DNA from: a bacterium
GTDB taxonomy: Bacteria > Bacteroidota > Ignavibacteria > UBA10030
Length of the DNA: 64,000 bases
Direction: 5' to 3'
NCBI GenBank assembly: GCA_043803945.1
Contig: JAZDJN010000016.1
Location: forward strand, 1-64,000
How positions within the stretch are numbered: the stretch's first letter is position 1; each line of letters starts with the position of its first letter. The notes beneath the pieces were generated by a model. The model made no database searches. It was not told where the DNA came from and saw only the letters and a list, made by a program, of their open reading frames with translations. Positions 1-64,000 of the stretch are shown piece after piece. The position numbers and the translations under genes were made by a program.

Positions 1-9
1 CACCCCAGC
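1..9 (+). tRNA. Probable 3' end of a tRNA-Gln that begins upstream of the window
   Basis: CACCCCAGC is a typical tRNA-Gln acceptor 3' strand and is identical to 185-193. tRNA-Gln often lies just upstream of prs. Only 9 nt are visible. Confidence 0.4.
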
Positions 10-87
10 GAGAATTCTGAGCGGTACGGTACTTGATAAATTGATGGCAAAAAGGTTAAGGGAATATTTGGTATCCCAAAAAATACT

Positions 88-193
88 TGGGGTCTTGTTA
101 AACTGTAAGGCATCTCGCCTCTATAAGAATGCCATTCCCAAGTTCTGAGCCGAAGGCTCATTCGCCTCTGGCGAAGAATCCTGGCACCCCAGC
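88..193 (+). pseudogene. Degenerate tRNA-Gln-like copy with a 30-nt insertion in the T-loop
   Basis: 5' TGGGGTC and 3' CACCCCAGC acceptor strands, GTAAGGCA D-arm remnant, and CATTCCCAAGTTC[146-175]GAATCCTGG. Removing 146-175 restores GTTCGAATCC. The D and anticodon arms are mismatched. Confidence 0.6.
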
Positions 194-323
194 AAAAGGC
201 TGGGAATAGATGATTGTATAGTGTAAAAGAAAAAAATCTGAGAAGATCTTTATTCCATCGCTCAAGGAAGATGAAGCTGGTTGCGGAGTGGGTGACGCAC
301 ACAACGTTGAAGGAGCTCGGATC

Positions 324-1268
324 ATGAGTACCTTGAAAATTTTCTCTGGGAGATCTAATCGCCCACTCGCTGAAAAGATTGCAAAAGCTGCCGGCCTCAC
401 GCTAGGTTCGCTCGATCTGAAGAATTTTTGTGACGGTGAAATTTGGGCCAAATACAGCGTTAATATTCGAGGCGATGATGTTTTCATCATCCAATCGACG
501 AATCCGCCTGCGGAAAACTTGCTAGAGCTACTGATTCTTATTGATGCTGCAAGACGGGCTTCTGCAAAACAAGTAACGGCAGTTATACCATATTTCGGAT
601 ATGCCCGGCAGGATCGGAAAGATCAGCCAAGAGTATCGATTTCAGCAAAGCTTGTAGCAAATTTGCTGACGGAGGCAGGTGCTGACCGGATTATAACAAT
701 GGATCTCCATGCTGCACAGATCCAGGGTTTCTTTGATATCCCGCTGGATCACCTTTATGCCTCTGCGGTCTTCGCCGATTATTTCCGGAGGAAGAAGATC
801 CAGAATTTAGCTGTTGTCTCGCCGGATGTCGGCGGGATTAAGATTGCCCGTTCATACGCGAAACGGCTGAATGCTGATTTGATTTTAATCGATAAGCGGC
901 GGCCAAAACAAAATGAAGTCGAGGTGATGAATATTATCGGTAATGTTCAAGGAAAGAATGTTCTCATTATCGATGATTTGATTGATACTGGTGGTACCTT
1001 TGTGAATGCGGTGAACGCTCTCAAAGAGAAAGGTGCGCTCGATGTTTACGGTGCGTGCACACATCCGATTCTTTCGGGCAAAGCGCTTGAGAAAATCAAT
1101 AAATCCGCGCTCACCAATTTGATTGTGACGGACTCCATTCCGTTGCGTGAACATTCACCGAAGATCATGCTAAAATCGGTGGATAAATTATTCGCTGAGG
1201 CGATTATCAGAACTCACAACCACCAATCGATCAGTTCATTATTTGATATTGATAAGGATAAGTCTTAA
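324..1268 (+). CDS. prs: Ribose-phosphate pyrophosphokinase
   Basis: PYFGYARQDRK, DLHAAQIQGFFD, VSPDVGG and IIDDLIDTGGT motifs. ATG at 324 follows AAGGAG. Confidence 0.97.
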   Translation: MSTLKIFSGRSNRPLAEKIAKAAGLTLGSLDLKNFCDGEIWAKYSVNIRGDDVFIIQSTNPPAENLLELLILIDAARRASAKQVTAVIPYFGYARQDRKDQPRVSISAKLVANLLTEAGADRIITMDLHAAQIQGFFDIPLDHLYASAVFADYFRRKKIQNLAVVSPDVGGIKIARSYAKRLNADLILIDKRRPKQNEVEVMNIIGNVQGKNVLIIDDLIDTGGTFVNAVNALKEKGALDVYGACTHPILSGKALEKINKSALTNLIVTDSIPLREHSPKIMLKSVDKLFAEAIIRTHNHQSISSLFDIDKDKS

Positions 1269-1284
1269 TTGAGGAGAAGTAACA

Positions 1285-1974
1285 ATGGCTGAAATTACCA
1301 TTAACGCTGAAATCAGAAAAGGTCTTGGAAAGAGAGCAAAAGCTCTCCGTGCCGAGGGCAAAATCCCGGGTATCTACTATGGACACGGGAAGCAGAACAT
1401 CCCCATTCAGATGGGTGCGCTCACGCTGCAACCACTCTACAAGACTTCAGCAACTCACATCATCAACCTGAAGTTGGACGACGGATCTGCCCATACTTGC
1501 ATCCTGCGCGATATCCAACTCGATCCTGTGACGGAACACCCCATTCATTTTGATCTTTTCGGACTGAGCGAAAACGAGGAATTGACAATCGAAATTCCGG
1601 TGACCGTGCTGGGCACAGCAAAGGGCGTAAAGGACGGTGGCATCCTGCAGCATATCATTCACCGCTTGAGGGTCTCTTGTTTACCGAAGTACATTCCCGA
1701 TCACATCGAGCTGAATGTCGAGCCACTTGAGATCAACCGATCGATACACGTCCGTGATCTTTCAGTACCGAATGTGAAGATTCTGGAAAATGAAAATAGT
1801 ACAATCGTCGCCATCGTACCTCCAACAGTCGTGAAGGAAGCCACTCCTGCCGCTGTCCCAGGTGCTGAAGGCGCTGAAGGTGCTGAAGGCGCTGAAGCAG
1901 CAACCGCAGAACCCGAAGTCATTACGAAGGGTAAGAAACCTGAAGAGGGTGCCGGCGAAACAGCGAAAAAGTAA
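1285..1974 (+). CDS. rplY: 50S ribosomal protein L25 / general stress protein Ctc
   Basis: LRAEGKIPGIYYG, HFDL, GVKDGGIL; long acidic C-terminal tail; canonical prs-rplY-pth order. Confidence 0.96.
   Translation: MAEITINAEIRKGLGKRAKALRAEGKIPGIYYGHGKQNIPIQMGALTLQPLYKTSATHIINLKLDDGSAHTCILRDIQLDPVTEHPIHFDLFGLSENEELTIEIPVTVLGTAKGVKDGGILQHIIHRLRVSCLPKYIPDHIELNVEPLEINRSIHVRDLSVPNVKILENENSTIVAIVPPTVVKEATPAAVPGAEGAEGAEGAEAATAEPEVITKGKKPEEGAGETAKK
1861..1897 (+). repeat. Coding 9-bp tandem repeat (GGYGCTGAA x4, encoding GAE x4) in the rplY tail
   Basis: GGTGCTGAA GGCGCTGAA GGTGCTGAA GGCGCTGAA read directly. Confidence 0.85.
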
Positions 1975-1989
1975 GGATCGACCTTCCGT

Positions 1990-2580
1990 ATGTATTGCAT
2001 TGTTGGTCTTGGCAATCCCGGCCATCACTATCGAGGAACCAGACACAACATCGGTTTTGAAGTTGTCGATAGGATTTCATTCTCCCTCGATTCACTATGG
2101 GAACCGGGGCGCGGAGAGTATTATTTCGCGAAGTGTTCTTTCAAAGATCAATCTTTTATCCTCGTCAAGCCGACCACGTTTATGAACAGAAGCGGATTGG
2201 CAGTGCTCAGTGTACTGGAGCACTTTGAGTGCTCCCGAGAACATCTCCTGGTTGTTTTGGATGATCTTCAACTGCCTCTCGGTCGTCTGCGACTGAGGAT
2301 CTCGGGAAGCGATGGCGGACACAACGGCCTGGGTTCGATAATCTACGAACTCCAGTCCGAGCAATTTTTACGGCTCCGGTGTGGAATTGGATCAGATGCC
2401 CTCACGGGTGAGAACATCGATACTGCGGAGTTTGTCCTGAGTTCATTTGGAACAGATGAACACCCAAGAGTGCAAACGATGCTCGAACAAGCAGAAGAAG
2501 CTTGTCTCAGTACAATCGCTGAGGGTTTTCAAAACACTATGACTGTTATCAATCGAAAACCCGATCAGTCTGAAAATTAG
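1990..2580 (+). CDS. pth: Peptidyl-tRNA hydrolase
   Basis: IVGLGNPG, TRHNIGF, KPTTFMNRSG, GGHNGL, LRCGIG. Confidence 0.97.
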   Translation: MYCIVGLGNPGHHYRGTRHNIGFEVVDRISFSLDSLWEPGRGEYYFAKCSFKDQSFILVKPTTFMNRSGLAVLSVLEHFECSREHLLVVLDDLQLPLGRLRLRISGSDGGHNGLGSIIYELQSEQFLRLRCGIGSDALTGENIDTAEFVLSSFGTDEHPRVQTMLEQAEEACLSTIAEGFQNTMTVINRKPDQSEN

Positions 2581-2604
2581 CAAATTAAACGAGTTTTTTT
2601 AACT

Positions 2605-2673
2605 AACCCCCTGCTCCGCCGGTGTTCTGCACTGACAGGGCCAATATCCAAAAAGTCCAAAGGGTGACAAACC
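2605..2673 (+). promoter_or_regulatory. Putative S6:S18 autoregulatory leader RNA upstream of rpsF
   Basis: CCCTG...CAGGG stem with an internal CCG directly upstream of the rpsF RBS, in the position of the known rpsF leader. No covariance model was run. Confidence 0.4.
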
Positions 2674-3093
2674 ATGACTCAAATAAAACGTGTCTACGAG
2701 ACAACTTTCATTGTCAATGCCAGTCTCGACGACCCTCAAATCGACGCCGTGATTGAAAAGGTCAAAGAACTCCTCGTTAAGAACGGCAGCGAGATTAATG
2801 AGATCGTCAAATGGGGACGGAAACGATTTTCGTATCCCATCAAGAAAAAAAATAACGGATTCTATGTGATCATAGAATTTGTAGCTCCTGGTGACGCCAT
2901 TGCTAAGCTCGAGCGCCACTACTTCCTGGATGACAACATCATTCGATACCTAACACTTCAGTTAGACAAGCGTGCATTGAAGGCCCGCAAGGCTGCTTCC
3001 GCCCTGCTTGCGGAACAGAGCAGTACCGAAACCGCCAGCACCTCAAGTGCAGCACAGGTCGCAACAGACGCTCCGGCGCCTAAGGAAGCATAA
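2674..3093 (+). CDS. rpsF: 30S ribosomal protein S6
   Basis: YETTFIV, WGRKRFSYPIKK, GFY, IIRYL. Confidence 0.97.
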   Translation: MTQIKRVYETTFIVNASLDDPQIDAVIEKVKELLVKNGSEINEIVKWGRKRFSYPIKKKNNGFYVIIEFVAPGDAIAKLERHYFLDDNIIRYLTLQLDKRALKARKAASALLAEQSSTETASTSSAAQVATDAPAPKEA

Positions 3094-3151
3094 TTCACGC
3101 AAGCATCATTGAACAAGAACTTGAGCGAAGAGAGTAAGAGGAGATTACACT

Positions 3152-3430
3152 ATGGCATACACACCACGACAAGCACCTCGGGGAAATAATCAGCGAGGAG
3201 CAAATACACAGATTAAGAAAAAGAGAACCTGCCGGTTTTGTGATAACAAAGAAGATTATATCGACTACAAGAGTGAAAAGAAGTTACAGCGCTTCGTGTC
3301 AGAACAAGGTCGCATTATTCCAAAGCGAATCACCGGTACATGTGCAAAGCATCAGCGGATGCTCGTAACGGCAATCAAGCGAGCACGGCATCTTGCCTTG
3401 CTACCCTTCGTTTCAGATGCAGTGAAATAA
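3152..3430 (+). CDS. rpsR: 30S ribosomal protein S18 (zinc-binding form)
   Basis: CRFC...IDYK...[17 protein letters not shown]...[13 protein letters not shown]. Confidence 0.97.
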
Positions 3431-3467
3431 TTGACCGAGTTCATTTTTAATTGCAAGGAATCAGACC

Positions 3468-3911
3468 ATGAAATTAATATTACGACAAGATTTTGAACAA
3501 CTGGGCCATGTTGGCGATGTTGTTGATGTGAAGGACGGCTACGCACGGAACTATCTCATTCCGCGCAAAATTGCTTATGAAGCGACCAAGAGCAGCATGC
3601 GCATGCTCGAAGAAGAAAAGAAGCAGCATTCGAAGCGTCATGATAAAGAGAAGAGAACTTCAGAGAATCTCGCCCTCGAACTGGAGAAAGTCTCCATCAC
3701 TATTCAGATGAAGGTGGGTGAAGATGATAAACTCTTCGGCTCTGTCACCAATCAGATGATCGCAGAAGCTTTGAAGGAAAAAGGATTCGAGGTGGAGAAA
3801 CGCCAGATCGAACTGGAAGATTCCATCAAAGCACTCGGTATCTATACAATCGATATCAAGATGCCTGGAGGAGTTATTGGAAAAGTGAAGGTCTGGGTGG
3901 TCCGTGAATGA
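3468..3911 (+). CDS. rplI: 50S ribosomal protein L9
   Basis: LGHVGDVVDVKDGYARNYLIP, KLFGSVT. Confidence 0.97.
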   Translation: MKLILRQDFEQLGHVGDVVDVKDGYARNYLIPRKIAYEATKSSMRMLEEEKKQHSKRHDKEKRTSENLALELEKVSITIQMKVGEDDKLFGSVTNQMIAEALKEKGFEVEKRQIELEDSIKALGIYTIDIKMPGGVIGKVKVWVVRE

Positions 3912-3934
3912 TGCTTTCCGGGGATAGTAAGCCC

Positions 3935-3968
3935 AAGCCCGCTTCGGAACACAGAAGCGGGCTTTTTT
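3935..3968 (+). terminator. Rho-independent terminator after rplI
   Basis: AAGCCCGCTTC-loop-GAAGCGGGCTT followed by a T run. Confidence 0.85.
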
Positions 3969-4022
3969 GTTCAATCATGCACCCGAGCTTTTCAGAGTGA
4001 GAGAAAAAGCAGAATTGGAAGA

Positions 4023-4052
4023 TTGACTTTCTCCTCCAAGAATGACTACATT
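4023..4052 (+). promoter_or_regulatory. Putative sigma70-type promoter for korAB
   Basis: TTGACT-18 nt-TACATT about 55 nt upstream of the korA ATG. Confidence 0.4.
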
Positions 4053-4106
4053 ATTTTCAATAATTGGACGATTATTTCCGTCTGCATGTGGTGATAAAGC
4101 TTCGCT

Positions 4107-5942
4107 ATGACAAAAACCATTGAAAAGAAAGAAGCCGTTACAATCCGTTTTGCAGGAGATTCCGGTGACGGCATGCAATTGACAGGCACACAATTTACAA
4201 ACACCGCTGCCATTCTCGGGAATGACCTGAGCACATTTCCTGACTATCCGGCTGAAATCCGGGCTCCGCAGGGAACACTTTTCGGTGTGAGCGGATTTCA
4301 AATTCATTTTGGAAGCACCGAAATTCACACACCGGGAGATCACTGTGATGTGCTTGTCGCAATGAATGCCGCAGCTTTGAAAGTAAACCTCCATTTTCTA
4401 GTCCCGGGTGGTGCCATTATTGTCAACACTGAGGGGTTTTCAGATAAGAACCTCAAGCTTTCCGGCTATGCTGAGAATCCCTTGAAAAATAATTCTCTCG
4501 ATGATTTTAAACTGTACGAAGTGGATATCAGCAAGCTCAACACTCTCGCTTTACAGGATATGAACATCTCGAGCAAGATTGTGGATCGTTCCAAGAACTT
4601 CTTCGCACTTGGAATGATGTTCTGGATGTATAATCGTTCCGTTGACAACACTGTCGATTGGATCAAAAAGAAGTTCGCCGACAAGCCACAGGTTATGGAG
4701 GCGAATATTCGAGTTCTCAAAGCTGGGTGGAATTATGGCGAAACCACAGAGATCTTTGCTGTACGCTACGATGTTGGCCCTGCAAAGCTTCCTCCCGGAA
4801 GATATCGTAATATCACCGGCAATCAGGCCGCTGCTTGGGGCTTAATGGCTGCGGCAAAGAAAGCAAACCTCGAACTCTTTCTCGGTACTTATCCAATCAC
4901 ACCTGCAAGTGATATCCTCCATGAACTTTCGATGTATAAGAGTTTTGGCGTAAAGACCTTTCAGGCTGAGGACGAGATTGCCGGTATTTGTGCGGCACTC
5001 GGTGCTTCATTCGGAGGCGCACTCGCAACGACAACAACCAGTGGTCCGGGGATAGCCTTGAAAACCGAAACTATGGGTTTGGCTGTCATGGTTGAGCTTC
5101 CGCTCGTGATCGTAAACGTGCAACGCGGTGGACCCAGCACGGGGCTTCCGACAAAAACCGAACAGGCTGACCTCCTTCAGGCACTCTATGGACGGAACGG
5201 CGAAGCGCCCATTCCCATCATCGCAGCCTCGACACCTGCCGATTGTTTCAATGCTGCATTCGAAGCTTCACGAATCGCATTGAAATATATGACTCCCGTA
5301 ATATGCCTGACTGACGGCTACCTCGGCAATGGATCCGAACCGTGGAAAATTCCAGAACTCGATTCCCTCCCCTCCATCGCCCCGCACTTTGTTACCAACC
5401 CAGAGGATTATGCTCCCTATGCACGCGATGAACAGACACTCGCGCGCCCATGGGCGATCCCTGGTACACCAGGTCTCGAACATCGTATTGGCGGTTTGGA
5501 GAAAGAACATATTACAGGAAATGTCAGCTATGACCCCGCTAATCATGAATTTATGATCAGGATGAGAGCGGAAAAAGTGGAGAGAATAGCCAACGACATT
5601 CCGCTTGCGCACATTGAAGGTGATTCTTCCGGCGATGTTCTTGTGGTTGGATGGGGCGGCACGTACGGTGCGATTAAAACCGCAGTTTCCCGGCTTCGTG
5701 AAAAAGGAAATTCCGTTTCCCATCTCCATGTTCGCTATCTCAATCCGATGCCAAAGAATGTCGGTGAGATTTTAAAGAATTTTAAGACCATCCTCGTTCC
5801 CGAATTAAACCTCGGCCAGTTGGTGAAGATCATTCGTGAAAAATTCCTCATTCCGGCAATCCCTTATAATAAGATTCAGGGATTACCCTTTAATACGATT
5901 GAGATTGAAAATGCAATCGAAGAGATTTTGAAAGGAAAATAA
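4107..5942 (+). CDS. korA: 2-oxoacid:ferredoxin oxidoreductase alpha subunit (gamma-alpha fusion)
   Basis: [48 protein letters not shown]. Confidence 0.95.
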
Positions 5943-6994
5943 TGAGCACGCTCGTTCAGGAGATTATGAAGAACTCTCCTATTGCACAAAATCAGAAGAC
6001 ATCGCCAAAAGATTTTTCCAGCGATCAGGATGTGCGTTGGTGTCCTGGCTGTGGTGATTATTCCGTTCTCGCTCAAACACAGCGGGTCATGCCCGACCTC
6101 GGGATCCCTCGGCATCAAATGGTTTTCATTTCCGGTATTGGATGTTCGAGTCGGTTTCCATACTATATGAGCACTTATGGTTTCCATGGAATTCATGGCA
6201 GAGCGACGGCTATTGCCAGCGGATTGAAAATTGCCCGGCCTGAGCTCTCCATTTGGGTAGTGACCGGTGATGGAGATGGAATGAGCATTGGCGGCAATCA
6301 CTTTATCCATTTGATGCGCCGGAATCTCGATATTAATGTTCTGCTCTTCAATAATCAGATCTATGGATTAACCAAAGGGCAATACTCGCCAACTTCAGAG
6401 AAGGGCAAGATCACAAAATCGAGCCCCATAGGTTCCATTGACTATCCCTTCAATCCTGCAGCGCTGGCCCTGGGTTCAAGTGCCACCTTTGTTGCCCGAT
6501 CACTTGACCGGGACACAAAGCATATGCAAACGATCATCAAACGTGCCGCTGAGCATCGGGGAACCTCCTTCGTTGAGATCTATCAAAATTGCAATGTTTT
6601 CAATGACGGCGCCTTTTTAGCTTTTACAGAGAAAGAAACCAAGGAAGATAACGTTATCTTCCTCGAACATGGGAAGCCTCTCATCTTCGGTAAGGAAAAG
6701 GACAAGGGAATTCGGTTGAATGGATTCACCCCTGAAGTTGTTTCATTGAAAGAGGGATCATATTCGGTGAACGATCTTCTTGTCCATAACGAGAAGGACA
6801 CCACCCTCTCTTTCATCCTGGCTGATATGACGTACAAGCCAAGTTTACCGCGTCCGGTTGGAATATTCCTTGCAATCGATCGGCCAACGTACGAACAGGA
6901 AGTCGACCGGCAAATCGCTTTTGCCAGGGAGAAACGGGGCGAAGGAGACCTCACCAAACTCTTTCAATCCGGCGATACCTGGATGGTACAATAA
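5942..6994 (+). CDS. korB: 2-oxoacid:ferredoxin oxidoreductase beta subunit
   Basis: [19 protein letters not shown]...[14 protein letters not shown]-binding motif; TAATG overlap with korA. Confidence 0.95.
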
Positions 6995-7073
6995 TGATTG
7001 CTTCTACAACAACGAGGTGTGGCTGACAACGGTTAGTCACACCTTGTTTCATTCTATGAGAATCGAGAATTGT

Positions 7074-8060
7074 ATGGAACAAGAGCTTGAAACCTTCCGG
7101 AAGATCATCGACAAACACGAAGCCTTTGTTCTCACGACCCATATCAATCCAGATCCCGATGCAATCGGAAGTGAACTCGCACTATCGTATTTCCTCAGAC
7201 GCCATGGGAAAAAGGTGCATATTCTTAATCAGAGCCCGACACCGGTAAACTGCGAGTTTCTCGATTCAGAGAGAGAGATCGCTCAATACAATGAGACGGT
7301 GCACAAGCAGCTCCTCCTTGATGCCGACGTCATCTTTATTATCGACACCAACCATCTCGATCGATTCCCCCTGTTGAAACCCGCGGTCCTCGCCAGTAAA
7401 GCATATAAGGTTTGTATCGATCATCACCTTGACCGTGCGGAATTTGCCGATCTCTATATCATCGATGAAGCCGCCGCCGCAACCGGTGAAATTCTCTATA
7501 CGCTATTTATGTCCGTTGATCGGGAGAGTATCACCCCCAATATTGCTGAGCAGCTTTACGCAGCAATCATGACCGATACCGGTTCGTTTCGATTTCCGAA
7601 AACCGATGCAGAGCTTCATCACATCATCGCATCGCTCATTGACCGGGGAGCCGATCCGATTTCGATCTACACCCAGATCTATGAACAAGGGACTCCCAAT
7701 CGAGCGCTGCTTCTTGGCTATGCACTTCGTACCTTGACACTTGCTCATGAGAACAAGGTTGCCCATCTTCACATCACACGAAAAATGTTTCAGGAAACCG
7801 TTACGGATGAATCTGACACGGAGAACATCGTCAATTATGCCTTAACACTGCGCGAAGTACGCATCGCATTACTCTTTACCGAACTCGATTCGTCCATTAA
7901 AATTAGTTTCCGATCCAAAGGTGATATCGCCATAAATCTTCTCGCTCAACAATTTGGCGGAAACGGCCATAAGAATGCTGCTGGAGCACGAATCCAGAAT
8001 CTGTCGCTGAAAGAGGTAATGCAACAGGTTGTTCATCAAGCAGAACAGTTCCTCTCATAA
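7074..8060 (+). CDS. nrnA: DHH-family bifunctional oligoribonuclease/PAP phosphatase
   Basis: THINPDPDAIGS, IDHH, TDTGSF, SFRS, GGNGHKNAAG. Start is uncertain (7056 or 7074). Confidence 0.9.
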   Translation: MEQELETFRKIIDKHEAFVLTTHINPDPDAIGSELALSYFLRRHGKKVHILNQSPTPVNCEFLDSEREIAQYNETVHKQLLLDADVIFIIDTNHLDRFPLLKPAVLASKAYKVCIDHHLDRAEFADLYIIDEAAAATGEILYTLFMSVDRESITPNIAEQLYAAIMTDTGSFRFPKTDAELHHIIASLIDRGADPISIYTQIYEQGTPNRALLLGYALRTLTLAHENKVAHLHITRKMFQETVTDESDTENIVNYALTLREVRIALLFTELDSSIKISFRSKGDIAINLLAQQFGGNGHKNAAGARIQNLSLKEVMQQVVHQAEQFLS

Positions 8061-8070
8061 CGGAGCATTT

Positions 8071-9552
8071 ATGCAATTACACGTTGTTGACACTTCCCTG
8101 AAGAGCATTAATGCCGACATGGTGGCATTTTTCATCCATCAGGATCCGCACCTGTTTCAGAGGGACATCAGGAAGGTTTCCAAACTATTCAAGTTGACCC
8201 TTGCTCCTGCTCAACTCACGGATTTTAAGGGGAAAGAAAACGAAACGACACTTGTCTATCTCAACCAGACAAAGAATCCGCAACGGCTATTATTGGTTGG
8301 GCTCGGGAAAAAGAGAACCCTCTCCATTGAACAGTATCGACGAACTGCCGCCCTTGCAGCGAAGACGGCACGCTCGAATAACGTAAAAACTCTCGCTCTC
8401 TCATTTCCATTCACGTCTCGTTCCGCCAAAGATATTCTGTTTGGCATGACAGAAGCAATATCTCTCTCCCTGTACAAATATGATAAATATCGTACGAAGA
8501 AGGATGATGAGAAACCAACACTCGAACAAGTATTCTTCATCATTGAAAACGCTGGAACCCTGAAAGGTTGCACGACGGTTGTCAAACAGGCTCAGACGGT
8601 CGCCGATGCCACTCTGCTCGCCCGTAATCTGGCAAACTCACCAGGGCTGGATTTGTACCCGGAGACACTCGCCTCAGCCGCAAAGGAATCAGCAGAACGA
8701 TGCGGATACAAGGTGAAAATCCTTGATGAGAGAGAAATTAAAGAGCTTGGAATGGGAGGAATTCTTGGCGTTGCCCAGGGAAGTGTGAAGCCGCCCCGTT
8801 TCATTATTCTGGAGTATGGTAAACCTTCCCGGCGTACAGTTGTCTTAGTAGGGAAAGGGATTACCTTTGACAGTGGCGGCATTTCTATAAAACCATCGGC
8901 AGGGATGAGCGAAATGAAGATGGACATGTCTGGCGCTGCTGCCGTGATCGGGGCATTTGAATCAAGCGCACAGCTAAAGCTCCCGGTTCATCTGATTGGA
9001 TTGATTCCAGCAGTGGAGAATATGCCCAGTGGAAGCGCACTCCGCCCGGGTGATATCCTTCGGCATTACAATGGCAAGACTTCAGAGGTAGACAATACCG
9101 ATGCAGAAGGACGATTAATTTTGGCAGATGCACTTGCTTATGCATCCACTTTCAAACCCGCTCTGGTAATCGACCTGGCGACGTTGACAGGTGCTTGCGT
9201 TGTTGCATTGGGACATCACGCCGCGGGGATGATGGGTACAGATGAAAAGGCAATGAAAAAGCTGCACGAGTCTGGAAATCGAACGTACGAGCGTGTGTGG
9301 CAACTTCCCCTGTACCAGGAATACGAGAAGCAAATTCAGAGTGATGTTGCTGACGTAAAGAATACCGGAGGCCGTTGGGCTGGTGCCATTACTGCAGGAT
9401 GGTTCCTGAAAAAGTTTATCGGAGACTATCGGTGGATCCATCTCGACATAGCCGGAACTGCAATGATGGAGGAAAACTCAGGATATATTCAAAAGGGCGG
9501 ATCCGGTTTTGGTGTCAGGCTTCTGACAGATTTCCTCCGCCATTGGAAGTAA
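8071..9552 (+). CDS. pepA: Leucyl aminopeptidase (M17)
   Basis: VGKGITFDSGG, MKMDMSG, NTDAEGRL, DLATLTGA, HLDIAG. GGAG RBS before 8071. Confidence 0.95.
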   Translation: MQLHVVDTSLKSINADMVAFFIHQDPHLFQRDIRKVSKLFKLTLAPAQLTDFKGKENETTLVYLNQTKNPQRLLLVGLGKKRTLSIEQYRRTAALAAKTARSNNVKTLALSFPFTSRSAKDILFGMTEAISLSLYKYDKYRTKKDDEKPTLEQVFFIIENAGTLKGCTTVVKQAQTVADATLLARNLANSPGLDLYPETLASAAKESAERCGYKVKILDEREIKELGMGGILGVAQGSVKPPRFIILEYGKPSRRTVVLVGKGITFDSGGISIKPSAGMSEMKMDMSGAAAVIGAFESSAQLKLPVHLIGLIPAVENMPSGSALRPGDILRHYNGKTSEVDNTDAEGRLILADALAYASTFKPALVIDLATLTGACVVALGHHAAGMMGTDEKAMKKLHESGNRTYERVWQLPLYQEYEKQIQSDVADVKNTGGRWAGAITAGWFLKKFIGDYRWIHLDIAGTAMMEENSGYIQKGGSGFGVRLLTDFLRHWK

Positions 9553-9604
9553 TTCTGATTTATTCTTAATTTCTCTCACACTAACGAACGGGGTAACAAC
9601 CTCT

Positions 9605-10963
9605 ATGGGCAAACGGAAGATTCTGACAGTTATTCTTGTTCTTTCCTTAGCTGCGACCAAACTTTACGCACAGAAGTTCGATCAGGAACAAATGGAAAAG
9701 CGGGCACAGAGCCGCTTTATCAACATTGAAGATATTATACTTTTTAGCGATGACTCGATAAAAACGACCTTGAACCTGCATTATCGTATCGCTCAGAACT
9801 TTTTCATTTTTATCCGTAACGAGGCCGAGAAGGCAAAAACGGAATATCGAGCGCGTGGGGAGTTAGTTGTTGAGGTCTTGAATGAGAATAAGACCTCGGT
9901 GGGACGTCAGATTCAGCAAATGGGATTGTCACGTTCTTCAATACCGAAGGAAGGTGAACTTCTTCAGGATTATCAGGGTGTGATCACGTTCTCTCTTGAA
10001 CAGGGGACATATCAATTGGTCGTATCCCTGGAAGACCGTGAATCCGGACGTGCCATTATCGATCGTGAACAAAAAGTAGCTATTCCCCGTCGTACTGCAT
10101 CAACTTTGCTCACCTCTCCCCTTCTCATGACGGTAGAAACAAAGAGCGCAACAACAGCATCGCTCTATACCTGTATCAACCGAGGTGGGAATATCCTCTT
10201 CGGTTCGAAGAACATTGCTCTCGTGCAGGTCCAGTATCCATTCGGAAGCGAGCAGCCATCCGTCACCTGTCGGCTTGAAGGAAAGATAGAAGGATTCGGA
10301 GGACGATCACAAAACTTCAGCATTAACGATGCAACATTCATTTCAGGCAATCTCTCTCTTGCTCAGAACAGCGAAACCGTCCAGTATTCGATTCTCCCTG
10401 GGACAAGTTCAACAAGGGTACTTGCCATTCCGCTTCCAACGGAAAAACTCGAACCTGGTTCATTCACGCTCTCCGTGATGTATACCCTGGGTACGATTAA
10501 GAAGGAACAGATATATCTTTTCAAGGTCACCTGGCCGAATCGACCGGTGTCTCTTATGAATCAGGAACTTGCCACCGAAGCATTAGTACACATTGCATCA
10601 CAGGAAGATTTGGATCGAATTCGATCCGGATCTGAAAGTAAACGAGGTGAAGCATTCGCAAAGTTTTGGAAGGAACGTGACCGCGATACGGTTACGGCGT
10701 ATAACGAAGTCATGGCTGAATATTATTTCCGTGTCGATGAAGCGACACGGAAATATTCCTCCGCACGTGCGGGCGACGGCTATCGAACGGATCGCGGGAG
10801 GATTTTCATTCTCTTCGGACAGCCAACGACGAGCGATCGAATCCTGGCTCCGGGTAATTCACCGACTGAAATCTGGATCTATGAGTCTCTTAAACGCCGA
10901 TTTGTCTTCATCGACCATAATCGATCGGGAAATTATATTTTAACGCAGGCAGACACGCTGTGA
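9605..10963 (+). CDS. GWxTD-domain exported protein
   Basis: N-terminal signal peptide; C-terminal FW..RD...EYYFRV..A...GYRTDRGRIFILFGQP...EIWIY. Confidence 0.85.
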   Translation: MGKRKILTVILVLSLAATKLYAQKFDQEQMEKRAQSRFINIEDIILFSDDSIKTTLNLHYRIAQNFFIFIRNEAEKAKTEYRARGELVVEVLNENKTSVGRQIQQMGLSRSSIPKEGELLQDYQGVITFSLEQGTYQLVVSLEDRESGRAIIDREQKVAIPRRTASTLLTSPLLMTVETKSATTASLYTCINRGGNILFGSKNIALVQVQYPFGSEQPSVTCRLEGKIEGFGGRSQNFSINDATFISGNLSLAQNSETVQYSILPGTSSTRVLAIPLPTEKLEPGSFTLSVMYTLGTIKKEQIYLFKVTWPNRPVSLMNQELATEALVHIASQEDLDRIRSGSESKRGEAFAKFWKERDRDTVTAYNEVMAEYYFRVDEATRKYSSARAGDGYRTDRGRIFILFGQPTTSDRILAPGNSPTEIWIYESLKRRFVFIDHNRSGNYILTQADTL

Positions 10964-11946
10964 AACCACCAATCGCAATTACTATTGGAGATTTCAACGG
11001 AATCGGACCAGAGATTATTCTTAAGTCCCTGCAGAGTCCCGCTATTAAAAAAATCTGCGCACCGGTGCTCGTGGGCCCACTTGGTGTATTCGAACATGTC
11101 AGTTCATCCCTCAAGATTCCTGTGAAGCTTGAAAAAGCGATCTTCCCTTGGAATAAAGAGAGTTCAATACCGGTGGTTGATATCGGCGACGGTCTCCGTT
11201 CTGATGTGATCTTCGGATCAGTCACTAAGGCAGCAGGCAGAAACGCAGGCAAAGCCATTGAAAAAGCAGTTGAGCTATGCGTCAACAAACGGGTTGCCGC
11301 AATGGTCACGGCACCTATCTCAAAGGAAGCATTGAACCTTGCCGGATATAATTTCCCGGGCCAAACGGAAATGGTGACGCTGTTCAGCCGGTCACAGCGC
11401 GTTGCGATGCTCTTCATCGCTGGTAAACTAAAAGTCGGTCTGGTGACAATTCATTCATCTCTCAGTGAAGTTGTAGCATCGATTACGAAAGAAAAGGTAA
11501 TCGAGAAATCAACAATCATCTATGAGTCTCTCCAATCGCTCTTCGGGATCGAAGAACCGACGATTGCCATTCTCGGATTAAATCCCCATGCCGGCGAACG
11601 AGGATTGATGGGAATGGAAGAAATTGAGACCATCACGCCCGCGATTGACGAACTGAAATCCAAAGGCATGAATATATCCGGCCCCTATCCAGCCGATGCC
11701 TTTTTCGGAACAGGATCGCACAAAAAATTCGACGCTATTGTTGCGCTCTATCATGACCAGGGATTAATTCCGTTCAAAATGCTGGCATTTGAACGCGGTG
11801 TCAACTTCTCGGCGGGATTGCCAATCATCCGTACATCACCAGATCATGGAACGGCATACGATATTGCCGGCAAAGGAAGTGCCAGTCCGGAAAGTATGAT
11901 CGAGGCTATAAAGCTTGCCGTTCAATTCAGCACAAAAAAATTATGA
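10960..11946 (+). CDS. pdxA: 4-hydroxythreonine-4-phosphate dehydrogenase
   Basis: ITIGDFNGIGPE, TAPISKE, GLNPHAGE, YHDQGLIPFK, RTSPDHGTA. Confidence 0.95.
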   Translation: MKPPIAITIGDFNGIGPEIILKSLQSPAIKKICAPVLVGPLGVFEHVSSSLKIPVKLEKAIFPWNKESSIPVVDIGDGLRSDVIFGSVTKAAGRNAGKAIEKAVELCVNKRVAAMVTAPISKEALNLAGYNFPGQTEMVTLFSRSQRVAMLFIAGKLKVGLVTIHSSLSEVVASITKEKVIEKSTIIYESLQSLFGIEEPTIAILGLNPHAGERGLMGMEEIETITPAIDELKSKGMNISGPYPADAFFGTGSHKKFDAIVALYHDQGLIPFKMLAFERGVNFSAGLPIIRTSPDHGTAYDIAGKGSASPESMIEAIKLAVQFSTKKL

Positions 11947-12611
11947 TTGAACTAAAGAATATCTCAGTCTCATTTGACGGTCAGGCCGTTCTGCAAAACC
12001 TGAACTTTTCTCTCAAACGAGGTGAGTTCGCTTATCTCGTTGGACCAACCGGAATCGGCAAGAGTACTCTCCTTCGATTGATCTATATGGATCTCCAACC
12101 GGATAGCGGTTCAGTGGAAGTGCTTGGCTATCATGGTAAAACCACAAAAAGTTCTGCCATTCCGAGTCTCCGAAGAAAGCTCGGGATTGTTTTTCAGGAT
12201 TTTAAATTGCTCGAGGATCGTAATGTATACGATAATGTTGCGTTCGCTCTGTATGTCACCGATACGAAAAAGAGCGATATCAAGAAGCGGGTGCTGCAGG
12301 TACTGGCCGATGTCGGACTGAGCCACAAACGAAATCAGATGCCGCATGGATTATCGGGTGGTGAGCAGCAACGGGTGGTCATTGCGCGCGCCATCATCAA
12401 TGCCCCATCCCTCCTTCTGGCCGATGAGCCGACCGGGAATCTGGATCCCTCTGTTTCAGCGGAGATTATGGATTTGCTGCGCAAGATTAATATGCGTGGT
12501 ACGGCGGTATTGATGGCAACGCACAACTACGAACTTGTTCGGAAATACCCTGCGCGGATCATTCAACTGAAGGAGGGGCGACTCTCTGAGGTTGAATTGC
12601 GGGAACGATAA
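11943..12611 (+). CDS. ftsE: Cell division ATP-binding protein FtsE
   Basis: GPTGIGKS, LRRKLGIVFQDFKLL, LSGGEQQRV, LADEPTGNLD, ATHN. Confidence 0.88.
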   Translation: MIELKNISVSFDGQAVLQNLNFSLKRGEFAYLVGPTGIGKSTLLRLIYMDLQPDSGSVEVLGYHGKTTKSSAIPSLRRKLGIVFQDFKLLEDRNVYDNVAFALYVTDTKKSDIKKRVLQVLADVGLSHKRNQMPHGLSGGEQQRVVIARAIINAPSLLLADEPTGNLDPSVSAEIMDLLRKINMRGTAVLMATHNYELVRKYPARIIQLKEGRLSEVELRER

Positions 12612-12621
12612 TTATAACAAA

Positions 12622-12668
12622 GAAGTCCCACTTTTTCGAAAAGTACTTATAGGAAAAAGAGGGACTTC
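12622..12668. terminator. Probable bidirectional terminator between convergent ftsE and nfu
   Basis: GAAGTCCC(ACTTTTT)...(AAAAAGA)GGGACTTC inverted repeat. Confidence 0.55.
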
Positions 12669-12678
12669 ATCAAGAACC

Positions 12679-12909
12679 TTACTTCACCTGCTCGACTCTT
12701 CGCACCTCTTTATGTTCAAGCATCAAGGCACGCTCGATACCAGCGCGGAGGGTCATCATTGACATTGGGCAGCCAAGACATGAACCCACCAACCGAACTT
12801 CCACAATATTCTCTGGAGTGACCCTGACGAGTTCGATATCACCTCCATCTTCCTGAAGATAGGGGCGAATCCGCTGAAGCGTTTTTTCGACGTTTTCCGC
12901 AGTCAACAT
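12679..12909 (-). CDS. NifU/Nfu-type Fe-S carrier
   Basis: IRPYLQEDGGDIEL...GSCLGCPMS..TL..GIE. Start placed at the internal ATG 12909. Confidence 0.92.
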   Translation of the reverse strand: MLTAENVEKTLQRIRPYLQEDGGDIELVRVTPENIVEVRLVGSCLGCPMSMMTLRAGIERALMLEHKEVRRVEQVK

Positions 12910-12919
12910 TTCTTGATCC

Positions 12920-14014
12920 TCAGTTCTGAATCCCGAGGCTGATTTCAATCTTATGGGATGGCATCGACATATGACGTATACTCACCTGTGCTGCAAGGTT
13001 TCTCGCGATGGAACGAATTATTTGCGACTGCGGCGATTTTTCGTCCATGACTACAATCGGCGTTCCCTGGTCTCCGCCTATACGAATGTGAGTATCAAGG
13101 GGTATTTCTCCTAGCAGAGGAACATTCAGGTCCTTTGCCGTGCGTACTCCTCCACCTGTATCAAAGATATTGTCACGATGGCCGCAGTGGGTACAGATGT
13201 AGAAGCTCATGTTTTCGACAATGCCCAAGACCGGTACGTTTACCTTCGTGAACATCACCAGTCCCTTTCGTGCATCGGCCAGTGCAACATCCTGTGGTGT
13301 CGTAACGATAACAGCGCCCGTGAGCGGAATGGTTTGAACGAGTGTTAATTGAATATCCCCTGTACCTGGAGGAAGGTCAAAAAACAGATAATCCAACTCA
13401 CCCCATTCCACATCACTCATAAATTGCTTAACGGCACCGCTTGCCATAGGCCCTCGCCAGATGACTGCTTGCATTGGATCCACGAGGAAGCCAATCGACA
13501 TTATTTTTACGCCATACTTCTCAAGGGGAATGAGTTTGTTGTTCGAGAGAGACGGCCGTTCATCGATCCCAAACATTAAGGGGATGCTCGGGCCGTACAC
13601 ATCGGCATCGACCAGACCGACTTTTGCACCTTCGCGCGCTAATGCAACAGCAAGATTTACCGCCACCGTTGATTTGCCGACGCCTCCCTTTCCGCTCGCA
13701 ACAGCGATGGTGTTTTTTACACCGGGCAGGATAAGATCCTTTTGTTCGTGTGTATGAGATCGGATATTTGATGTAAGTTCAATTTCAACATTCTTCACTC
13801 CCTCAATCGATTGCCTGATCACCCTCTCGCAATCTGCTTTGAACTGATCCCGAACCGGGCATGCCGGAGTCGTTAACTCGAGCTTGAAGCTGACGTTTCC
13901 GTTTGATATTACAAGATTATTAATAAATCCGAGCGTGACGATATCACGATGTAAATCCGGATCCTTTACCTGTTTCAGTGTCTCTAAAATATTTGATTCT
14001 GTTAATGCCAGCAT
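12920..14014 (-). CDS. apbC: Mrp/ApbC Fe-S cluster carrier ATPase
   Basis: N-terminal DUF59 (DPDL...LTTPACP), SGKGGVGKST, WRGPM, DLPPGTGD, ENMS..CxxC. Confidence 0.95.
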   Translation of the reverse strand: MLALTESNILETLKQVKDPDLHRDIVTLGFINNLVISNGNVSFKLELTTPACPVRDQFKADCERVIRQSIEGVKNVEIELTSNIRSHTHEQKDLILPGVKNTIAVASGKGGVGKSTVAVNLAVALAREGAKVGLVDADVYGPSIPLMFGIDERPSLSNNKLIPLEKYGVKIMSIGFLVDPMQAVIWRGPMASGAVKQFMSDVEWGELDYLFFDLPPGTGDIQLTLVQTIPLTGAVIVTTPQDVALADARKGLVMFTKVNVPVLGIVENMSFYICTHCGHRDNIFDTGGGVRTAKDLNVPLLGEIPLDTHIRIGGDQGTPIVVMDEKSPQSQIIRSIARNLAAQVSIRHMSMPSHKIEISLGIQN

Positions 14015-14184
14015 GTCATCTCCTTATTTTCAAGACTGCCTCTGAGCGTATTTCGCTTTAAGCAGTACCGCTCGTTATATTCTGTGTTTAACCTCGATCA
14101 CTATTGCACATTACGTTTCACTCCTTCCCTTCCCCATCATAAAAACGCAAAACGCCGCCTGTACCCTTTGAGTTCCATTCGCTC

Positions 14185-15612
14185 TTACCCCTTGATCACA
14201 CCGATGGGGATCATCCTTGCCACTTTCCTGGCGATGCCGGACTGATGCACAACCTCGACAACCTGATCGACATTCTTGTAGGCATTCGGATTTTCTTCGG
14301 TCAGTCCGCTCTTTGATGCACCACGGATATGAATTCCTTTCTTTTTGAGTTCTTCAATGAGCACTTCAGCGCTGATTTCTTTCTTTGCGGCGTGACGGCT
14401 TTTTGAACGCCCGGCACCATGGCAGGTCGATCCGAAGGTTTCTTTCATCGCCAGTTCAGTGCCGACGAGAACATACGAACACGTACCCATACTACCAGGA
14501 ATCAGCACCGGTTGACCGATGGAGCGATACTCTTCCGGAATTTCCGGCCTATTTTTAGGAAAGGCACGCGTCGCACCTTTCCGGTGAACAAGAACTCGTT
14601 GTTGCCTTCCGTCCACCTGGTGCTCTTCTTCTTTTGCGATGTTATGCGCAACATCATAAATAACGTTCATGCCGCCTCTTCCGAAGACACGAGTAAATGC
14701 CTCTCTCGTCCAGTGCGTAATCAATTGCCGGTTAGCAAATGCAAAATTCGCTGCTGCAGCCATCGCCCTCAGGTACTGTTCACCTTCTGGAGATTTGATC
14801 GGAACGCAGGCAAGCTGCCGGTCGACAATCGAAATGCCATAACGCTTCATGGCGCCCTGCATCACTTCGAGATAGTCAGTGCAAACCTGATGACCGAGAC
14901 CTCTGGAACCGGTGTGGATGAGGACAACAACCTGATTGCGTCGCAACCCGAAAGCACCCGCTGCTGCTTCATCATAGATATCGGAAACATACTGCACTTC
15001 AGCGAAATGATTTCCAGATCCAAGTGTACCCAGTTGATCCCTTCCCCGGTCCTTTGCCCGTTTGCTGACCTGCAGTGGGTCTGCATTCTGTATCGTCCCA
15101 TTCTCTTCGATATGGTGAAGATCAGCTTCGGATCCATAGCCATTTCTTACCGCCCATCCTGCGCCCTGTGTAAGTACCTGATCGAGTTGTTCAATGGCAA
15201 GCCCGCCGATGATTCCCTTCTTCCCAGTTCCACAGGGAATATCGCGAAACATCTGATTGAGAAGGGAATCGAGTTTAGGCCTGATCTCTTCCAGAGAATA
15301 TTCTGTTGAAAGTAACCGCACTCCGCAATTAATATCAAAGCCGACACCACCTGCCGAGACAACACCCTTTTCAAGATCGGCGGCAGCAACGCCGCCAATG
15401 GCAAATCCATACCCCTGATGAGCGTCGGGCATTGCCAATGATCGTCCCACAAGTCCCGGAAGCGTAGCGACATTCGCTACCTGCATAAGGGTTTGATCCT
15501 TCTCAATTGCCTTGATGAGTTCTGCATCGGCATAGATAAGGCCTTCAATCTTCATTCCATCGCGGTATGAACGAGGGATCAAATAGCGGTATTGATCTAT
15601 TTTAATAAGCAT
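14185..15612 (-). CDS. rtcB: RNA-splicing/repair ligase RtcB (long archaeal/eukaryotic-like type)
   Basis: MPDAHQGYGFAIGG, GFDINCG, LGSGNHF, IHTGSRG, HN, HRKGAT, PGSMG, HGAGR, AYK. Confidence 0.96.
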   Translation of the reverse strand: MLIKIDQYRYLIPRSYRDGMKIEGLIYADAELIKAIEKDQTLMQVANVATLPGLVGRSLAMPDAHQGYGFAIGGVAAADLEKGVVSAGGVGFDINCGVRLLSTEYSLEEIRPKLDSLLNQMFRDIPCGTGKKGIIGGLAIEQLDQVLTQGAGWAVRNGYGSEADLHHIEENGTIQNADPLQVSKRAKDRGRDQLGTLGSGNHFAEVQYVSDIYDEAAAGAFGLRRNQVVVLIHTGSRGLGHQVCTDYLEVMQGAMKRYGISIVDRQLACVPIKSPEGEQYLRAMAAAANFAFANRQLITHWTREAFTRVFGRGGMNVIYDVAHNIAKEEEHQVDGRQQRVLVHRKGATRAFPKNRPEIPEEYRSIGQPVLIPGSMGTCSYVLVGTELAMKETFGSTCHGAGRSKSRHAAKKEISAEVLIEELKKKGIHIRGASKSGLTEENPNAYKNVDQVVEVVHQSGIARKVARMIPIGVIKG

Positions 15613-15630
15613 GGCAAAGGGTAAGCGCAA

Positions 15631-16059
15631 TCAGATATCAAGAAAAACCCGGGTGGAGCAACGGTCGATGCTCTCTTCCACTTTCAATTGATGGTACGTG
15701 ACAGCTTTAACATCCATTTTAAATTGGTGTTTTCGGTTATCAACCGGCTCACCTGAGACTACTGCTTCCAATTCTATATCGGTCAATAACTCGATTTCTG
15801 TATGAGCGACGAGAAAATCCTGGCCATCGAACAGGTAAAGAATTTCTGAGAGCCATTTTACTAGAAGACTTTCCTTATCCATCGCCGTCAACCTCACATT
15901 TCTATTCTCATAGGCATCGACAGATGCAGGGTCAATGATGATGGAGATTAATCCGGTTGCTGCATATTCAAAAGCCTCCTTCAATGTCGCCCCGCGTGTC
16001 TCGATACCCATATCAGAAGGGTGCTCGAGAATACGATAGCCCTCAGTAAACTCTTTCAT
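15631..16059 (-). CDS. Archease
   Basis: LEHPSD, VKAVTYH and terminal FLDI motifs; directly upstream of rtcB. Confidence 0.93.
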   Translation of the reverse strand: MKEFTEGYRILEHPSDMGIETRGATLKEAFEYAATGLISIIIDPASVDAYENRNVRLTAMDKESLLVKWLSEILYLFDGQDFLVAHTEIELLTDIELEAVVSGEPVDNRKHQFKMDVKAVTYHQLKVEESIDRCSTRVFLDI

Positions 16060-16073
16060 TACAGCACCGACTC

Positions 16074-16985
16074 TTAGACAAATGTTCTTCCGCTCAATTT
16101 CTTCAATGCTTCTAAATATAATCCCGTTGTTTTAAATACGATATCCTCCGGCAGTTGAGGACCCGGCGGCCGCTTATTGAAATTGACCGAGATGAGGTAA
16201 TCACGGACATACTGTTTATCAAAACTATCCTGACCCCGTCCCGGTTGGTACTTCTGCTTCGGCCAGAATCGTGACGAATCGGGAGTAAGAAGCTCATCAA
16301 TAAGAATGAGGCCACCCTTTTCATCAACGCCGAATTCCATTTTAGTGTCGGCAATAATAATTCCCTTCTCCTCCGCAATTGCTGCCGCTCGATTATATAT
16401 GCAAAGTGAAACATCACGTAACTGTTCAGCGAGATCCTTCCCGACACGTTGGATGGTTTGTCCAAAGGTCATATTTTCATCGTGTTTCCCGACTTCCTCT
16501 TTTGTTGTCGGTGTAAAGATCGGTTCAGGCAGTCTGTCGGATTCAACGAGCCCATCGGGAAGCTGGATTCCGCAAATACTTTTCGACTTTTGATATTCCG
16601 ACCATCCGGAACCGGAGATGTATCCTCGCACAATGCATTCGACAGGGAGTGGTTTTGTTTTCTTCACATACATCGTGCGATCTTCCAGAGCCTCCCAGAA
16701 AGGTTTGCAGCTCGGAGGGAAATCATAGGTGATTGTTGAGAGGAGATGGTTGGGGATGATATCCTTCACCTGTTCAAACCAGAAATCGGAAATTTGCGTC
16801 AGGACTTTCCCCTTGAACGGAATTCCATTCGCCATCACCACATCGTATGCGGATATGCGATCAGTTGCGACGATGAGCAGAGCATCCCCAAAATCGTAGA
16901 TATCGCGGACTTTTCCCCGGTTTCGTAATGTAAGACCCGGGAAATTAGTTTGAGTAATGACAGGGACATTGTGGAACATTACCAT
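16074..16985 (-). CDS. purC: SAICAR synthase
   Basis: [48 protein letters not shown]. Confidence 0.96.
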
Positions 16986-17012
16986 AGAAAAGCTCCAAAA
17001 TAAATGATAGAG

Positions 17013-17612
17013 TTACACAAACATACACTTTTTTTTTATAGCAGTTGCTAATTTTTGCAGGTACAGCTCTTTCGGGACCTCCTCCGCACCAAACATTTGA
17101 AGATGGGGAGTGATGAACTGAGTGTCGAGGAGTTCAAAGCCGTTCTCCCTCAATCTCTGGACAAGGTTGACGAGTGCAATCTTTGATGCATTCCTTTCCG
17201 CGCTGAACATCGATTCACCAAAAAATGCTCCCCCGATTGCAACTCCATACAATCCGCCGACAATGTTTCCGGCAGATCGACTCTCCACGCTATGAGCAAA
17301 TCCTATGCGATGAAGATGAAGATAACTCTGAACGATCTCTTCTGAAATCCACGTCTCTTCTCGTGCAGCACAAAGACGTATCACCTGTTCAAAGTCTTTG
17401 TTGATGGCTGTTTCATATCGATTCGTTTTTAAGATCGATTTCAGGCTTCGCGGGATTCTAAAATGATCAAGATCGAAAACTGCCCTGGGATCCGGTGAGT
17501 ACCAACTGATTTCACCGGTACCCGGGTCCGCCATCGGAAAGTATCCCTTGCAGTATGCGCCAAGGAGATAATCCGGTTCGATAATTCTCGTTGCTTGATT
17601 CTTAGGTGACAT
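17013..17612 (-). CDS. aat: Leucyl/phenylalanyl-tRNA--protein transferase
   Basis: AY..GYFPM, WYSPDPR, AHSVE, GGLYGV..GGAFFGESMFS, ASK.AL, LLDTQ. Confidence 0.95.
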   Translation of the reverse strand: MSPKNQATRIIEPDYLLGAYCKGYFPMADPGTGEISWYSPDPRAVFDLDHFRIPRSLKSILKTNRYETAINKDFEQVIRLCAAREETWISEEIVQSYLHLHRIGFAHSVESRSAGNIVGGLYGVAIGGAFFGESMFSAERNASKIALVNLVQRLRENGFELLDTQFITPHLQMFGAEEVPKELYLQKLATAIKKKCMFV

Positions 17613-17680
17613 CGGTAAGCATCGCTTTTCAACGAAACAATTCACGATTTACAAAACCATTCTCCCTGCATAATTCAGAG

Positions 17681-18709
17681 TCATGATGGAAATGTCACAA
17701 CGACTTTTCCGACAGTTTTACGCGCCTGTAACGCGGCTTGTGCGTGCATAATATCTTCAAATCGATAAGTTGAACCTATGATCGGCTTAATCACGCCCAG
17801 AGAATACCAGTCGAGTATTTCCTTCAATGCCCGGGAAAGATAATCGACTTTATGCGAAAGGAAGTAGAGATTAAAACCGAACATGCCGGCATTCTTCGAT
17901 GTCATCGCAGGCGGGAAAAGGATGGGCGATGAGAGGAACTCTATCACTGCTCCCAGCTTCCTGATCGTTCGTTCACCCGTCACCGAAGCAAATCCATAAA
18001 TGATATATCTCCCCATCGGTGCAATCAGATTCCATCCTTTGCGCGTTGTCCTTCCGCCGATGGAATCGAGGACAACATCGATCCCATAACCTCCAGTGTG
18101 ATGCCGAATCCAAGCCTCAAAATCTTCTTCCCGATAGTTGATGAGATGATGGGCTCCCAGAGATTTGGCGAGTTCAAGTTTTTCCTTAGAGCCAGCTGTT
18201 GCATAGATCTCCGCCCCAAGAAACTGTGCAATCTGGAGGGCGATCGTACCCACACCTCCTGCTGCCGCATGAAGAAGGAGTTTCTCTCCCTTCTGAAGAT
18301 GTCCCAATGTGACCAGTGCGTGATAAGCTGTCAATGCAGTCACTGTCAGTGCAGCAGCTTCCTTGTAAGACATTGTATCGGGAATCCGATAGGCAAGATG
18401 GGAAGAGATGGAAACATACTCTGCATACGCACCCTGTTTTGAAAATCCGGCCACCCTGTCGCCGGGCTTTAGGGTAGTGACCTCGGCCCCTGCTTTCTCT
18501 ACAACACCTGTGAATTCGATCCCCGGGATAAATGGTGGTTTCGGGATGCTGGGATAAATGCCAAGCCGTGCCATGACGTCGGCAAAATTTAATCCTATGG
18601 CATGCACTCTGACAAGAACATCGTTGGCTCCGATAATCGGAACGGGCCACTCTAAAATCTTGAGAACATCGGGTGCACCAAATTTAGTAATAACCGCGGC
18701 ACGCATCAC
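17681..18709 (-). CDS. NADPH:quinone oxidoreductase (zeta-crystallin/VAT1-like MDR)
   Basis: GLNFAD...G.YP, PGIE, HAAAGGVG, GKVVV; no Zn ligands. Confidence 0.88.
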   Translation of the reverse strand: MMRAAVITKFGAPDVLKILEWPVPIIGANDVLVRVHAIGLNFADVMARLGIYPSIPKPPFIPGIEFTGVVEKAGAEVTTLKPGDRVAGFSKQGAYAEYVSISSHLAYRIPDTMSYKEAAALTVTALTAYHALVTLGHLQKGEKLLLHAAAGGVGTIALQIAQFLGAEIYATAGSKEKLELAKSLGAHHLINYREEDFEAWIRHHTGGYGIDVVLDSIGGRTTRKGWNLIAPMGRYIIYGFASVTGERTIRKLGAVIEFLSSPILFPPAMTSKNAGMFGFNLYFLSHKVDYLSRALKEILDWYSLGVIKPIIGSTYRFEDIMHAQAALQARKTVGKVVVTFPS

Positions 18710-19800
18710 TTATCACCAAATGTCGTTCCCACAGCACGTGCTGCAAAAAGGAGCTGTGAATCCAGCGGCACAGTCCGCAATTTAAGAATGGCCTCCTTCA
18801 CCGGCACTGAAGTAACTTCTGTTCCCCGCAGGCTGACCATATGACCGAACTTGCCCTGGGATGCGAGATGCAGCGCTATCGCTCCATATTTAGATGCAAG
18901 AATCCGATCATACGGAGTCGGACTGCCGCCCCGCTGCAGATGACCGAGCACTGTTACCCGGGTTTCTAATCCGGTTGCTTCCGTGATGCTCTTTCCGACG
19001 AGTTCTCCAATACCGCCAAGCCGCACCGGATCTGTTCGTTTCTTATCGGTCTCACGCACCACCTGATCACCTTCAGCAGGTTTCGCTCCTTCGGCAACAC
19101 AAATAATGCTGAAGCGATCGTGTTGTTTGCTTCGCCGAAGCACATGTTCATAAATTTTATTCCACTGAAATGGTATTTCAGGAATAAGGATCGCATCGGC
19201 ACCGCCGGCAAGGCCTGCTCCAAGAGCAATCCACCCGGCATATCTTCCCATAACCTCAACAACCATGACACGATGGTGAGCGGAGGCAGTGGTATGAAGC
19301 CGGTCAATTGCTTCAGTTGCCACTGAAACGGCGGAATCATATCCGAATGTTACATCAGTGGCGGATAAATCATTATCGATCGTCTTGGGGACACCGATGA
19401 ATGGGAATCCCATATCGGAGAATTTATCAACGATATGCATTGTTCCATCACCGCCGATGGCGATGAGAACGTCGAGATTCCAGTCTTTAAAATTCTTGAT
19501 TGCATTCTCTGAGCAGTCGATCACCTCGACCCCTTGCGGTGTCTCGATAGGAAAGTGGAACGGATCACCTTTATTTGAGGTACCGAGGATGGTCCCGCCG
19601 ATATTCACAATTCCGGCTACTTCCATCGGAGTGAGCTCTCTCATTTTCCCCTCGACTAATCCTTCAAATCCATCGATGATGCCGAAAACCTTCGCACCAA
19701 AGTACGACATTGCAGGTTTGGCTATACTGCGAATTACTGCATTCAAACCTGGACAATCGCCGCCACCGGTGAGAATACCGACGCGTTTTAATGAAGCCAT
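18706..19800 (-). CDS. pfkA: 6-phosphofructokinase (group III / mixed-substrate clade)
   Basis: TGGGDCPGLN, GGDGT, PKTIDND, EVMGRYAGW, LGHLQRGG. Confidence 0.94.
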   Translation of the reverse strand: MASLKRVGILTGGGDCPGLNAVIRSIAKPAMSYFGAKVFGIIDGFEGLVEGKMRELTPMEVAGIVNIGGTILGTSNKGDPFHFPIETPQGVEVIDCSENAIKNFKDWNLDVLIAIGGDGTMHIVDKFSDMGFPFIGVPKTIDNDLSATDVTFGYDSAVSVATEAIDRLHTTASAHHRVMVVEVMGRYAGWIALGAGLAGGADAILIPEIPFQWNKIYEHVLRRSKQHDRFSIICVAEGAKPAEGDQVVRETDKKRTDPVRLGGIGELVGKSITEATGLETRVTVLGHLQRGGSPTPYDRILASKYGAIALHLASQGKFGHMVSLRGTEVTSVPVKEAILKLRTVPLDSQLLFAARAVGTTFGDK

Positions 19801-20361
19801 TTCTTAGTTTCCCTTGATTTCATTGGTAGTCGTCAATAACCATAATTTCAGATGAAAGATAAGGAAAAAGTCACCGTGATGCTATTGCTGCTGAATTCTG
19901 CTCATTTTGACTTTTGAAATGATCACTTCTAGAATTGGTGGCTTAAAAAAAACAGACATGTCATCCATGGTTTGAAAATTCTATTATATTCCTTTTTGGT
20001 AAACTGCATTTTTACACTAAATCCATCCAAGGTAGAAAATCCAATTACTGGTTTTGTGTACAATTCCGAAAGGCAATAATAGAATTATTTGCTTGTTTTC
20101 TCTTCGGAGAATACCTATCTTATATGCGTAAATACTCTGTACACCGCTTTGAAGAATCTCAATTCTTATTGAGTTGTTTTTTAAAGCCACGCAGTTGTAG
20201 TTGATCTGTACCCTCTGTGCCCCTTTTTCGTGGTCTTTCAGGTTTCGCGAGATTTGGCCTGTGTACAACTTCACTCGTTTAGCTTGCGTGTCGAGTCAGC
20301 CAGATGCTGATTGTTGTTCACGTGTACTTTTTTTCTTCATATATACTGAAAGGATTGTTCC

Positions 20362-20562
20362 ATGGAAAAGGGAACAGTGAAATGGTTCAATGGAACCAAA
20401 GGTTTTGGATTCATCAAACGTCAAAGCGGCGAAGATGTATTCGTCCATTTTAAGGCGATCGTCGGCGACGGTTTTCGCACTTTGAATGAGGGCGATCAGG
20501 TTCAATTTGAAGCTCAGATGGGACCCAAAGGCCTCCAGGCTACCAAAGTCGAAAAGGTTTAA
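20362..20562 (+). CDS. Cold-shock protein
   Basis: GTVKWFN..KGFGFI (RNP1), DVFVHF (RNP2), GPKG. Confidence 0.96.
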
Positions 20563-20580
20563 GCAGCCTTGAGTGAAGTC

Positions 20581-20618
20581 ACCCCAGTCAGTCACCTACC
20601 TGGCTGGGGTTTTTTTTT
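20581..20618 (+). terminator. Rho-independent terminator after the first csp
   Basis: ACCCCAGTCAG...CTGGCTGGGGT followed by a long T run. Confidence 0.8.
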
Positions 20619-20636
20619 CTCGGAAAGGAAATTCGA

Positions 20637-20840
20637 ATGACAGAAGGTATAGTCAAATTCTTTAATGCTTCGAAAGGATTTGGATTTATTACAGCTGATA
20701 ACGGTGAAGAGATCTTTTTTCACAAGAGTGCCGTGAAAGATACCGGATTTCGCGATACCCTGTATAAAGGTGATCGTGTTCGGTGTGAAGTGAAAGAAAG
20801 TCAGCAGGGAAAACGAGCACAGCACATCGTACGAATCTAA
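20637..20840 (+). CDS. Cold-shock domain protein (second copy)
   Basis: GIVKFFN..KGFGFI, EIFFHKS. Confidence 0.92.
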   Translation: MTEGIVKFFNASKGFGFITADNGEEIFFHKSAVKDTGFRDTLYKGDRVRCEVKESQQGKRAQHIVRI

Positions 20841-20848
20841 TTCTCTAG

Positions 20849-20900
20849 AGTCTTCCGGAGGTCTGCTGCAACTCTTATTATGTATGGCACTCGGAAGACT
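20849..20900. terminator. Possible bidirectional hairpin between csp2 and rmuC
   Basis: AGTCTTCCG...CGGAAGACT inverted repeat followed by Ts. Confidence 0.45.
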
Positions 20901-20902
20901 TT

Positions 20903-22036
20903 TTATTTCCCCCCAAATGCCTCCAACTGCTTCTCCCCGTCACTTCCTGGAATCGACCGAACCGCTGTGAATTTATCCCTCAAACTACTCAGTTGCTTAT
21001 CAGCTTTATCATAGTTGTTCTTTGCATTGTTTAACTGACCGCCAAGCGTTTCGAACACATCGCTGAATTTCTGAAGCTCCGACCCGAGCCGATCGAGTTG
21101 CTGAATTATCTCTTTAGCGCTGCGCTCAATCTGCATCCCCTTCAATCCCATCACAATAACATTGAGGTAGGCATAGAAACTATTCGGCGAAACCGGAATG
21201 ACGTGGCGTTTCGCAGCATACGCCTGGAGTCCGTCTTCCTCGGCAAACGACTCATCCTTGATGATGGTCTCATAGAATATATTTTCAGCCGGAATATACA
21301 TCAAGGCAAAGTTAAAAGTTCCTTCATCCGTGAGGATATACTTATCGGCGATAGCATCGATATGTTTTTTTACATCGGTTCTGAAAAGTCTCGTCGCGGT
21401 TTTCTTTTCCTGCTCCGACTTTGCTTCGAGCATCTTTTGAAAGTTCTCCAGTGGAAATTTTGAATCTACGGGAACGATTCCACCCGACATCCGGATGATG
21501 GCGTCAACAACATGCCCGGATTTGAACCGGTATTGAATACCGTACGCACTGGCTGACAATACTTGTTTTAATAAATCTTCCAGGAGCAGTTCGCCAAGCC
21601 CACCCCGCAGCTTTGGCGCCTTCAGCATCTCTTCAAGCTTTGAAACACTTTGCCCCAGTTCCTTGATCTCCTGGGTCGCTTTTCCCAGTTCGCCGAGCTT
21701 GTTCTGAACATCCTGAATAACCTTTGCAGCAGTATCGAGCCTTGAGCCAACCTGACCCGTATTGTTCTGGAGTTGCTGTGTCACACTCGACAACTGGCTG
21801 GTCACAATTGTCAGTTGCTGATTTACTGTCTGGGTTGTAGCATCGAGACGCTGGTTGAGCTGGGTTGTTGTTCCCTGTAAACTCTCCCGAACTTCGTTTC
21901 GAATTGATTCAACTTGTTGTTGAAAGAGTAACGCAGACTGGCCACTATCGTCACCCCGTTTTGAATAGAGTCGATAGGTAATGGCCACGAGGAGTACGAA
22001 CGAGACCAGCGCGGCCAGTGTTATGAGAGGATCCAT
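20903..22036 (-). CDS. rmuC: DNA recombination protein RmuC
   Basis: N-terminal TM, coiled coil, RGGLGE..LE, VDSKFP, FALMYIPAE, VSP. Confidence 0.92.
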   Translation of the reverse strand: MDPLITLAALVSFVLLVAITYRLYSKRGDDSGQSALLFQQQVESIRNEVRESLQGTTTQLNQRLDATTQTVNQQLTIVTSQLSSVTQQLQNNTGQVGSRLDTAAKVIQDVQNKLGELGKATQEIKELGQSVSKLEEMLKAPKLRGGLGELLLEDLLKQVLSASAYGIQYRFKSGHVVDAIIRMSGGIVPVDSKFPLENFQKMLEAKSEQEKKTATRLFRTDVKKHIDAIADKYILTDEGTFNFALMYIPAENIFYETIIKDESFAEEDGLQAYAAKRHVIPVSPNSFYAYLNVIVMGLKGMQIERSAKEIIQQLDRLGSELQKFSDVFETLGGQLNNAKNNYDKADKQLSSLRDKFTAVRSIPGSDGEKQLEAFGGK

Positions 22037-22051
22037 ATGCTATTCATTTCC

Positions 22052-23197
22052 TTATCTGATAAAAAAGAATAATAACACCCCTGCACAGAGCAGTGAGAAA
22101 CCAAGTCGTGCTACGGAAGGTCGAGATTGTTTCAGCTTTCCCCAGAGCTTCGCTGCGAGGATGATTATGAGAATAAGTCCGATAGTTGCAATGGTGCATT
22201 CAGCGATACTAAGTTTCTGCCCATAATAAAAAGCGAGGCTATGACCGTCCCAGAAGCGTCCATAAATAATAAGCAGGTGGGCTGCATAGGCCTGAAGGGA
22301 CTCGCGGCTCACATCGAGGATAAAAGACTTTTCGGTTTTCTGTTTCTCAGCATACCACCATCAGATCCATAGCAACAGCAGGACCACACCGAGACGTTCG
22401 ATAAAAAAGAATGGATCGTATCTGATATTGAGAGAGGCAAAGGGGATCGTAATTGAAAACCACCGTAATGCCCCTCCACCAAGAATAAAGATGAAACCAA
22501 AAATAAGAAGATTTTTGAAATAGCCATCAACCCTTTTTGTACGTCTCGCTTCACCAAAGAGAGTGGCGGCAAATCCTCCAGCGAGCATAAATGCCATCCA
22601 TGGGAAGACAGGAAAAATTGAATAGTGGAGGCCATTCAGATAAGCAGCCATCGATGGATGGAGATATCGGAGAAAGTCAATATCACCCAGAAACGGGGCG
22701 AGGATAATAATTCCAATTCCGCCAAACAGCAGAAAGTTCTGGTACAGCCGATCGCTTCTTATCCATAACCGCAGAATAAAAAGGATCAGAAGCCCAAGTG
22801 CAATACAGTGCAAAACATCCGATTGATAGAATTTGAGCCAGCCGATTTCGTCGGTCTGCGTAAACATTGTTCGGAACGAGAACGTCGGAAGATGAAGGAA
22901 ATATCCCACCACCCAAATCAATCCAATGCGACCGAGCTGTTTCCAGAATGCAGTGCCGTACGTACGGAATGATTCTAGCTTTTTCTGGCTTGCGAGAATG
23001 AAGACGAAGCCGGAAATGAAAATGAAACTTGGCGCAACAAGCCCATTGATATAGTTGAGCACTGTGAACCAGCCAGCCGATTTTAGTTCAGGGAGGATGA
23101 CGGCATTGAAGACATGCACTTCGATCATCACCAACACAGCCCAACCCCTTAGCAGATCGAGGAATGCAAGACGGCTTTTTACTTTCTCACCCGACAT
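22052..23197 (-). pseudogene. DUF1624/HGSNAT-like membrane acyltransferase interrupted by a single in-frame TGA (22361-22363)
   Basis: RLAFLDLLRGWAVLVMIEVH, APSFIFISG, DVLHCI, FPVFPW. After ...TGG ATC TGA the same frame continues WWYAEKQKTEKSFILDVSRESL... into ORF 22052-22312. Confidence 0.8.
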
Positions 23198-23224
23198 CCA
23201 GGCTCTCTCCTTACTTAATGCATG

Positions 23225-24436
23225 CTATCGTAGAATTCCAAGTTTTCGGCCGACTTTATTGAACGCCTCGACAGCTTTATCAATATGTTCTTTTTCGTGC
23301 GCTGCCGATAATTGTACCCGTATCCTTGCTGCACCGCGCGGCACTACCGGATAGAAAAATCCAGTGACATAAATACCTTCCTGATACAGGTCACGGGCCA
23401 TAGCCTGTGTCAGTGCCGCATCGTGAATCATGATGGGCACAATTGGATGAAATCCCTCCTTGATTTCAAATCCTGCTTCCTTAATCCGTCGCCTGAAATA
23501 TTGTGCATTCCATTCGAGTTTATCACGGAGACTCGTCGATTGTTCAAGCAGCTCGATTGCCTTGATTGTCGCAGCGACAACGACAGGACTCATCGTATTA
23601 GAGAACAAATATGGCCGCGAACGCTGCCTGAGAAGGTCGATGAATATTTTCTGGCCGGCAATCGCCCCGCCAGAAGAGCCTCCCAATGCCTTCCCGAATG
23701 TTGTCGTGATAATATCGACACGATCCATCACATCAAAATGTTCGTGTGTGCCGCGTCCTGTTTTGCCGATAAAACCGGTGGAATGCGATTCATCGACGAG
23801 AAGGATTGCATCATACTCTTCAGCTAGGTTGCAGACCTCATCCAGTTTTGCGAGGTCACCATCCATCGAGAAGACGCCATCCGTGACGATCATTCGGAAG
23901 CGTTTGTTCACGGATTGTTTCAGATGATGTTCGAGGTCTTTCATATCGCCATGTTTATAGCGATGGCGCTCCGCTTTACAAAGTCGAATTCCATCAATAA
24001 TGGAGGCATGGTTCAATTCATCAGAGATGAGAGCATCCTCCTCAGTCAGGAGTGCTTCGAACACACCGCCATTCGCATCGAAACAGGACGAGTAGAGAAT
24101 CGCATCCTCCAAACCGAGGAAGGAGGATATTTTTCTCTCAAGCTCCTTATGCTGATCTTGTGTACCGCAGATAAAACGGACAGAGGACATACCGAATCCG
24201 CGCTCCTCTAATCCTTTCTTTGCAGCCTCGATTAACGCCGGATGGCTCGACAGGCCAAGGTAATTATTGGCACAGAAGTTTAACACTTGCTGCACCGGTG
24301 AGTTCACCGGGTACTCGACCGTAATCGTTGCTCCTTGTGATGAGTGAATAATCCGTTCTTCCTTGAATAAATCTGCATATTGTAATTCAACTAATTCTTT
24401 TCGATAAAATTCTTTTACGCGTTCATGAACTGCCAT
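23225..24436 (-). CDS. kbl: Glycine C-acetyltransferase-like alpha-oxoamine synthase (paralog B)
   Basis: [47 protein letters not shown] (PLP Lys), [22 protein letters not shown] before 24436. Confidence 0.92.
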
Positions 24437-24472
24437 GGAATAGCACTTCTCCTTTCTCATGATAAAACAGAC

Positions 24473-24733
24473 GTCTGTCTTCTTACAAAGAGCAACCATT
24501 GGTAGAAGACAGACGTCTAATCGATTATTGGAAGATACAACAGTTTTACGATTTATTGAATGGTTATTTTACAGAAGAATGGTGGAATCCTGTGGAAAAA
24601 GTCTGTCTTCTTACTGAGGTTGATCTGAGAAAGAAGACAGACTTTTAGGAGAGAGAGTCCATATCAAAAAGCCTGTCTTCTTCGAGAAGAAGTCTGTCTT
24701 CTTACAGAGAGTCATCGCGATTAGAAGACAGAC
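24473..24733. repeat. REP-like palindromes downstream of RAYT: cores at 24473-24514, 24601-24642, 24692-24733, plus a half copy at 24671-24681
   Basis: Each core is GTCTGTCTTCT-N20-AGAAGACAGAC, with exactly 20 nt between arms. Confidence 0.92.
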
Positions 24734-24748
24734 TTCTACCTATTTCTA

Positions 24749-25316
24749 TCAATCGAAAATCAGCTTCTCCAATTGCTCCCTATATTTCAGTTCATCCTGA
24801 TAGTCCATCACAAACTTCTTATATTCTATCGCTGAATTGAAAAACATTGAATGAACTTCTTTGGAGAACTTCTCTTTTCTCGGATCATTGCTACTCCAAT
24901 CAGAATAATCTGAGAATTTCCAATCCTCTGGCCTGTCAACCATGTGAGCCTTAACAGGATTTAAATGAATATAACGGCAAAGTATGGAGGAGGTGTTCAT
25001 CAGTTTTGATAAGCTTGATCCTGGTTCTTCCTTGAAAAAGATGACCGACCTTTGAATGCCAAGTATTGAAAGACTTGACATATGATGTATTGAAGGATCT
25101 TGAGATGTTCGACAGGTCGCACTCTTTGATAAGTCGAATTATCATGTGATAATGGTTGGGCATTAGACAATAGCAAATAACCGCAACCAACTCTGAATTG
25201 AAATATTTTCCAAGTTTTTCAAGGAAGAAGCGATAATTCTCTTCCTCGAGAAAGATGTTTTGCTTGTTGTTTCCTCTATTGTAGAGATGATAATAGGAGT
25301 TAGTTGGATAGAACAT
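24749..25316 (-). mobile_element. REP-associated tyrosine transposase (RAYT, Y1_Tnp/HUH), frameshifted near 24983
   Basis: YYHLYNRGNNKQNIF, YCLMPNHYH (HUH), GHLFQGR; in the shifted frame LCRYIHLNPVKA...DWKFS. One extra A in CAT-A-CTT-TGC-CGT-TAT splits the gene. Confidence 0.9.
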
Positions 25317-25342
25317 ACCCAATGTCCCTGTATCTATAAGAA

Positions 25343-25447
25343 GTCTGTCTTCTTACGGAGAGTAATCTCGGTTAGAAGACAGACTTCCAGGATTCTCAAG
25401 AAAAAGTCTGTCTTCTTACTGAGGTTAACCGCGATTAGAAGACAGAC
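25343..25447. repeat. REP-like palindromes upstream of RAYT: cores at 25343-25384 and 25406-25447
   Basis: Same GTCTGTCTTCT-N20-AGAAGACAGAC unit, in the same orientation. Confidence 0.92.
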
Positions 25448-25459
25448 TTTTAACTATCC

Positions 25460-26707
25460 TTACATACCGTACATCGCGATAATTTCGTCTTTTTTCTTCC
25501 CAAGGATTTTATACTTCTCACCCACCTTGGTAAAGGCTTCTACAGCTTTGTCCAGATGTTCCTTCTCATGATCAGCAGAGATTTGGGTACGAATTCTTGC
25601 CTGACCTTGCGGTACAACCGGGAAGAAAAAGCCGACGACATAGATTCCTTCTGCGTATAACTCTCTTGCAATATCCTGAGCGAGTTTTGCGTTGTAGAGC
25701 ATCACAGGAACAATGGGGCTTTCCCCCTTCTTGATATCGAGGCCGGCTGCAACCATTTTCTCGCGATAATATTTGGTATTCCATTCGAGTTTATCACGCC
25801 GTTCAGTCGATTTCGAGAGAATGTCGAGGATTGTGATTGCCGCCTGAATCACGACGGGTGGTACAGCATTCGAAAACAGATACGGGCGGGCACGCTGCCG
25901 GCACATTTCAATAATCTCTTTTTTTCCGCTGACACACCCGCCTGCCGCTCCACCGAGTGCCTTGCCGAGTGTTGTGGTGATAACATCGATCTTGTCAATC
26001 ACTCCGCAATGCTCGTGCGTTCCTTTCCCACGTACTCCGATGAAGCCAGTCGCATGAGAATCATCCACCATCACCATGGCATCGTACTTCTCTGCCAGTT
26101 CACAGATTTTATCAAGCTTCACGATATCCCCGTCCATCGAGAACACACCATCGGTGATAATCAATCTGAAGCGGCAATGTTGTGTCTCCTGAAGTTTCTC
26201 CTCGAGGTGAGCCATATCGGAATGTTTAAAATTATAGAGCTGCGCTTTTGCAAGACGCATGCCATCCACAATGGATGCATGGACGAGACGGTCTGCTATC
26301 ATCGCATCATCCTTGTCGAGCATCACTTCGAAGAGAGCCGCATTTGCTTCCATACAAGAGGGGAAGAGCAAGGTATCTTCCATTTCTAGGAATTCCGAAA
26401 GTTTCTTCTCCAACTCTCTATGGATATCCTGCGTCCCGCAGATGAAGCGAACGGAGGACATACCGTAGCCCCGTTCGTCCAATCCTCTATGTGCTGCGGC
26501 GATAACATCAGGATGACTGGAGAGCCCAAGATAATTATTTGCACAGAAGTTCAGTACCGTTTTTATCGGAGCTCCCGGGGGATATTCCACCATGATGGAA
26601 GCTGCTTGAGGTGACTTAATGGAACGCTCCTCTTTAAATAATCCTGCCCCTCTTATGCTTGAAAGCTCGGTCTGATAGTGCTCCATCGCCTTGATACTAT
26701 ATGCCAT
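25460..26707 (-). CDS. kbl: Glycine C-acetyltransferase-like alpha-oxoamine synthase (paralog A)
   Basis: [69 protein letters not shown]. Confidence 0.92.
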   Translation of the reverse strand: MAYSIKAMEHYQTELSSIRGAGLFKEERSIKSPQAASIMVEYPPGAPIKTVLNFCANNYLGLSSHPDVIAAAHRGLDERGYGMSSVRFICGTQDIHRELEKKLSEFLEMEDTLLFPSCMEANAALFEVMLDKDDAMIADRLVHASIVDGMRLAKAQLYNFKHSDMAHLEEKLQETQHCRFRLIITDGVFSMDGDIVKLDKICELAEKYDAMVMVDDSHATGFIGVRGKGTHEHCGVIDKIDVITTTLGKALGGAAGGCVSGKKEIIEMCRQRARPYLFSNAVPPVVIQAAITILDILSKSTERRDKLEWNTKYYREKMVAAGLDIKKGESPIVPVMLYNAKLAQDIARELYAEGIYVVGFFFPVVPQGQARIRTQISADHEKEHLDKAVEAFTKVGEKYKILGKKKDEIIAMYGM

Positions 26708-26717
26708 AAGGCCTCCA

Positions 26718-26972
26718 TTAGACTGTCGTAAATTCTTTGAGCATGATGAGAATATTATTCACAGAGTCGAATGCTTCAGGCGAAGCCTTCTCATCCGGGA
26801 TTTTAATTTGGAATTTCTTCTCCAGAAACATCTTCAGGGAGACCATCGAAAACGAATCCACAATGCCGCCGGATATCAGTTTTGTCTCAGCCGTGATCTC
26901 TTGATCATTATCCTCATCGAGATATTCTTTCTTGATATAGTCGACGATCATCTGTTTAATAGCTTCAGACAT
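26718..26972 (-). CDS. Stand-alone acyl carrier protein
   Basis: 84 aa, acidic, L...GIVDSFSMV.L..FLEKKFQIKI phosphopantetheine Ser motif (DltC-like fold). GGAGG RBS. Confidence 0.9.
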   Translation of the reverse strand: MSEAIKQMIVDYIKKEYLDEDNDQEITAETKLISGGIVDSFSMVSLKMFLEKKFQIKIPDEKASPEAFDSVNNILIMLKEFTTV

Positions 26973-27078
26973 GGTACCTCCAGTTGATTAGATATGAAAC
27001 CAATCATGATTTAGCTGCTCACGTTGCACAAGGAAAAAAGAACATCTATTCATACTACTTTTACCTAAGCGAATCCAA

Positions 27079-27138
27079 ACCACCCCTTCCTCCCCTCCCT
27101 GCCTGCGGCAGGCAGGCTTGCCAAGGGATATGGGGAGG
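27079..27138. repeat. GC-rich nested palindromic element
   Basis: CCTGCCTGC-G-GCAGGCAGG (27098-27116) embedded in CCTCCCC...CTTGCCAAGG...GGGGAGG. Confidence 0.6.
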
Positions 27139-27195
27139 TAAAAAACAGGATTTCAGATTTTTATCATTGAGGTTATTCTAACTGCATAACTTCAG

Positions 27196-28896
27196 TTAGT
27201 CATTCTCGAGGGTTGAGATATCGCCGATTTCTTCTCCCCACTCTTTGGCACGGAGCAGCCGGCGCATGATTTTCCCGCTGCGGGTCTTCGGCAGGGAATC
27301 GACAAACTCGATCTCCTGCGGCATAGCCAGCGGTGAAAGCTTCTTGCGTATAAAGTTCATGATCTCCATACTGAGATCGTCGCTCTTCTTGTTGCCGGGT
27401 TTCAGAGCGATGAACGCTTTCACAACTTCCATATTAATCGTATCAGGTTTACCAACGGCTGCCGATTCAGCAACAGCGGGATGCTCAAGGAGGGCCGATT
27501 CGATCTCAAACGGCCCTACAAGATGCCCTGCAGTATTGATGACATCATCATCCCGGCCAACGAACCAGTAATATCCATCGGCATCTATACTCGATCGGTC
27601 GCCGCAGATATACCATCCGTTTTTGAATTTGTTATCATACGCTTCCTTATTATTCCAATACATTCTCATCATCGATGGCCAGCCAGGCCGCAAACCAATG
27701 AGTCCGACGGTTCCAACTGCGGTAATCGGTTCATATGTTTTGGGATTAACAACTGCGGCGATGATTCCCGGAAATGGTTTTCCCATCGAACCGGGTTTGA
27801 CTTTCATTCCAGGGTAGTTTGAAATTACCATGGAACCCGTTTCGGTTTGCCAGAATGTATCGAGGAAAGGTTTGCCAAAAGCCTTCTCAGACCAGATCAC
27901 AGCCTCGGCATTCAGCGGTTCACCGACGCTGGCGAGGTGCCGCAGCGAGGCCAGGTTGAATTTATTCACCGGCTCCATTCCCTCTCTCATCAGCAATCTG
28001 ATTGCGGTCGGAGCTGAATACCATACGCTGATCTTATGCTTTTCAATGAAGGAGTACCACATCTGCGCACTGAATCCGGCATCGAGAACGGTTTGGGTGA
28101 CGCCGTTCGCCCAGGGTCCAATAATACCGTATGATGTTCCCGTAACCCATCCCGGGTCTGCTGTACACCAGTAGATATCCTCAGCTTTAAGATCGAGAAC
28201 CCATTTCGTTGTGATGTACTGCGCAATGATCGAGGAATGAACGTGTTGAGCACCTTTTGGCTTTCCGGTTGTCCCTGAAGTATAGTGAAGTACCGAGGGA
28301 GTTTCAGGCCCGACCGGATAGATCGGAAAGTGTTCAAGCCGGCCCTGCTGAACCATATCGAAGGCAATCTCATCCTTCTCGAGGATTTTCGTACCGGCAT
28401 CGAGAACAATGATCTGTTTCAATTCAGGCAACTGAGCCTGAATCCTGCGCACTTTACCGAGATGCTTTTTCACCGTCAGCACCGCTTTCGTTTTCGCATC
28501 ATCCAGACGGGTGAAGAGCGCCTCTTCACCAAATGCCGAGAATAGTGGTTGAACGATTCCTCCCATTTTCAGAATGCCGAGAAAGGAGATATAGAGTTCT
28601 GGGATGCGGTCCATAAAAACACAAATGCGATCTCCTGGTTGAAGACCGCATTCATGAAGCATTCGGGCGAAGCCATTGCTGTACATCCTGATGTCATTGT
28701 AGGAATACTTTCGGATTTCCCCAGTGAATCCTTCCCAAATCAGAGCAAGTTTTTCACCGTGGCCCTGTTCGCAGATTCGATCGCTGCAAAAGTAACCGAT
28801 GTTGTACTGGCCTTCCTTTCCAAAGCCGAGTTCCTCCTCTGAGAGTTTCCATTTAAAATCCTTATACCGTTCTTCATAGGAACCGATATTGCTCAT
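27196..28896 (-). CDS. acsA: AMP-forming acetate--CoA/ACP ligase (Bacillus AcsA-like)
   Basis: YTSGTTGKPKG, WCTADPGWVTG, SVGEPLN, DTFWQTETG, GRDDDVI, PKTRSGKIMRR. AGGAG RBS. Confidence 0.9.
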   Translation of the reverse strand: MSNIGSYEERYKDFKWKLSEEELGFGKEGQYNIGYFCSDRICEQGHGEKLALIWEGFTGEIRKYSYNDIRMYSNGFARMLHECGLQPGDRICVFMDRIPELYISFLGILKMGGIVQPLFSAFGEEALFTRLDDAKTKAVLTVKKHLGKVRRIQAQLPELKQIIVLDAGTKILEKDEIAFDMVQQGRLEHFPIYPVGPETPSVLHYTSGTTGKPKGAQHVHSSIIAQYITTKWVLDLKAEDIYWCTADPGWVTGTSYGIIGPWANGVTQTVLDAGFSAQMWYSFIEKHKISVWYSAPTAIRLLMREGMEPVNKFNLASLRHLASVGEPLNAEAVIWSEKAFGKPFLDTFWQTETGSMVISNYPGMKVKPGSMGKPFPGIIAAVVNPKTYEPITAVGTVGLIGLRPGWPSMMRMYWNNKEAYDNKFKNGWYICGDRSSIDADGYYWFVGRDDDVINTAGHLVGPFEIESALLEHPAVAESAAVGKPDTINMEVVKAFIALKPGNKKSDDLSMEIMNFIRKKLSPLAMPQEIEFVDSLPKTRSGKIMRRLLRAKEWGEEIGDISTLEND

Positions 28897-29020
28897 GCAC
28901 GAGTCTCCTTTGTTGATAGGGAATAATAATTGCCCCGCCTCTATCCTTCGAGCACCGAGAAATCTAAAACGAATTCTATCGAGGAACTCTCTCGATCTCC
29001 TTCGATAAGATAAACATGGT

Positions 29021-30247
29021 TTAAGGGGTAATCAGCACCTTGTAGGCATCTCCTGATGCAATGGCCTGAAATCCTTTGTCATACTCTTCCAAGGGAAGCT
29101 GATGTGTGACAAATCCTGTTTTCATGAATTGCTTTGCGAGTCCCGCTTTAAGCAATTTTTCCATTTGAATCCAGGTTTTGAACATTTTCCGGCCAATAAT
29201 GCCATGAACGGTGATACCGCTGAAGATAATATTCTTTGCAAAGTCAACCTGCATAGTCCCGGCTGGAATACCGAGGAGTGAGAACGTCCCACCCATCCGC
29301 AGTATCTTATTGGCGTCGTCATAAGCACGATAGTTACCCGACATTTCATAGGCAGCGTCGACGCCGGTTGTATTTGTTTCGCTCATCACTGTATCCACCA
29401 GTGCTCGTCGACCATCATCCAGTGCTACGTCGAAGCAATGATCTGCACCATACGTCTTGGCAAGAGCAAATCGCTGAGTGGTTAATTTTTCATGAGTGAA
29501 ATTCCCATGAGAAGCATCAGTCACATAGATTCGTTTTGCACCTGCCCAGTGAGCAACAGCGACAGCCATCAGTCCTTGCACACCGCAGCCGAGGACTGCA
29601 ACATTGCGGCCTTTGATATTGGCGGAGAGCACGGTATGCGTTGCATTTCCCAGGGCATCCATAAAGCTGATAATCTCCGGCGGAATTTCGCGCTTATAGA
29701 AGATCCGTAGATTCTGCGCCGGCACCTTCACATACTTCGTCCATGCCCCATCGTCATGGACACCTTTGATAATGGTGTTCCGACAGACATGATATTCACC
29801 AAGCCGGCATTGATAGCACGTGAAACAGACCACATGCATCTCAGCGGTAGTGAAAAACTTTGTTCCGACGAATTTCATAAATTTCGGATCAACGGCTAGT
29901 GACGCCGGTGTTTTCCCTTTCAACTGCTTTTTGAGCTCTGGATATTCTTCTGCCTTTTTAATAACAAGTTTCGCCAGATGGATGCGTGCCTGCTTACCAG
30001 CATCGACGATATTGCCGACAAATTCATGTCCGATGGTAACTGGATCGCTCTTTGCGCGCATCATCTGCACGCGCAAGGAATCCTTGCTATGGTAGATTCC
30101 CACATCTGTACCGCAGATTGCACCGGCATAAACTTTGATAACGACATCATGAGGTCCCTCAACCTTTGGCTCCGGTTTATCGACGATCTGTAATCCGGTT
30201 AACCACTCGATACCTTCCTTCGGTTTTGGTTTTACGATTGCTTTCAT
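29021..30247 (-). CDS. L-threonine 3-dehydrogenase-like Zn-dependent MDR with a ~40-aa insertion
   Basis: ICGTD, GHEFVG, CxxCxxCx7C, DALGNATHT, GCGVQG, EMSG, GIIGRKMFKTW (Tdh signature). Confidence 0.82.
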   Translation of the reverse strand: MKAIVKPKPKEGIEWLTGLQIVDKPEPKVEGPHDVVIKVYAGAICGTDVGIYHSKDSLRVQMMRAKSDPVTIGHEFVGNIVDAGKQARIHLAKLVIKKAEEYPELKKQLKGKTPASLAVDPKFMKFVGTKFFTTAEMHVVCFTCYQCRLGEYHVCRNTIIKGVHDDGAWTKYVKVPAQNLRIFYKREIPPEIISFMDALGNATHTVLSANIKGRNVAVLGCGVQGLMAVAVAHWAGAKRIYVTDASHGNFTHEKLTTQRFALAKTYGADHCFDVALDDGRRALVDTVMSETNTTGVDAAYEMSGNYRAYDDANKILRMGGTFSLLGIPAGTMQVDFAKNIIFSGITVHGIIGRKMFKTWIQMEKLLKAGLAKQFMKTGFVTHQLPLEEYDKGFQAIASGDAYKVLITP

Positions 30248-30326
30248 ATGATTTTCCGTGGTTGATTTCTAGGCAAGTTCACTATGTGTGTACATCAGTG
30301 AGTTACACACAGCACGAATGTATAGA

Positions 30327-31367
30327 TTATTTCTTTTTCTTCCATTCCTCAAAATTTCTCCGAATATCACTTAAAACTTCACGATCGATCTGGTTATCTT
30401 CTCTGATCCGCACATCATAGTTTTCCCAGCCCATGAAATCCTGCAAAGCCTTTTTGGTCTTTGCGTCGAAGTCGCCATTCATTGGACCATCATAAAAAAC
30501 AAATCCTTTGTAGGCCTTCGTACTGAGAATTTCTTGAAGTTCCTTGCAGAGCGATCCATCAATTGGTATAAGGTTTTTAGAATCGGTTCGGTAATAGAAT
30601 AGTTTGTGGATCTTATAGAGACGTTCCAGTTCCTTCAATGGAGTGGCATGGTCGTAGATGCTGATATCGATGAGATCATCGGTAGTCCCATCATATCCGG
30701 CCCCTTTGCGTTTCACGAGAAGTGCTGCAGATTGTTCTCCCCGACGATCACCTCCAGCCCTCCCTCCGGCAACCAGTGCAGCGACGAGCCGATCAGCAAG
30801 TGATCCTTTTGTGCTTTCGAATGTCTTTGCCAGCGCCTCCACGGTTTCTTTACCAACAAGAATGTTTCCCTGTGCAGCAAATCCTTTTCCGACAATGACC
30901 TCACCTTTTCCGCCAGATGTTGATCCGGCTCTTCCTCCTGCCCAATCGAAGCATGCAGTACCTGTCCAGCTCGCAGCATTACCTTTCGCATCGATTATTC
31001 CAACCTGACGAACATCACGAGCCGTATCGTTCGCCAGAAGAATTCTCAAAGCTTCTTCAGCAGTTGCTCCATTACGTAAAAGCGTGAGTCCTTTCGGACC
31101 ATAGGAGACGTTGACGAACGATTGTGTTGCTATCGCACCGACACCCGCCTCTGCCCAGGGAACTACCGGTCGGACATTTGGAAATTTCGATTGAACTGCG
31201 ACACCTACGTCTCCATTCTCAAGATCGATTGCCGCTATCGAGAAGGTGGCAACAAGTGTGTCTCCATGCATACGCAACGCGTGGCGCGAACCTGGAGAAT
31301 TATTACTACAGATGAAAAATAATAAGACAACGATAAGAGCAGAAAACGGGATAATGCATCGAACCAT
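30327..31367 (-). CDS. DUF1028 Ntn-hydrolase-like protein with signal peptide and putative peptidoglycan-binding C-terminus
   Basis: ATFSI, GVAVQSKF, VGAIATQS, RQVGIID, QGNIL, GGDRRGEQSAAL. Start is uncertain (31367 or 31400). Confidence 0.85.
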   Translation of the reverse strand: MVRCIIPFSALIVVLLFFICSNNSPGSRHALRMHGDTLVATFSIAAIDLENGDVGVAVQSKFPNVRPVVPWAEAGVGAIATQSFVNVSYGPKGLTLLRNGATAEEALRILLANDTARDVRQVGIIDAKGNAASWTGTACFDWAGGRAGSTSGGKGEVIVGKGFAAQGNILVGKETVEALAKTFESTKGSLADRLVAALVAGGRAGGDRRGEQSAALLVKRKGAGYDGTTDDLIDISIYDHATPLKELERLYKIHKLFYYRTDSKNLIPIDGSLCKELQEILSTKAYKGFVFYDGPMNGDFDAKTKKALQDFMGWENYDVRIREDNQIDREVLSDIRRNFEEWKKKK

Positions 31368-31638
31368 TGAAATTTTCGCTCTATGCTGTTGTTCTTCCAT
31401 TCGCCCAATCGCTGAGAAGATAGAAATCCTTGTTGAGTAACGCTGCCTCTTTGCCGCGAAAATATAGGTAAAAACATGAAGAGACAACACTTTTTTTCAG
31501 CAAGAGTATCACATTCCGGCCTGTCGCAAAAATAGGAATGCGGGTAATCCACTAATCATGTCATGCTGTTACTTCAGAAGGATAACTACGATAGGATTCC
31601 ACTGATGTATAATGTACGGGGAAAATCGGAGGAGATGT

Positions 31639-33033
31639 TTACCTTGATTTAACCAATCGAATAGCAAATGATCCATCCATCGAGTGAATGTGCGGAAAGG
31701 TCTCGACAAAACCCTCCTGAGTCACAACCTCTTCATTGATAAACTTTTTTGCATTATCGATGGAGAATTCCGGATGTGCTGCCAGGAACGAACTCACAAC
31801 ACCGAAATTTTCTTCCGGTTCGGTCGTACAGGTACTGTAGACCAATACCCCGCCGGGTTTCACATGGGAAGCGGCATTTTCCAGGATACTTCTCTGAATC
31901 TTCACCAATTTATCCAGGTCTTCCGGTTCTCGCTGCCATTTGGCATCCGGTTTTTTTGAAAGCACACCCAATCCTGAGCAGGGTGCATCGACAAGAACTT
32001 TATCGGCTGGTGTGGTTTGTACCGTCGCTGCATCGGCAGCGATATAATGAGTATTGGCGATCCCAAGCCGCTGACAGGCATTTTTTACAAGATTGAGTCG
32101 TGTTTCATAACGATCTACGGCAATAATTTCTCCAACATTTTTCATTAACTCGCCGATCATTGTTGTCTTACCGCCAGGGGCAGCGCACATATCGATCACA
32201 CGGTCACCGGATTGTGGAGAGAGGAGCTGAACTGCCATACCGGCACTCTCATCCTGGACGATGAAAAAGCCCTGTTGAAACATTTCCGATCTGCCGATAC
32301 CTGCCATATGCTTGACGCGCACGAAAAAATCGAGATACCGTGATTTTGAAAATTCGATCTGATGCTGATCGAGCTGATTGAGAAAATAGGTAAAATCAAT
32401 TTTTGTCCGATTTACCCTCAACGTCAAATCGGGGATCTGATTATTCGCCTTGAGAAATTTTTCTGCATTCTCATATCCGAACCGGTTCACCCAGCGCTTC
32501 ACCATCCAATAGGGGTGCGATTCGATGACAGCGAGCGTCTGGATATTATCCTGAGCAGGATCGGGATATCGTATATTATCGATATTGCGGATGATATTTC
32601 TGAGAATGGCGTTTACCAGATCTGCCGCTTTTTGACTGCGTACTCGTTTGGTAAATTCCACCGCTTCATTCACTGCAGCAGATTGTGGAACCTTATCGAG
32701 AAAGAGTATCTGATACAATGCAACACGAAGCACGTTTCGGATATTGGTTTCAGCCTTGGTAAAATTTCCATGGAAAAAGCCCGTGAGCACCCAATCGAGT
32801 TTCATCTGCCAGCGAATGACACCGGTAACGATTTGATTCATAAGACCTTTATCGAGCTCGTTCATTTCAGTCCCACGGAGCTCAGCATCCACCAGTCTAT
32901 CGAGATAGGAATCAGACCGTTCAATACGATTGAGAATCTTTACTGCAGTTCCACGCGGCCCCTTATACAGACTTTGTCGTTCCGGGACTTGCTGAGGTTC
33001 AGCCGGTTCCTGTTTGCCTTCGCCATTTTCCAT
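31639..33033 (-). CDS. rsmB: 16S rRNA m5C967 methyltransferase
   Basis: NusB-like N-terminus, SHP.W, VQDES, DMCAAPGGKT, VDAPCSG, YSTCT..PEEN. Confidence 0.95.
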   Translation of the reverse strand: MENGEGKQEPAEPQQVPERQSLYKGPRGTAVKILNRIERSDSYLDRLVDAELRGTEMNELDKGLMNQIVTGVIRWQMKLDWVLTGFFHGNFTKAETNIRNVLRVALYQILFLDKVPQSAAVNEAVEFTKRVRSQKAADLVNAILRNIIRNIDNIRYPDPAQDNIQTLAVIESHPYWMVKRWVNRFGYENAEKFLKANNQIPDLTLRVNRTKIDFTYFLNQLDQHQIEFSKSRYLDFFVRVKHMAGIGRSEMFQQGFFIVQDESAGMAVQLLSPQSGDRVIDMCAAPGGKTTMIGELMKNVGEIIAVDRYETRLNLVKNACQRLGIANTHYIAADAATVQTTPADKVLVDAPCSGLGVLSKKPDAKWQREPEDLDKLVKIQRSILENAASHVKPGGVLVYSTCTTEPEENFGVVSSFLAAHPEFSIDNAKKFINEEVVTQEGFVETFPHIHSMDGSFAIRLVKSR

Positions 33034-33131
33034 TATAGTATCCTCACTATCACCCTAAAGGTATAAAAACAAAATGCGGAACGTTGGGGACATTCCGCAT
33101 AGAGTGGGACACATCAAATTCTCCAGCGATG

Positions 33132-33362
33132 TTAGCTGGCTTGTTCAACTGCTGTTTTTTGCAGATGTTTTGCGTACTTCTTCTGGAAGCGTTCGATCCG
33201 ACCTGCTGAGTCAAGCAATTTCTGCTTTCCGGTGAAGAACGGGTGGCAGCTTGAACAAATTTCAACATTCAGATTTCCTGTCGTAGAACGGGTTTCGAAT
33301 GTATTGCCACAGACACATTTTATTACAGTTTTCTTATAAGCTGGATGAATATCAGGTTTCAT
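33132..33362 (-). CDS. rpmE: 50S ribosomal protein L31 (zinc-binding form)
   Basis: [32 protein letters not shown]. Confidence 0.97.
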
Positions 33363-33527
33363 TATACACTCCACTAATCACGTTTCATTTCACGACGTAA
33401 ATATAGTCAAAAATGCACAGATCCGCAATGGAATTTTACAAATTTTCTATAATCGGCTCCAACATCTGTACATCATTACAAAAGCGTTGATCAACGATCT
33501 ATCGAATTGTAGAACCAGGTTCCCGTC

Positions 33528-34247
33528 TTAGACAATCCCCTTTGATTTCCATCTCTCTAAAATCAACCGTGCCAATTCAAGGTCCTCGTGCGTTGTAATT
33601 TTTATATTATCATAGGACCCTTCCACAATCCTCGCTTTAATTCCGATGTGTTCGAGGAGTGCAGCATCATCAGTTGAGTAAAAGCAATCTTTCTTGGCTT
33701 GTTCATAAGCCTTCATCAATACTCCTGCCTTGAACGCCTGAGGTGTTTGAACGAGCCAGATCGCATTTCTGTCAAGCGTCTGATCAAAGAAATCCCCGCC
33801 GGCAGATCGTCGGATGGTATCTTTCGGTTGGACGGCAAGGACGGCAGCATCGTACTCCCTGCACGATTTAACAAGCTGGGCAATCCGTTTCGATTCGACA
33901 AAAGGGCGGACACCATCATGAACAAGGACGATATCGGAGGATTTCAGTGACAACTTCTTCAGGACATTATAAACAGAATCCTGCCTCCGTTCACCACCAA
34001 TGGTCACCTTGCTAACCTTATGGAGACGGTAATGCGAAGTCATCGATTCCATTTCCGCGATCGATTGTTCAGGTACAGCGACTGCGATCTCATCGATCTC
34101 AGTACAATGCTCAAATCGTTGCAGAGTATGAATGAGAATTGGTTTTTCCCGCAACAGAAGAAACTGCTTCTTGATTGTCCCTCCGATTCTTTTACCAGAT
34201 CCAGCTGCAGGGACAATGACAATCACTTTTGGACGAATGCGTGGCAT
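33528..34247 (-). CDS. ispD: 2-C-methyl-D-erythritol 4-phosphate cytidylyltransferase
   Basis: PAAGSGKR, KQFL, GGERRQDSV, HDGVRP, QTPQAF, TDDA, NIKITT. Confidence 0.96.
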   Translation of the reverse strand: MPRIRPKVIVIVPAAGSGKRIGGTIKKQFLLLREKPILIHTLQRFEHCTEIDEIAVAVPEQSIAEMESMTSHYRLHKVSKVTIGGERRQDSVYNVLKKLSLKSSDIVLVHDGVRPFVESKRIAQLVKSCREYDAAVLAVQPKDTIRRSAGGDFFDQTLDRNAIWLVQTPQAFKAGVLMKAYEQAKKDCFYSTDDAALLEHIGIKARIVEGSYDNIKITTHEDLELARLILERWKSKGIV

Positions 34248-34383
34248 GACTTGTTCACCAGATCTTTCTTCTCAAGCAGAGGAAGAGAACCGCCAACTCC
34301 AATCCAATCTGGACGGGAGTTGGATCAGCCTCCGGTACAATGACACTTGATCATTCAAGGCTTTACCAATCAGGGTCCAGCGA

Positions 34384-35421
34384 TTACAAAATAATCATTC
34401 CATCGCCGTAGCTATAAAAACGGTACTCCTCTTTAATCCCCTTTTTGTACGCCCGCATCATATAGTCATGACCAGCGAATGCACTCACAAGCATCATGAG
34501 GGTAGATTCCGGCAAATGGAAATTCGTAATCAATTTGTCCGTAATTTTAAAATCGTATGGTGGGAAAATGAATTTATCCGTCCACCCCTTCGATGGTTTG
34601 AGATGGCGGTCCGAGGTCACGCTTGATTCCAGTGCACGACAGGTGCTGGTACCGACAACAAACACCTGATGTTTGGAATCAATCGTCTTGTTGATGAGCT
34701 GGGCTGTATCGTCGGTAATTTCATAGTACTCGGAATCCATCTTATGCTTCGTGAGATCTTCTACTTCAACCGCACGGAACGATCCAAGCCCCACATGGAG
34801 AAGAACCGGGACGATCTTCACTCCTTTCGCCTGAATCTTTTTCAATAACTGTTTTGTGAAATGGAGCCCTGCTGTCGGTGCTGCGACAGCACCCAGTACG
34901 CGCGCATACACCGTCTGATACGATTCTTTATCTTTTTCAACGGCATCCCGTTTGATATAGTACGGCAGCGGGGTCATCCCGATGCGTTCGATAATCTTGA
35001 AAAAATCCCCCTTATGATTAAAGCGCACCGTGCGTCCCCTAGAGGTCGTATTGTCGATGACCTCGCACCAGAGTTTGCCATCATCGAAGAAGATTTTATT
35101 GCCGATTCGCACTTTCCGCGCTGGATCGACGATGACATCCCAAATATTTTCCTCTGCATTAAGCTCACGGAGAAGAAAGACTTCAATCTTCGCATTGGTC
35201 TTTTCCTTCTTCCCAAAGAGTCGTGCCTGAAAAACCTTCGTCTCATTCACAACAAGGCAATCGCCTTTATTCATGAAATCGACGATATCGAAAAACTTCA
35301 TATCCTCGATCGTTTCATCGCTCCGGTTCAGTACCATGAGCTGGGAATGATCTCTCGGTTTTGCAGGAAATTTTGCAATGAGATTTCTTGGCAGTGGATA
35401 TTTGAAATCTGAAAGCTTCAT
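34384..35421 (-). CDS. queA: SAM:tRNA ribosyltransferase-isomerase
   Basis: LSDFKY.LP, NETKV..ARL, YQTVYA, AAPTAGLHF, LHVG.G, VGT, TNFHLPEST, YSYGD. Confidence 0.97.
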   Translation of the reverse strand: MKLSDFKYPLPRNLIAKFPAKPRDHSQLMVLNRSDETIEDMKFFDIVDFMNKGDCLVVNETKVFQARLFGKKEKTNAKIEVFLLRELNAEENIWDVIVDPARKVRIGNKIFFDDGKLWCEVIDNTTSRGRTVRFNHKGDFFKIIERIGMTPLPYYIKRDAVEKDKESYQTVYARVLGAVAAPTAGLHFTKQLLKKIQAKGVKIVPVLLHVGLGSFRAVEVEDLTKHKMDSEYYEITDDTAQLINKTIDSKHQVFVVGTSTCRALESSVTSDRHLKPSKGWTDKFIFPPYDFKITDKLITNFHLPESTLMMLVSAFAGHDYMMRAYKKGIKEEYRFYSYGDGMIIL

Positions 35422-35569
35422 TGCTTGTTACCCCCACATAAGTATGTGATGTGCATCGATTGTCCTCGTGAAAATATCTCTGAGCAGGGTTCCATCAAAG
35501 CCTGGCTGAGCGGTGCTCCTGCACAGGCTCTAACGAAATCGATACCTCCGCGCTGACGACGAATTAATG

Positions 35570-38368
35570 TTAACGTTTACGGCCGCCTTTTTTCTTGGCA
35601 ACCTTCTTCGCTTTCTTTACAACGCGCTTGGCTCTTCCCGCCACTGCCGGTGAATCGTTGAGCAGTGCTGCGCGTGCTGCTGCAACCCGTGCAATCGGCA
35701 CACGGAATGGAGAACAACTTACATAGTTCAAACCGATGATATGACAGAACTCGATGCTCGATGGCTCACCGCCATGCTCTCCACAGATTCCGAGCTTAAT
35801 ATTAGGTTTGGTGCTCCGTCCTTTCTCGACGGCCATCTTCATTAATGCACCAACGCCAATCCTGTCGAGCACCTCGAATGGATCCTTGGCATAAATATCC
35901 TTTTCCACGTATGGGATAAGGAAGCGTCCCGCATCATCGCGGCTGACGCCAAGCGTTGTTTGGGTCAGGTCGTTGGTTCCAAAGCTGAAGAATTCGGCAA
36001 CGCTGGCAATCGCGTCTGCAGTAATTGCTCCACGGGGAATCTCAATCATCGTTCCGACGAGATAGGGGAACTTGACATTGTATTCCTTCATGACCGCTTC
36101 TGCATTCTGCCGGACAATTGCCGCCTGGTGTTCGAGCTCTTTCACATTGCCGACCAGGGGAATCATCACTTCAGGTTCAACAGGGATGCCCCGTTTTTTC
36201 ACTTCTGCAGCTGCTTCAAAAATTGCACGGGATTGCATTTCGGTAATTTCAGGAAAGATGATTCCAAGACGGCATCCGCGGAATCCGAGCATTGGGTTAA
36301 ACTCGTGCAACGATTCAACTCTCTGCTTCACCGTTTCATACGAAATCCCCATCTGCCGTGCAAGCTCGCGCTGCGCCGGTTCTTCGTGCGGAACGAATTC
36401 GTGCAATGGCGGATCGATCGTGCGGACAGTCACCGGTCGGCCGTTCATCACTTCAAAGATACCCTCAAAATCTTTACGCTGCAGCGGCAACAGTTTCGCA
36501 AGTGCTGCCTTACGCTGTTCGAGTGAATCGGCAAGAATCATTTCACGCATCGGACCAATTTTACCTTCACCGAAGAACATATGTTCCGTTCGGCAGAGTC
36601 CAATACCCTCGGCACCAAATGCAACGGCGTTCGCCGATTGATCGGGTTGATCGGCATTCGTGCGAATCTTCAGCCTTCGATACTTATCAGCCCACTTCAT
36701 AACTTTTGCAAAGGTTTGATAGACTGGGGCAGATTTCGGATCGAGCGATTTGTCGATCAAGACTTGCAATACCTCCGAAGGTTTGGTATTGATCTTTCCC
36801 TGAATCACCTGACCGGTTGTGCCGTCGATTGAAATCCAGTCACCCTCTTTCAGCGCTTTGTCAGCAACTTTCATCGTTCGGGTTGAATAATCGATCTCCA
36901 ATGTGCTGCAACCCGCAACGCAAACCCGGCCCATCTGCCGAGCAACGAGTGCCGCATGCGATGTCATTCCACCGCGGGCGGTTAGAATTCCCTCAGCGGC
37001 ATCCATTCCTTTAATATCCTCGGGAGATGTTTCGATTCGGGTCAGGATCACTTTCTCTCCCTTCTTCGTCCACACTTCGGCATCCTGAGCGTTGAAGACA
37101 ATCCGTCCTGTTGCCGCACCCGGTCCGGCATTCAATCCTTTTGCCAGCAAGCGACCGTTTATAATCGCCTCATCTTTCTCCTTCACATCAAAGATAGGCC
37201 GGAGGAGTTGATTGAGTTGATCGGGTTCGATACGTAGCAATCCTTCGCGATCGGAGATGAGTTTTTCATCGACCATATCGACTGCGATACGGATTGCTGC
37301 AAATGCCGTCCGCTTGCCGACACGGCACTGGAGCATGTAAAGCTTTCCCTGCTGAATCGTGAACTCGATGTCCATCATATCACGATAATGCTTCTCAAGG
37401 GTCTTTCGGATTTTCTCGAGCTGTCCGTACATCTTCGGATCCTGAGCAGCCAGTTGTGAGATTGGCAGCGGTGTACGGGTACCAGCAACCACATCTTCAC
37501 CCTGAGCATTCATTAAGAACTCGCCGTAGAAAACATTTTCACCTGAAGCGGCATCGCGGGTGAAGGCAACACCGGTTCCGGAATCTTCACCCATATTGCC
37601 AAAGACCATGGACTGAATATTCACCGCAGTACCCCATGATGCCGGGATGTCGTACATCTTGCGGTAAGCAATAGCCCGTTCATTCATCCAGGAATTGAAT
37701 ACTGCACCGACGGCACCCCAGAGCTGCTCCATGGGATCCTCGGGGAATTCCATCCCTCTCTTTTCCTTGATGGCCGCCTTGAACCTAACGACAAGATCCT
37801 TCAGGTCGTCGGCAGTGAGGTCGGTATCCTGATGGATGTTCCGTTCCTTCTTTTTCTCTCCGATGATCGCTTCGAATGGATCGATCTCATCCTTATGCAC
37901 CGGTTTTAAGCCAAGGACGACATCGCCATACATCTGCACAAACCGCCTGTACGAATCATAGACGAACCGTGCATTACCTGTTTTTTTGATCAATGCTTCA
38001 ACCGTCTTCTCATTCAAACCGAGGTTGAGAATGGTATCCATCATACCGGGCATTGAAGCGCGGGCTCCGGAACGGACCGACACGAGTAATGGATTTTTCA
38101 AATCACCCAGCTTGGCACCCATCGCTTTTTCAACTTTTACAAGTGCGACTTCAACCTCTTTCTTTAAGGTCTTTGGATAGGATGTGCCATGTTGGTAGTA
38201 ATAGCTACAGACCTCTGTAGACACTGTGAATCCCGGAGGGACCGGAAGGCCGATGTTGGTCATCTCTGCCAGGTTTGCACCTTTTCCACCGAGAAGATTT
38301 TTCATCTCCGCGGTTCCCTCGGCTTTTCCGCTGCCGAAGAAGTAAACGTATTTTGTTGTTTTTGCCAT
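35570..38368 (-). CDS. ppdK: Pyruvate, phosphate dikinase
   Basis: [38 protein letters not shown] (phospho-His), [22 protein letters not shown]. Confidence 0.97.
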
Positions 38369-38405
38369 TCTTAATTTACCTTCTTTCTTAACTATTGTTA
38401 CGCGG

Positions 38406-39113
38406 TTACTGATGGTTTTTTTCAATACCAGAGTTTTCGATTTCCGAATAAAATCTCTTCATAAGATCTTTAGACGCAGGATTGTCAAAATCTTCCATCC
38501 GTTCCGGATGCCATTGCACAAGCAGAAGAAACGATTGATTGCTGCTGTTATGCCGCTCTGCAGCCTCACATACTCTGTCGGCAGACCAGCAAACCGCCAG
38601 CAGCCCTGGAGCAAGAGCTTTTACTGCTTGATGATGATACGAATTCACATCGAGTTCAATTCTGCCGACGATGGAATACAGCACAGAGTTGGTCAAAACC
38701 CGAACCGGATGCCTGTTTTCCCTCCCATCGATTTTTGAATGATTTCTATATCCATTCGATTGAAGATCTGCAATCAAGCTTCCACCCAGGGCGACATTTA
38801 TTATCTGCATTCCGCGACAGATTCCCAGGAGCGGTATCTTTTTATCCAAGGCCTTCCTTATCACCGCAAGCTCATGCTCATCTCTCGCCACATCGATTCG
38901 TTTTGCTTTGGCGATTTCCGATTCAGCCTGATAGAACTTTGGATGCACATCGCCACCGCCGGTTAATACAATTCCATCGAGGGTACTGAAATCCAGCGAT
39001 GCACCCTGAGTCCAATAAAGTCTCTGAATTTCAATACGGGGATCACACCGATGAATCCATTGTTCATAGAGTACACTATCTTTATTCCCGGGATCCGTAA
39101 TTCCGATTCTCAT
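38406..39113 (-). CDS. Peptidase C26 / gamma-glutamyl-gamma-aminobutyrate hydrolase family
   Basis: LTGGGDV, RD..E, GICRGMQ, VNSYHHQ, VQWHPE. Confidence 0.92.
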
Positions 39114-40162
39114 AGATCCTTCTTCACCACTTGTGGTAAGGAGCGATCCAATAGATCTTCTCCAGAAACAACCGCGAGAGCAATTTCGACCCAAAAGACC
39201 GGTTGTGATGCAAGGAAGTTTTTGCCAATTTCTCCAAGGGCACGAATTCTCATTAAATCCTTCTCCGTTGTAAAGATGTAGTCACTCGCAGTCGTTGCTG
39301 CGAGAGCAGTCACCCGTGCAAGATCGGAATCGGTATATGGATGATGATCAGAAAAAGCTTCATGATGTTTGATTTCGACCCCCATCGCACGAATTGTCTG
39401 CTCAAACGATTGAGGTGCTCCAATTCCTGATAAGAGAAAGCCTTTTTTCGTTTTCAGATTTTGCACATTAATACTGAATCCTGTCGATGCCCGATGAACG
39501 GCCACAATTCTGGTTTCAATCCCGATAATCGGTTTTTGAACCTTTTGCAAAAGACGCTCCTTCAACTGATTAAAATGATCAAGATCCCGGAATCGATTGA
39601 CTGCAATGAGTGAAGCCCGATTCAGAGATGACCAAGTGTCACGCCTGTTACCGGCCGGGAGCAGGGGTTCATGTTGCTCAAGTTCGGATGCAGTGAGAAT
39701 GACGATATCGAGATTGCGGCAAATATACCGGTGTTGAAATCCGTCATCCAGGACGATAACATTTGCTCCATATTGATCTATTGCTACATTTGCACCACGG
39801 ACACGCTGCTCATCAACGATCACAATCACATCGCTCAACTTTTCCGCCATTTGAAGGGGCTCGTCGCCCGCTTCTGATGCTGTGGCCAGGATATCCTTTC
39901 CGTTACTCACCGTAAGTGTTCCGTTCGTTTTGCGCCCATAGCCACGACTGACTACCGCAACTTTAAATCCCCGCAACTGAAGGTTGTTGACGATGAACTC
40001 CACTAAGGGTGTTTTCCCAACTCCGCCGGCGAGCAGGTTGCCGATAGAAACAACTGGCACGGAAAGTTTACTGCTTTGCAGCAATCCTATGTCAAAGAAC
40101 AAGTTCCGGAGCGCTACTCCAACTCCATACAACGAGGAAAGTGGAAGAAGAAGTTTGCGCAC
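39110..40162 (-). CDS. lpxK: Tetraacyldisaccharide 4'-kinase
   Basis: SIGNL.AGGVGKTP, SRGYG, GDEP, LDDGFQH, LLPAG, FSDHH, TTEKD. Confidence 0.95.
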   Translation of the reverse strand: MRKLLLPLSSLYGVGVALRNLFFDIGLLQSSKLSVPVVSIGNLLAGGVGKTPLVEFIVNNLQLRGFKVAVVSRGYGRKTNGTLTVSNGKDILATASEAGDEPLQMAEKLSDVIVIVDEQRVRGANVAIDQYGANVIVLDDGFQHRYICRNLDIVILTASELEQHEPLLPAGNRRDTWSSLNRASLIAVNRFRDLDHFNQLKERLLQKVQKPIIGIETRIVAVHRASTGFSINVQNLKTKKGFLLSGIGAPQSFEQTIRAMGVEIKHHEAFSDHHPYTDSDLARVTALAATTASDYIFTTEKDLMRIRALGEIGKNFLASQPVFWVEIALAVVSGEDLLDRSLPQVVKKDL

Positions 40163-40171
40163 GTTGATGGC

Positions 40172-41293
40172 CTACGTTAGTGTACTGATATGCTCCGCAA
40201 CCCGACGCGAAGCACCCTGTTCTCCCAATTTGTTTCTCAATTGAGAGAGATTCTCTTTCATTGTCTTCAGCCCCTGTTCATCATTCATCAATCGAAGCGC
40301 CTCGCGGGCTAGACGGTTTGCAGTGGCTTTCTCCTGAATGAACTCAGGCACAATTTCTTTTCCGGCGACGATATTCACCAAACCAATATTCCGGACATTG
40401 ATCAGTATTCTCCCGATCAGATAGGTGAGCCAGGAGGTCTTGTAAACGACAACCATGGGCGTCCCAAAAAGTGCTGTCTCCAATGTAGCCGTTCCTGAAG
40501 TAACAAAAGCAAATTCAGAATATCGCATCACCTCATAGGTTGCGCCTTTGACGAGGTGAATTCCTTCCACATTATGGAATGTTGTAAAATACTTCTCATC
40601 AAGTGTTGGTGCAACCGCGACCACGACTTGCATGTCTCGCTGTGCAGAGATCGTCCGGGCAGCCTTGAGCATTTCTGGAAATATTCGTTCAATCTCTTGC
40701 GGCCTGCTGCCGGGCAGCAATCCCAGAATCGGTTTCCGGGGATCCAGTCCAAAGTGTTTAACAAATCCGCTGCGCTCCAGTTGCACTTGCATCACTTCCA
40801 GAAGCGGGTGACCAACAAATTCCGCCCTGATCCCCTCACGAAGATAAAGATCAACCTCAAAAGGAAAGATCACCAGCATTGAATCGATGATTCCGCGCAT
40901 CTTCTTTATACGAGACCGATGCCACGCCCACACTTGCGGACTTATGTAATAAATTACACGAGTCTGAACCTTTTTCGCAATCTTCGCGAAACGAAGATTG
41001 AATCCGGGATAGTCTATCAGCACCACAGCGTCCGGTTTTCTGAACTTGAGCAATGAGGTAAGCGTTCGTTGGACAGAACGAAGTACCGGCAGATGTTTCA
41101 GTACTTCTACAAAGCCCATCACGTTGAGTTCGTTGACATGATAGACAAGTTCCATTCCCTCCCTCTTCATCCGGTCTCCCCCGATACCAAAAATCTCGAT
41201 CCCTGGATTCAGTCGTTTCAACTCCCGGACGACTCCAGCACCATGGAGATCGCCAGAAGCTTCTCCCGCTATGATCATCACCCGATTGACCAC
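40172..41293 (-). CDS. lpxB: Lipid-A-disaccharide synthase
   Basis: AGEASGD, IDYPGFN, YISPQVWAW, PFE, VGHPL, LPGSR, SGTATLE. Confidence 0.96.
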   Translation of the reverse strand: MVNRVMIIAGEASGDLHGAGVVRELKRLNPGIEIFGIGGDRMKREGMELVYHVNELNVMGFVEVLKHLPVLRSVQRTLTSLLKFRKPDAVVLIDYPGFNLRFAKIAKKVQTRVIYYISPQVWAWHRSRIKKMRGIIDSMLVIFPFEVDLYLREGIRAEFVGHPLLEVMQVQLERSGFVKHFGLDPRKPILGLLPGSRPQEIERIFPEMLKAARTISAQRDMQVVVAVAPTLDEKYFTTFHNVEGIHLVKGATYEVMRYSEFAFVTSGTATLETALFGTPMVVVYKTSWLTYLIGRILINVRNIGLVNIVAGKEIVPEFIQEKATANRLAREALRLMNDEQGLKTMKENLSQLRNKLGEQGASRRVAEHISTLT

Positions 41294-41296
41294 GGT

Positions 41297-41881
41297 TTAC
41301 CCTTTTGCATACCAAAGAACAATAAGCATGACAATCACAATTCCGAGTGCCTGAAGAGTACGCCGCTCTGAATGAAACGCCTCTATCCAGTTTGCATGTT
41401 GCCGCTCCTGCGATGAGTGGCGATACGCAGTAAGACGAGGGAAAAATCGCGGCACCTGTTTCTTGTATTCGCTGTACCCTTCGCCAAATTCCTTTTCCAG
41501 AAACGCCTCTTCCAATTGTACAATCATAACATACTGAAACGAAAAATAAACAAACGATCCGATGACGAGCCACGGTACGATTGCGTTTGCCATTATTCCT
41601 ACACCAACGTACATGAAAATATTACCGCTATAGAGTGGATTGCGCATATGGGCATACGGACCGGAAACAATCACTTCCGGTGCCCCGACGCTCGCCGTTA
41701 CACGCGTCAGGCTTCCGGCGTACGAGACACCCCACGATCGAAGAAACTCACCAAAGAGAACCAGTATAAGTCCAGCAACCATCGTGACGATTGTAGGATG
41801 CGCAAACACCAACATGATAATTATGAATGGAATTGGTGTATAGCTCCGGAATTGAAACAGCAGTTCTCTCAACTTCTTCAT
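41297..41881 (-). CDS. Isoprenylcysteine carboxyl methyltransferase (Ste14/ICMT) family membrane protein; possible LmtA-like lipid A methyltransferase
   Basis: GPYAHMRNPLYSG and EE.FL...FG..Y.EY...VPRFFP; several TM segments; 3 nt from lpxB. Confidence 0.85.
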   Translation of the reverse strand: MKKLRELLFQFRSYTPIPFIIIMLVFAHPTIVTMVAGLILVLFGEFLRSWGVSYAGSLTRVTASVGAPEVIVSGPYAHMRNPLYSGNIFMYVGVGIMANAIVPWLVIGSFVYFSFQYVMIVQLEEAFLEKEFGEGYSEYKKQVPRFFPRLTAYRHSSQERQHANWIEAFHSERRTLQALGIVIVMLIVLWYAKG

Positions 41882-41884
41882 CAG

Positions 41885-42601
41885 TCATCCTTGCATAAAA
41901 ACCTGACGCCTGGCCATCTCTGCCTCGCGCCGCTTCTTGAGTCGTTTCCGCTGCAGAATGAGTTCCAGACGCCGATGCACATCCCCAAAGTGTGTAAAGT
42001 CATGGTACGTGATATTACACTCCTGACAATACTTGATGAGCTGTCGTTTGGCGAACACGACATCGGCATATTGTGCCGGACAGCGATCCGAGATTCCATC
42101 TCCGATATAGATAATGATATCCTCATCTCCCGATAATGTCAGGAGATGATTTCGCTTACAATTCCCACAATCCGGGCATTCTGCATCTTCATACGGAAAC
42201 TCTGGTACGATTTTCGTGACCCCTTCACGTGTGACAAACGTCAGGTGATTTGAAAAGAACTGAAGATGTCCAAGTCCAAAGTTGTTGAGGATTCGTTCGA
42301 TATAGAAATCGAGCCCATCGCTCACAATGGTCAACGGAATTTCTTTCAAAGAACAAAACTCAACAAACTGTTTAAAATATGGATCGATCTCGCATGGTGC
42401 TACAAATGCTTCCAGCATTTCCGGCGTCAAATGCGGAACAGCTTCGCATTCCTCCTTAAGGCACTGTCGGGCTGTTTTGGTGCCCGCCAGATAGCCTTCA
42501 ACAATCTCTACGGCATTCGGGCCAACGAAGTTCTGGAAGAGGCGATTCCCCACATCATCACGGGCAACCGTACCATCAAAATCACAATACACTCGTATCA
42601 T
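41885..42601 (-). CDS. MtnX-like HAD-IB phosphatase
   Basis: CDFDGTV, IVSDG, GNCK, YIGDGISD. Confidence 0.85.
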   Translation of the reverse strand: MIRVYCDFDGTVARDDVGNRLFQNFVGPNAVEIVEGYLAGTKTARQCLKEECEAVPHLTPEMLEAFVAPCEIDPYFKQFVEFCSLKEIPLTIVSDGLDFYIERILNNFGLGHLQFFSNHLTFVTREGVTKIVPEFPYEDAECPDCGNCKRNHLLTLSGDEDIIIYIGDGISDRCPAQYADVVFAKRQLIKYCQECNITYHDFTHFGDVHRRLELILQRKRLKKRREAEMARRQVFMQG

Positions 42602-42620
42602 CGATTCACAATACCTTCAT

Positions 42621-45600
42621 CTACGATTTTACCACTGACTCGTTGAATCGTACCGAGACCAGTTTGGATATCCCCTCTTCTTCCATCGTCACTCCATAAA
42701 GTGCATTGGCAGATTCCATTGTCCGCTTGTTATGAGTAACAACAATGAATTGGGTATTGTCGGAGAACCTCTGTATGATTCTTGTGAACCGATCGATATT
42801 CGTATCGTCCAGGGGAGCATCAACTTCATCGAGAATACAGAACGGCGAGGGTTTCACCAGATAGATAGCAAAGAGGAGCGCAATCGCCGTTAATGTTTTT
42901 TCACCCCCCGAAAGGAGATCAATGGATGTCGGTCGTTTCCCGCGGGGCTTTGCGATAATCTCAATTCGCGCCTCAAGGGGGTCGACTCCTTCTTCAAGTT
43001 TCAGATCGCACTCATCCCCCTCATCGAAGAGTCCTTTAAAAGTCGTAATAAAGTTCTCACGAATGAGGCCGAAGGTTTCCAGAAATTGCCGTTGAGCAGT
43101 TGTATTAATCTCTTCGATCGTTGTGAGCAGTGTTTTTTCGGAATCGGTGAGATCCTGTCGCTGCGCATTGACAAAATCGAGCCGCTCTTTTTCACTTTTA
43201 TACTCATCAAATGCCGCAAAATTGACTGCACCGAGTGTGCGGATTTTTTCTTTCAGCCCTCGTACTTCTTCCCGGGCGGCATGGAAATCGAACGACTCAT
43301 TATCCTCAAAGGTCTGCAAAGCGAGTTCGAGATCAAATTCTTCCTTTGCCCTCCCTTTCAAATTTTCCGACTTCATGGTGAGTTCCTGAATCTTGAACTC
43401 GAGGTCGTGGGCAGCTTTCAGAGATCCTTCATGTTTGAGGCGTTCATCTTTGAGCTTGAGTTCGATCTCGTGCACCTGTGAGCGTTTTTGACCATGTTCC
43501 TGCTCAACCTCCACCTTCTTCTCGGTCAGGAGTGCAAACTCCGAGCGAACCGCAGTCAAAATCTCCTCTGTTTCTTTAACGACGGTTACCAACTGTTCGA
43601 TTTCTTCCCGTGCGGCAACAATGTCGGCGTTTCTCTGCTCGAATGTCGCAAGCAGTGATCGCGTCGTTGAAGTTGCATGGTCGATTTCCTGAAGCACACT
43701 CCGTTCTTCCCCCCTCGTGGAAACCACTTGCATATTCGCTTCATTAGCGACGCGCGAATATTCAATCCATAACGCTTCCATCGTTTCGAGTTCACTTGCC
43801 GATGAGCCAGAGAGCCTCTCAGTTTCAGATTTTTCAATTTCCATCTGCGAAAGGCGCGGCCCGAGGAGGTCAAGTTCCCGCTGAAGTTCTGCCGCTTCCT
43901 GTTTCATTCGATCGCCTTCAGCACGATTTCGGAGGATACTTTCGTGCGCTCGTTTCTTTTCGAATTCCAATTGAGCGATACGGATTTCAACCATCGTCAT
44001 CTGCTGTTCGAGAGTCTTCGCCTCCTCCCTCATCCCCTTGATATCAATTCCGGCGAGATCCTGATGTTTCTCCTGAATCTGTGCAGCAGTCTTCTCCCGT
44101 TTACGGATAAGGTTATTGATTTCCCCGGTGACCTCCTCGTATTGCTTGCGCCGTCCGATGAGCCCTCCCTCATCCTGACGGAGACTTCCTCCTCGGACAA
44201 GGCCGCGGTCGGTGATGATTTCCCCTTCCAGAGTCACGCAGCGGATACCCCGCTCTTTTAAGAGAATCCGTTTTGCGGTGTATACATTTTCCACAATAAG
44301 GGTATCGTCGAGCAGTACCTCATAGAGATGACGAAACCGTTCTTCAGTTTCAATCACAGCACTTGCCCATCCTATAACATCCCCATCCGCATAGAATGGG
44401 CGATGCGACATCAACTTGGGCAGGCGGTCCAGACAGATAAAGGTCGCTTTGCCTTTCTGGCCGCGCTTTAAATAGTCGATAGCGCTGTAAGCATCATCTG
44501 TGGAATCAACGATGACATAACTGACCGAATCACCGAGAGCAGTTTCGAGAGCAACCCGGTAGCGCGGATCGATTGTTACTGCTTCACCGACGGTTGAGCG
44601 AACTTTCGGCTTCCACTCCTCCTGAGTGATCAGATACCGGGCACCATCCGAATAGCCATCGAAGTTTTCTATCAATCCCTTGAGAAAATCTAGTTTCGCT
44701 TCCTTACGCTCCAATCCGCTGCGGAGATCGAAATCATCATTTTTCAACTCCTCGATCTCGTGCTGTACTTCAACCTTTCTTGCTTCGAGGGCACGTACGT
44801 GTGTCTCTGCTTCGGCATGCTGCGCACGGAGTGTCCGATCCTCCTTGGTCAGCGTCGTGATGAGTTCAACATTTCGTTCGATATCAACTGATGCAGCCCG
44901 CTCTTCCTCAGCGATATATTCCATCCTGCCGTTGATGTTTTCAATTCTCGCTTTCGCCTGATGCTGTCTGTCGCGGGATTCAGATATTTCATGGAGTACC
45001 ACGATGATCCGATCCTGATAGGCTTTAACTTCTATCTTCTTTGCATTCAACTGCAGTTCGAACTCTTCAAGCACGCTTTTCTTCTGTGCATACAATGCTT
45101 CGGCCTGGATCAATCGCTCCCGTACTTGTCGAAGGCCAGCCTCATAGTTTGCCAAACGCCGTGCGACATCTTCCTGGCGTTCACGGATTTGAACCTTTTC
45201 ACGCTCATACCGTTCAATATTGTTCACCTGCGAACGCCGGCGTTCATTCGACGTTGCGATCGTTCGTTCTAGCTGGTGCATTCGGGACTGCTGTTCTGTA
45301 GCATCGGTTTGCAGCTCAGACAACCGGTCTTCCAGTTCCCTCATTTCTGTCCGCAGGACATCGAGCAGCGTTTCTTCCTGGGAGAGTTCGACATCGATCT
45401 TGTTTTTCTCGGTGACAACAACGTTTAGTTGTTCCTGCAGAGGAGCAATCTTCGTCACAATGCTGGCATACTCGCGGCGAGCGAGCATCATTTCGAGCTC
45501 TTTCAATTGTTGGGCGAACTCGTTAAAACGTTCTGCCTTTTGTGCCTGGCGCTCGAGAGAATTCACCGCCTTCTGAACTTCTCGAACAATATCGTTGACA

Positions 45601-46169
45601 CGGGTCAGGTCGTGCTGGACACTTTCCAACCGGCGATAGGCCTCTCTCCGACGATGCTTATATTTTGTCACGCCTGCCGCCTCTTCAAACAACCGACGAC
45701 GTTCATCGGCGCGATCGCTTAGGATAGTCTCGACCATTTTCAGCTCAATCACTGAATAGGCATCCGAACCCATTCCCGTATCCATAAAGAGATCGCGGAT
45801 ATCTTTCAGCCTGCAGAGAGTTTTATTGATGTAGTATTCACTCTCCCCGGAGCGGTACACGCGCCGGGTAATGACAACCTCTGTGAACTCTGTCGGGAGA
45901 ATACCTTTGGTGTTCTGAATGGTGAGAGAAACTTCAGCGACACTTAATGGTTTCCGGTTTTTTGTACCATTGAAAATCACATCTTCCATCTTATCGCTTC
46001 GCAGTGTGGTGGGGCGCTGTTCACCCAGCGCCCATCGGATAGCATCGACAACGTTGGTCTTACCGCAGCCGTTCGGGCCAACGATACTCGTGATCCCGGC
46101 ATCGAATGTCAAATTAACTTTCTGGGCAAAGGACTTAAAGCCGAAAATATCAAGCTTTGAGAGATACAT
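42621..46169 (-). CDS. smc: Chromosome partition protein Smc
   Basis: GFKSF, GPNGCGKTN, coiled coils, hinge G.ATF, LSGGEK, LDEVDAPLD, VTHN. Confidence 0.97.
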   Translation of the reverse strand: MYLSKLDIFGFKSFAQKVNLTFDAGITSIVGPNGCGKTNVVDAIRWALGEQRPTTLRSDKMEDVIFNGTKNRKPLSVAEVSLTIQNTKGILPTEFTEVVITRRVYRSGESEYYINKTLCRLKDIRDLFMDTGMGSDAYSVIELKMVETILSDRADERRRLFEEAAGVTKYKHRRREAYRRLESVQHDLTRVNDIVREVQKAVNSLERQAQKAERFNEFAQQLKELEMMLARREYASIVTKIAPLQEQLNVVVTEKNKIDVELSQEETLLDVLRTEMRELEDRLSELQTDATEQQSRMHQLERTIATSNERRRSQVNNIERYEREKVQIRERQEDVARRLANYEAGLRQVRERLIQAEALYAQKKSVLEEFELQLNAKKIEVKAYQDRIIVVLHEISESRDRQHQAKARIENINGRMEYIAEEERAASVDIERNVELITTLTKEDRTLRAQHAEAETHVRALEARKVEVQHEIEELKNDDFDLRSGLERKEAKLDFLKGLIENFDGYSDGARYLITQEEWKPKVRSTVGEAVTIDPRYRVALETALGDSVSYVIVDSTDDAYSAIDYLKRGQKGKATFICLDRLPKLMSHRPFYADGDVIGWASAVIETEERFRHLYEVLLDDTLIVENVYTAKRILLKERGIRCVTLEGEIITDRGLVRGGSLRQDEGGLIGRRKQYEEVTGEINNLIRKREKTAAQIQEKHQDLAGIDIKGMREEAKTLEQQMTMVEIRIAQLEFEKKRAHESILRNRAEGDRMKQEAAELQRELDLLGPRLSQMEIEKSETERLSGSSASELETMEALWIEYSRVANEANMQVVSTRGEERSVLQEIDHATSTTRSLLATFEQRNADIVAAREEIEQLVTVVKETEEILTAVRSEFALLTEKKVEVEQEHGQKRSQVHEIELKLKDERLKHEGSLKAAHDLEFKIQELTMKSENLKGRAKEEFDLELALQTFEDNESFDFHAAREEVRGLKEKIRTLGAVNFAAFDEYKSEKERLDFVNAQRQDLTDSEKTLLTTIEEINTTAQRQFLETFGLIRENFITTFKGLFDEGDECDLKLEEGVDPLEARIEIIAKPRGKRPTSIDLLSGGEKTLTAIALLFAIYLVKPSPFCILDEVDAPLDDTNIDRFTRIIQRFSDNTQFIVVTHNKRTMESANALYGVTMEEEGISKLVSVRFNESVVKS

Positions 46170-48838
46170 TACCCTAAGTTCCTTGTAAGGTTCGAGAGAA
46201 ACTCAATTTGCGAGACAATTGCCAAGGTATTTTCGTAGTAGAAGAACAGCCCGCCAAACACAATGATGATAGCGAAAAATCCACCAACATAAGCCTGCGT
46301 TGAATTCACATCAAAGAGGACAGCAACACCCTTCAAAATTCTGATAATCGACCAGGCGATAAAAATTCCTATCACTGCAAAGGCTGGAAGAACGTAGAAA
46401 TTGGTCTGTAAAAGTTTGAAGAGAGCCATTCCCAGCGGACTGAGTAAAATAATGGGCAGGGAACCCCACACTGCCACTGTGAACGAATGATATGTTGAAA
46501 CTCTCCGCTTGACGAGGATGGATAGTATAAGAATTACAAACGTAAGGATGAGCGCCAACACGAGGAACAGCATGGTGAAGAACAGGATCCCAATGAACGG
46601 ATTCCACGCTGCGATGATTATGATCTCTTTGATCCAATCCCATGGGATGAACAGTGTTAACACAAGGTCAACCAATTTGTTAGTTCTGTAATTATATAGA
46701 ATACCTGACGTTATCAAACCCATCGTAATTGAGAGAATGATGATCATGAAAATGGATTGAGGAATGGAGACGCTATGAACATCTCTCAACTCGGCATAGA
46801 AATTATACGGACGGATCAACGAACGGATTAACGTCTCTTTAAACCGCCTGTTATAGTTATAAAGATAGGCAGTGAGAGCAATGATGGCAAAACCAAGGAG
46901 AATATGAGAAAATGGTAAGAGAGAACGGTACTCACCGAGTTTCAAGGCCTTTCGCTTTTCCCCATAGTACAGCAGCCGGAGAGTCTCATATGAAGCTCTC
47001 TTCTCGCGTGCAAGGCTCATAATCCCAACAGGATGAAGATAGGGATCTTCCGATTGTACCGAGAGCAGCGGTCTGTCTCCTCTCCAATCTGTAAACGCGA
47101 GTGCGAAGGAACCAGCGATATTCACCTCGTGAATAGCCTGGAACATCTGTTCGTAAAACTTTGCCTGCGCTAATTGGGACAGTGGATCGCTATAGCCATT
47201 GGAATTGTTATGAGCCACGACCCGGCTATAGCCGAGGAGAATGACAGGCTGATTTGTGTGATCCTTCTTCCATTCCGTCAATTGCTTTTTAAATGTTTTC
47301 ACGAACTCAGGAGGCGAACTAACCAATCTTCCCTGGACGCTGTTTCCGATAGGGATTTGGACTGCAGCAATATCAACGGCATCGGTGCAGACATCATTTG
47401 TAAGCATCGAGGATCCGAAGTAAATGGGCCGGGCGTCGAGTGACTTCATCTGCGACACGATCTGGTCAACAAATCCTCTCGCCCGCGGATCCGATGAATC
47501 GAACTGATCACCGATGCCCCATGCAATCACCGACGGTTGATGCTGATCCCGTTCTATCATTTCGCCGATCATTGTTTCCGCGAGGCTGACGAATACACCT
47601 TGGCCGAGAATTTCACCTGCCACATTCCACACCGGCGCCTCGATCAACGCGAGTAATCCGTACTTGCTGCAAAGGTCGAGCATGGAAGGGTGCGGCGGAT
47701 GGAAGGCGAAGCGGATTGTATTCGCTCCCGTCATTTTGATCAATGCAATATCTTTTTCCATCTGCTCATAGGTGAGCGTTGCACCATGCTTCGGCGAATC
47801 CTCCATCCAAACAATTCCATTCAGGATCACTGAATTTCCATTGAGGATAAATCGATCTTTCTTTATTTCAAATCGCCGGAAACCTATCGGCAAGGACATG
47901 ACATCAACAAGGTGCCTCCTCTTACCTTCGGCAATTGTGATTTTGCCCCGAAGGCTGTACAGATCCGGCGTCTCTATATTCCAAAGCTTCGGTGCGTTCA
48001 CCACGAGCAAAGTACTGACTTCATAATTTCTATTCGGCGGAACCGAGACAGCTTGCGGTACGGATTCTCCGAGCGAAGCTCCAGTTGAACGATCGACCAC
48101 CTCGATGGAGAAGAATGACTGCGAAGATCGGATACGATTGCTTAATGAGTCTGACGTCGTGTCGAATATTTTACTATTCAGGATGGCTTTTACATTTACC
48201 ATACCCTGTTTGAAATCGTCACTCACACCCATCCGCACAACCATCCGGTCAACCCAAAGCTTTGGCGTTGCCACCAATATGATATCGCGGAGAATACCTC
48301 CATAATTTTTCCATCCCCAGACTTGTTTTCGAACCGGGAGTGTGGCACGTGCACTGACCTCATTGGTGACCACCACCTTGAGGATATTCTCACTACCGAG
48401 CTGGAGCGTGTTCTCCGGGATATCTAATTCGATTTGGGTGTACCCGCCTGAATGCCGCCCGATAAAGACATCGTTTATGTAAAAATCAGATTCATAATTA
48501 ACGCCAAGAGCAACCAATTGAAAAGCATAAGAGGAAAGGAGTTCTTCGCTCACAGAAAATTTTCTCAGAAGTGTTACCTTTCCTTCATAATCGAAGGAGG
48601 AAGGAATCTTTACATCAATCCAACGTTCTTCATTCAGTGAATACTTCCACATCCCTGCAAGATCAATCTTCTGCCGAGTTGGAGATTCCGAGAGTATCCC
48701 ACCATCAACACTTTTAAAAAATGGCTGCCCATTTTCATAAACCTTCAATTGCCCCATAGCTATCCCTGGGAAAAGGAGTAAAAGGAAAAGAAGGATGGTG
48801 GGAAAATCCTTGAAAAGAGTTTGATTAATCTTTGTCAA
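46169..48838 (-). CDS. Glycoside hydrolase family 2-like exported domain fused to a C-terminal multi-pass membrane domain (catalytic residues appear absent)
   Basis: Signal/TM; H.GGYT, NYGGILRDI, PKLW...P.LY, GFRRFE...F.LNG, GAN.IR; about 6-7 C-terminal TM helices. TTG start is uncertain. Confidence 0.78.
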   Translation of the reverse strand: MTKINQTLFKDFPTILLFLLLLFPGIAMGQLKVYENGQPFFKSVDGGILSESPTRQKIDLAGMWKYSLNEERWIDVKIPSSFDYEGKVTLLRKFSVSEELLSSYAFQLVALGVNYESDFYINDVFIGRHSGGYTQIELDIPENTLQLGSENILKVVVTNEVSARATLPVRKQVWGWKNYGGILRDIILVATPKLWVDRMVVRMGVSDDFKQGMVNVKAILNSKIFDTTSDSLSNRIRSSQSFFSIEVVDRSTGASLGESVPQAVSVPPNRNYEVSTLLVVNAPKLWNIETPDLYSLRGKITIAEGKRRHLVDVMSLPIGFRRFEIKKDRFILNGNSVILNGIVWMEDSPKHGATLTYEQMEKDIALIKMTGANTIRFAFHPPHPSMLDLCSKYGLLALIEAPVWNVAGEILGQGVFVSLAETMIGEMIERDQHQPSVIAWGIGDQFDSSDPRARGFVDQIVSQMKSLDARPIYFGSSMLTNDVCTDAVDIAAVQIPIGNSVQGRLVSSPPEFVKTFKKQLTEWKKDHTNQPVILLGYSRVVAHNNSNGYSDPLSQLAQAKFYEQMFQAIHEVNIAGSFALAFTDWRGDRPLLSVQSEDPYLHPVGIMSLAREKRASYETLRLLYYGEKRKALKLGEYRSLLPFSHILLGFAIIALTAYLYNYNRRFKETLIRSLIRPYNFYAELRDVHSVSIPQSIFMIIILSITMGLITSGILYNYRTNKLVDLVLTLFIPWDWIKEIIIIAAWNPFIGILFFTMLFLVLALILTFVILILSILVKRRVSTYHSFTVAVWGSLPIILLSPLGMALFKLLQTNFYVLPAFAVIGIFIAWSIIRILKGVAVLFDVNSTQAYVGGFFAIIIVFGGLFFYYENTLAIVSQIEFLSNLTRNLG

Positions 48839-48956
48839 TTCGATGATTAGGCTGTAAAAGAAGTGCCGATTTTCTTAAAAAATCAGCGGATTTTGCCCTG
48901 CAATATAATGCAAAAAGTGGCTGAAATCAACGGAAAATACGGATTTTGCAAAAAAT

Positions 48957-48989
48957 AAAAGGGATTTTTTTGGCAAAAAACCCCTCTTT
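48957..48989 (-). terminator. Putative terminator after tpiA
   Basis: On the minus strand GGGG-TTTTTT-GCCA-AAAAAA-TCCC followed by a T run. Confidence 0.4.
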
Positions 48990-49025
48990 GGAATATTTCT
49001 TAAGGCTTGATTCAGATATGAATTA

Positions 49026-49787
49026 TTATGGAATGGCTGACTTGATGATGGCGGAAAAAGAGTCAGCTTTAAGGCAAGCACCACCCACCAAAGCTCCATC
49101 GATATTTGGTTGTGACAGCAGGACCGCAGAATTATCCGGCTTAACGCTTCCCCCATATTGTATAACAACTTGTTCAGCAATGGCTGCTGTATATATTTCA
49201 CCGATCAGGTTTCTGATCAAAGCATGAACCTCTTCTGCCTGCTGCGGTGTGGCATTTTTCCCGGTGCCAATTGCCCAGACCGGTTCATAAGCAATGATGG
49301 AGGCTGCGACATCCTGAGCCTGGATGCCGTTCAAGACACCCCGCACTTGAGCAGAGACTACCTGTTCAGTGACACCTCCCTCCCGCTGTTCGAGTGTTTC
49401 ACCGACACAGATGATGGGTATCAAACCAGAGGCAAGTGCTTTTTTCGCTTTTCGATTAATAAATTCATCCGTCTCGTTGAAATATTGCCGCCGTTCAGAG
49501 TGTCCAAGGATGACGTACTTGCAGCCGACAGATTTCAACATAGAAACCGACACCTCACCAGTGAAGGCACCTTCCTCTTCAAAATACATATTCTGTGCCC
49601 CAAGTTGAATCGCACTCCCTTCGAGAAGTGTTTTAGCACTCTCAAGGGAAACAAACGGTGGACAGATGATTGCTATAATATTGGAGGGAACACCTGCCAA
49701 GGCGGACTTTAATCCATTGACAAGTTCATGCGTCTGAGGAAGATTCTTATTCATCTTCCAATTGCCGGCGATTATTTTTGGTCTCAT
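49026..49787 (-). CDS. tpiA: Triosephosphate isomerase
   Basis: AGNWKM, GHSERR, AYEPVWAIGTG, YGGSVK, LVGGA. Confidence 0.98.
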   Translation of the reverse strand: MRPKIIAGNWKMNKNLPQTHELVNGLKSALAGVPSNIIAIICPPFVSLESAKTLLEGSAIQLGAQNMYFEEEGAFTGEVSVSMLKSVGCKYVILGHSERRQYFNETDEFINRKAKKALASGLIPIICVGETLEQREGGVTEQVVSAQVRGVLNGIQAQDVAASIIAYEPVWAIGTGKNATPQQAEEVHALIRNLIGEIYTAAIAEQVVIQYGGSVKPDNSAVLLSQPNIDGALVGGACLKADSFSAIIKSAIP

Positions 49788-49847
49788 GGCGGTTATCGTA
49801 ATAGTTATGATTTGAAATTATTTATTCAATCTTCTATGGCCTCGTTG

Positions 49848-51311
49848 TTACTTCAGTGCATCTAATTTCTTCTTTAGCAGCTCATTCACAATTTTTGGAT
49901 TCGCTTTGCCTTTGGTTGCTTTCATCGTTTCGCCAACAAAGAATCCAAATACCTGACTCTTGCCATGCAGGTATGCCTGAACCTGAGCTTCATTCCGCTC
50001 CAGAACATCGGTGATGATCCGTTCAATCTCTCCATGGTTGCTGACCTGTACGAGGCCTTTTCGTTCAACGATTTGTGATGGTGCCTCCCCCGACTTCAGC
50101 ATTTCATCAAAGACCTCTTTCGCAATCTTGCTGCTAATCGTACCACCGGCAATCAAATTGATCATGGCTGACATATGCTGAGGCGGAACGGGAAAATCCG
50201 CAATACTTTTATACTTTTCATTGACCACCCGCAGAACATCACCCATCATCCAGTTGCTGGTCAGTTTGTAGCTTTCACTCACTTTTTCCTTTAACGATCC
50301 GATAACCGACTCATAAAAATCAGCAAACCTGCGATCCTGAGTCAGGATTGACGCGTCATAGGATGGGAGATTAAACTCCCTGATAAAGCGATTCCTGCGG
50401 ATTGTGGGATCTTCGGGAAGGGCTGAGCGGATCCGATCTCTCCAATTCTCGTCGACCCGAATGGGAATGAGATCCGGATCGGGGAAGTAGCGATAATCGT
50501 GCGCTTCCTCTTTTGAACGCATCGCCGTGGCGATACCCTGGTCGGCGTTCCAAAGTAATGTTTCCTGTACGACTTGTTCTTGATGTTCAAGCAGGCCAAT
50601 TTGCCGATTGATTTCAAACTCCAGCGCCTTTTCAACGAAGCGGAATGAATTCAGATTTTTTAACTCCGTCTTTGTGCCAAAGCTGCTCTCGCCTTTCCGC
50701 CTCACTGAGATGTTTGCATCACAACGCAAACTCCCCTCCTCCATGTTGCCATCGCAGATATCGAGATAGGTGACCAGTTGTTTGATCTTGGTAAGATAAA
50801 GATAGGCTTCTCTTGGAGAACGGAGATCCGGCTCGCTGACAATTTCGATAAGTGGAACTCCGCAACGGTTCACGTCAACCAGGGTATCGGCATCAAGATC
50901 GTGAATGGATTTACCTGCATCCTCCTCGATATGAATACGTGTAATACCAATGCGCTTACTCGAACTGTCTTCAAGCTCAATTTCGATGAAGCCATTGGAA
51001 CAGATTGGTTCTTCATACTGTGAGATCTGGTAACCTTTGGGGAGATCAGGATAGAAATAATTCTTACGGGCAAATATTGATTCTGGAACAATGGTGCAAT
51101 TTGTCGCGAGACCCATCTTCATGGCAAATTCCACCACTGAGAGATTAAGTACCGGTAACACTCCCGGCATACCGAGACAAACGGGGCAGACATTGGAATT
51201 CGGTTCATTGCCGAATGTCGTCGAACAACCGCAAAACGCTTTTGACTGTGTTAAGAGCTGTGCATGGACTTCCAATCCAATGACCGGTTCATATCGCTCG
51301 TCCCTACCCAT
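49848..51311 (-). CDS. gatB: Asp/Glu-tRNA amidotransferase subunit B
   Basis: IGLEVHAQL, RKNYFYPDLPKGYQISQ, EEDAGK, LRCDAN, DYRYFPDPD, KGKANP. Confidence 0.97.
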   Translation of the reverse strand: MGRDERYEPVIGLEVHAQLLTQSKAFCGCSTTFGNEPNSNVCPVCLGMPGVLPVLNLSVVEFAMKMGLATNCTIVPESIFARKNYFYPDLPKGYQISQYEEPICSNGFIEIELEDSSSKRIGITRIHIEEDAGKSIHDLDADTLVDVNRCGVPLIEIVSEPDLRSPREAYLYLTKIKQLVTYLDICDGNMEEGSLRCDANISVRRKGESSFGTKTELKNLNSFRFVEKALEFEINRQIGLLEHQEQVVQETLLWNADQGIATAMRSKEEAHDYRYFPDPDLIPIRVDENWRDRIRSALPEDPTIRRNRFIREFNLPSYDASILTQDRRFADFYESVIGSLKEKVSESYKLTSNWMMGDVLRVVNEKYKSIADFPVPPQHMSAMINLIAGGTISSKIAKEVFDEMLKSGEAPSQIVERKGLVQVSNHGEIERIITDVLERNEAQVQAYLHGKSQVFGFFVGETMKATKGKANPKIVNELLKKKLDALK

Positions 51312-51349
51312 CGTTCAATTCACCCTTGATCAGTAATGCGATTGCCGGA

Positions 51350-52512
51350 TTATGCGGCAATGGCCTTGGTTACTTTCTCAGCGGCCTCTTTCAAACTTGT
51401 CGCAACCAGAAATCTGAGTCCAGAGTTTTTCAGTATCTCACCGGCGAGTTCTGCGTTCGTGCCGGCAAGCCTGACGACAATCGGCACCTGGACCTGGACA
51501 TTCTTCGCAGCCTCAACGACACCGGTAGCCACCCGATCGCACCGAACGATCCCGCCAAAAATATTGATGAGCCCGCTTTCACATTTGGATCTTTGAGAAT
51601 GATCCGGAAGCCGGCTTCGACGGTCTGCGCATTTGCACCGCCGCCGACATCGAGAAAGTTTGCCGGCATACCGCCCGCAAGTTTAATGATGTCCATCGTG
51701 GCCATGGCCAGGCCGGCGCCATTCACCATGCAGCCGACATTGCCATCGAGTTTGATGTAATTGAGATTAGATTTGGACGCTTCGATTTCCAGAGGATCTT
51801 CCTCATCGAGATCGCGCATCTCAAGAACTTCCGGATGCCGATAGAGAGCATTATCATCGAAATTCATCTTGGCATCCAACGCGAGCACCTGCCCTTCCTG
51901 TGTTATCACAAGAGGATTGATCTCCGCCAGCGATGCATCCGATGCATCGTATGCTTTATAGAGAGCAAGCAGAAATTTCACTCCATTCTTGAATGCATCA
52001 CCGGTTAGGCCCAGTCCGAAGCATAATTTTCTTGCCTGGTATTGCTGCAAACCGATTCCCGGTTGGACATATTCTTTCAGGATTTTTTCCGGAGTTTCTG
52101 CTGCCACTTTTTCGACCTCAACACCGCCTTCAGTGGAAACCATGACGACGTTTTGCGAGCGGCTCCGGTCGAGTGTGATGCCAACGTACATCTCCCTGGC
52201 GATATTCATTCCCTGTTCGATGAGCAGGCGTTTCACGATCCGGCCTTCCGGACCTGTTTGATGTGTGATCAACCGCATACCGAGAATCTCGGAAGAGCGA
52301 TCGCGCACCTCATCGAGACTGCGGGCAAGTTTTATTCCTCCTCCTTTGCCGCGGCCGCCGGCATGAATCTGGGCTTTGACAACCCAAACCGGTCCGCCGA
52401 TTGCCTCCGCAGCCCGCACGGCATCATCGACATTAAAAGCTACTTTGCCTATTGGAACCGGAACATGATACTTCTTGAGAATTTCCTTGCCTTGATATTC
52501 ATGAATTTTCAT
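51350..52512 (-). pseudogene. sucC: Succinyl-CoA synthetase beta subunit with a 1-nt deletion frameshift near 51572
   Basis: [46 protein letters not shown]. Restoring one base in GCG-G_G-CTC gives [12 protein letters not shown]...VVRLAGTN, ending at 51350. Confidence 0.88.
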
Positions 52513-52532
52513 GTGATCTCCTGCCTAAATAA

Positions 52533-53045
52533 TCAATCGTTCTCTTGTTCATTGCCTTCTTCTTCAAGATTGGATTCGCTCCAGGATTCGAGCAATTCCA
52601 ATGCTGTAAAATAATCCGGGATCGGTACAAAAACTTTCGCCGGCTTGCTCAGATTGCTCCGCGAAATAATCGAATCTCCTCCCCCATCCCACACAAATCC
52701 GATCGAGTTAAAATTCTGAACCTGCACCTTGAATCCGTTGGAAATCAATAATTCTCTGGCTAAACCGGCATCGACAATATCCGTTGCCTCAAAGACCATC
52801 GCCCAATCTTCCACAACGGCAATATCATCGTGTGGTTTGCAGAATGTTCGTCCCATCGTCATTGATGAGCAAGATTTGCACACCGGTTGATGGCAGAGGA
52901 TACATACTCCAACTGCTTGCTGATCGGTATGAATTTCGCACATTGCAGATTGAGCAGAATTGAAGAGAAGTCCACAATGCGGACAAAAATCGCTGTCTTC
53001 TGTCACCTCTCCACTGCAATTGTGGCATGTGAATAGTTCGCTCAT
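52533..53045 (-). CDS. Zinc-ribbon + B-box-like + DUF2007-like protein
   Basis: CHNC...FCPHCG; CxxH...CxxC...CxxC...CxxH; W..V.......A......L.SNG.....KVFVP..DY..ALELL. Confidence 0.7.
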   Translation of the reverse strand: MSELFTCHNCSGEVTEDSDFCPHCGLLFNSAQSAMCEIHTDQQAVGVCILCHQPVCKSCSSMTMGRTFCKPHDDIAVVEDWAMVFEATDIVDAGLARELLISNGFKVQVQNFNSIGFVWDGGGDSIISRSNLSKPAKVFVPIPDYFTALELLESWSESNLEEEGNEQEND

Positions 53046-53192
53046 GCTTCATTCCTCACGAGAGAATTTTCCTCAATGGTATTGGGGATTATCAAAATCC
53101 GTGATAAGGTATGAACGATTTCGGTCGTATGCAATGTTAACGAATTTTGTGTGCATGTCAGTTACAGAGGAAGGGGTAGCGGGCATTCCCTA

Positions 53193-53402
53193 TCATCCAC
53201 CACTAATGAGGTGAATCACTTCTACCCTGTCTCCATCTTGAAAAAAAGCAGAGGCATACTGATTACGCTTGATTAGAATACCATTGATGCGCACAACAAG
53301 ATGTGGAAACGAATACCGTTTGAGAACAAGCAGTTCACTAACCGTCAATGAAGCCCGGGTGGTATCCAATAACTCTTCCCGATTATTCAGGTGAATCCTC
53401 AT
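53193..53402 (-). CDS. thiS: ThiS/MoaD-family sulfur carrier
   Basis: Beta-grasp size, DGDRVEVI, C-terminal SGG. Confidence 0.85.
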   Translation of the reverse strand: MRIHLNNREELLDTTRASLTVSELLVLKRYSFPHLVVRINGILIKRNQYASAFFQDGDRVEVIHLISGG

Positions 53403-53991
53403 CCTCAAGCTCTTTCCCAAGTAATAGTTCCATTGCTACATTGGCCATCATATTGGAGACGACGCCAACACGCGGCGCCAATGGCGGATGCATCTCGCTT
53501 GCCTCTGAAACACCATCACCCACAATATGAAGCCTTCCATGCTGCTCATTCCTGATACGATCATTTCTTCCCCAGCCCGCCATGCCGACTCCCGAGATGA
53601 GCGGGATCTCCGGAAGCTCGGTGAGGACGGTCTCAATAATCATTTCTTTCATCTCAGCAAGATCAAAGGCTTCCAGAATGACATCACATTCCTTAAACAA
53701 TTGTACGATGTCGTTTGGTTTCAATTTCACCGAGTGCGCTTCGACATGAATGGCAGGATTTATCCTTTGAATATTTTCTTTTAATGCTGATACTTTCTGC
53801 ATCCCGAGTTGATCGGAAAAATAAAATTGCCTGTTCAGGTTGCTCTCTTCAATGAGATCAAAATCAACGACGATCAGCTTGCCTACTCCCACCCGTGCAA
53901 GTGCCACAGCCGCATTGGAACCAAGTCCACCACAGCCCGCGATACCGACAGTCTTCACTTTTAATCGATCTTTAATCTCTGAAAATTGCAT
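53383..53991 (-). CDS. thiF: ThiF-family sulfur-carrier adenylyltransferase
   Basis: GIAGCGGLGS, VDFD.IE.SNLNRQ, K, EAFD, APRV. Confidence 0.88.
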   Translation of the reverse strand: MQFSEIKDRLKVKTVGIAGCGGLGSNAAVALARVGVGKLIVVDFDLIEESNLNRQFYFSDQLGMQKVSALKENIQRINPAIHVEAHSVKLKPNDIVQLFKECDVILEAFDLAEMKEMIIETVLTELPEIPLISGVGMAGWGRNDRIRNEQHGRLHIVGDGVSEASEMHPPLAPRVGVVSNMMANVAMELLLGKELEDEDSPE

Positions 53992-54073
53992 GCTGTTTAA
54001 TTGAATCTCCGCTCCAAAGCAAATAAAAATCACCCGGGTAACGGACCCAGGGATTCGACTCAATTCATGAATC

Positions 54074-56254
54074 TTATCTAAGCGTCAGTTCGCCTTTATC
54101 GTATTGTGTACGAAGGTTGACGATCTCCGGCAAATCCATACCGAGATGGTTCAATCTCTCCATGGTCGGAACACCGTTCTTATCCCAACCTCGGCGTGTA
54201 TAGACTGCATCGAGCAGTTGATCATACCGATTTTCACGGTACGTTCTCTGCGCTGCCATTTTCTCTTTCAACGTCATCACGGAGGGATCGAGGCCCACGA
54301 TCTCCCGAAGCTGCTTGTCATAGCGTTCTTCCCGAGAGAGATATTCCTCTTCCGTCACCGGACCTGCTGCGCGATAGGGCTGCGCATCCCATTTACGCGT
54401 ACCGAAACCGCGCCGCAAATTAAACAACCGTTGATATTGATAGACACGCTCTGAATCTTCGATCAACCGGACTTTATCGAACTCGCGACCCGTTACTGAT
54501 TTGTAGATTGTTACGTAGTTGTCGACATGCTCAGGTACCTTGGCCGGTTCCGGATTTTCAGCATTGTTCGCCGGTTCAACATCATTCCACGGCAGCTTGC
54601 AGAAGCCGCACAACCCGAACCATGTACGGAACATCGGAAAGTAGTATAACGCCTCTGCTTTATTTTCAAATGAGGGGATTTGATTATTCACCATGTCCAT
54701 GAATATTAACCATGCTTCGTCGTGCTGCGGACCTTTGTTCGTCATCGCATAGCCGCCCTGTTGAGCAAGGGATTCCTTGGACATGTATTGCGAGTATTCC
54801 AGTCCTTTGTTCTCCATGGCAATATCCTGAAGGAACTGCGGATCGCCCCATCCCTTCTCAATGAACAACTGTTTTAATTTTCGCACTCCAAGTCCGGCAG
54901 ATGTTCCGAAGCCTTCGCCCCGCGCAAGCTGGTGGAGTAGCTCCATTGCAGAATCAGCATTGCCAAAGTTCAACTTCAATCCTCCGGTACGTTCGAGATT
55001 GAGAACGCCGGATTCGAAGCACTCCATAAGGAAGGCCACTGTTGTTCCCCAGGTGATCGTACAGATACCATAGGTATCGCAGTAGAAATTTACTTCGATG
55101 GTGTAATCGGGATTGAAGATGCCGGCATTGGAGGCAATTCCCGCAGCAGTCTCATATTCCGGCCCATCAACAAAGACACATTGACCCTTGTACGGGCCTG
55201 AGCGAAGAAGGTAGTTGCTTACGCCTTTGGCGCAGCTCATATTACATCCAAGCCAGCATCCATCGAATGAGCCCTGGACGAATCGAGCTTTCCATGTTTC
55301 CGAGTCGATATTGCCCATCACATCTTTATTATTGCCGAATTTAAAATTATGGATCGGAAGGAGATCGTAATCATTCATAATCTCGACCAGGTGCGCCGTT
55401 CCTTTGGTGCGCATCTCACACTGCTCATCGTCGAGTTCCCGGATCTCTTTGTTGAATCGTTGGCCTCGTTCGATGATTGGTTTCATATCAACAACGTTGT
55501 TGATATCATTATCCACCTTCCCGACCAGAACCACAAGGGCTTTGATTTTTTTATCACGGAAAACCGTGCCGATACCGCCGCGGCCTGCCTGTTTCAGGCG
55601 AACCTGTTTCTTTCTTTTATCATAGAACGTGAAGTTCAGCATTCCCATCAATGAACGTTCAGCAGCGATGCCGCTGGAGACAATAGCGATTTTCATTTTG
55701 TCCTGTTCATTCGGGCAGTACATCTCTGTGAGCACCTCAGCCAGCTCGTGACTATTCAACGGTTCGGCAGGTGCTTCTTCAATTCGGATCGATCCGCCAT
55801 TCCGGTTATCAAGTATCACGATGACATCATTCTTTGCTTTTCCCTGCAGTTCAATGGCATCAAATCCGCATTGTTTTAAGAAGGGGCCAAACCAGCCGCC
55901 GACATTGCTGTCCATCGCTGAGTCGGTTTGGGGCGACAGTGTGACGACGAGCGATTTTCCGGTGCCTGAATATTGGGTGATGCCGCAGACCGGGCCGCCG
56001 GAGATGATGATTTCATTTTCCGGATCGTTCCATTTAGTTTCGGGTGTCGTTGCATCCCAGAGGTACTTCAATCCATACCCTTTTCCGCCTATGAATTTTT
56101 CTTTCATCTCCAACGGAACATCTTTGATGGTTATCGAGTTGTCGCTCAAGTTGATATGCACTGTTTTATCAGAGTATCCCCGAACCATAGGGGCTACCTC
56201 GTACTTAAATTCCTTAACTAATGTATGAGCTTTTAGATAATCTTGGACATTCAT
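54074..56254 (-). CDS. Tungsten-containing aldehyde:ferredoxin oxidoreductase (AOR/WOR family)
   Basis: FIGGKG, SPQT....DSNVGG, GFDA, AGRGGIG....KKIKA, CxxxCxxxC, GPEYET, CD.YG, KGLE, CGFC, RGWD.NGVPT. Confidence 0.9.
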   Translation of the reverse strand: MNVQDYLKAHTLVKEFKYEVAPMVRGYSDKTVHINLSDNSITIKDVPLEMKEKFIGGKGYGLKYLWDATTPETKWNDPENEIIISGGPVCGITQYSGTGKSLVVTLSPQTDSAMDSNVGGWFGPFLKQCGFDAIELQGKAKNDVIVILDNRNGGSIRIEEAPAEPLNSHELAEVLTEMYCPNEQDKMKIAIVSSGIAAERSLMGMLNFTFYDKRKKQVRLKQAGRGGIGTVFRDKKIKALVVLVGKVDNDINNVVDMKPIIERGQRFNKEIRELDDEQCEMRTKGTAHLVEIMNDYDLLPIHNFKFGNNKDVMGNIDSETWKARFVQGSFDGCWLGCNMSCAKGVSNYLLRSGPYKGQCVFVDGPEYETAAGIASNAGIFNPDYTIEVNFYCDTYGICTITWGTTVAFLMECFESGVLNLERTGGLKLNFGNADSAMELLHQLARGEGFGTSAGLGVRKLKQLFIEKGWGDPQFLQDIAMENKGLEYSQYMSKESLAQQGGYAMTNKGPQHDEAWLIFMDMVNNQIPSFENKAEALYYFPMFRTWFGLCGFCKLPWNDVEPANNAENPEPAKVPEHVDNYVTIYKSVTGREFDKVRLIEDSERVYQYQRLFNLRRGFGTRKWDAQPYRAAGPVTEEEYLSREERYDKQLREIVGLDPSVMTLKEKMAAQRTYRENRYDQLLDAVYTRRGWDKNGVPTMERLNHLGMDLPEIVNLRTQYDKGELTLR

Positions 56255-56359
56255 TCGAATTCTCCTGATCAATTGATAATATCCGGTAATCACTGCATCT
56301 GTACCTGTGTAGAATATATAAATGATTCGCTCAAAACGGTAGAATTCCTCCGGGCAAAG

Positions 56360-56402
56360 TTGATAAAAAAAACTTTAATTGTTACACTGAGTGTAACAAT
56401 TA
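56360..56402. promoter_or_regulatory. Divergent promoter region with a perfect 27-bp palindromic operator (56376-56402)
   Basis: TAATTGTTACACT-G-AGTGTAACAATTA. On the plus strand TTGATA(56360)-17 nt-TACACT(56383) with an extended TG. The symmetry gives a TGnTACACT on the minus strand too. Confidence 0.75.
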
Positions 56403-56427
56403 CATCGATCACACTTGACACAATTGA

Positions 56428-56856
56428 ATGTCTGCCTCGAATAAACTTTCTACTGCAGTGAAAGCACTCTGTTATCTCGCTAAGGTATATCCTGAATCGA
56501 AGTCAAGTGCCGAAATTGCTGAAGCCATCGGTGTGAATGCCTCTAAGCTCCGACAGATCTTATCGCAGCTTATGCAGAGCGAAATTGTTTACAGTACCAA
56601 AGGGCCAACTGGAGGATTCTTGATCGCCGAAGATTTTACCTCTCTAAGTTTGTTTGAGATCTATGCGGCTCTGGATGATCGAAAAATTGTCGAATTCGAC
56701 GTTGCCGATGCCAGCGGTGCAAAGGATAACTCGGTAAAAGCGTACAATGATTATTTCAACAACTTGTTTGGCGACATTCAACATCAGATCGAAGAACGAA
56801 TGCGCTCCATAAAAATTGAACAGATTGCAAACTCCCATGAATCACATAAGAAATAG
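56428..56856 (+). CDS. Rrf2-family transcriptional regulator lacking the Fe-S Cys triad
   Basis: A...L.YLA, S.EIAE.IG, L.QIL..L, V.S.KGPTGGF, SL.EIY.A. Only one Cys (position 14). Confidence 0.9.
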   Translation: MSASNKLSTAVKALCYLAKVYPESKSSAEIAEAIGVNASKLRQILSQLMQSEIVYSTKGPTGGFLIAEDFTSLSLFEIYAALDDRKIVEFDVADASGAKDNSVKAYNDYFNNLFGDIQHQIEERMRSIKIEQIANSHESHKK

Positions 56857-57793
56857 CTCGCTGTTCTCCTCCGTCTCGCTGGCCGTTTGTCTGTTGTCCA
56901 GCACACTTCTGAGCCAGGAGTTAATCGTCTTCCATGCCGGAAGTCTCACACTGCCTTTCGAAAAAATATTGAACGGATTCGTACTAGAGAATCCCGGGGT
57001 AAAGATTCAAAAAGAGATTGCCGGCAGCAGGGAATGTGCCAGAAAAATCTCTGAACTCAATAAGCCATGCGATATTTTTGCATCAGCAGATTACCTGGTC
57101 ATCGATCAGCTCCTCATTCCAAGGCACGCGGCCTGGAATTTGAAGTTCGCTACGAACGAAATGACAATCGTGTACTCAGAACGATCACGGCGTGCCAAAG
57201 AAATCAATCAGAACAATTGGTTTGATATTCTGAATGACCCACACATCGCAGTAGGTAGAGCCGATCCGAATTCGGATCCATGCGGGTACCGTACAGTCCT
57301 CACCTTGAGACTTGCCGAACAATTGTACGCACGGCCGGGTTTGGCCTTGACATTACTGATGAAGAATCAAAAAAATATCAGGCCCAAAGAGGTCGATCTG
57401 CTCGCTTTGCTCGAAGCAGGCGAGATCGATTATATCTTCCTCTATCGCTCAGTTGCGGAGCAGCACAAGCTCAGGTATCTGCTCTTGCCCGATAGCATCA
57501 ACCTGAAAAAGGCTGATCTTGAAGAGCACTACAAACAAGTCTCAGTCCAACTGAATGGAAAATCACCAGGTGAAACAATCATGCAGGCAGGAGGATCGAT
57601 GGTGTATGGAGTGACCATACCCAATAATTCACCCAATCCGGTTCTGGCAAAGAAATTTATTCAGTACTTGATGGACAGCAAGAGAGGTTTGAACGTGCTG
57701 GAAGCGATGGGTCAGCCCACTATTGTTCCATCGATTTGTGAGACCTATGACAATCTTCCAGACGAGTTAAAACAGTATGCGAGAAAGAAGTAA
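56837..57793 (+). CDS. wtpA: Tungstate/molybdate ABC transporter substrate-binding protein (WtpA type)
   Basis: Signal peptide, FHAGSL, GS...ARKI, SADY, PNSDPCGYR, RPKEVDL, DY.F.YRSVA, YGVTIP. Confidence 0.9.
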   Translation: MNHIRNSSLFSSVSLAVCLLSSTLLSQELIVFHAGSLTLPFEKILNGFVLENPGVKIQKEIAGSRECARKISELNKPCDIFASADYLVIDQLLIPRHAAWNLKFATNEMTIVYSERSRRAKEINQNNWFDILNDPHIAVGRADPNSDPCGYRTVLTLRLAEQLYARPGLALTLLMKNQKNIRPKEVDLLALLEAGEIDYIFLYRSVAEQHKLRYLLLPDSINLKKADLEEHYKQVSVQLNGKSPGETIMQAGGSMVYGVTIPNNSPNPVLAKKFIQYLMDSKRGLNVLEAMGQPTIVPSICETYDNLPDELKQYARKK

Positions 57794-57805
57794 TCCAGGA
57801 ACAGC

Positions 57806-58591
57806 ATGATCTCGGCGCTCAAACAATATTCTCCACTGAATCTGATCTTCACCTTTCTGGGAGGTGTCTTGCTCTTATTCATCATCGCCCCCATCGCTGG
57901 TATGTATTTTCACATTTCGATTGGCTCTGTCGCTGAGGCACTCGGGAACGACGAAGTTCGAGAGAGCATTTGGCTCAGCCTCTGGATCTCCATGGCTGGC
58001 ACCCTTCTGTTTTCGCTCCTTGCCATTCCGCTTGCGTATACTCTCGCACGAAAAACATTTCCCTTCAAAGGTGTCGTCAACGCGATTATTGATATTCCGA
58101 TCATCATTCCTCATTCGGCGGCAGGCATTGCAATCCTGGGTATCATCACCAGAGAAAGTATGCTGGGCAGCCTCGGTGAGAGTGTCGGGTTGACATTCGT
58201 CGGGAGCCCTGCGGGAATCATGCTTGCAATGGCATTTGTGAGCATTCCATTTCTTATTAATGCTGCACGGGATGGGTTTGCCGCTGTTCCGGAACGTCTC
58301 GAAAAAATCGCTTTGACACTTGGAGCATCTCCAATGAAAGTCTTTGTGACAGTCTCCCTCCCTCTCGCATGGCGATCGATTCTTTCCGGTTTGATACTTA
58401 TGTGGGCACGCGGGATGAGCGAGTTTGGAGCTGTGGTGATCGTCGCCTACAATCCAAAAACTGCACCGGTGATGATCTTCGAACGGTTCACATCGTACGG
58501 CCTGAAGTATTCGGTTCCCGCTGCAGCGCTGTTTGTAACCGTCTGTCTAGTACTCTTCGTACTCCTTCGACTGGTCAAGAGAAAGTCCTGA
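57806..58591 (+). CDS. wtpB: Tungstate ABC transporter permease
   Basis: IDIPIIIPHSAAG, EAA-like LEKIALTLGAS, WARGMSEFGAV. Confidence 0.9.
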   Translation: MISALKQYSPLNLIFTFLGGVLLLFIIAPIAGMYFHISIGSVAEALGNDEVRESIWLSLWISMAGTLLFSLLAIPLAYTLARKTFPFKGVVNAIIDIPIIIPHSAAGIAILGIITRESMLGSLGESVGLTFVGSPAGIMLAMAFVSIPFLINAARDGFAAVPERLEKIALTLGASPMKVFVTVSLPLAWRSILSGLILMWARGMSEFGAVVIVAYNPKTAPVMIFERFTSYGLKYSVPAAALFVTVCLVLFVLLRLVKRKS

Positions 58592-58592
58592 T

Positions 58593-59639
58593 ATGATTGC
58601 CGTTGAACACCTCTCCATACGTGTCGGGAATTTTGAGCTGAAGGACATGTCCTTCAGCGTCCAGAAGGGCGAGTACTTTGTCATTCTCGGACTTTCGGGA
58701 GTCGGCAAGACACTCTTGCTCGAAACCATCGCCGGTTTGGTGAAACCGCTCAGCGGGACGATAAACCTTCGCGGGAGCGATGTTACTTCCGGGCGAATTC
58801 AATCCAGGAACATCAGCATCGTATATCAGGACGCCGATCTCTTTCCGCATCTTTCAGTCTATGACAATATCGCCTATCCGTTACGATGCCGGAAGAGAAC
58901 ACCGGTCGAACCAAGAGTACTCGATGCTGCCAGGCGAACAGGGATTGCCGATAAGATGGAGCGATTCCCGGAATCATTGTCCGGCGGAGAATATCAACGA
59001 GCTGCACTTGCCAGGAGCCTCGCCGCAGATTCCGACATTTTCCTGCTGGATGAACCGCTCTCTTCACTCGATGCACCGTCAAAAATTGAGCTGCGGTCAT
59101 TGCTGAGAAAGCTCAACCGGCAGGGAATCACAATCATCCACGTCACTCATGATTATGAGGAGGCAGTTTCGCTGGCAACGAAAATCGGGATCATGGAAAA
59201 TGGCAGACTGACACACGTTGCATCGCCCGAGGAGATCTTTAAACACCCGAAGTCGGAATTCATCGCACGTTTTGTTGGCATAAAAAATTATCTCCGGGGA
59301 TTTGTGAAATCAATTCAAGGAAGCGATCTGAAGCAATTCTCATCCAATGGCATCTCCCTCTTCTGCCTGACAGAGATCTCTGACGGCGAGGCCTTCCTCA
59401 CAATCCGTCCCGATGAGATATCCATTGCCAACCGGAAAGAGAGAAGCAGCAGCCGTAATCATTTCAAAGGGACGATCACCGATATCGCTCAGGCGGCACT
59501 TGGTCTCGAATTGACCATCGATATCGGTATAGAGTTAGTCATCATGATCTCTTCAGATGCCAGAAGAGCATTACATCTCGAAATTGGCAAGGCAGTATGG
59601 ATCAGTTTCAAAGCTTCATCGTGCAAGGTTTATAACTAA
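58593..59639 (+). CDS. wtpC: Tungstate ABC transporter ATPase with C-terminal TOBE domain
   Basis: GLSGVGKT, LSGGE, LLDEP, HVTHD; SSRN...G.I...FKAS TOBE. Confidence 0.9.
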   Translation: MIAVEHLSIRVGNFELKDMSFSVQKGEYFVILGLSGVGKTLLLETIAGLVKPLSGTINLRGSDVTSGRIQSRNISIVYQDADLFPHLSVYDNIAYPLRCRKRTPVEPRVLDAARRTGIADKMERFPESLSGGEYQRAALARSLAADSDIFLLDEPLSSLDAPSKIELRSLLRKLNRQGITIIHVTHDYEEAVSLATKIGIMENGRLTHVASPEEIFKHPKSEFIARFVGIKNYLRGFVKSIQGSDLKQFSSNGISLFCLTEISDGEAFLTIRPDEISIANRKERSSSRNHFKGTITDIAQAALGLELTIDIGIELVIMISSDARRALHLEIGKAVWISFKASSCKVYN

Positions 59640-59645
59640 GGAGCA

Positions 59646-60824
59646 GTGGTGATAACGTTTGAACAGGCTAGTGAGATCGTCCAATCGAATTGCTATTTGC
59701 TCGGTACTGAACACATTGATTTCAAGGAAAGTCTAAATCGCGTTCTGAGACAGGATGTCGTTTCCGATCTTGATATGCCCCCCTTTCATAAATCTGCAAT
59801 GGATGGATATGCCTGCAGGCAGGAAGATATTCGGAATACACTTGAAGTGATTGAAGTTCTTCCGGCGGGCACTCAACCACAGAAATCGATTGGAATAAAT
59901 CAGTGCGCCAAAATCATGACGGGCGCCATGATCCCTGAGGGAGCGGACTGCGTTCTTATCGTTGAAGAGGTGGAGCAAGTATCGGAGACAACAATTCGAT
60001 TCAAAGCCGAACGGACTTCTGCGAATATCTGCTTCAAAGGCGAGGATGTGATCGCCGGACAAACTCTTGTTTCCACTGGTGTACGGATTACACCCAAAGA
60101 AATCGCTTCGCTTGCGCTGGCCGGCTGTTCTTCGCCGCTCGTCAGCAAGAAACCGATTCTGGGTATTATCGCCACTGGCGATGAAATTGTCGAGCCCTAT
60201 ACGATTCCTCAGGGCTCTCAGATACGAAATACTAATTCGTACCAAATTCTTACACAAGGTAATCAGTTTGGATGCACAACCAAGTACTATGGCATCGTAC
60301 CAGATACTGAAGAAGCCATTGGGCGTGTACTTACTGAGGCAAGGTCCGAATGCCATGTGGTGCTTCTGACCGGCGGCGTCTCCATGGGAGATTTCGATCT
60401 CGTCCCCTCCCTCTTGAAGAACCATGGCTTTGAACTTTTCTTTGAGAAGGTGGCCATTCAACCAGGCAAGCCGACAGTGTTCGGACGCAGCGGCAACACG
60501 TTCGTATTTGGATTGCCTGGCAATCCAGTTTCCTCCTTCATGGTGTTTGAATTTTTTGTGAAGGAGCTGCTCGCCGGTATGATGGGCCTGAAACGTTTCT
60601 CAACGATACTGAAGTACCGATTGACAAATGACTACAAACGCAAACGAAGCACGCGGCGTGCATGGGTACCGGTTCAGATTACTGCTGATGGAGAAGCGAA
60701 AGCCCTCGAATACCATGGCTCGGCGCACATCAGTTCATTGGCTGGAGCTGATGGAGTCATTACAATTCCAATTGGTGAACGTGAAATTCTGAAAGGCACA
60801 CTCGTCGATGTACGACAGATTTAA
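59646..60824 (+). CDS. moeA: Molybdopterin molybdo/tungsto-transferase
   Basis: PPF.KSAMDGYA, IMTGA, TGDE, TGGVSMGDFD, QPGKP, LPGNPVS. Confidence 0.95.
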   Translation: MVITFEQASEIVQSNCYLLGTEHIDFKESLNRVLRQDVVSDLDMPPFHKSAMDGYACRQEDIRNTLEVIEVLPAGTQPQKSIGINQCAKIMTGAMIPEGADCVLIVEEVEQVSETTIRFKAERTSANICFKGEDVIAGQTLVSTGVRITPKEIASLALAGCSSPLVSKKPILGIIATGDEIVEPYTIPQGSQIRNTNSYQILTQGNQFGCTTKYYGIVPDTEEAIGRVLTEARSECHVVLLTGGVSMGDFDLVPSLLKNHGFELFFEKVAIQPGKPTVFGRSGNTFVFGLPGNPVSSFMVFEFFVKELLAGMMGLKRFSTILKYRLTNDYKRKRSTRRAWVPVQITADGEAKALEYHGSAHISSLAGADGVITIPIGEREILKGTLVDVRQI

Positions 60825-61608
60825 CAGACAAATTACGTATCTGCGGATCAGCGTCACTGATCGCTGCAATCTTCGCTGCCTCTATTGCATGCCCGAGAAC
60901 GGTATTCAATTAATCCGTCATCAAGATGTCCTCTCGTTTGAGGAGATTGCGGAATTCACAAAATGTGCGGTGGAGATGGGAATCACAAAAGTGAGGCTCA
61001 CTGGTGGTGAACCCTTAGCACGTAAAGGGGTTATAGATCTCGTTCACATGCTTAGTGGCATCTCCGGAATCCAGGACTTCTCCATGACAACCAATGCCAT
61101 TCTCATGCCCAGATATGCTCACGATTTGAAACGTGCCGGTCTTCACCGAGTAAATATCAGTCTCGATACTATCGATCCCGAAAAATACATAGCGATTACA
61201 CGCGGCGGCAATATTGAAGAGGCGCTCCGGGGAATTGCAACAGCAAAAGATGCCGGGTTGCTGCCAATCAAGATTAATTGTGTTATTAAAGAGCACATCG
61301 ATGAACCGGATGCATGTGAAGTCAGGAAGTATTGTGATGACCATGGACTTCTCGTTCGATTCATCTATGAGATGGATATTGAGAAAGGACAATTCGGTGT
61401 TGTCCATGGCGGCAGCGGCGGCGATTGTGAACGTTGTAACCGGCTTCGTCTCACGAGCGATGGATTTCTCAAGCCATGTCTCTTCAACGACATCGCTTTC
61501 AACATTCGAACGATGGACTATCGCGAGGCAATCCGGAATGCTGTTGCGATAAAACCTGAGTGCGGCATACGAAGTACGACACATCAATTTTATAATATTG
61601 GAGGATGA
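60808..61608 (+). CDS. moaA: GTP 3',8-cyclase (short variant)
   Basis: DRFNR..YLRISVTDRCNLRCLYC, LTGGEP, RVNISLD, CERCNRLRLT..G.LKPCL, C-terminal IGG. Confidence 0.92.
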   Translation: MYDRFNRQITYLRISVTDRCNLRCLYCMPENGIQLIRHQDVLSFEEIAEFTKCAVEMGITKVRLTGGEPLARKGVIDLVHMLSGISGIQDFSMTTNAILMPRYAHDLKRAGLHRVNISLDTIDPEKYIAITRGGNIEEALRGIATAKDAGLLPIKINCVIKEHIDEPDACEVRKYCDDHGLLVRFIYEMDIEKGQFGVVHGGSGGDCERCNRLRLTSDGFLKPCLFNDIAFNIRTMDYREAIRNAVAIKPECGIRSTTHQFYNIGG

Positions 61609-61609
61609 A

Positions 61610-62068
61610 ATGGAAAACCTCTCTCACGTAGATTCCGAAGGGCGTGTAACCATGGTCGATGTCGGCGGGAAATCGATACAATATCGATCCGCGAAAGCAG
61701 AAGGTTTCATTCGGCTTCAACCGGAGACCATTCGCTTGATACGAGAGAATGGATTGAAGAAAGGCGATGTGCTGACTGTCGCACAAATCGCCGGTATCCA
61801 GGCTGGGAAGAAAACCGCGGATCTTATCCCCCTCTGCCACCCTTTGCAAATTACAAAACTGGATGTGCAAACCGAGGTCACCGAAGAAGGCGTGCGAGTG
61901 ACGAGTTATGCCAAATGCACCGGACAGACTGGCATTGAGATGGAGGCATTAGCTGCAGCTTCGGTTGCCCTCCTGACAATCTACGATATGTGCAAAGCAG
62001 TGGATAATAAAATGGTACTGGGAGAGATAAGGTTAATCGAGAAACTGAAGAGCGATGAAGAACTGTAA
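61610..62068 (+). CDS. moaC: Cyclic pyranopterin monophosphate synthase
   Basis: LSHVD..G...MVDVG, KKGDVL, LIPLCHP, TGIEMEAL, YDMCKAVD. Confidence 0.96.
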   Translation: MENLSHVDSEGRVTMVDVGGKSIQYRSAKAEGFIRLQPETIRLIRENGLKKGDVLTVAQIAGIQAGKKTADLIPLCHPLQITKLDVQTEVTEEGVRVTSYAKCTGQTGIEMEALAAASVALLTIYDMCKAVDNKMVLGEIRLIEKLKSDEEL

Positions 62069-62091
62069 GCAATTCTTGTTGAATAATGATC

Positions 62092-62180
62092 ACCACGAAG
62101 GGCACGAAGACGCCAAGAAAGATGAAATAGAGAATGATAATTGATAAGAGTTCTTCGTTTTCTTCGTATCTCTTAGTAGT
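62092..62180. repeat. Imperfect long hairpin with ~9-nt periodic arms
   Basis: ACCACGAAG-GGCACGAAG-ACGCCAAGAA ... TTCTTCGTT-TTCTTCGTA-TCTCTTAGTAGT. Confidence 0.6.
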
Positions 62181-62265
62181 TTGTTTTTTTTCAGTGAGAA
62201 CTAAGCAGAAGGAAGTTACTGGATGTGAAATACAGCTATGGTGAATAGTAATTGAGATTACTCAT

Positions 62266-63219
62266 ATGAGCACAAAAAATCAGAATACTACAGGGCGTGT
62301 AGTTTCAATCAATAGTTCAATAGAAAAAGGAGCTACAAAATCTCCCAGGGAACAGGTCGAAGTCAACAACCTCGGAATCATCGGTGATGCACATGCGGGC
62401 CTGTGGCACCGACAAGTCAGTCTCCTGGGGCTGGAAGATATCCAAGCGTTCTCTGCAGCAGAAGCGCAAGGCAGAACTTATAAGCCGGGAGACTTCGCTG
62501 AAAATATCACAACGCAGGGAATCGACTATCGAACCGTGTGTGTCCTCGATCGGTTTACCATCGGAGAAGTGGAATTGGAAATAACGCAAATCGGTAAGAA
62601 ATGCCATGGCAGCGGCTGCGCAATCTTTGTAGAAGTTGGTGCCTGCGTCATGCCAAAGTCAGGAATTTTTGCAAGGGTTGTCCAAGGCGGCAAAATAACG
62701 AAGGGCGACTCCATCGTGTATCATCCACGCCTTCTTAAAATAGCGATCATCACACTCAGCGATCGTGCGAGCAGCGGTGTGTATGAGGATCGTAGCGGGC
62801 CAAAGATCAAAGAGATTCTTGCACCGAGCTTATCTGAAAGGCGCTGGCATCTCGAGTTTTCCTCGCTGCTGATTCCAGACGATAAAGATGCACTACTGTC
62901 CGCATTGGAGAAAAGTGTTCAGGAGAATGTCGATATCATTTTCACCACCGGCGGCACCGGCATTGGTCCAAGAGATATCACTCCGGATGTTGTTGAGGAA
63001 TTCGCCGACAAGCTCATACCGGGAGTTATGGAATATATTCGCGTTAAGTATGGCGAGACAATTCCCTCTGCCCTCCTGAGCAGATCACTTGCGGCTGTAA
63101 AAAATCAGACTTTGATTTATTGCCTTCCGGGAAGCGTCAAAGCAGTGAGCGATTATACAACTGAAATACTGAGAACATTGGAACATGCGATTCTCATGAT
63201 CCATAATATTGGCCATTAA
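62266..63219 (+). CDS. MOSC domain-MogA/MoaB (molybdopterin adenylyltransferase) fusion
   Basis: GDAHAG.WHRQVSLL, G.FAENITT, QIGKKCH; then TLSDR....YEDRSG, TTGGTG.GPRD.TP, LPGS. Confidence 0.9.
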   Translation: MSTKNQNTTGRVVSINSSIEKGATKSPREQVEVNNLGIIGDAHAGLWHRQVSLLGLEDIQAFSAAEAQGRTYKPGDFAENITTQGIDYRTVCVLDRFTIGEVELEITQIGKKCHGSGCAIFVEVGACVMPKSGIFARVVQGGKITKGDSIVYHPRLLKIAIITLSDRASSGVYEDRSGPKIKEILAPSLSERRWHLEFSSLLIPDDKDALLSALEKSVQENVDIIFTTGGTGIGPRDITPDVVEEFADKLIPGVMEYIRVKYGETIPSALLSRSLAAVKNQTLIYCLPGSVKAVSDYTTEILRTLEHAILMIHNIGH

Positions 63220-63448
63220 CACATTGAAGCATCAGTCGAATCTTGGTACTCGTTATACTCCCTACTTTTGCTTTTGCTGGATGATGAACAGAACCGATTG
63301 CGATGACTTTTTGTTAGTAGAGAGTAGTGATTCGGAAGAAGATGGGCGATATGCCTTGTTCGCGACTCCCGATTTCTTTGTCGATAGAGGTGTACGGGCA
63401 ATTGAAAAAATCACCATTGTTCGGATTGAATGACGCTGCTTTAAAATT

Positions 63449-63533
63449 GAACACAGATAACACAGAAGAAGCACGAGATTTTCACAGAAACAACATCTGT
63501 GTAAGTCTCGTGACATCAGTGGACTCAGTGTTC
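63449..63533. repeat. Imperfect ~85-bp hairpin with periodic CACAGA/TCTGTG units
   Basis: GAACACAGATAACACAGA...CACGAGA...CACAGA / TCTGTG...TCTCGTG...TCAGTG...TCAGTGTTC. Confidence 0.65.
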
Positions 63534-63568
63534 TAAGTTTTTCTTGCTGAGGAATAACTGGAGCAACT

Positions 63569-64000
63569 ATGAATAATGCGATCTTTAATTTTCCTGTTCC
63601 ATCGAATGAACCAGTGCTCGGTTACATGCCGGATTCGCCTGAACGGAAAGCACTGGTCGATGAGCTGAACCGACAGGCATCGATGGTGGTTGAAATCCCG
63701 ACGATTATCAATGGTAAAGAGGTTTGCACGGGGGTATTGAAAAAAGTTGTCATGCCATGCGACCATAGCCATATTCTCGCACACTATCATGAAGCCGGGC
63801 CCGAGGAAGCAGTCAAAGCCATTGAAGCTGGGGTCAGAGCGAAGAAGGAGTGGATGCAGCTCTCCTGGGTTGAGCGAGCGGCGATCACTTCAAAAGCTGC
63901 CGAGCTTATTGTTTCAAAATACCGGTATGTCCTGAACGCTGCAACGATGCTCGGCCAGGCGAAAAATATCTATCAATCGGAAATCGATGCGGTGACGGAG
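63569..64000 (+). CDS. pruA: L-glutamate gamma-semialdehyde (P5C) dehydrogenase, 5' part, runs off the window
   Basis: Not in the ORF track because it has no stop. Manual translation gives MNNAIFNFPVPSNEPVLGYMPDSPER...W..LSWVERAAI..KAAEL...LNAATMLGQAKNIYQSEIDA. GGAG RBS. Confidence 0.9.
   Translation, partial: MNNAIFNFPVPSNEPVLGYMPDSPERKALVDELNRQASMVVEIPTIINGKEVCTGVLKKVVMPCDHSHILAHYHEAGPEEAVKAIEAGVRAKKEWMQLSWVERAAITSKAAELIVSKYRYVLNAATMLGQAKNIYQSEIDAVTE

Follow-up and report, generated by a model that had tools for sequence, protein, structure and literature searches.

A conserved trio inserted into a native tdh-kbl operon

Judged by conservation across genomes, the conserved unit at this locus is a trio comprising an AcsA-type ligase of the short form, a carrier protein of 84 aa, and a glycine C-acetyltransferase-like synthase of a distinct clade (KblA), often preceded by acpS. 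The best explanation for its conservation is that the three proteins would act as one functional module, which elsewhere often brings its own acpS. The trio is a mobile gene unit and, in this genome, it is inserted into the native tdh-kbl operon. If our reading is correct, the classic CoA-dependent Kbl reaction would here be run on a protein-bound acetyl group. The earlier note on this DNA knew of no described pathway of this form, and our search for a ligase-carrier-Kbl module likewise gave no description, leaving the module apparently undescribed in the literature searched.

The window, i.e., the whole stretch of DNA that was analyzed, spans 64,000 nt. The five co-oriented genes reported in the earlier note were all recovered at the same positions on the minus strand: a Zn-dependent dehydrogenase (Tdh; 29021-30247, 408 aa), an AMP-forming AcsA-type ligase (27196-28896, 566 aa), a stand-alone carrier protein (26718-26972, 84 aa), synthase A (KblA; 25460-26707, 415 aa), and synthase B (KblB; listed ORF, 23225-24499). 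ORF coordinates also reproduced the 10 nt between the carrier stop and the start of synthase A, the motifs quoted previously (GIVDS, GWVTG, SVGEP, and WQTE) were all found in the translations, and the family names given to the genes agreed with Pfam and NCBIfam scans. A pyruvate,phosphate dikinase gene is located near the module in the same window.

The ligase, carrier, and KblA are co-inherited across phyla

The carrier family comprises 5282 members and was found at a minimum of 573 loci among species-representative genomes of many phyla, with labels including Ignavibacteriota, WOR-3, Aminicenantes, Chrysiogenales, Zixiibacteriota, and Calditrichaeota. Neighborhoods were counted in 80 loci kept from this set. 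In 75 of them, the carrier is followed by KblA, at a distance of 150 nt or less in 66/75, and the five loci without KblA are located on contigs that end at most 614 nt past the carrier. The ligase was present in 67/80 loci and the complete trio in 62/80, with acpS directly upstream of the ligase in 25/80. Six genomes had a carrier with no ligase within 8 kb; five of these were searched, and a ligase with 70-72% identity was found elsewhere in each genome. In 5/5 WOR-3 genomes, no Kbl other than KblA scored above cut-off, and its gene is part of a tdh-acpS-ligase-carrier-kblA operon. A gene encoding a flavoprotein of the sarcosine/glycine-oxidase family follows KblA in 8/80 loci, which are from WOR-3.

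Presence of the trio was also called in 40 relatives, using identities of at least 77% for the ligase, 73% for the carrier, and 77% for KblA. All three genes occurred together in 3 relatives and none of the three in the other 37, such that, with the window's own genome, the trio was all-or-none in 41/41 genomes. The proposal that a ligase, a carrier, and one Kbl-type synthase are conserved and co-inherited is supported by both sets of counts. The five genes did not behave as a unit, with Tdh (29/80 loci) and the second Kbl (34/80) being variable neighbors.

Tdh is native to the lineage but tracks the module at the genome level

The best NCBIfam matches of the dehydrogenase were to Tdh, in two stretches that both scored below cut-off (292 versus 380 and 268 versus 458). 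The protein is of the medium-chain Zn-dependent type, with an insertion of ~50 residues; its Zn motifs, both catalytic and structural, are readable in the translation. In six relatives without the carrier, the same long Tdh is encoded directly beside a plain kbl, a pairing which indicates, from gene content, that this is the lineage's own native Tdh, outside the mobile trio. Its place in the five-gene set of the earlier note is therefore not supported.

In a class sample of 201 genomes (25 with the carrier and 176 without), Tdh was present in 25/25 carrier genomes versus 83/176 others, linking the module to threonine dehydrogenase at the genome level, although the 25 carrier genomes represent seven families and the link weighs less than the raw counts suggest. 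The enzyme was Zn-dependent in 5 carrier genomes and of an unrelated short-chain fold in 20. Co-occurrence of the module with loss of thrB/thrC, a check suggested in the earlier note, was not observed: thrC is present in the window's own genome, and Tdh-bearing genomes of the sample contained it in 9/25 cases with the carrier versus 31/83 without.

The ligase retains an acetate pocket and carries a module-specific basic cluster

The ligase scored 763 bits against the acetate--CoA ligase model NF003313 (cut-off, 729) and 560 bits over its full length against the short (~570 aa) acetyl-CoA synthetase 9g79_B, which we take to be Bacillus subtilis AcsA. Both enzymes share the domain layout, the catalytic Lys, and the acetate pocket; all four pocket residues were seen in the translation and the alignment, as anticipated. 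In contrast, the module ligase is always paired with a carrier, has a Leu in place of a conserved motif Arg, and carries a module-specific basic cluster at 144-151. This cluster (K144, H145, R150, and R/K151) is missing from the 19 nearest non-module enzymes and sits in a loop that, in the alignment, corresponds to the one with which Salmonella Acs binds the CoA nucleotide (residue roles from PMC10455477). According to the same source, the Arg aligned to R517 contacts the 3'-phosphate of CoA; R517 is invariant in 46/46 sequences and counts against the carrier reading, since the arm of a carrier is devoid of 3'-phosphate. The Leu at the motif Arg (Salmonella R526) was rejected as a carrier signature, the same change being found in 12/19 non-module relatives and being common to other uncharacterized short Acs-like enzymes; non-module ligases bearing it adjoin citrate synthase or 2-oxoacid dehydrogenase genes.

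The module ligase is the sole Acs-like gene of the window's genome, and in the comparison of relatives the long canonical Acs was absent from 3/4 module-bearing genomes versus 11/37 without the module. On these counts, the acetyl-CoA synthetase of the cell may be this ligase, whose proposed role, based on its family and neighbors, is to load the carrier protein. A ligase-carrier complex prediction scored 0.51 versus 0.00 for the best of 3 controls, a pass at a mark reached by 58/80 solved complexes and 2/110 mismatched pairs, with passing scores of 0.60 or less comprising only 7/80 solved complexes and both passing mismatches; the prediction used its own alignments, and these benchmark counts hold only roughly for it. 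Prediction runs agreed in at least 95% of contacts, with a partner pLDDT of at least 85. Adenylating enzymes have already been solved with carrier proteins, however, and the pass may thus reflect memorized structures. The predicted complex lends weak support to the ligase-carrier pairing.

The carrier has an invariant Ser motif and KblA forms a distinct clade

The carrier had no Pfam match at E 0.001 and only weak NCBIfam carrier-protein matches, the best being the carrier of OlsHI ornithine-lipid synthesis (58 bits, far under the cut-off of 130). The planctomycete OlsHI carrier (PMC12493201) is likewise dedicated and partnered with an adenylate-forming enzyme, but its partner enzymes and product differ. 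Among solved structures, peptidyl, D-alanyl, and aminoacyl carrier proteins come closest. Ser40, within GIVDSFSM, is the presumed phosphopantetheine site; the stretch G36-M43 showed no variation across 46/46 sequences, and carrier identity across phyla is 63-88%. Related carrier proteins adjoin other adenylating ligases, and in one divergent ligase-carrier pair another gene follows downstream.

Both synthases exceeded the cut-off of the glycine C-acetyltransferase model TIGR01822 (493 bits), with 600 bits for KblA and 628 bits for KblB. KblA also scored 475 bits against E. coli Kbl (PDB 1fc4) and far less than its TIGR01822 score on BioF, ALAS, and serine palmitoyltransferase (SPT) models (234-334 bits on the latter, with cut-offs of 500-670), confirming that it scores as a Kbl and not as a long-chain enzyme. 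KblA proteins formed one clade in a quick tree (SH-aLRT 100), characterized by V142, P116, M119, and a conserved extra C-terminal tail. V142 replaces an Asn that precedes the PLP-stacking His and is invariant in 52/52 other Kbls compared, which suggests that KblA substrates may differ from glycine and acetyl; M119 and P116 are located in the loop binding the PLP phosphate. By sequence, KblA is best viewed as a glycine C-acetyltransferase (2-amino-3-ketobutyrate ligase) clade linked to the carrier. KblB is 59% identical to KblA and keeps the Asn that KblA lost. In the tree, it clusters with second Kbls from other module loci rather than with the relatives' native Kbls, and its clade frequently accompanies the module; it is presumably CoA-dependent.

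Relation to known systems

A carrier-protein thiol is charged with acetate at the expense of ATP by CitC, the acetate:[citrate-lyase carrier protein] ligase, which offers a precedent; however, CitC belongs to an unrelated enzyme family, its prosthetic group is likewise unrelated, and it acts in the activation of citrate lyase and not for an oxoamine synthase. The AasR/AcpR/SPT system of Caulobacter and other Rhodobacteria (PMC9386255) resembles the module in its co-occurring ANL ligase, specialized small carrier, and alpha-oxoamine synthase. There, the ligase leaves CoA alone and acylates its own carrier only, and acyl-carrier is the preferred substrate of the synthase. However, that system uses long fatty acids and serine to start sphingolipids, whereas the module combines an acetate-type Acs with Kbl and would be threonine-linked, joining C2 and glycine; moreover, none of the three proteins is orthologous, as the SPT scores of KblA illustrate. 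The Tdh-Kbl pathway of E. coli and Cupriavidus necator (PMC9814548) involves the same enzyme families and 2-amino-3-oxobutyrate, but it runs on free CoA and needs no ligase or carrier, in contrast to a module whose KblA belongs to a separate clade with a lost Asn and an extra tail.

Proposed reaction and its direction

From the conservation, co-inheritance, and family membership described above, we infer the following chemistry: acetate would be loaded on the carrier, and KblA would interconvert acetyl-carrier and glycine with 2-amino-3-oxobutyrate, coupled to Tdh, a reading that we hold to be somewhat more probable than its negation. Ser40 of the carrier would be phosphopantetheinylated, and the AcsA-type ligase would adenylate acetate and acetylate the thiol of the carrier instead of, or besides, CoA. 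KblA would release holo-carrier as it forms 2-amino-3-oxobutyrate, and vice versa, with threonine dehydrogenase connecting this intermediate and threonine. Such a private carrier would separate a C2 pool from acetyl-CoA. We lean slightly toward the assimilatory direction, from acetate and glycine to threonine, because AMP-forming ligases normally activate acids and because fatty-acid metabolism uses a carrier protein for synthesis and CoA for breakdown. Kbl has been assayed in vitro in the condensing direction (PMC9814548), suggesting that either direction is chemically possible. A search for a riboswitch or other regulatory hint to direction found none.

The same module could run in a catabolic, energy-conserving direction, which we consider unlikely. 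Tdh would oxidize threonine, KblA and holo-carrier would give glycine and acetyl-carrier, and the reversed ligase would convert acetyl-carrier, AMP, and PPi into acetate and ATP, the private pool allowing a thioester ratio far from that of CoA. Such a route would suit the location of the module in or beside threonine-breakdown genes and, in the class sample, only in Tdh-bearing genomes, as well as the dikinase gene nearby. The flavoprotein of WOR-3 would fit onward use of glycine, and acetate kinase was above cut-off in 0/5 WOR-3 genomes, in which another thioester-to-ATP route would be useful. In Syntrophus, an AMP-forming Acs has reportedly been proposed to run in reverse. Furthermore, Ignavibacterium-type hosts are described as needing yeast extract and being without the aspartate-family pathway (PMC3362086), consistent with amino-acid catabolism. 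However, ligases of this type normally run toward the thioester, and this genome contains two acetate kinase genes and a second Kbl, so that ATP can be made by the usual path through CoA. This reading also gives no reason for bypassing CoA, which Acs accepts.

Formation of a different small amino-ketone appears improbable. KblA would join the acyl-carrier to a non-glycine amino acid, or the ligase would load propionate or another small acid, and the product, instead of a threonine intermediate, would be a metabolite or signal of the aminoacetone or pyrazine type. The active-site motif and tail that set KblA apart from all 52 compared Kbls would accommodate this, but its score on the Kbl equivalog model and the ligase pocket residues, which are those of acetate-specific Acs, speak against it. 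Tdh and Kbl feed pyrazine formation via aminoacetone (PMC9814548), and dedicated ligase/carrier/oxoamine-synthase sets mostly serve specialized products (PMC9386255). Identities of 65-87% across phyla and an occurrence in hundreds of species are more like core metabolism, however, and no conserved tailoring or export genes were seen in the neighborhoods of the loci.

Slightly less probable still is that an ordinary acetyl-CoA synthetase and CoA-dependent Kbls adjoin by chance, with the carrier serving another role or none: the ligase and both Kbls do exceed the curated cut-offs of ordinary families, the ligase keeps R517 and is the genome's only Acs, and acetyl-CoA is the normal Kbl co-substrate, which would make acs beside kbl sensible without a carrier, but chance is at odds with the all-or-none trio, the short carrier-KblA distances, the recruitment of acpS, the module-specific sequence types of KblA and the ligase, and the identity of the carrier across phyla with its invariant Ser motif.

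A decayed transposase separates the two synthases

Synthases A and B are separated by 960 nt, in which lies a REP-associated tyrosine transposase (RAYT; 24749-25322, minus strand) that the earlier note had overlooked. It is split across two overlapping ORFs in different frames (24951-25322 and 24749-25081) and matches PF01797 and NF047646, both below cut-off; this copy is decayed. A cluster of REP hairpins flanks the remnant (24471-25449) and holds 10/10 REP-arm matches of the window, with 0.03 expected by chance. The listed synthase B ORF extends to 24499, and a REP arm lies inside its 5' end, which indicates that the true start is probably the ATG at 24436 (KblB, 23225-24436).

Conservation of the ligase, carrier and KblA genes across phyla

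The carrier family is large and highly uniform: 5282 proteins match at E ≤ 0.001, and identity is 73-100% for the top 120 of them. With one genome scanned per species, more than 594 pattern matches for the carrier were obtained, of which 573 were confirmed, and the locus counts that follow rest on 80 loci kept out of at least 573 confirmed carrier loci. The taxon labels of these 80 loci include Ignavibacteriota/Bacteroidota, WOR-3, Aminicenantes, Chrysiogenales, Zixiibacteriota, Calditrichaeota, Fibrobacteraceae and Planctomycetota, among others. KblA, the carrier-linked type of Kbl (glycine C-acetyltransferase), was encoded downstream of the carrier in 75 of the 80 loci, with a gap of at most 150 nt in 66 of these 75, and in each of the five loci without it the contig ends no more than 614 nt past the carrier. 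The AMP-forming, AcsA-type ligase was present in 67/80 loci. Among the 13 loci without ligase, seven have 1045 nt of contig or less upstream and six have the full 8 kb but none; upstream ORFs in the loci lacking a ligase encode succinate dehydrogenase subunits or have no Pfam match. The full trio was found in 62/80 loci, a second Kbl in 34/80 and Tdh (L-threonine 3-dehydrogenase) in 29/80, the Tdh genes being split into 10 long-form and 19 normal-length ones.

The earlier note had proposed a neighbourhood search for acs-ACP-kbl-kbl(-tdh) across genomes. Ligase, carrier and KblA proved conserved, whereas the second Kbl and Tdh are found in fewer than half of the loci. A cluster of 125-aa ORFs located immediately 5' of the ligase in 25/80 loci proved to encode holo-ACP synthase (TIGR00516, 86.7 versus 59.8 bits). 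From the locus counts and this acpS cluster, the conserved unit, hereafter the module, is (acpS)-ligase-carrier-KblA and not the five-gene set. No acpS lies in the window, the sole copy of the genome being on another contig. In a metagenome scan run for another purpose, in which many contigs were short, the carrier was downstream of the ligase in 58/80 loci, with KblA as well in 43.

The trio was also inherited as a whole. Among 40 relatives from the same family and order as the window's genome, the carrier (73-78% identity), the ligase (77-80%) and KblA (77-87%) were each found only in G011, G018 and G025. In the remaining relatives, the Acs is of the long canonical type (39-42% identity) or missing, and one Kbl at 45-50% identity is accompanied by a more distant oxoamine synthase. 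All three genes were present or all three were absent in 41/41 genomes (the 40 relatives and the window's own). Moreover, five of the six carrier genomes without a ligase within 8 kb were searched, and a ligase 70-72% identical was located elsewhere in 5/5.

The window trio and its native surroundings

In the window, the five minus-strand ORFs described in the earlier note were all recovered, namely, a Zn-dependent dehydrogenase that is a long Tdh (29021-30247, 408 aa), the ligase (27196-28896, 566 aa), the carrier protein (26718-26972, 84 aa), synthase A or KblA (25460-26707, 415 aa), and synthase B or KblB, the second Kbl (23225-24499 as listed ORF). The motifs quoted there for the ligase and the carrier are found in the ORF translations, and the carrier stop is indeed 10 nt from the start of synthase A. 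What that reading missed is a gene for a REP-associated tyrosine transposase (RAYT) broken over two frames, which occupies the 960-nt gap between kblA and kblB. Two overlapping ORFs in different frames match NF047646 at 38.7 and 27.9 bits (cut-off 80), and no intact ORF is present. REP hairpins flank this remnant, and 10/10 of the REP-arm matches in the window fall in 24471-25449, where 0.03 would be expected by chance. A single intergenic region of the 64-kb window, the one splitting kblA from kblB, therefore holds every REP-arm match. Because one REP arm sits inside the 5' end of the listed synthase B ORF, the true start of this gene is probably the ATG at 24436. A stretch of about 1 kb also lies between the two kbl genes of another locus (L058:9567-10572), with similar gaps in L071 and L077; no ORF of at least 50 aa was found in the L058 gap.

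In six carrier-less relatives (G014, G028, G029, G030, G036 and G038), the long Tdh directly adjoins the single native kbl, so that the window trio sits inside a native tdh-kbl operon. The same arrangement led us to reject the long Tdh as a module-specific reductase, since it is the ordinary Tdh of the lineage. In a quick tree with SH-aLRT support, KblA formed a single clade (support of 100) and the native Kbls of the relatives a separate one, while the window KblB grouped with the second Kbls of other module loci (98), this group being weakly sister to KblA (81). Judging from this tree, KblB probably arrived with the module and is not the native gene.

Around the cluster, a DUF1028 protein with a C-terminal peptidoglycan-binding domain is encoded at 30327-31490, between rsmB and tdh, and the closest relatives (L019, L021 and L022) show the same gene order, with rsmB, DUF1028, tdh ... 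kbl, an HGSNAT-like gene and rmuC. A search of the window region with E values as high as 1 revealed no riboswitch or leader RNA, a single sub-threshold sRNA match lying elsewhere, nor did any reach the gathering threshold in the 9 loci scanned out of 80. Likewise, a promoter and terminator scan returned no more sites than shuffled sequence.

KblA is a distinct clade of the glycine C-acetyltransferase family

Both Kbls of the window exceed the cut-off of the glycine C-acetyltransferase model TIGR01822 (493 bits), KblA with 600 bits and KblB with 628. KblA also matches E. coli Kbl (PDB 1fc4) at 475 bits and falls below the cut-offs of the serine palmitoyltransferase (SPT) models. We compared 46 KblA with 52 other Kbls (20 native Kbls of relatives and 32 second copies from module loci). 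The residue directly before the PLP-stacking His (LNHAS) is Val (V142) in 46/46 KblA and Asn in 52/52 others, including KblB, a change that would leave room for altered substrates in KblA. The comparison further gave P116 and M119 (SxxFxAN loop), C269, V293, R303 and N339 as specific to KblA, along with about 12 conserved residues extending its C-terminus, which the other 52 lack. KblA is the only Kbl above cut-off in five WOR-3 genomes (three are complete chromosomes), where the genes are arranged as a tdh-acpS-ligase-carrier-kblA operon. As the sole such enzyme, encoded in the same operon as tdh, KblA must, on gene content, be the partner of Tdh in these genomes.

The ligase keeps the acetate-pocket residues and an Arg aligned with a CoA-contacting one

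The window ligase passes the model for acetate--CoA ligase of the short AcsA type (NF003313, 763 bits, cut-off 729), and among solved structures it is closest to a 572-aa acetyl-CoA synthetase (PDB 9g79_B, 560 bits over the full length). Alignment to the Salmonella enzyme, whose acetate-pocket positions are V310, T311, V386 and W414, showed that the pocket residues and the catalytic Lys are kept (GWVTG, SVGEP, FWQTE and SGKIM). These motifs, among them the small-pocket Acs residues (GWVTG, SVGEP and WQTE) pointed out in the earlier note, are invariant in 46/46 module ligases.

Residues of the thioester step gave a more mixed picture. In a report on Salmonella Acs (PMC10455477), CoA binding and the thioester step are assigned to three Arg (R191, R526 and R584), with R584 contacting the 3'-phosphate of CoA. 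R584 aligns with window R517, which is kept and invariant among the 46 module ligases, R526 aligns with window L459, which is Leu in 46/46, and R191 corresponds to a poorly aligned loop holding an invariant K148. We considered the R526-to-Leu change as a mark of carrier loading and rejected it, since several short Acs-like enzymes outside the module have it in a 50%-identity representative library, and overall 12 of 19 non-module relatives share the Leu. In metagenome loci, the neighbours of such Leu-type non-module ligases are genes for citrate synthase, 2-oxoacid dehydrogenase E1/E2 and lactate/malate dehydrogenase, with no carrier. Such Leu-type short Acs-like ligases, which dispense with the R526 equivalent, make up a subfamily (L171, L173, L175, L206, L224, L244 and L247). 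The R191/R194 loop of module ligases does hold a module-specific basic cluster (K144, H145, R150 and R/K151), absent from the 19 non-module relatives. Since the carrier is acidic in composition (16 Asp/Glu versus 10 Lys) and this loop is basic, the cluster from K144 to R/K151 may be a docking patch for the carrier.

The ligase is the sole Acs-like gene of the window's genome, and a long Acs is absent from 3/4 module-bearing genomes versus 11/37 genomes without the module. Together with the retained R517, the sole-Acs status and the missing long Acs weigh against an exclusive carrier role for the ligase. The window's genome, at 5.5 Mb, is large for its family (1.6-4.4 Mb); it has two acetate kinase genes and no long canonical Acs, though most relatives have one.

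A carrier type found beside adenylating enzymes

Curated models gave only weak carrier-protein matches to the carrier, and among solved structures it comes closest to stand-alone peptidyl, D-alanyl, prolyl and aminoacyl carrier proteins rather than to fatty-acid ACP. The Ser in GIVDSFSM is invariant and is the presumed site of phosphopantetheine attachment, at which the acpS gene of 25/80 loci also hints indirectly. Weaker relatives of the carrier adjoin other adenylating ligases in neighbouring genomes (e.g., G039 C24 and G015 C167), and on one metagenome contig (L246:4908-7571) a carrier with 37% identity comes after a divergent Acs-like ligase (44% identity, with FQTE for WQTE). By these neighbours, carriers of this type habitually go together with adenylating enzymes. 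The third gene of the L246 contig, cut by the contig end, has no Pfam match and is of no known family; the arrangement may represent a second use of the ligase-carrier pair.

Prediction of the ligase-carrier complex gave a score of 0.51, compared with 0.00 for the best of three controls, with at least 95% of contacts agreeing between runs and a partner pLDDT of at least 85. The mark was reached by 58/80 solved complexes and 2/110 mismatched pairs, and a score of 0.60 or less by only 7 of the 80 solved complexes and both passing mismatches, counts that hold only roughly here because custom alignments were used. Adenylating enzyme-carrier complexes of like kind have already been solved, so the pass may reflect structures already known to the predictor, and the prediction lends weak support to docking of the carrier by the ligase.

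Relation to described systems

The closest described system is AasR/AcpR/serine palmitoyltransferase, which has the same three-part design and uses long-chain acyl groups and serine to start sphingolipid synthesis, whereas acetate and glycine are the predicted substrates of the module (PMC9386255). As in that type, the ligase, carrier and synthase of the module co-occur and are linked. Unlike it, the module has a ligase that passes the acetate model and keeps the small pocket, and a synthase that scores above the Kbl cut-off but below those of the SPT models. The module employs near-orthologues of two textbook CoA enzymes, Acs and Kbl, and annotation pipelines name its genes plain acetyl-CoA synthetase and glycine C-acetyltransferase. 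In agreement with the earlier note, whose author knew of no such pathway, no description of the module was found in the full-text literature searched, a body with subscription journals mostly outside its coverage. If the module does work on a private carrier protein, the ligase, carrier and oxoamine-synthase design known from sphingolipid synthesis would extend to C2 amino-acid metabolism. For hundreds of uncultured anaerobes from sediment and groundwater, metabolic reconstructions would then misread acetate, glycine and threonine fluxes.

The carrier accompanies two types of threonine dehydrogenase

The window dehydrogenase has Tdh as its best match but stays below cut-off (TIGR00692 / NF003808; 268 versus 458 and 292 versus 380 bits), with an insertion of about 50 residues breaking each model match in two. 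This long Zn-type Tdh (about 408-430 aa; the insertion follows the GHE motif) is what the lineage usually has, and as it lies below both curated cut-offs, annotation pipelines may fail to name it.

In a class sample of 201 genomes, including the window's own, the carrier was present in 25. Zn-type Tdh (E 1e-60 or better) was found in 5 of these 25, and the other 20 carry a short-chain-type Tdh of unrelated fold, which disposes of the initial impression that the module occurs in genomes without any Tdh (20/25 at first). The short-chain Tdh was picked out among 16 epimerase-family genes of one genome (448 bits to PDB 2yy7); two other candidates were not Tdh when compared with solved structures. 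Overall, Tdh of either fold was present in 25/25 genomes with the carrier versus 83/176 without, a raw contrast that overstates the evidence, the 25 genomes representing seven families. Because the association spans two non-homologous Tdh folds, the gene content points to their shared intermediate, 2-amino-3-oxobutyrate. The two folds were never together in one genome of the sample (no overlap between 62 and 46).

Direction of the route and threonine supply

The route could run in the assimilatory direction, with threonine made from acetate and glycine. AMP-forming ligases normally run this way, the routine Kbl assay measures the condensing direction (PMC9814548), and, by analogy with fatty acids, a carrier would go with synthesis and CoA with breakdown. 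Alternatively, the route may be catabolic, with ATP gained from threonine: the module sits among threonine-breakdown genes, a sarcosine/glycine-oxidase-family gene follows KblA in eight WOR-3 loci, and acetate kinase is above cut-off in 0/5 WOR-3 genomes. The window's genome has two such genes, and no regulatory clue to the direction came from the RNA-motif, promoter and terminator scans. If it does work on a private carrier, the module may provide a second threonine route or a new ATP gain from threonine.

A wider form of the assimilatory reading is a carrier-insulated C2 shuttle in central amino-acid metabolism, in which breakdown of the threonine skeleton (Kbl and CoA) and its synthesis (KblA and acetyl-carrier) would be separated by thiol, and ATP-driven loading of a private carrier would let anaerobes make threonine from glycine and acetate, including hosts without the aspartate pathway (Ignavibacterium and some WOR-3). 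Under this reading, an Acs-type enzyme would for the first time be seen to acetylate a carrier protein, and KblA would be the first Kbl to depend on a carrier. We hold this to be rather unlikely as a whole. A MAG of Ignavibacterium album carries the module (L088). In the I. album genome paper (PMC3362086), thrA, lysC and asd are given as missing and growth as dependent on yeast extract, and the terms "threonine," "acetyl-CoA synthetase" and "acyl carrier" do not occur. For hosts lacking the aspartate pathway, the module might supply threonine.

The earlier note had also proposed checking for loss of thrB/thrC alongside the module, which our counts for thrC contradict. The window's genome has thrC (288 bits, cut-off 167), as do 3/5 WOR-3 genomes, and among Tdh-bearing genomes thrC (E 1e-45 or better) was found in 9/25 with the carrier versus 31/83 without. 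Furthermore, some families lack both thrC and the carrier (thrC in 0/21 genomes of f11, 0/22 of f14 and 0/12 of f26). Given these counts and these families, thrC loss does not track the module. Across the sample, 113/201 genomes had no thrC at E 1e-45, and entire families without it retain a Tdh, examples being f12 (Tdh 11/11, thrC 0/11) and f14 (Tdh 21/22, thrC 0/22).
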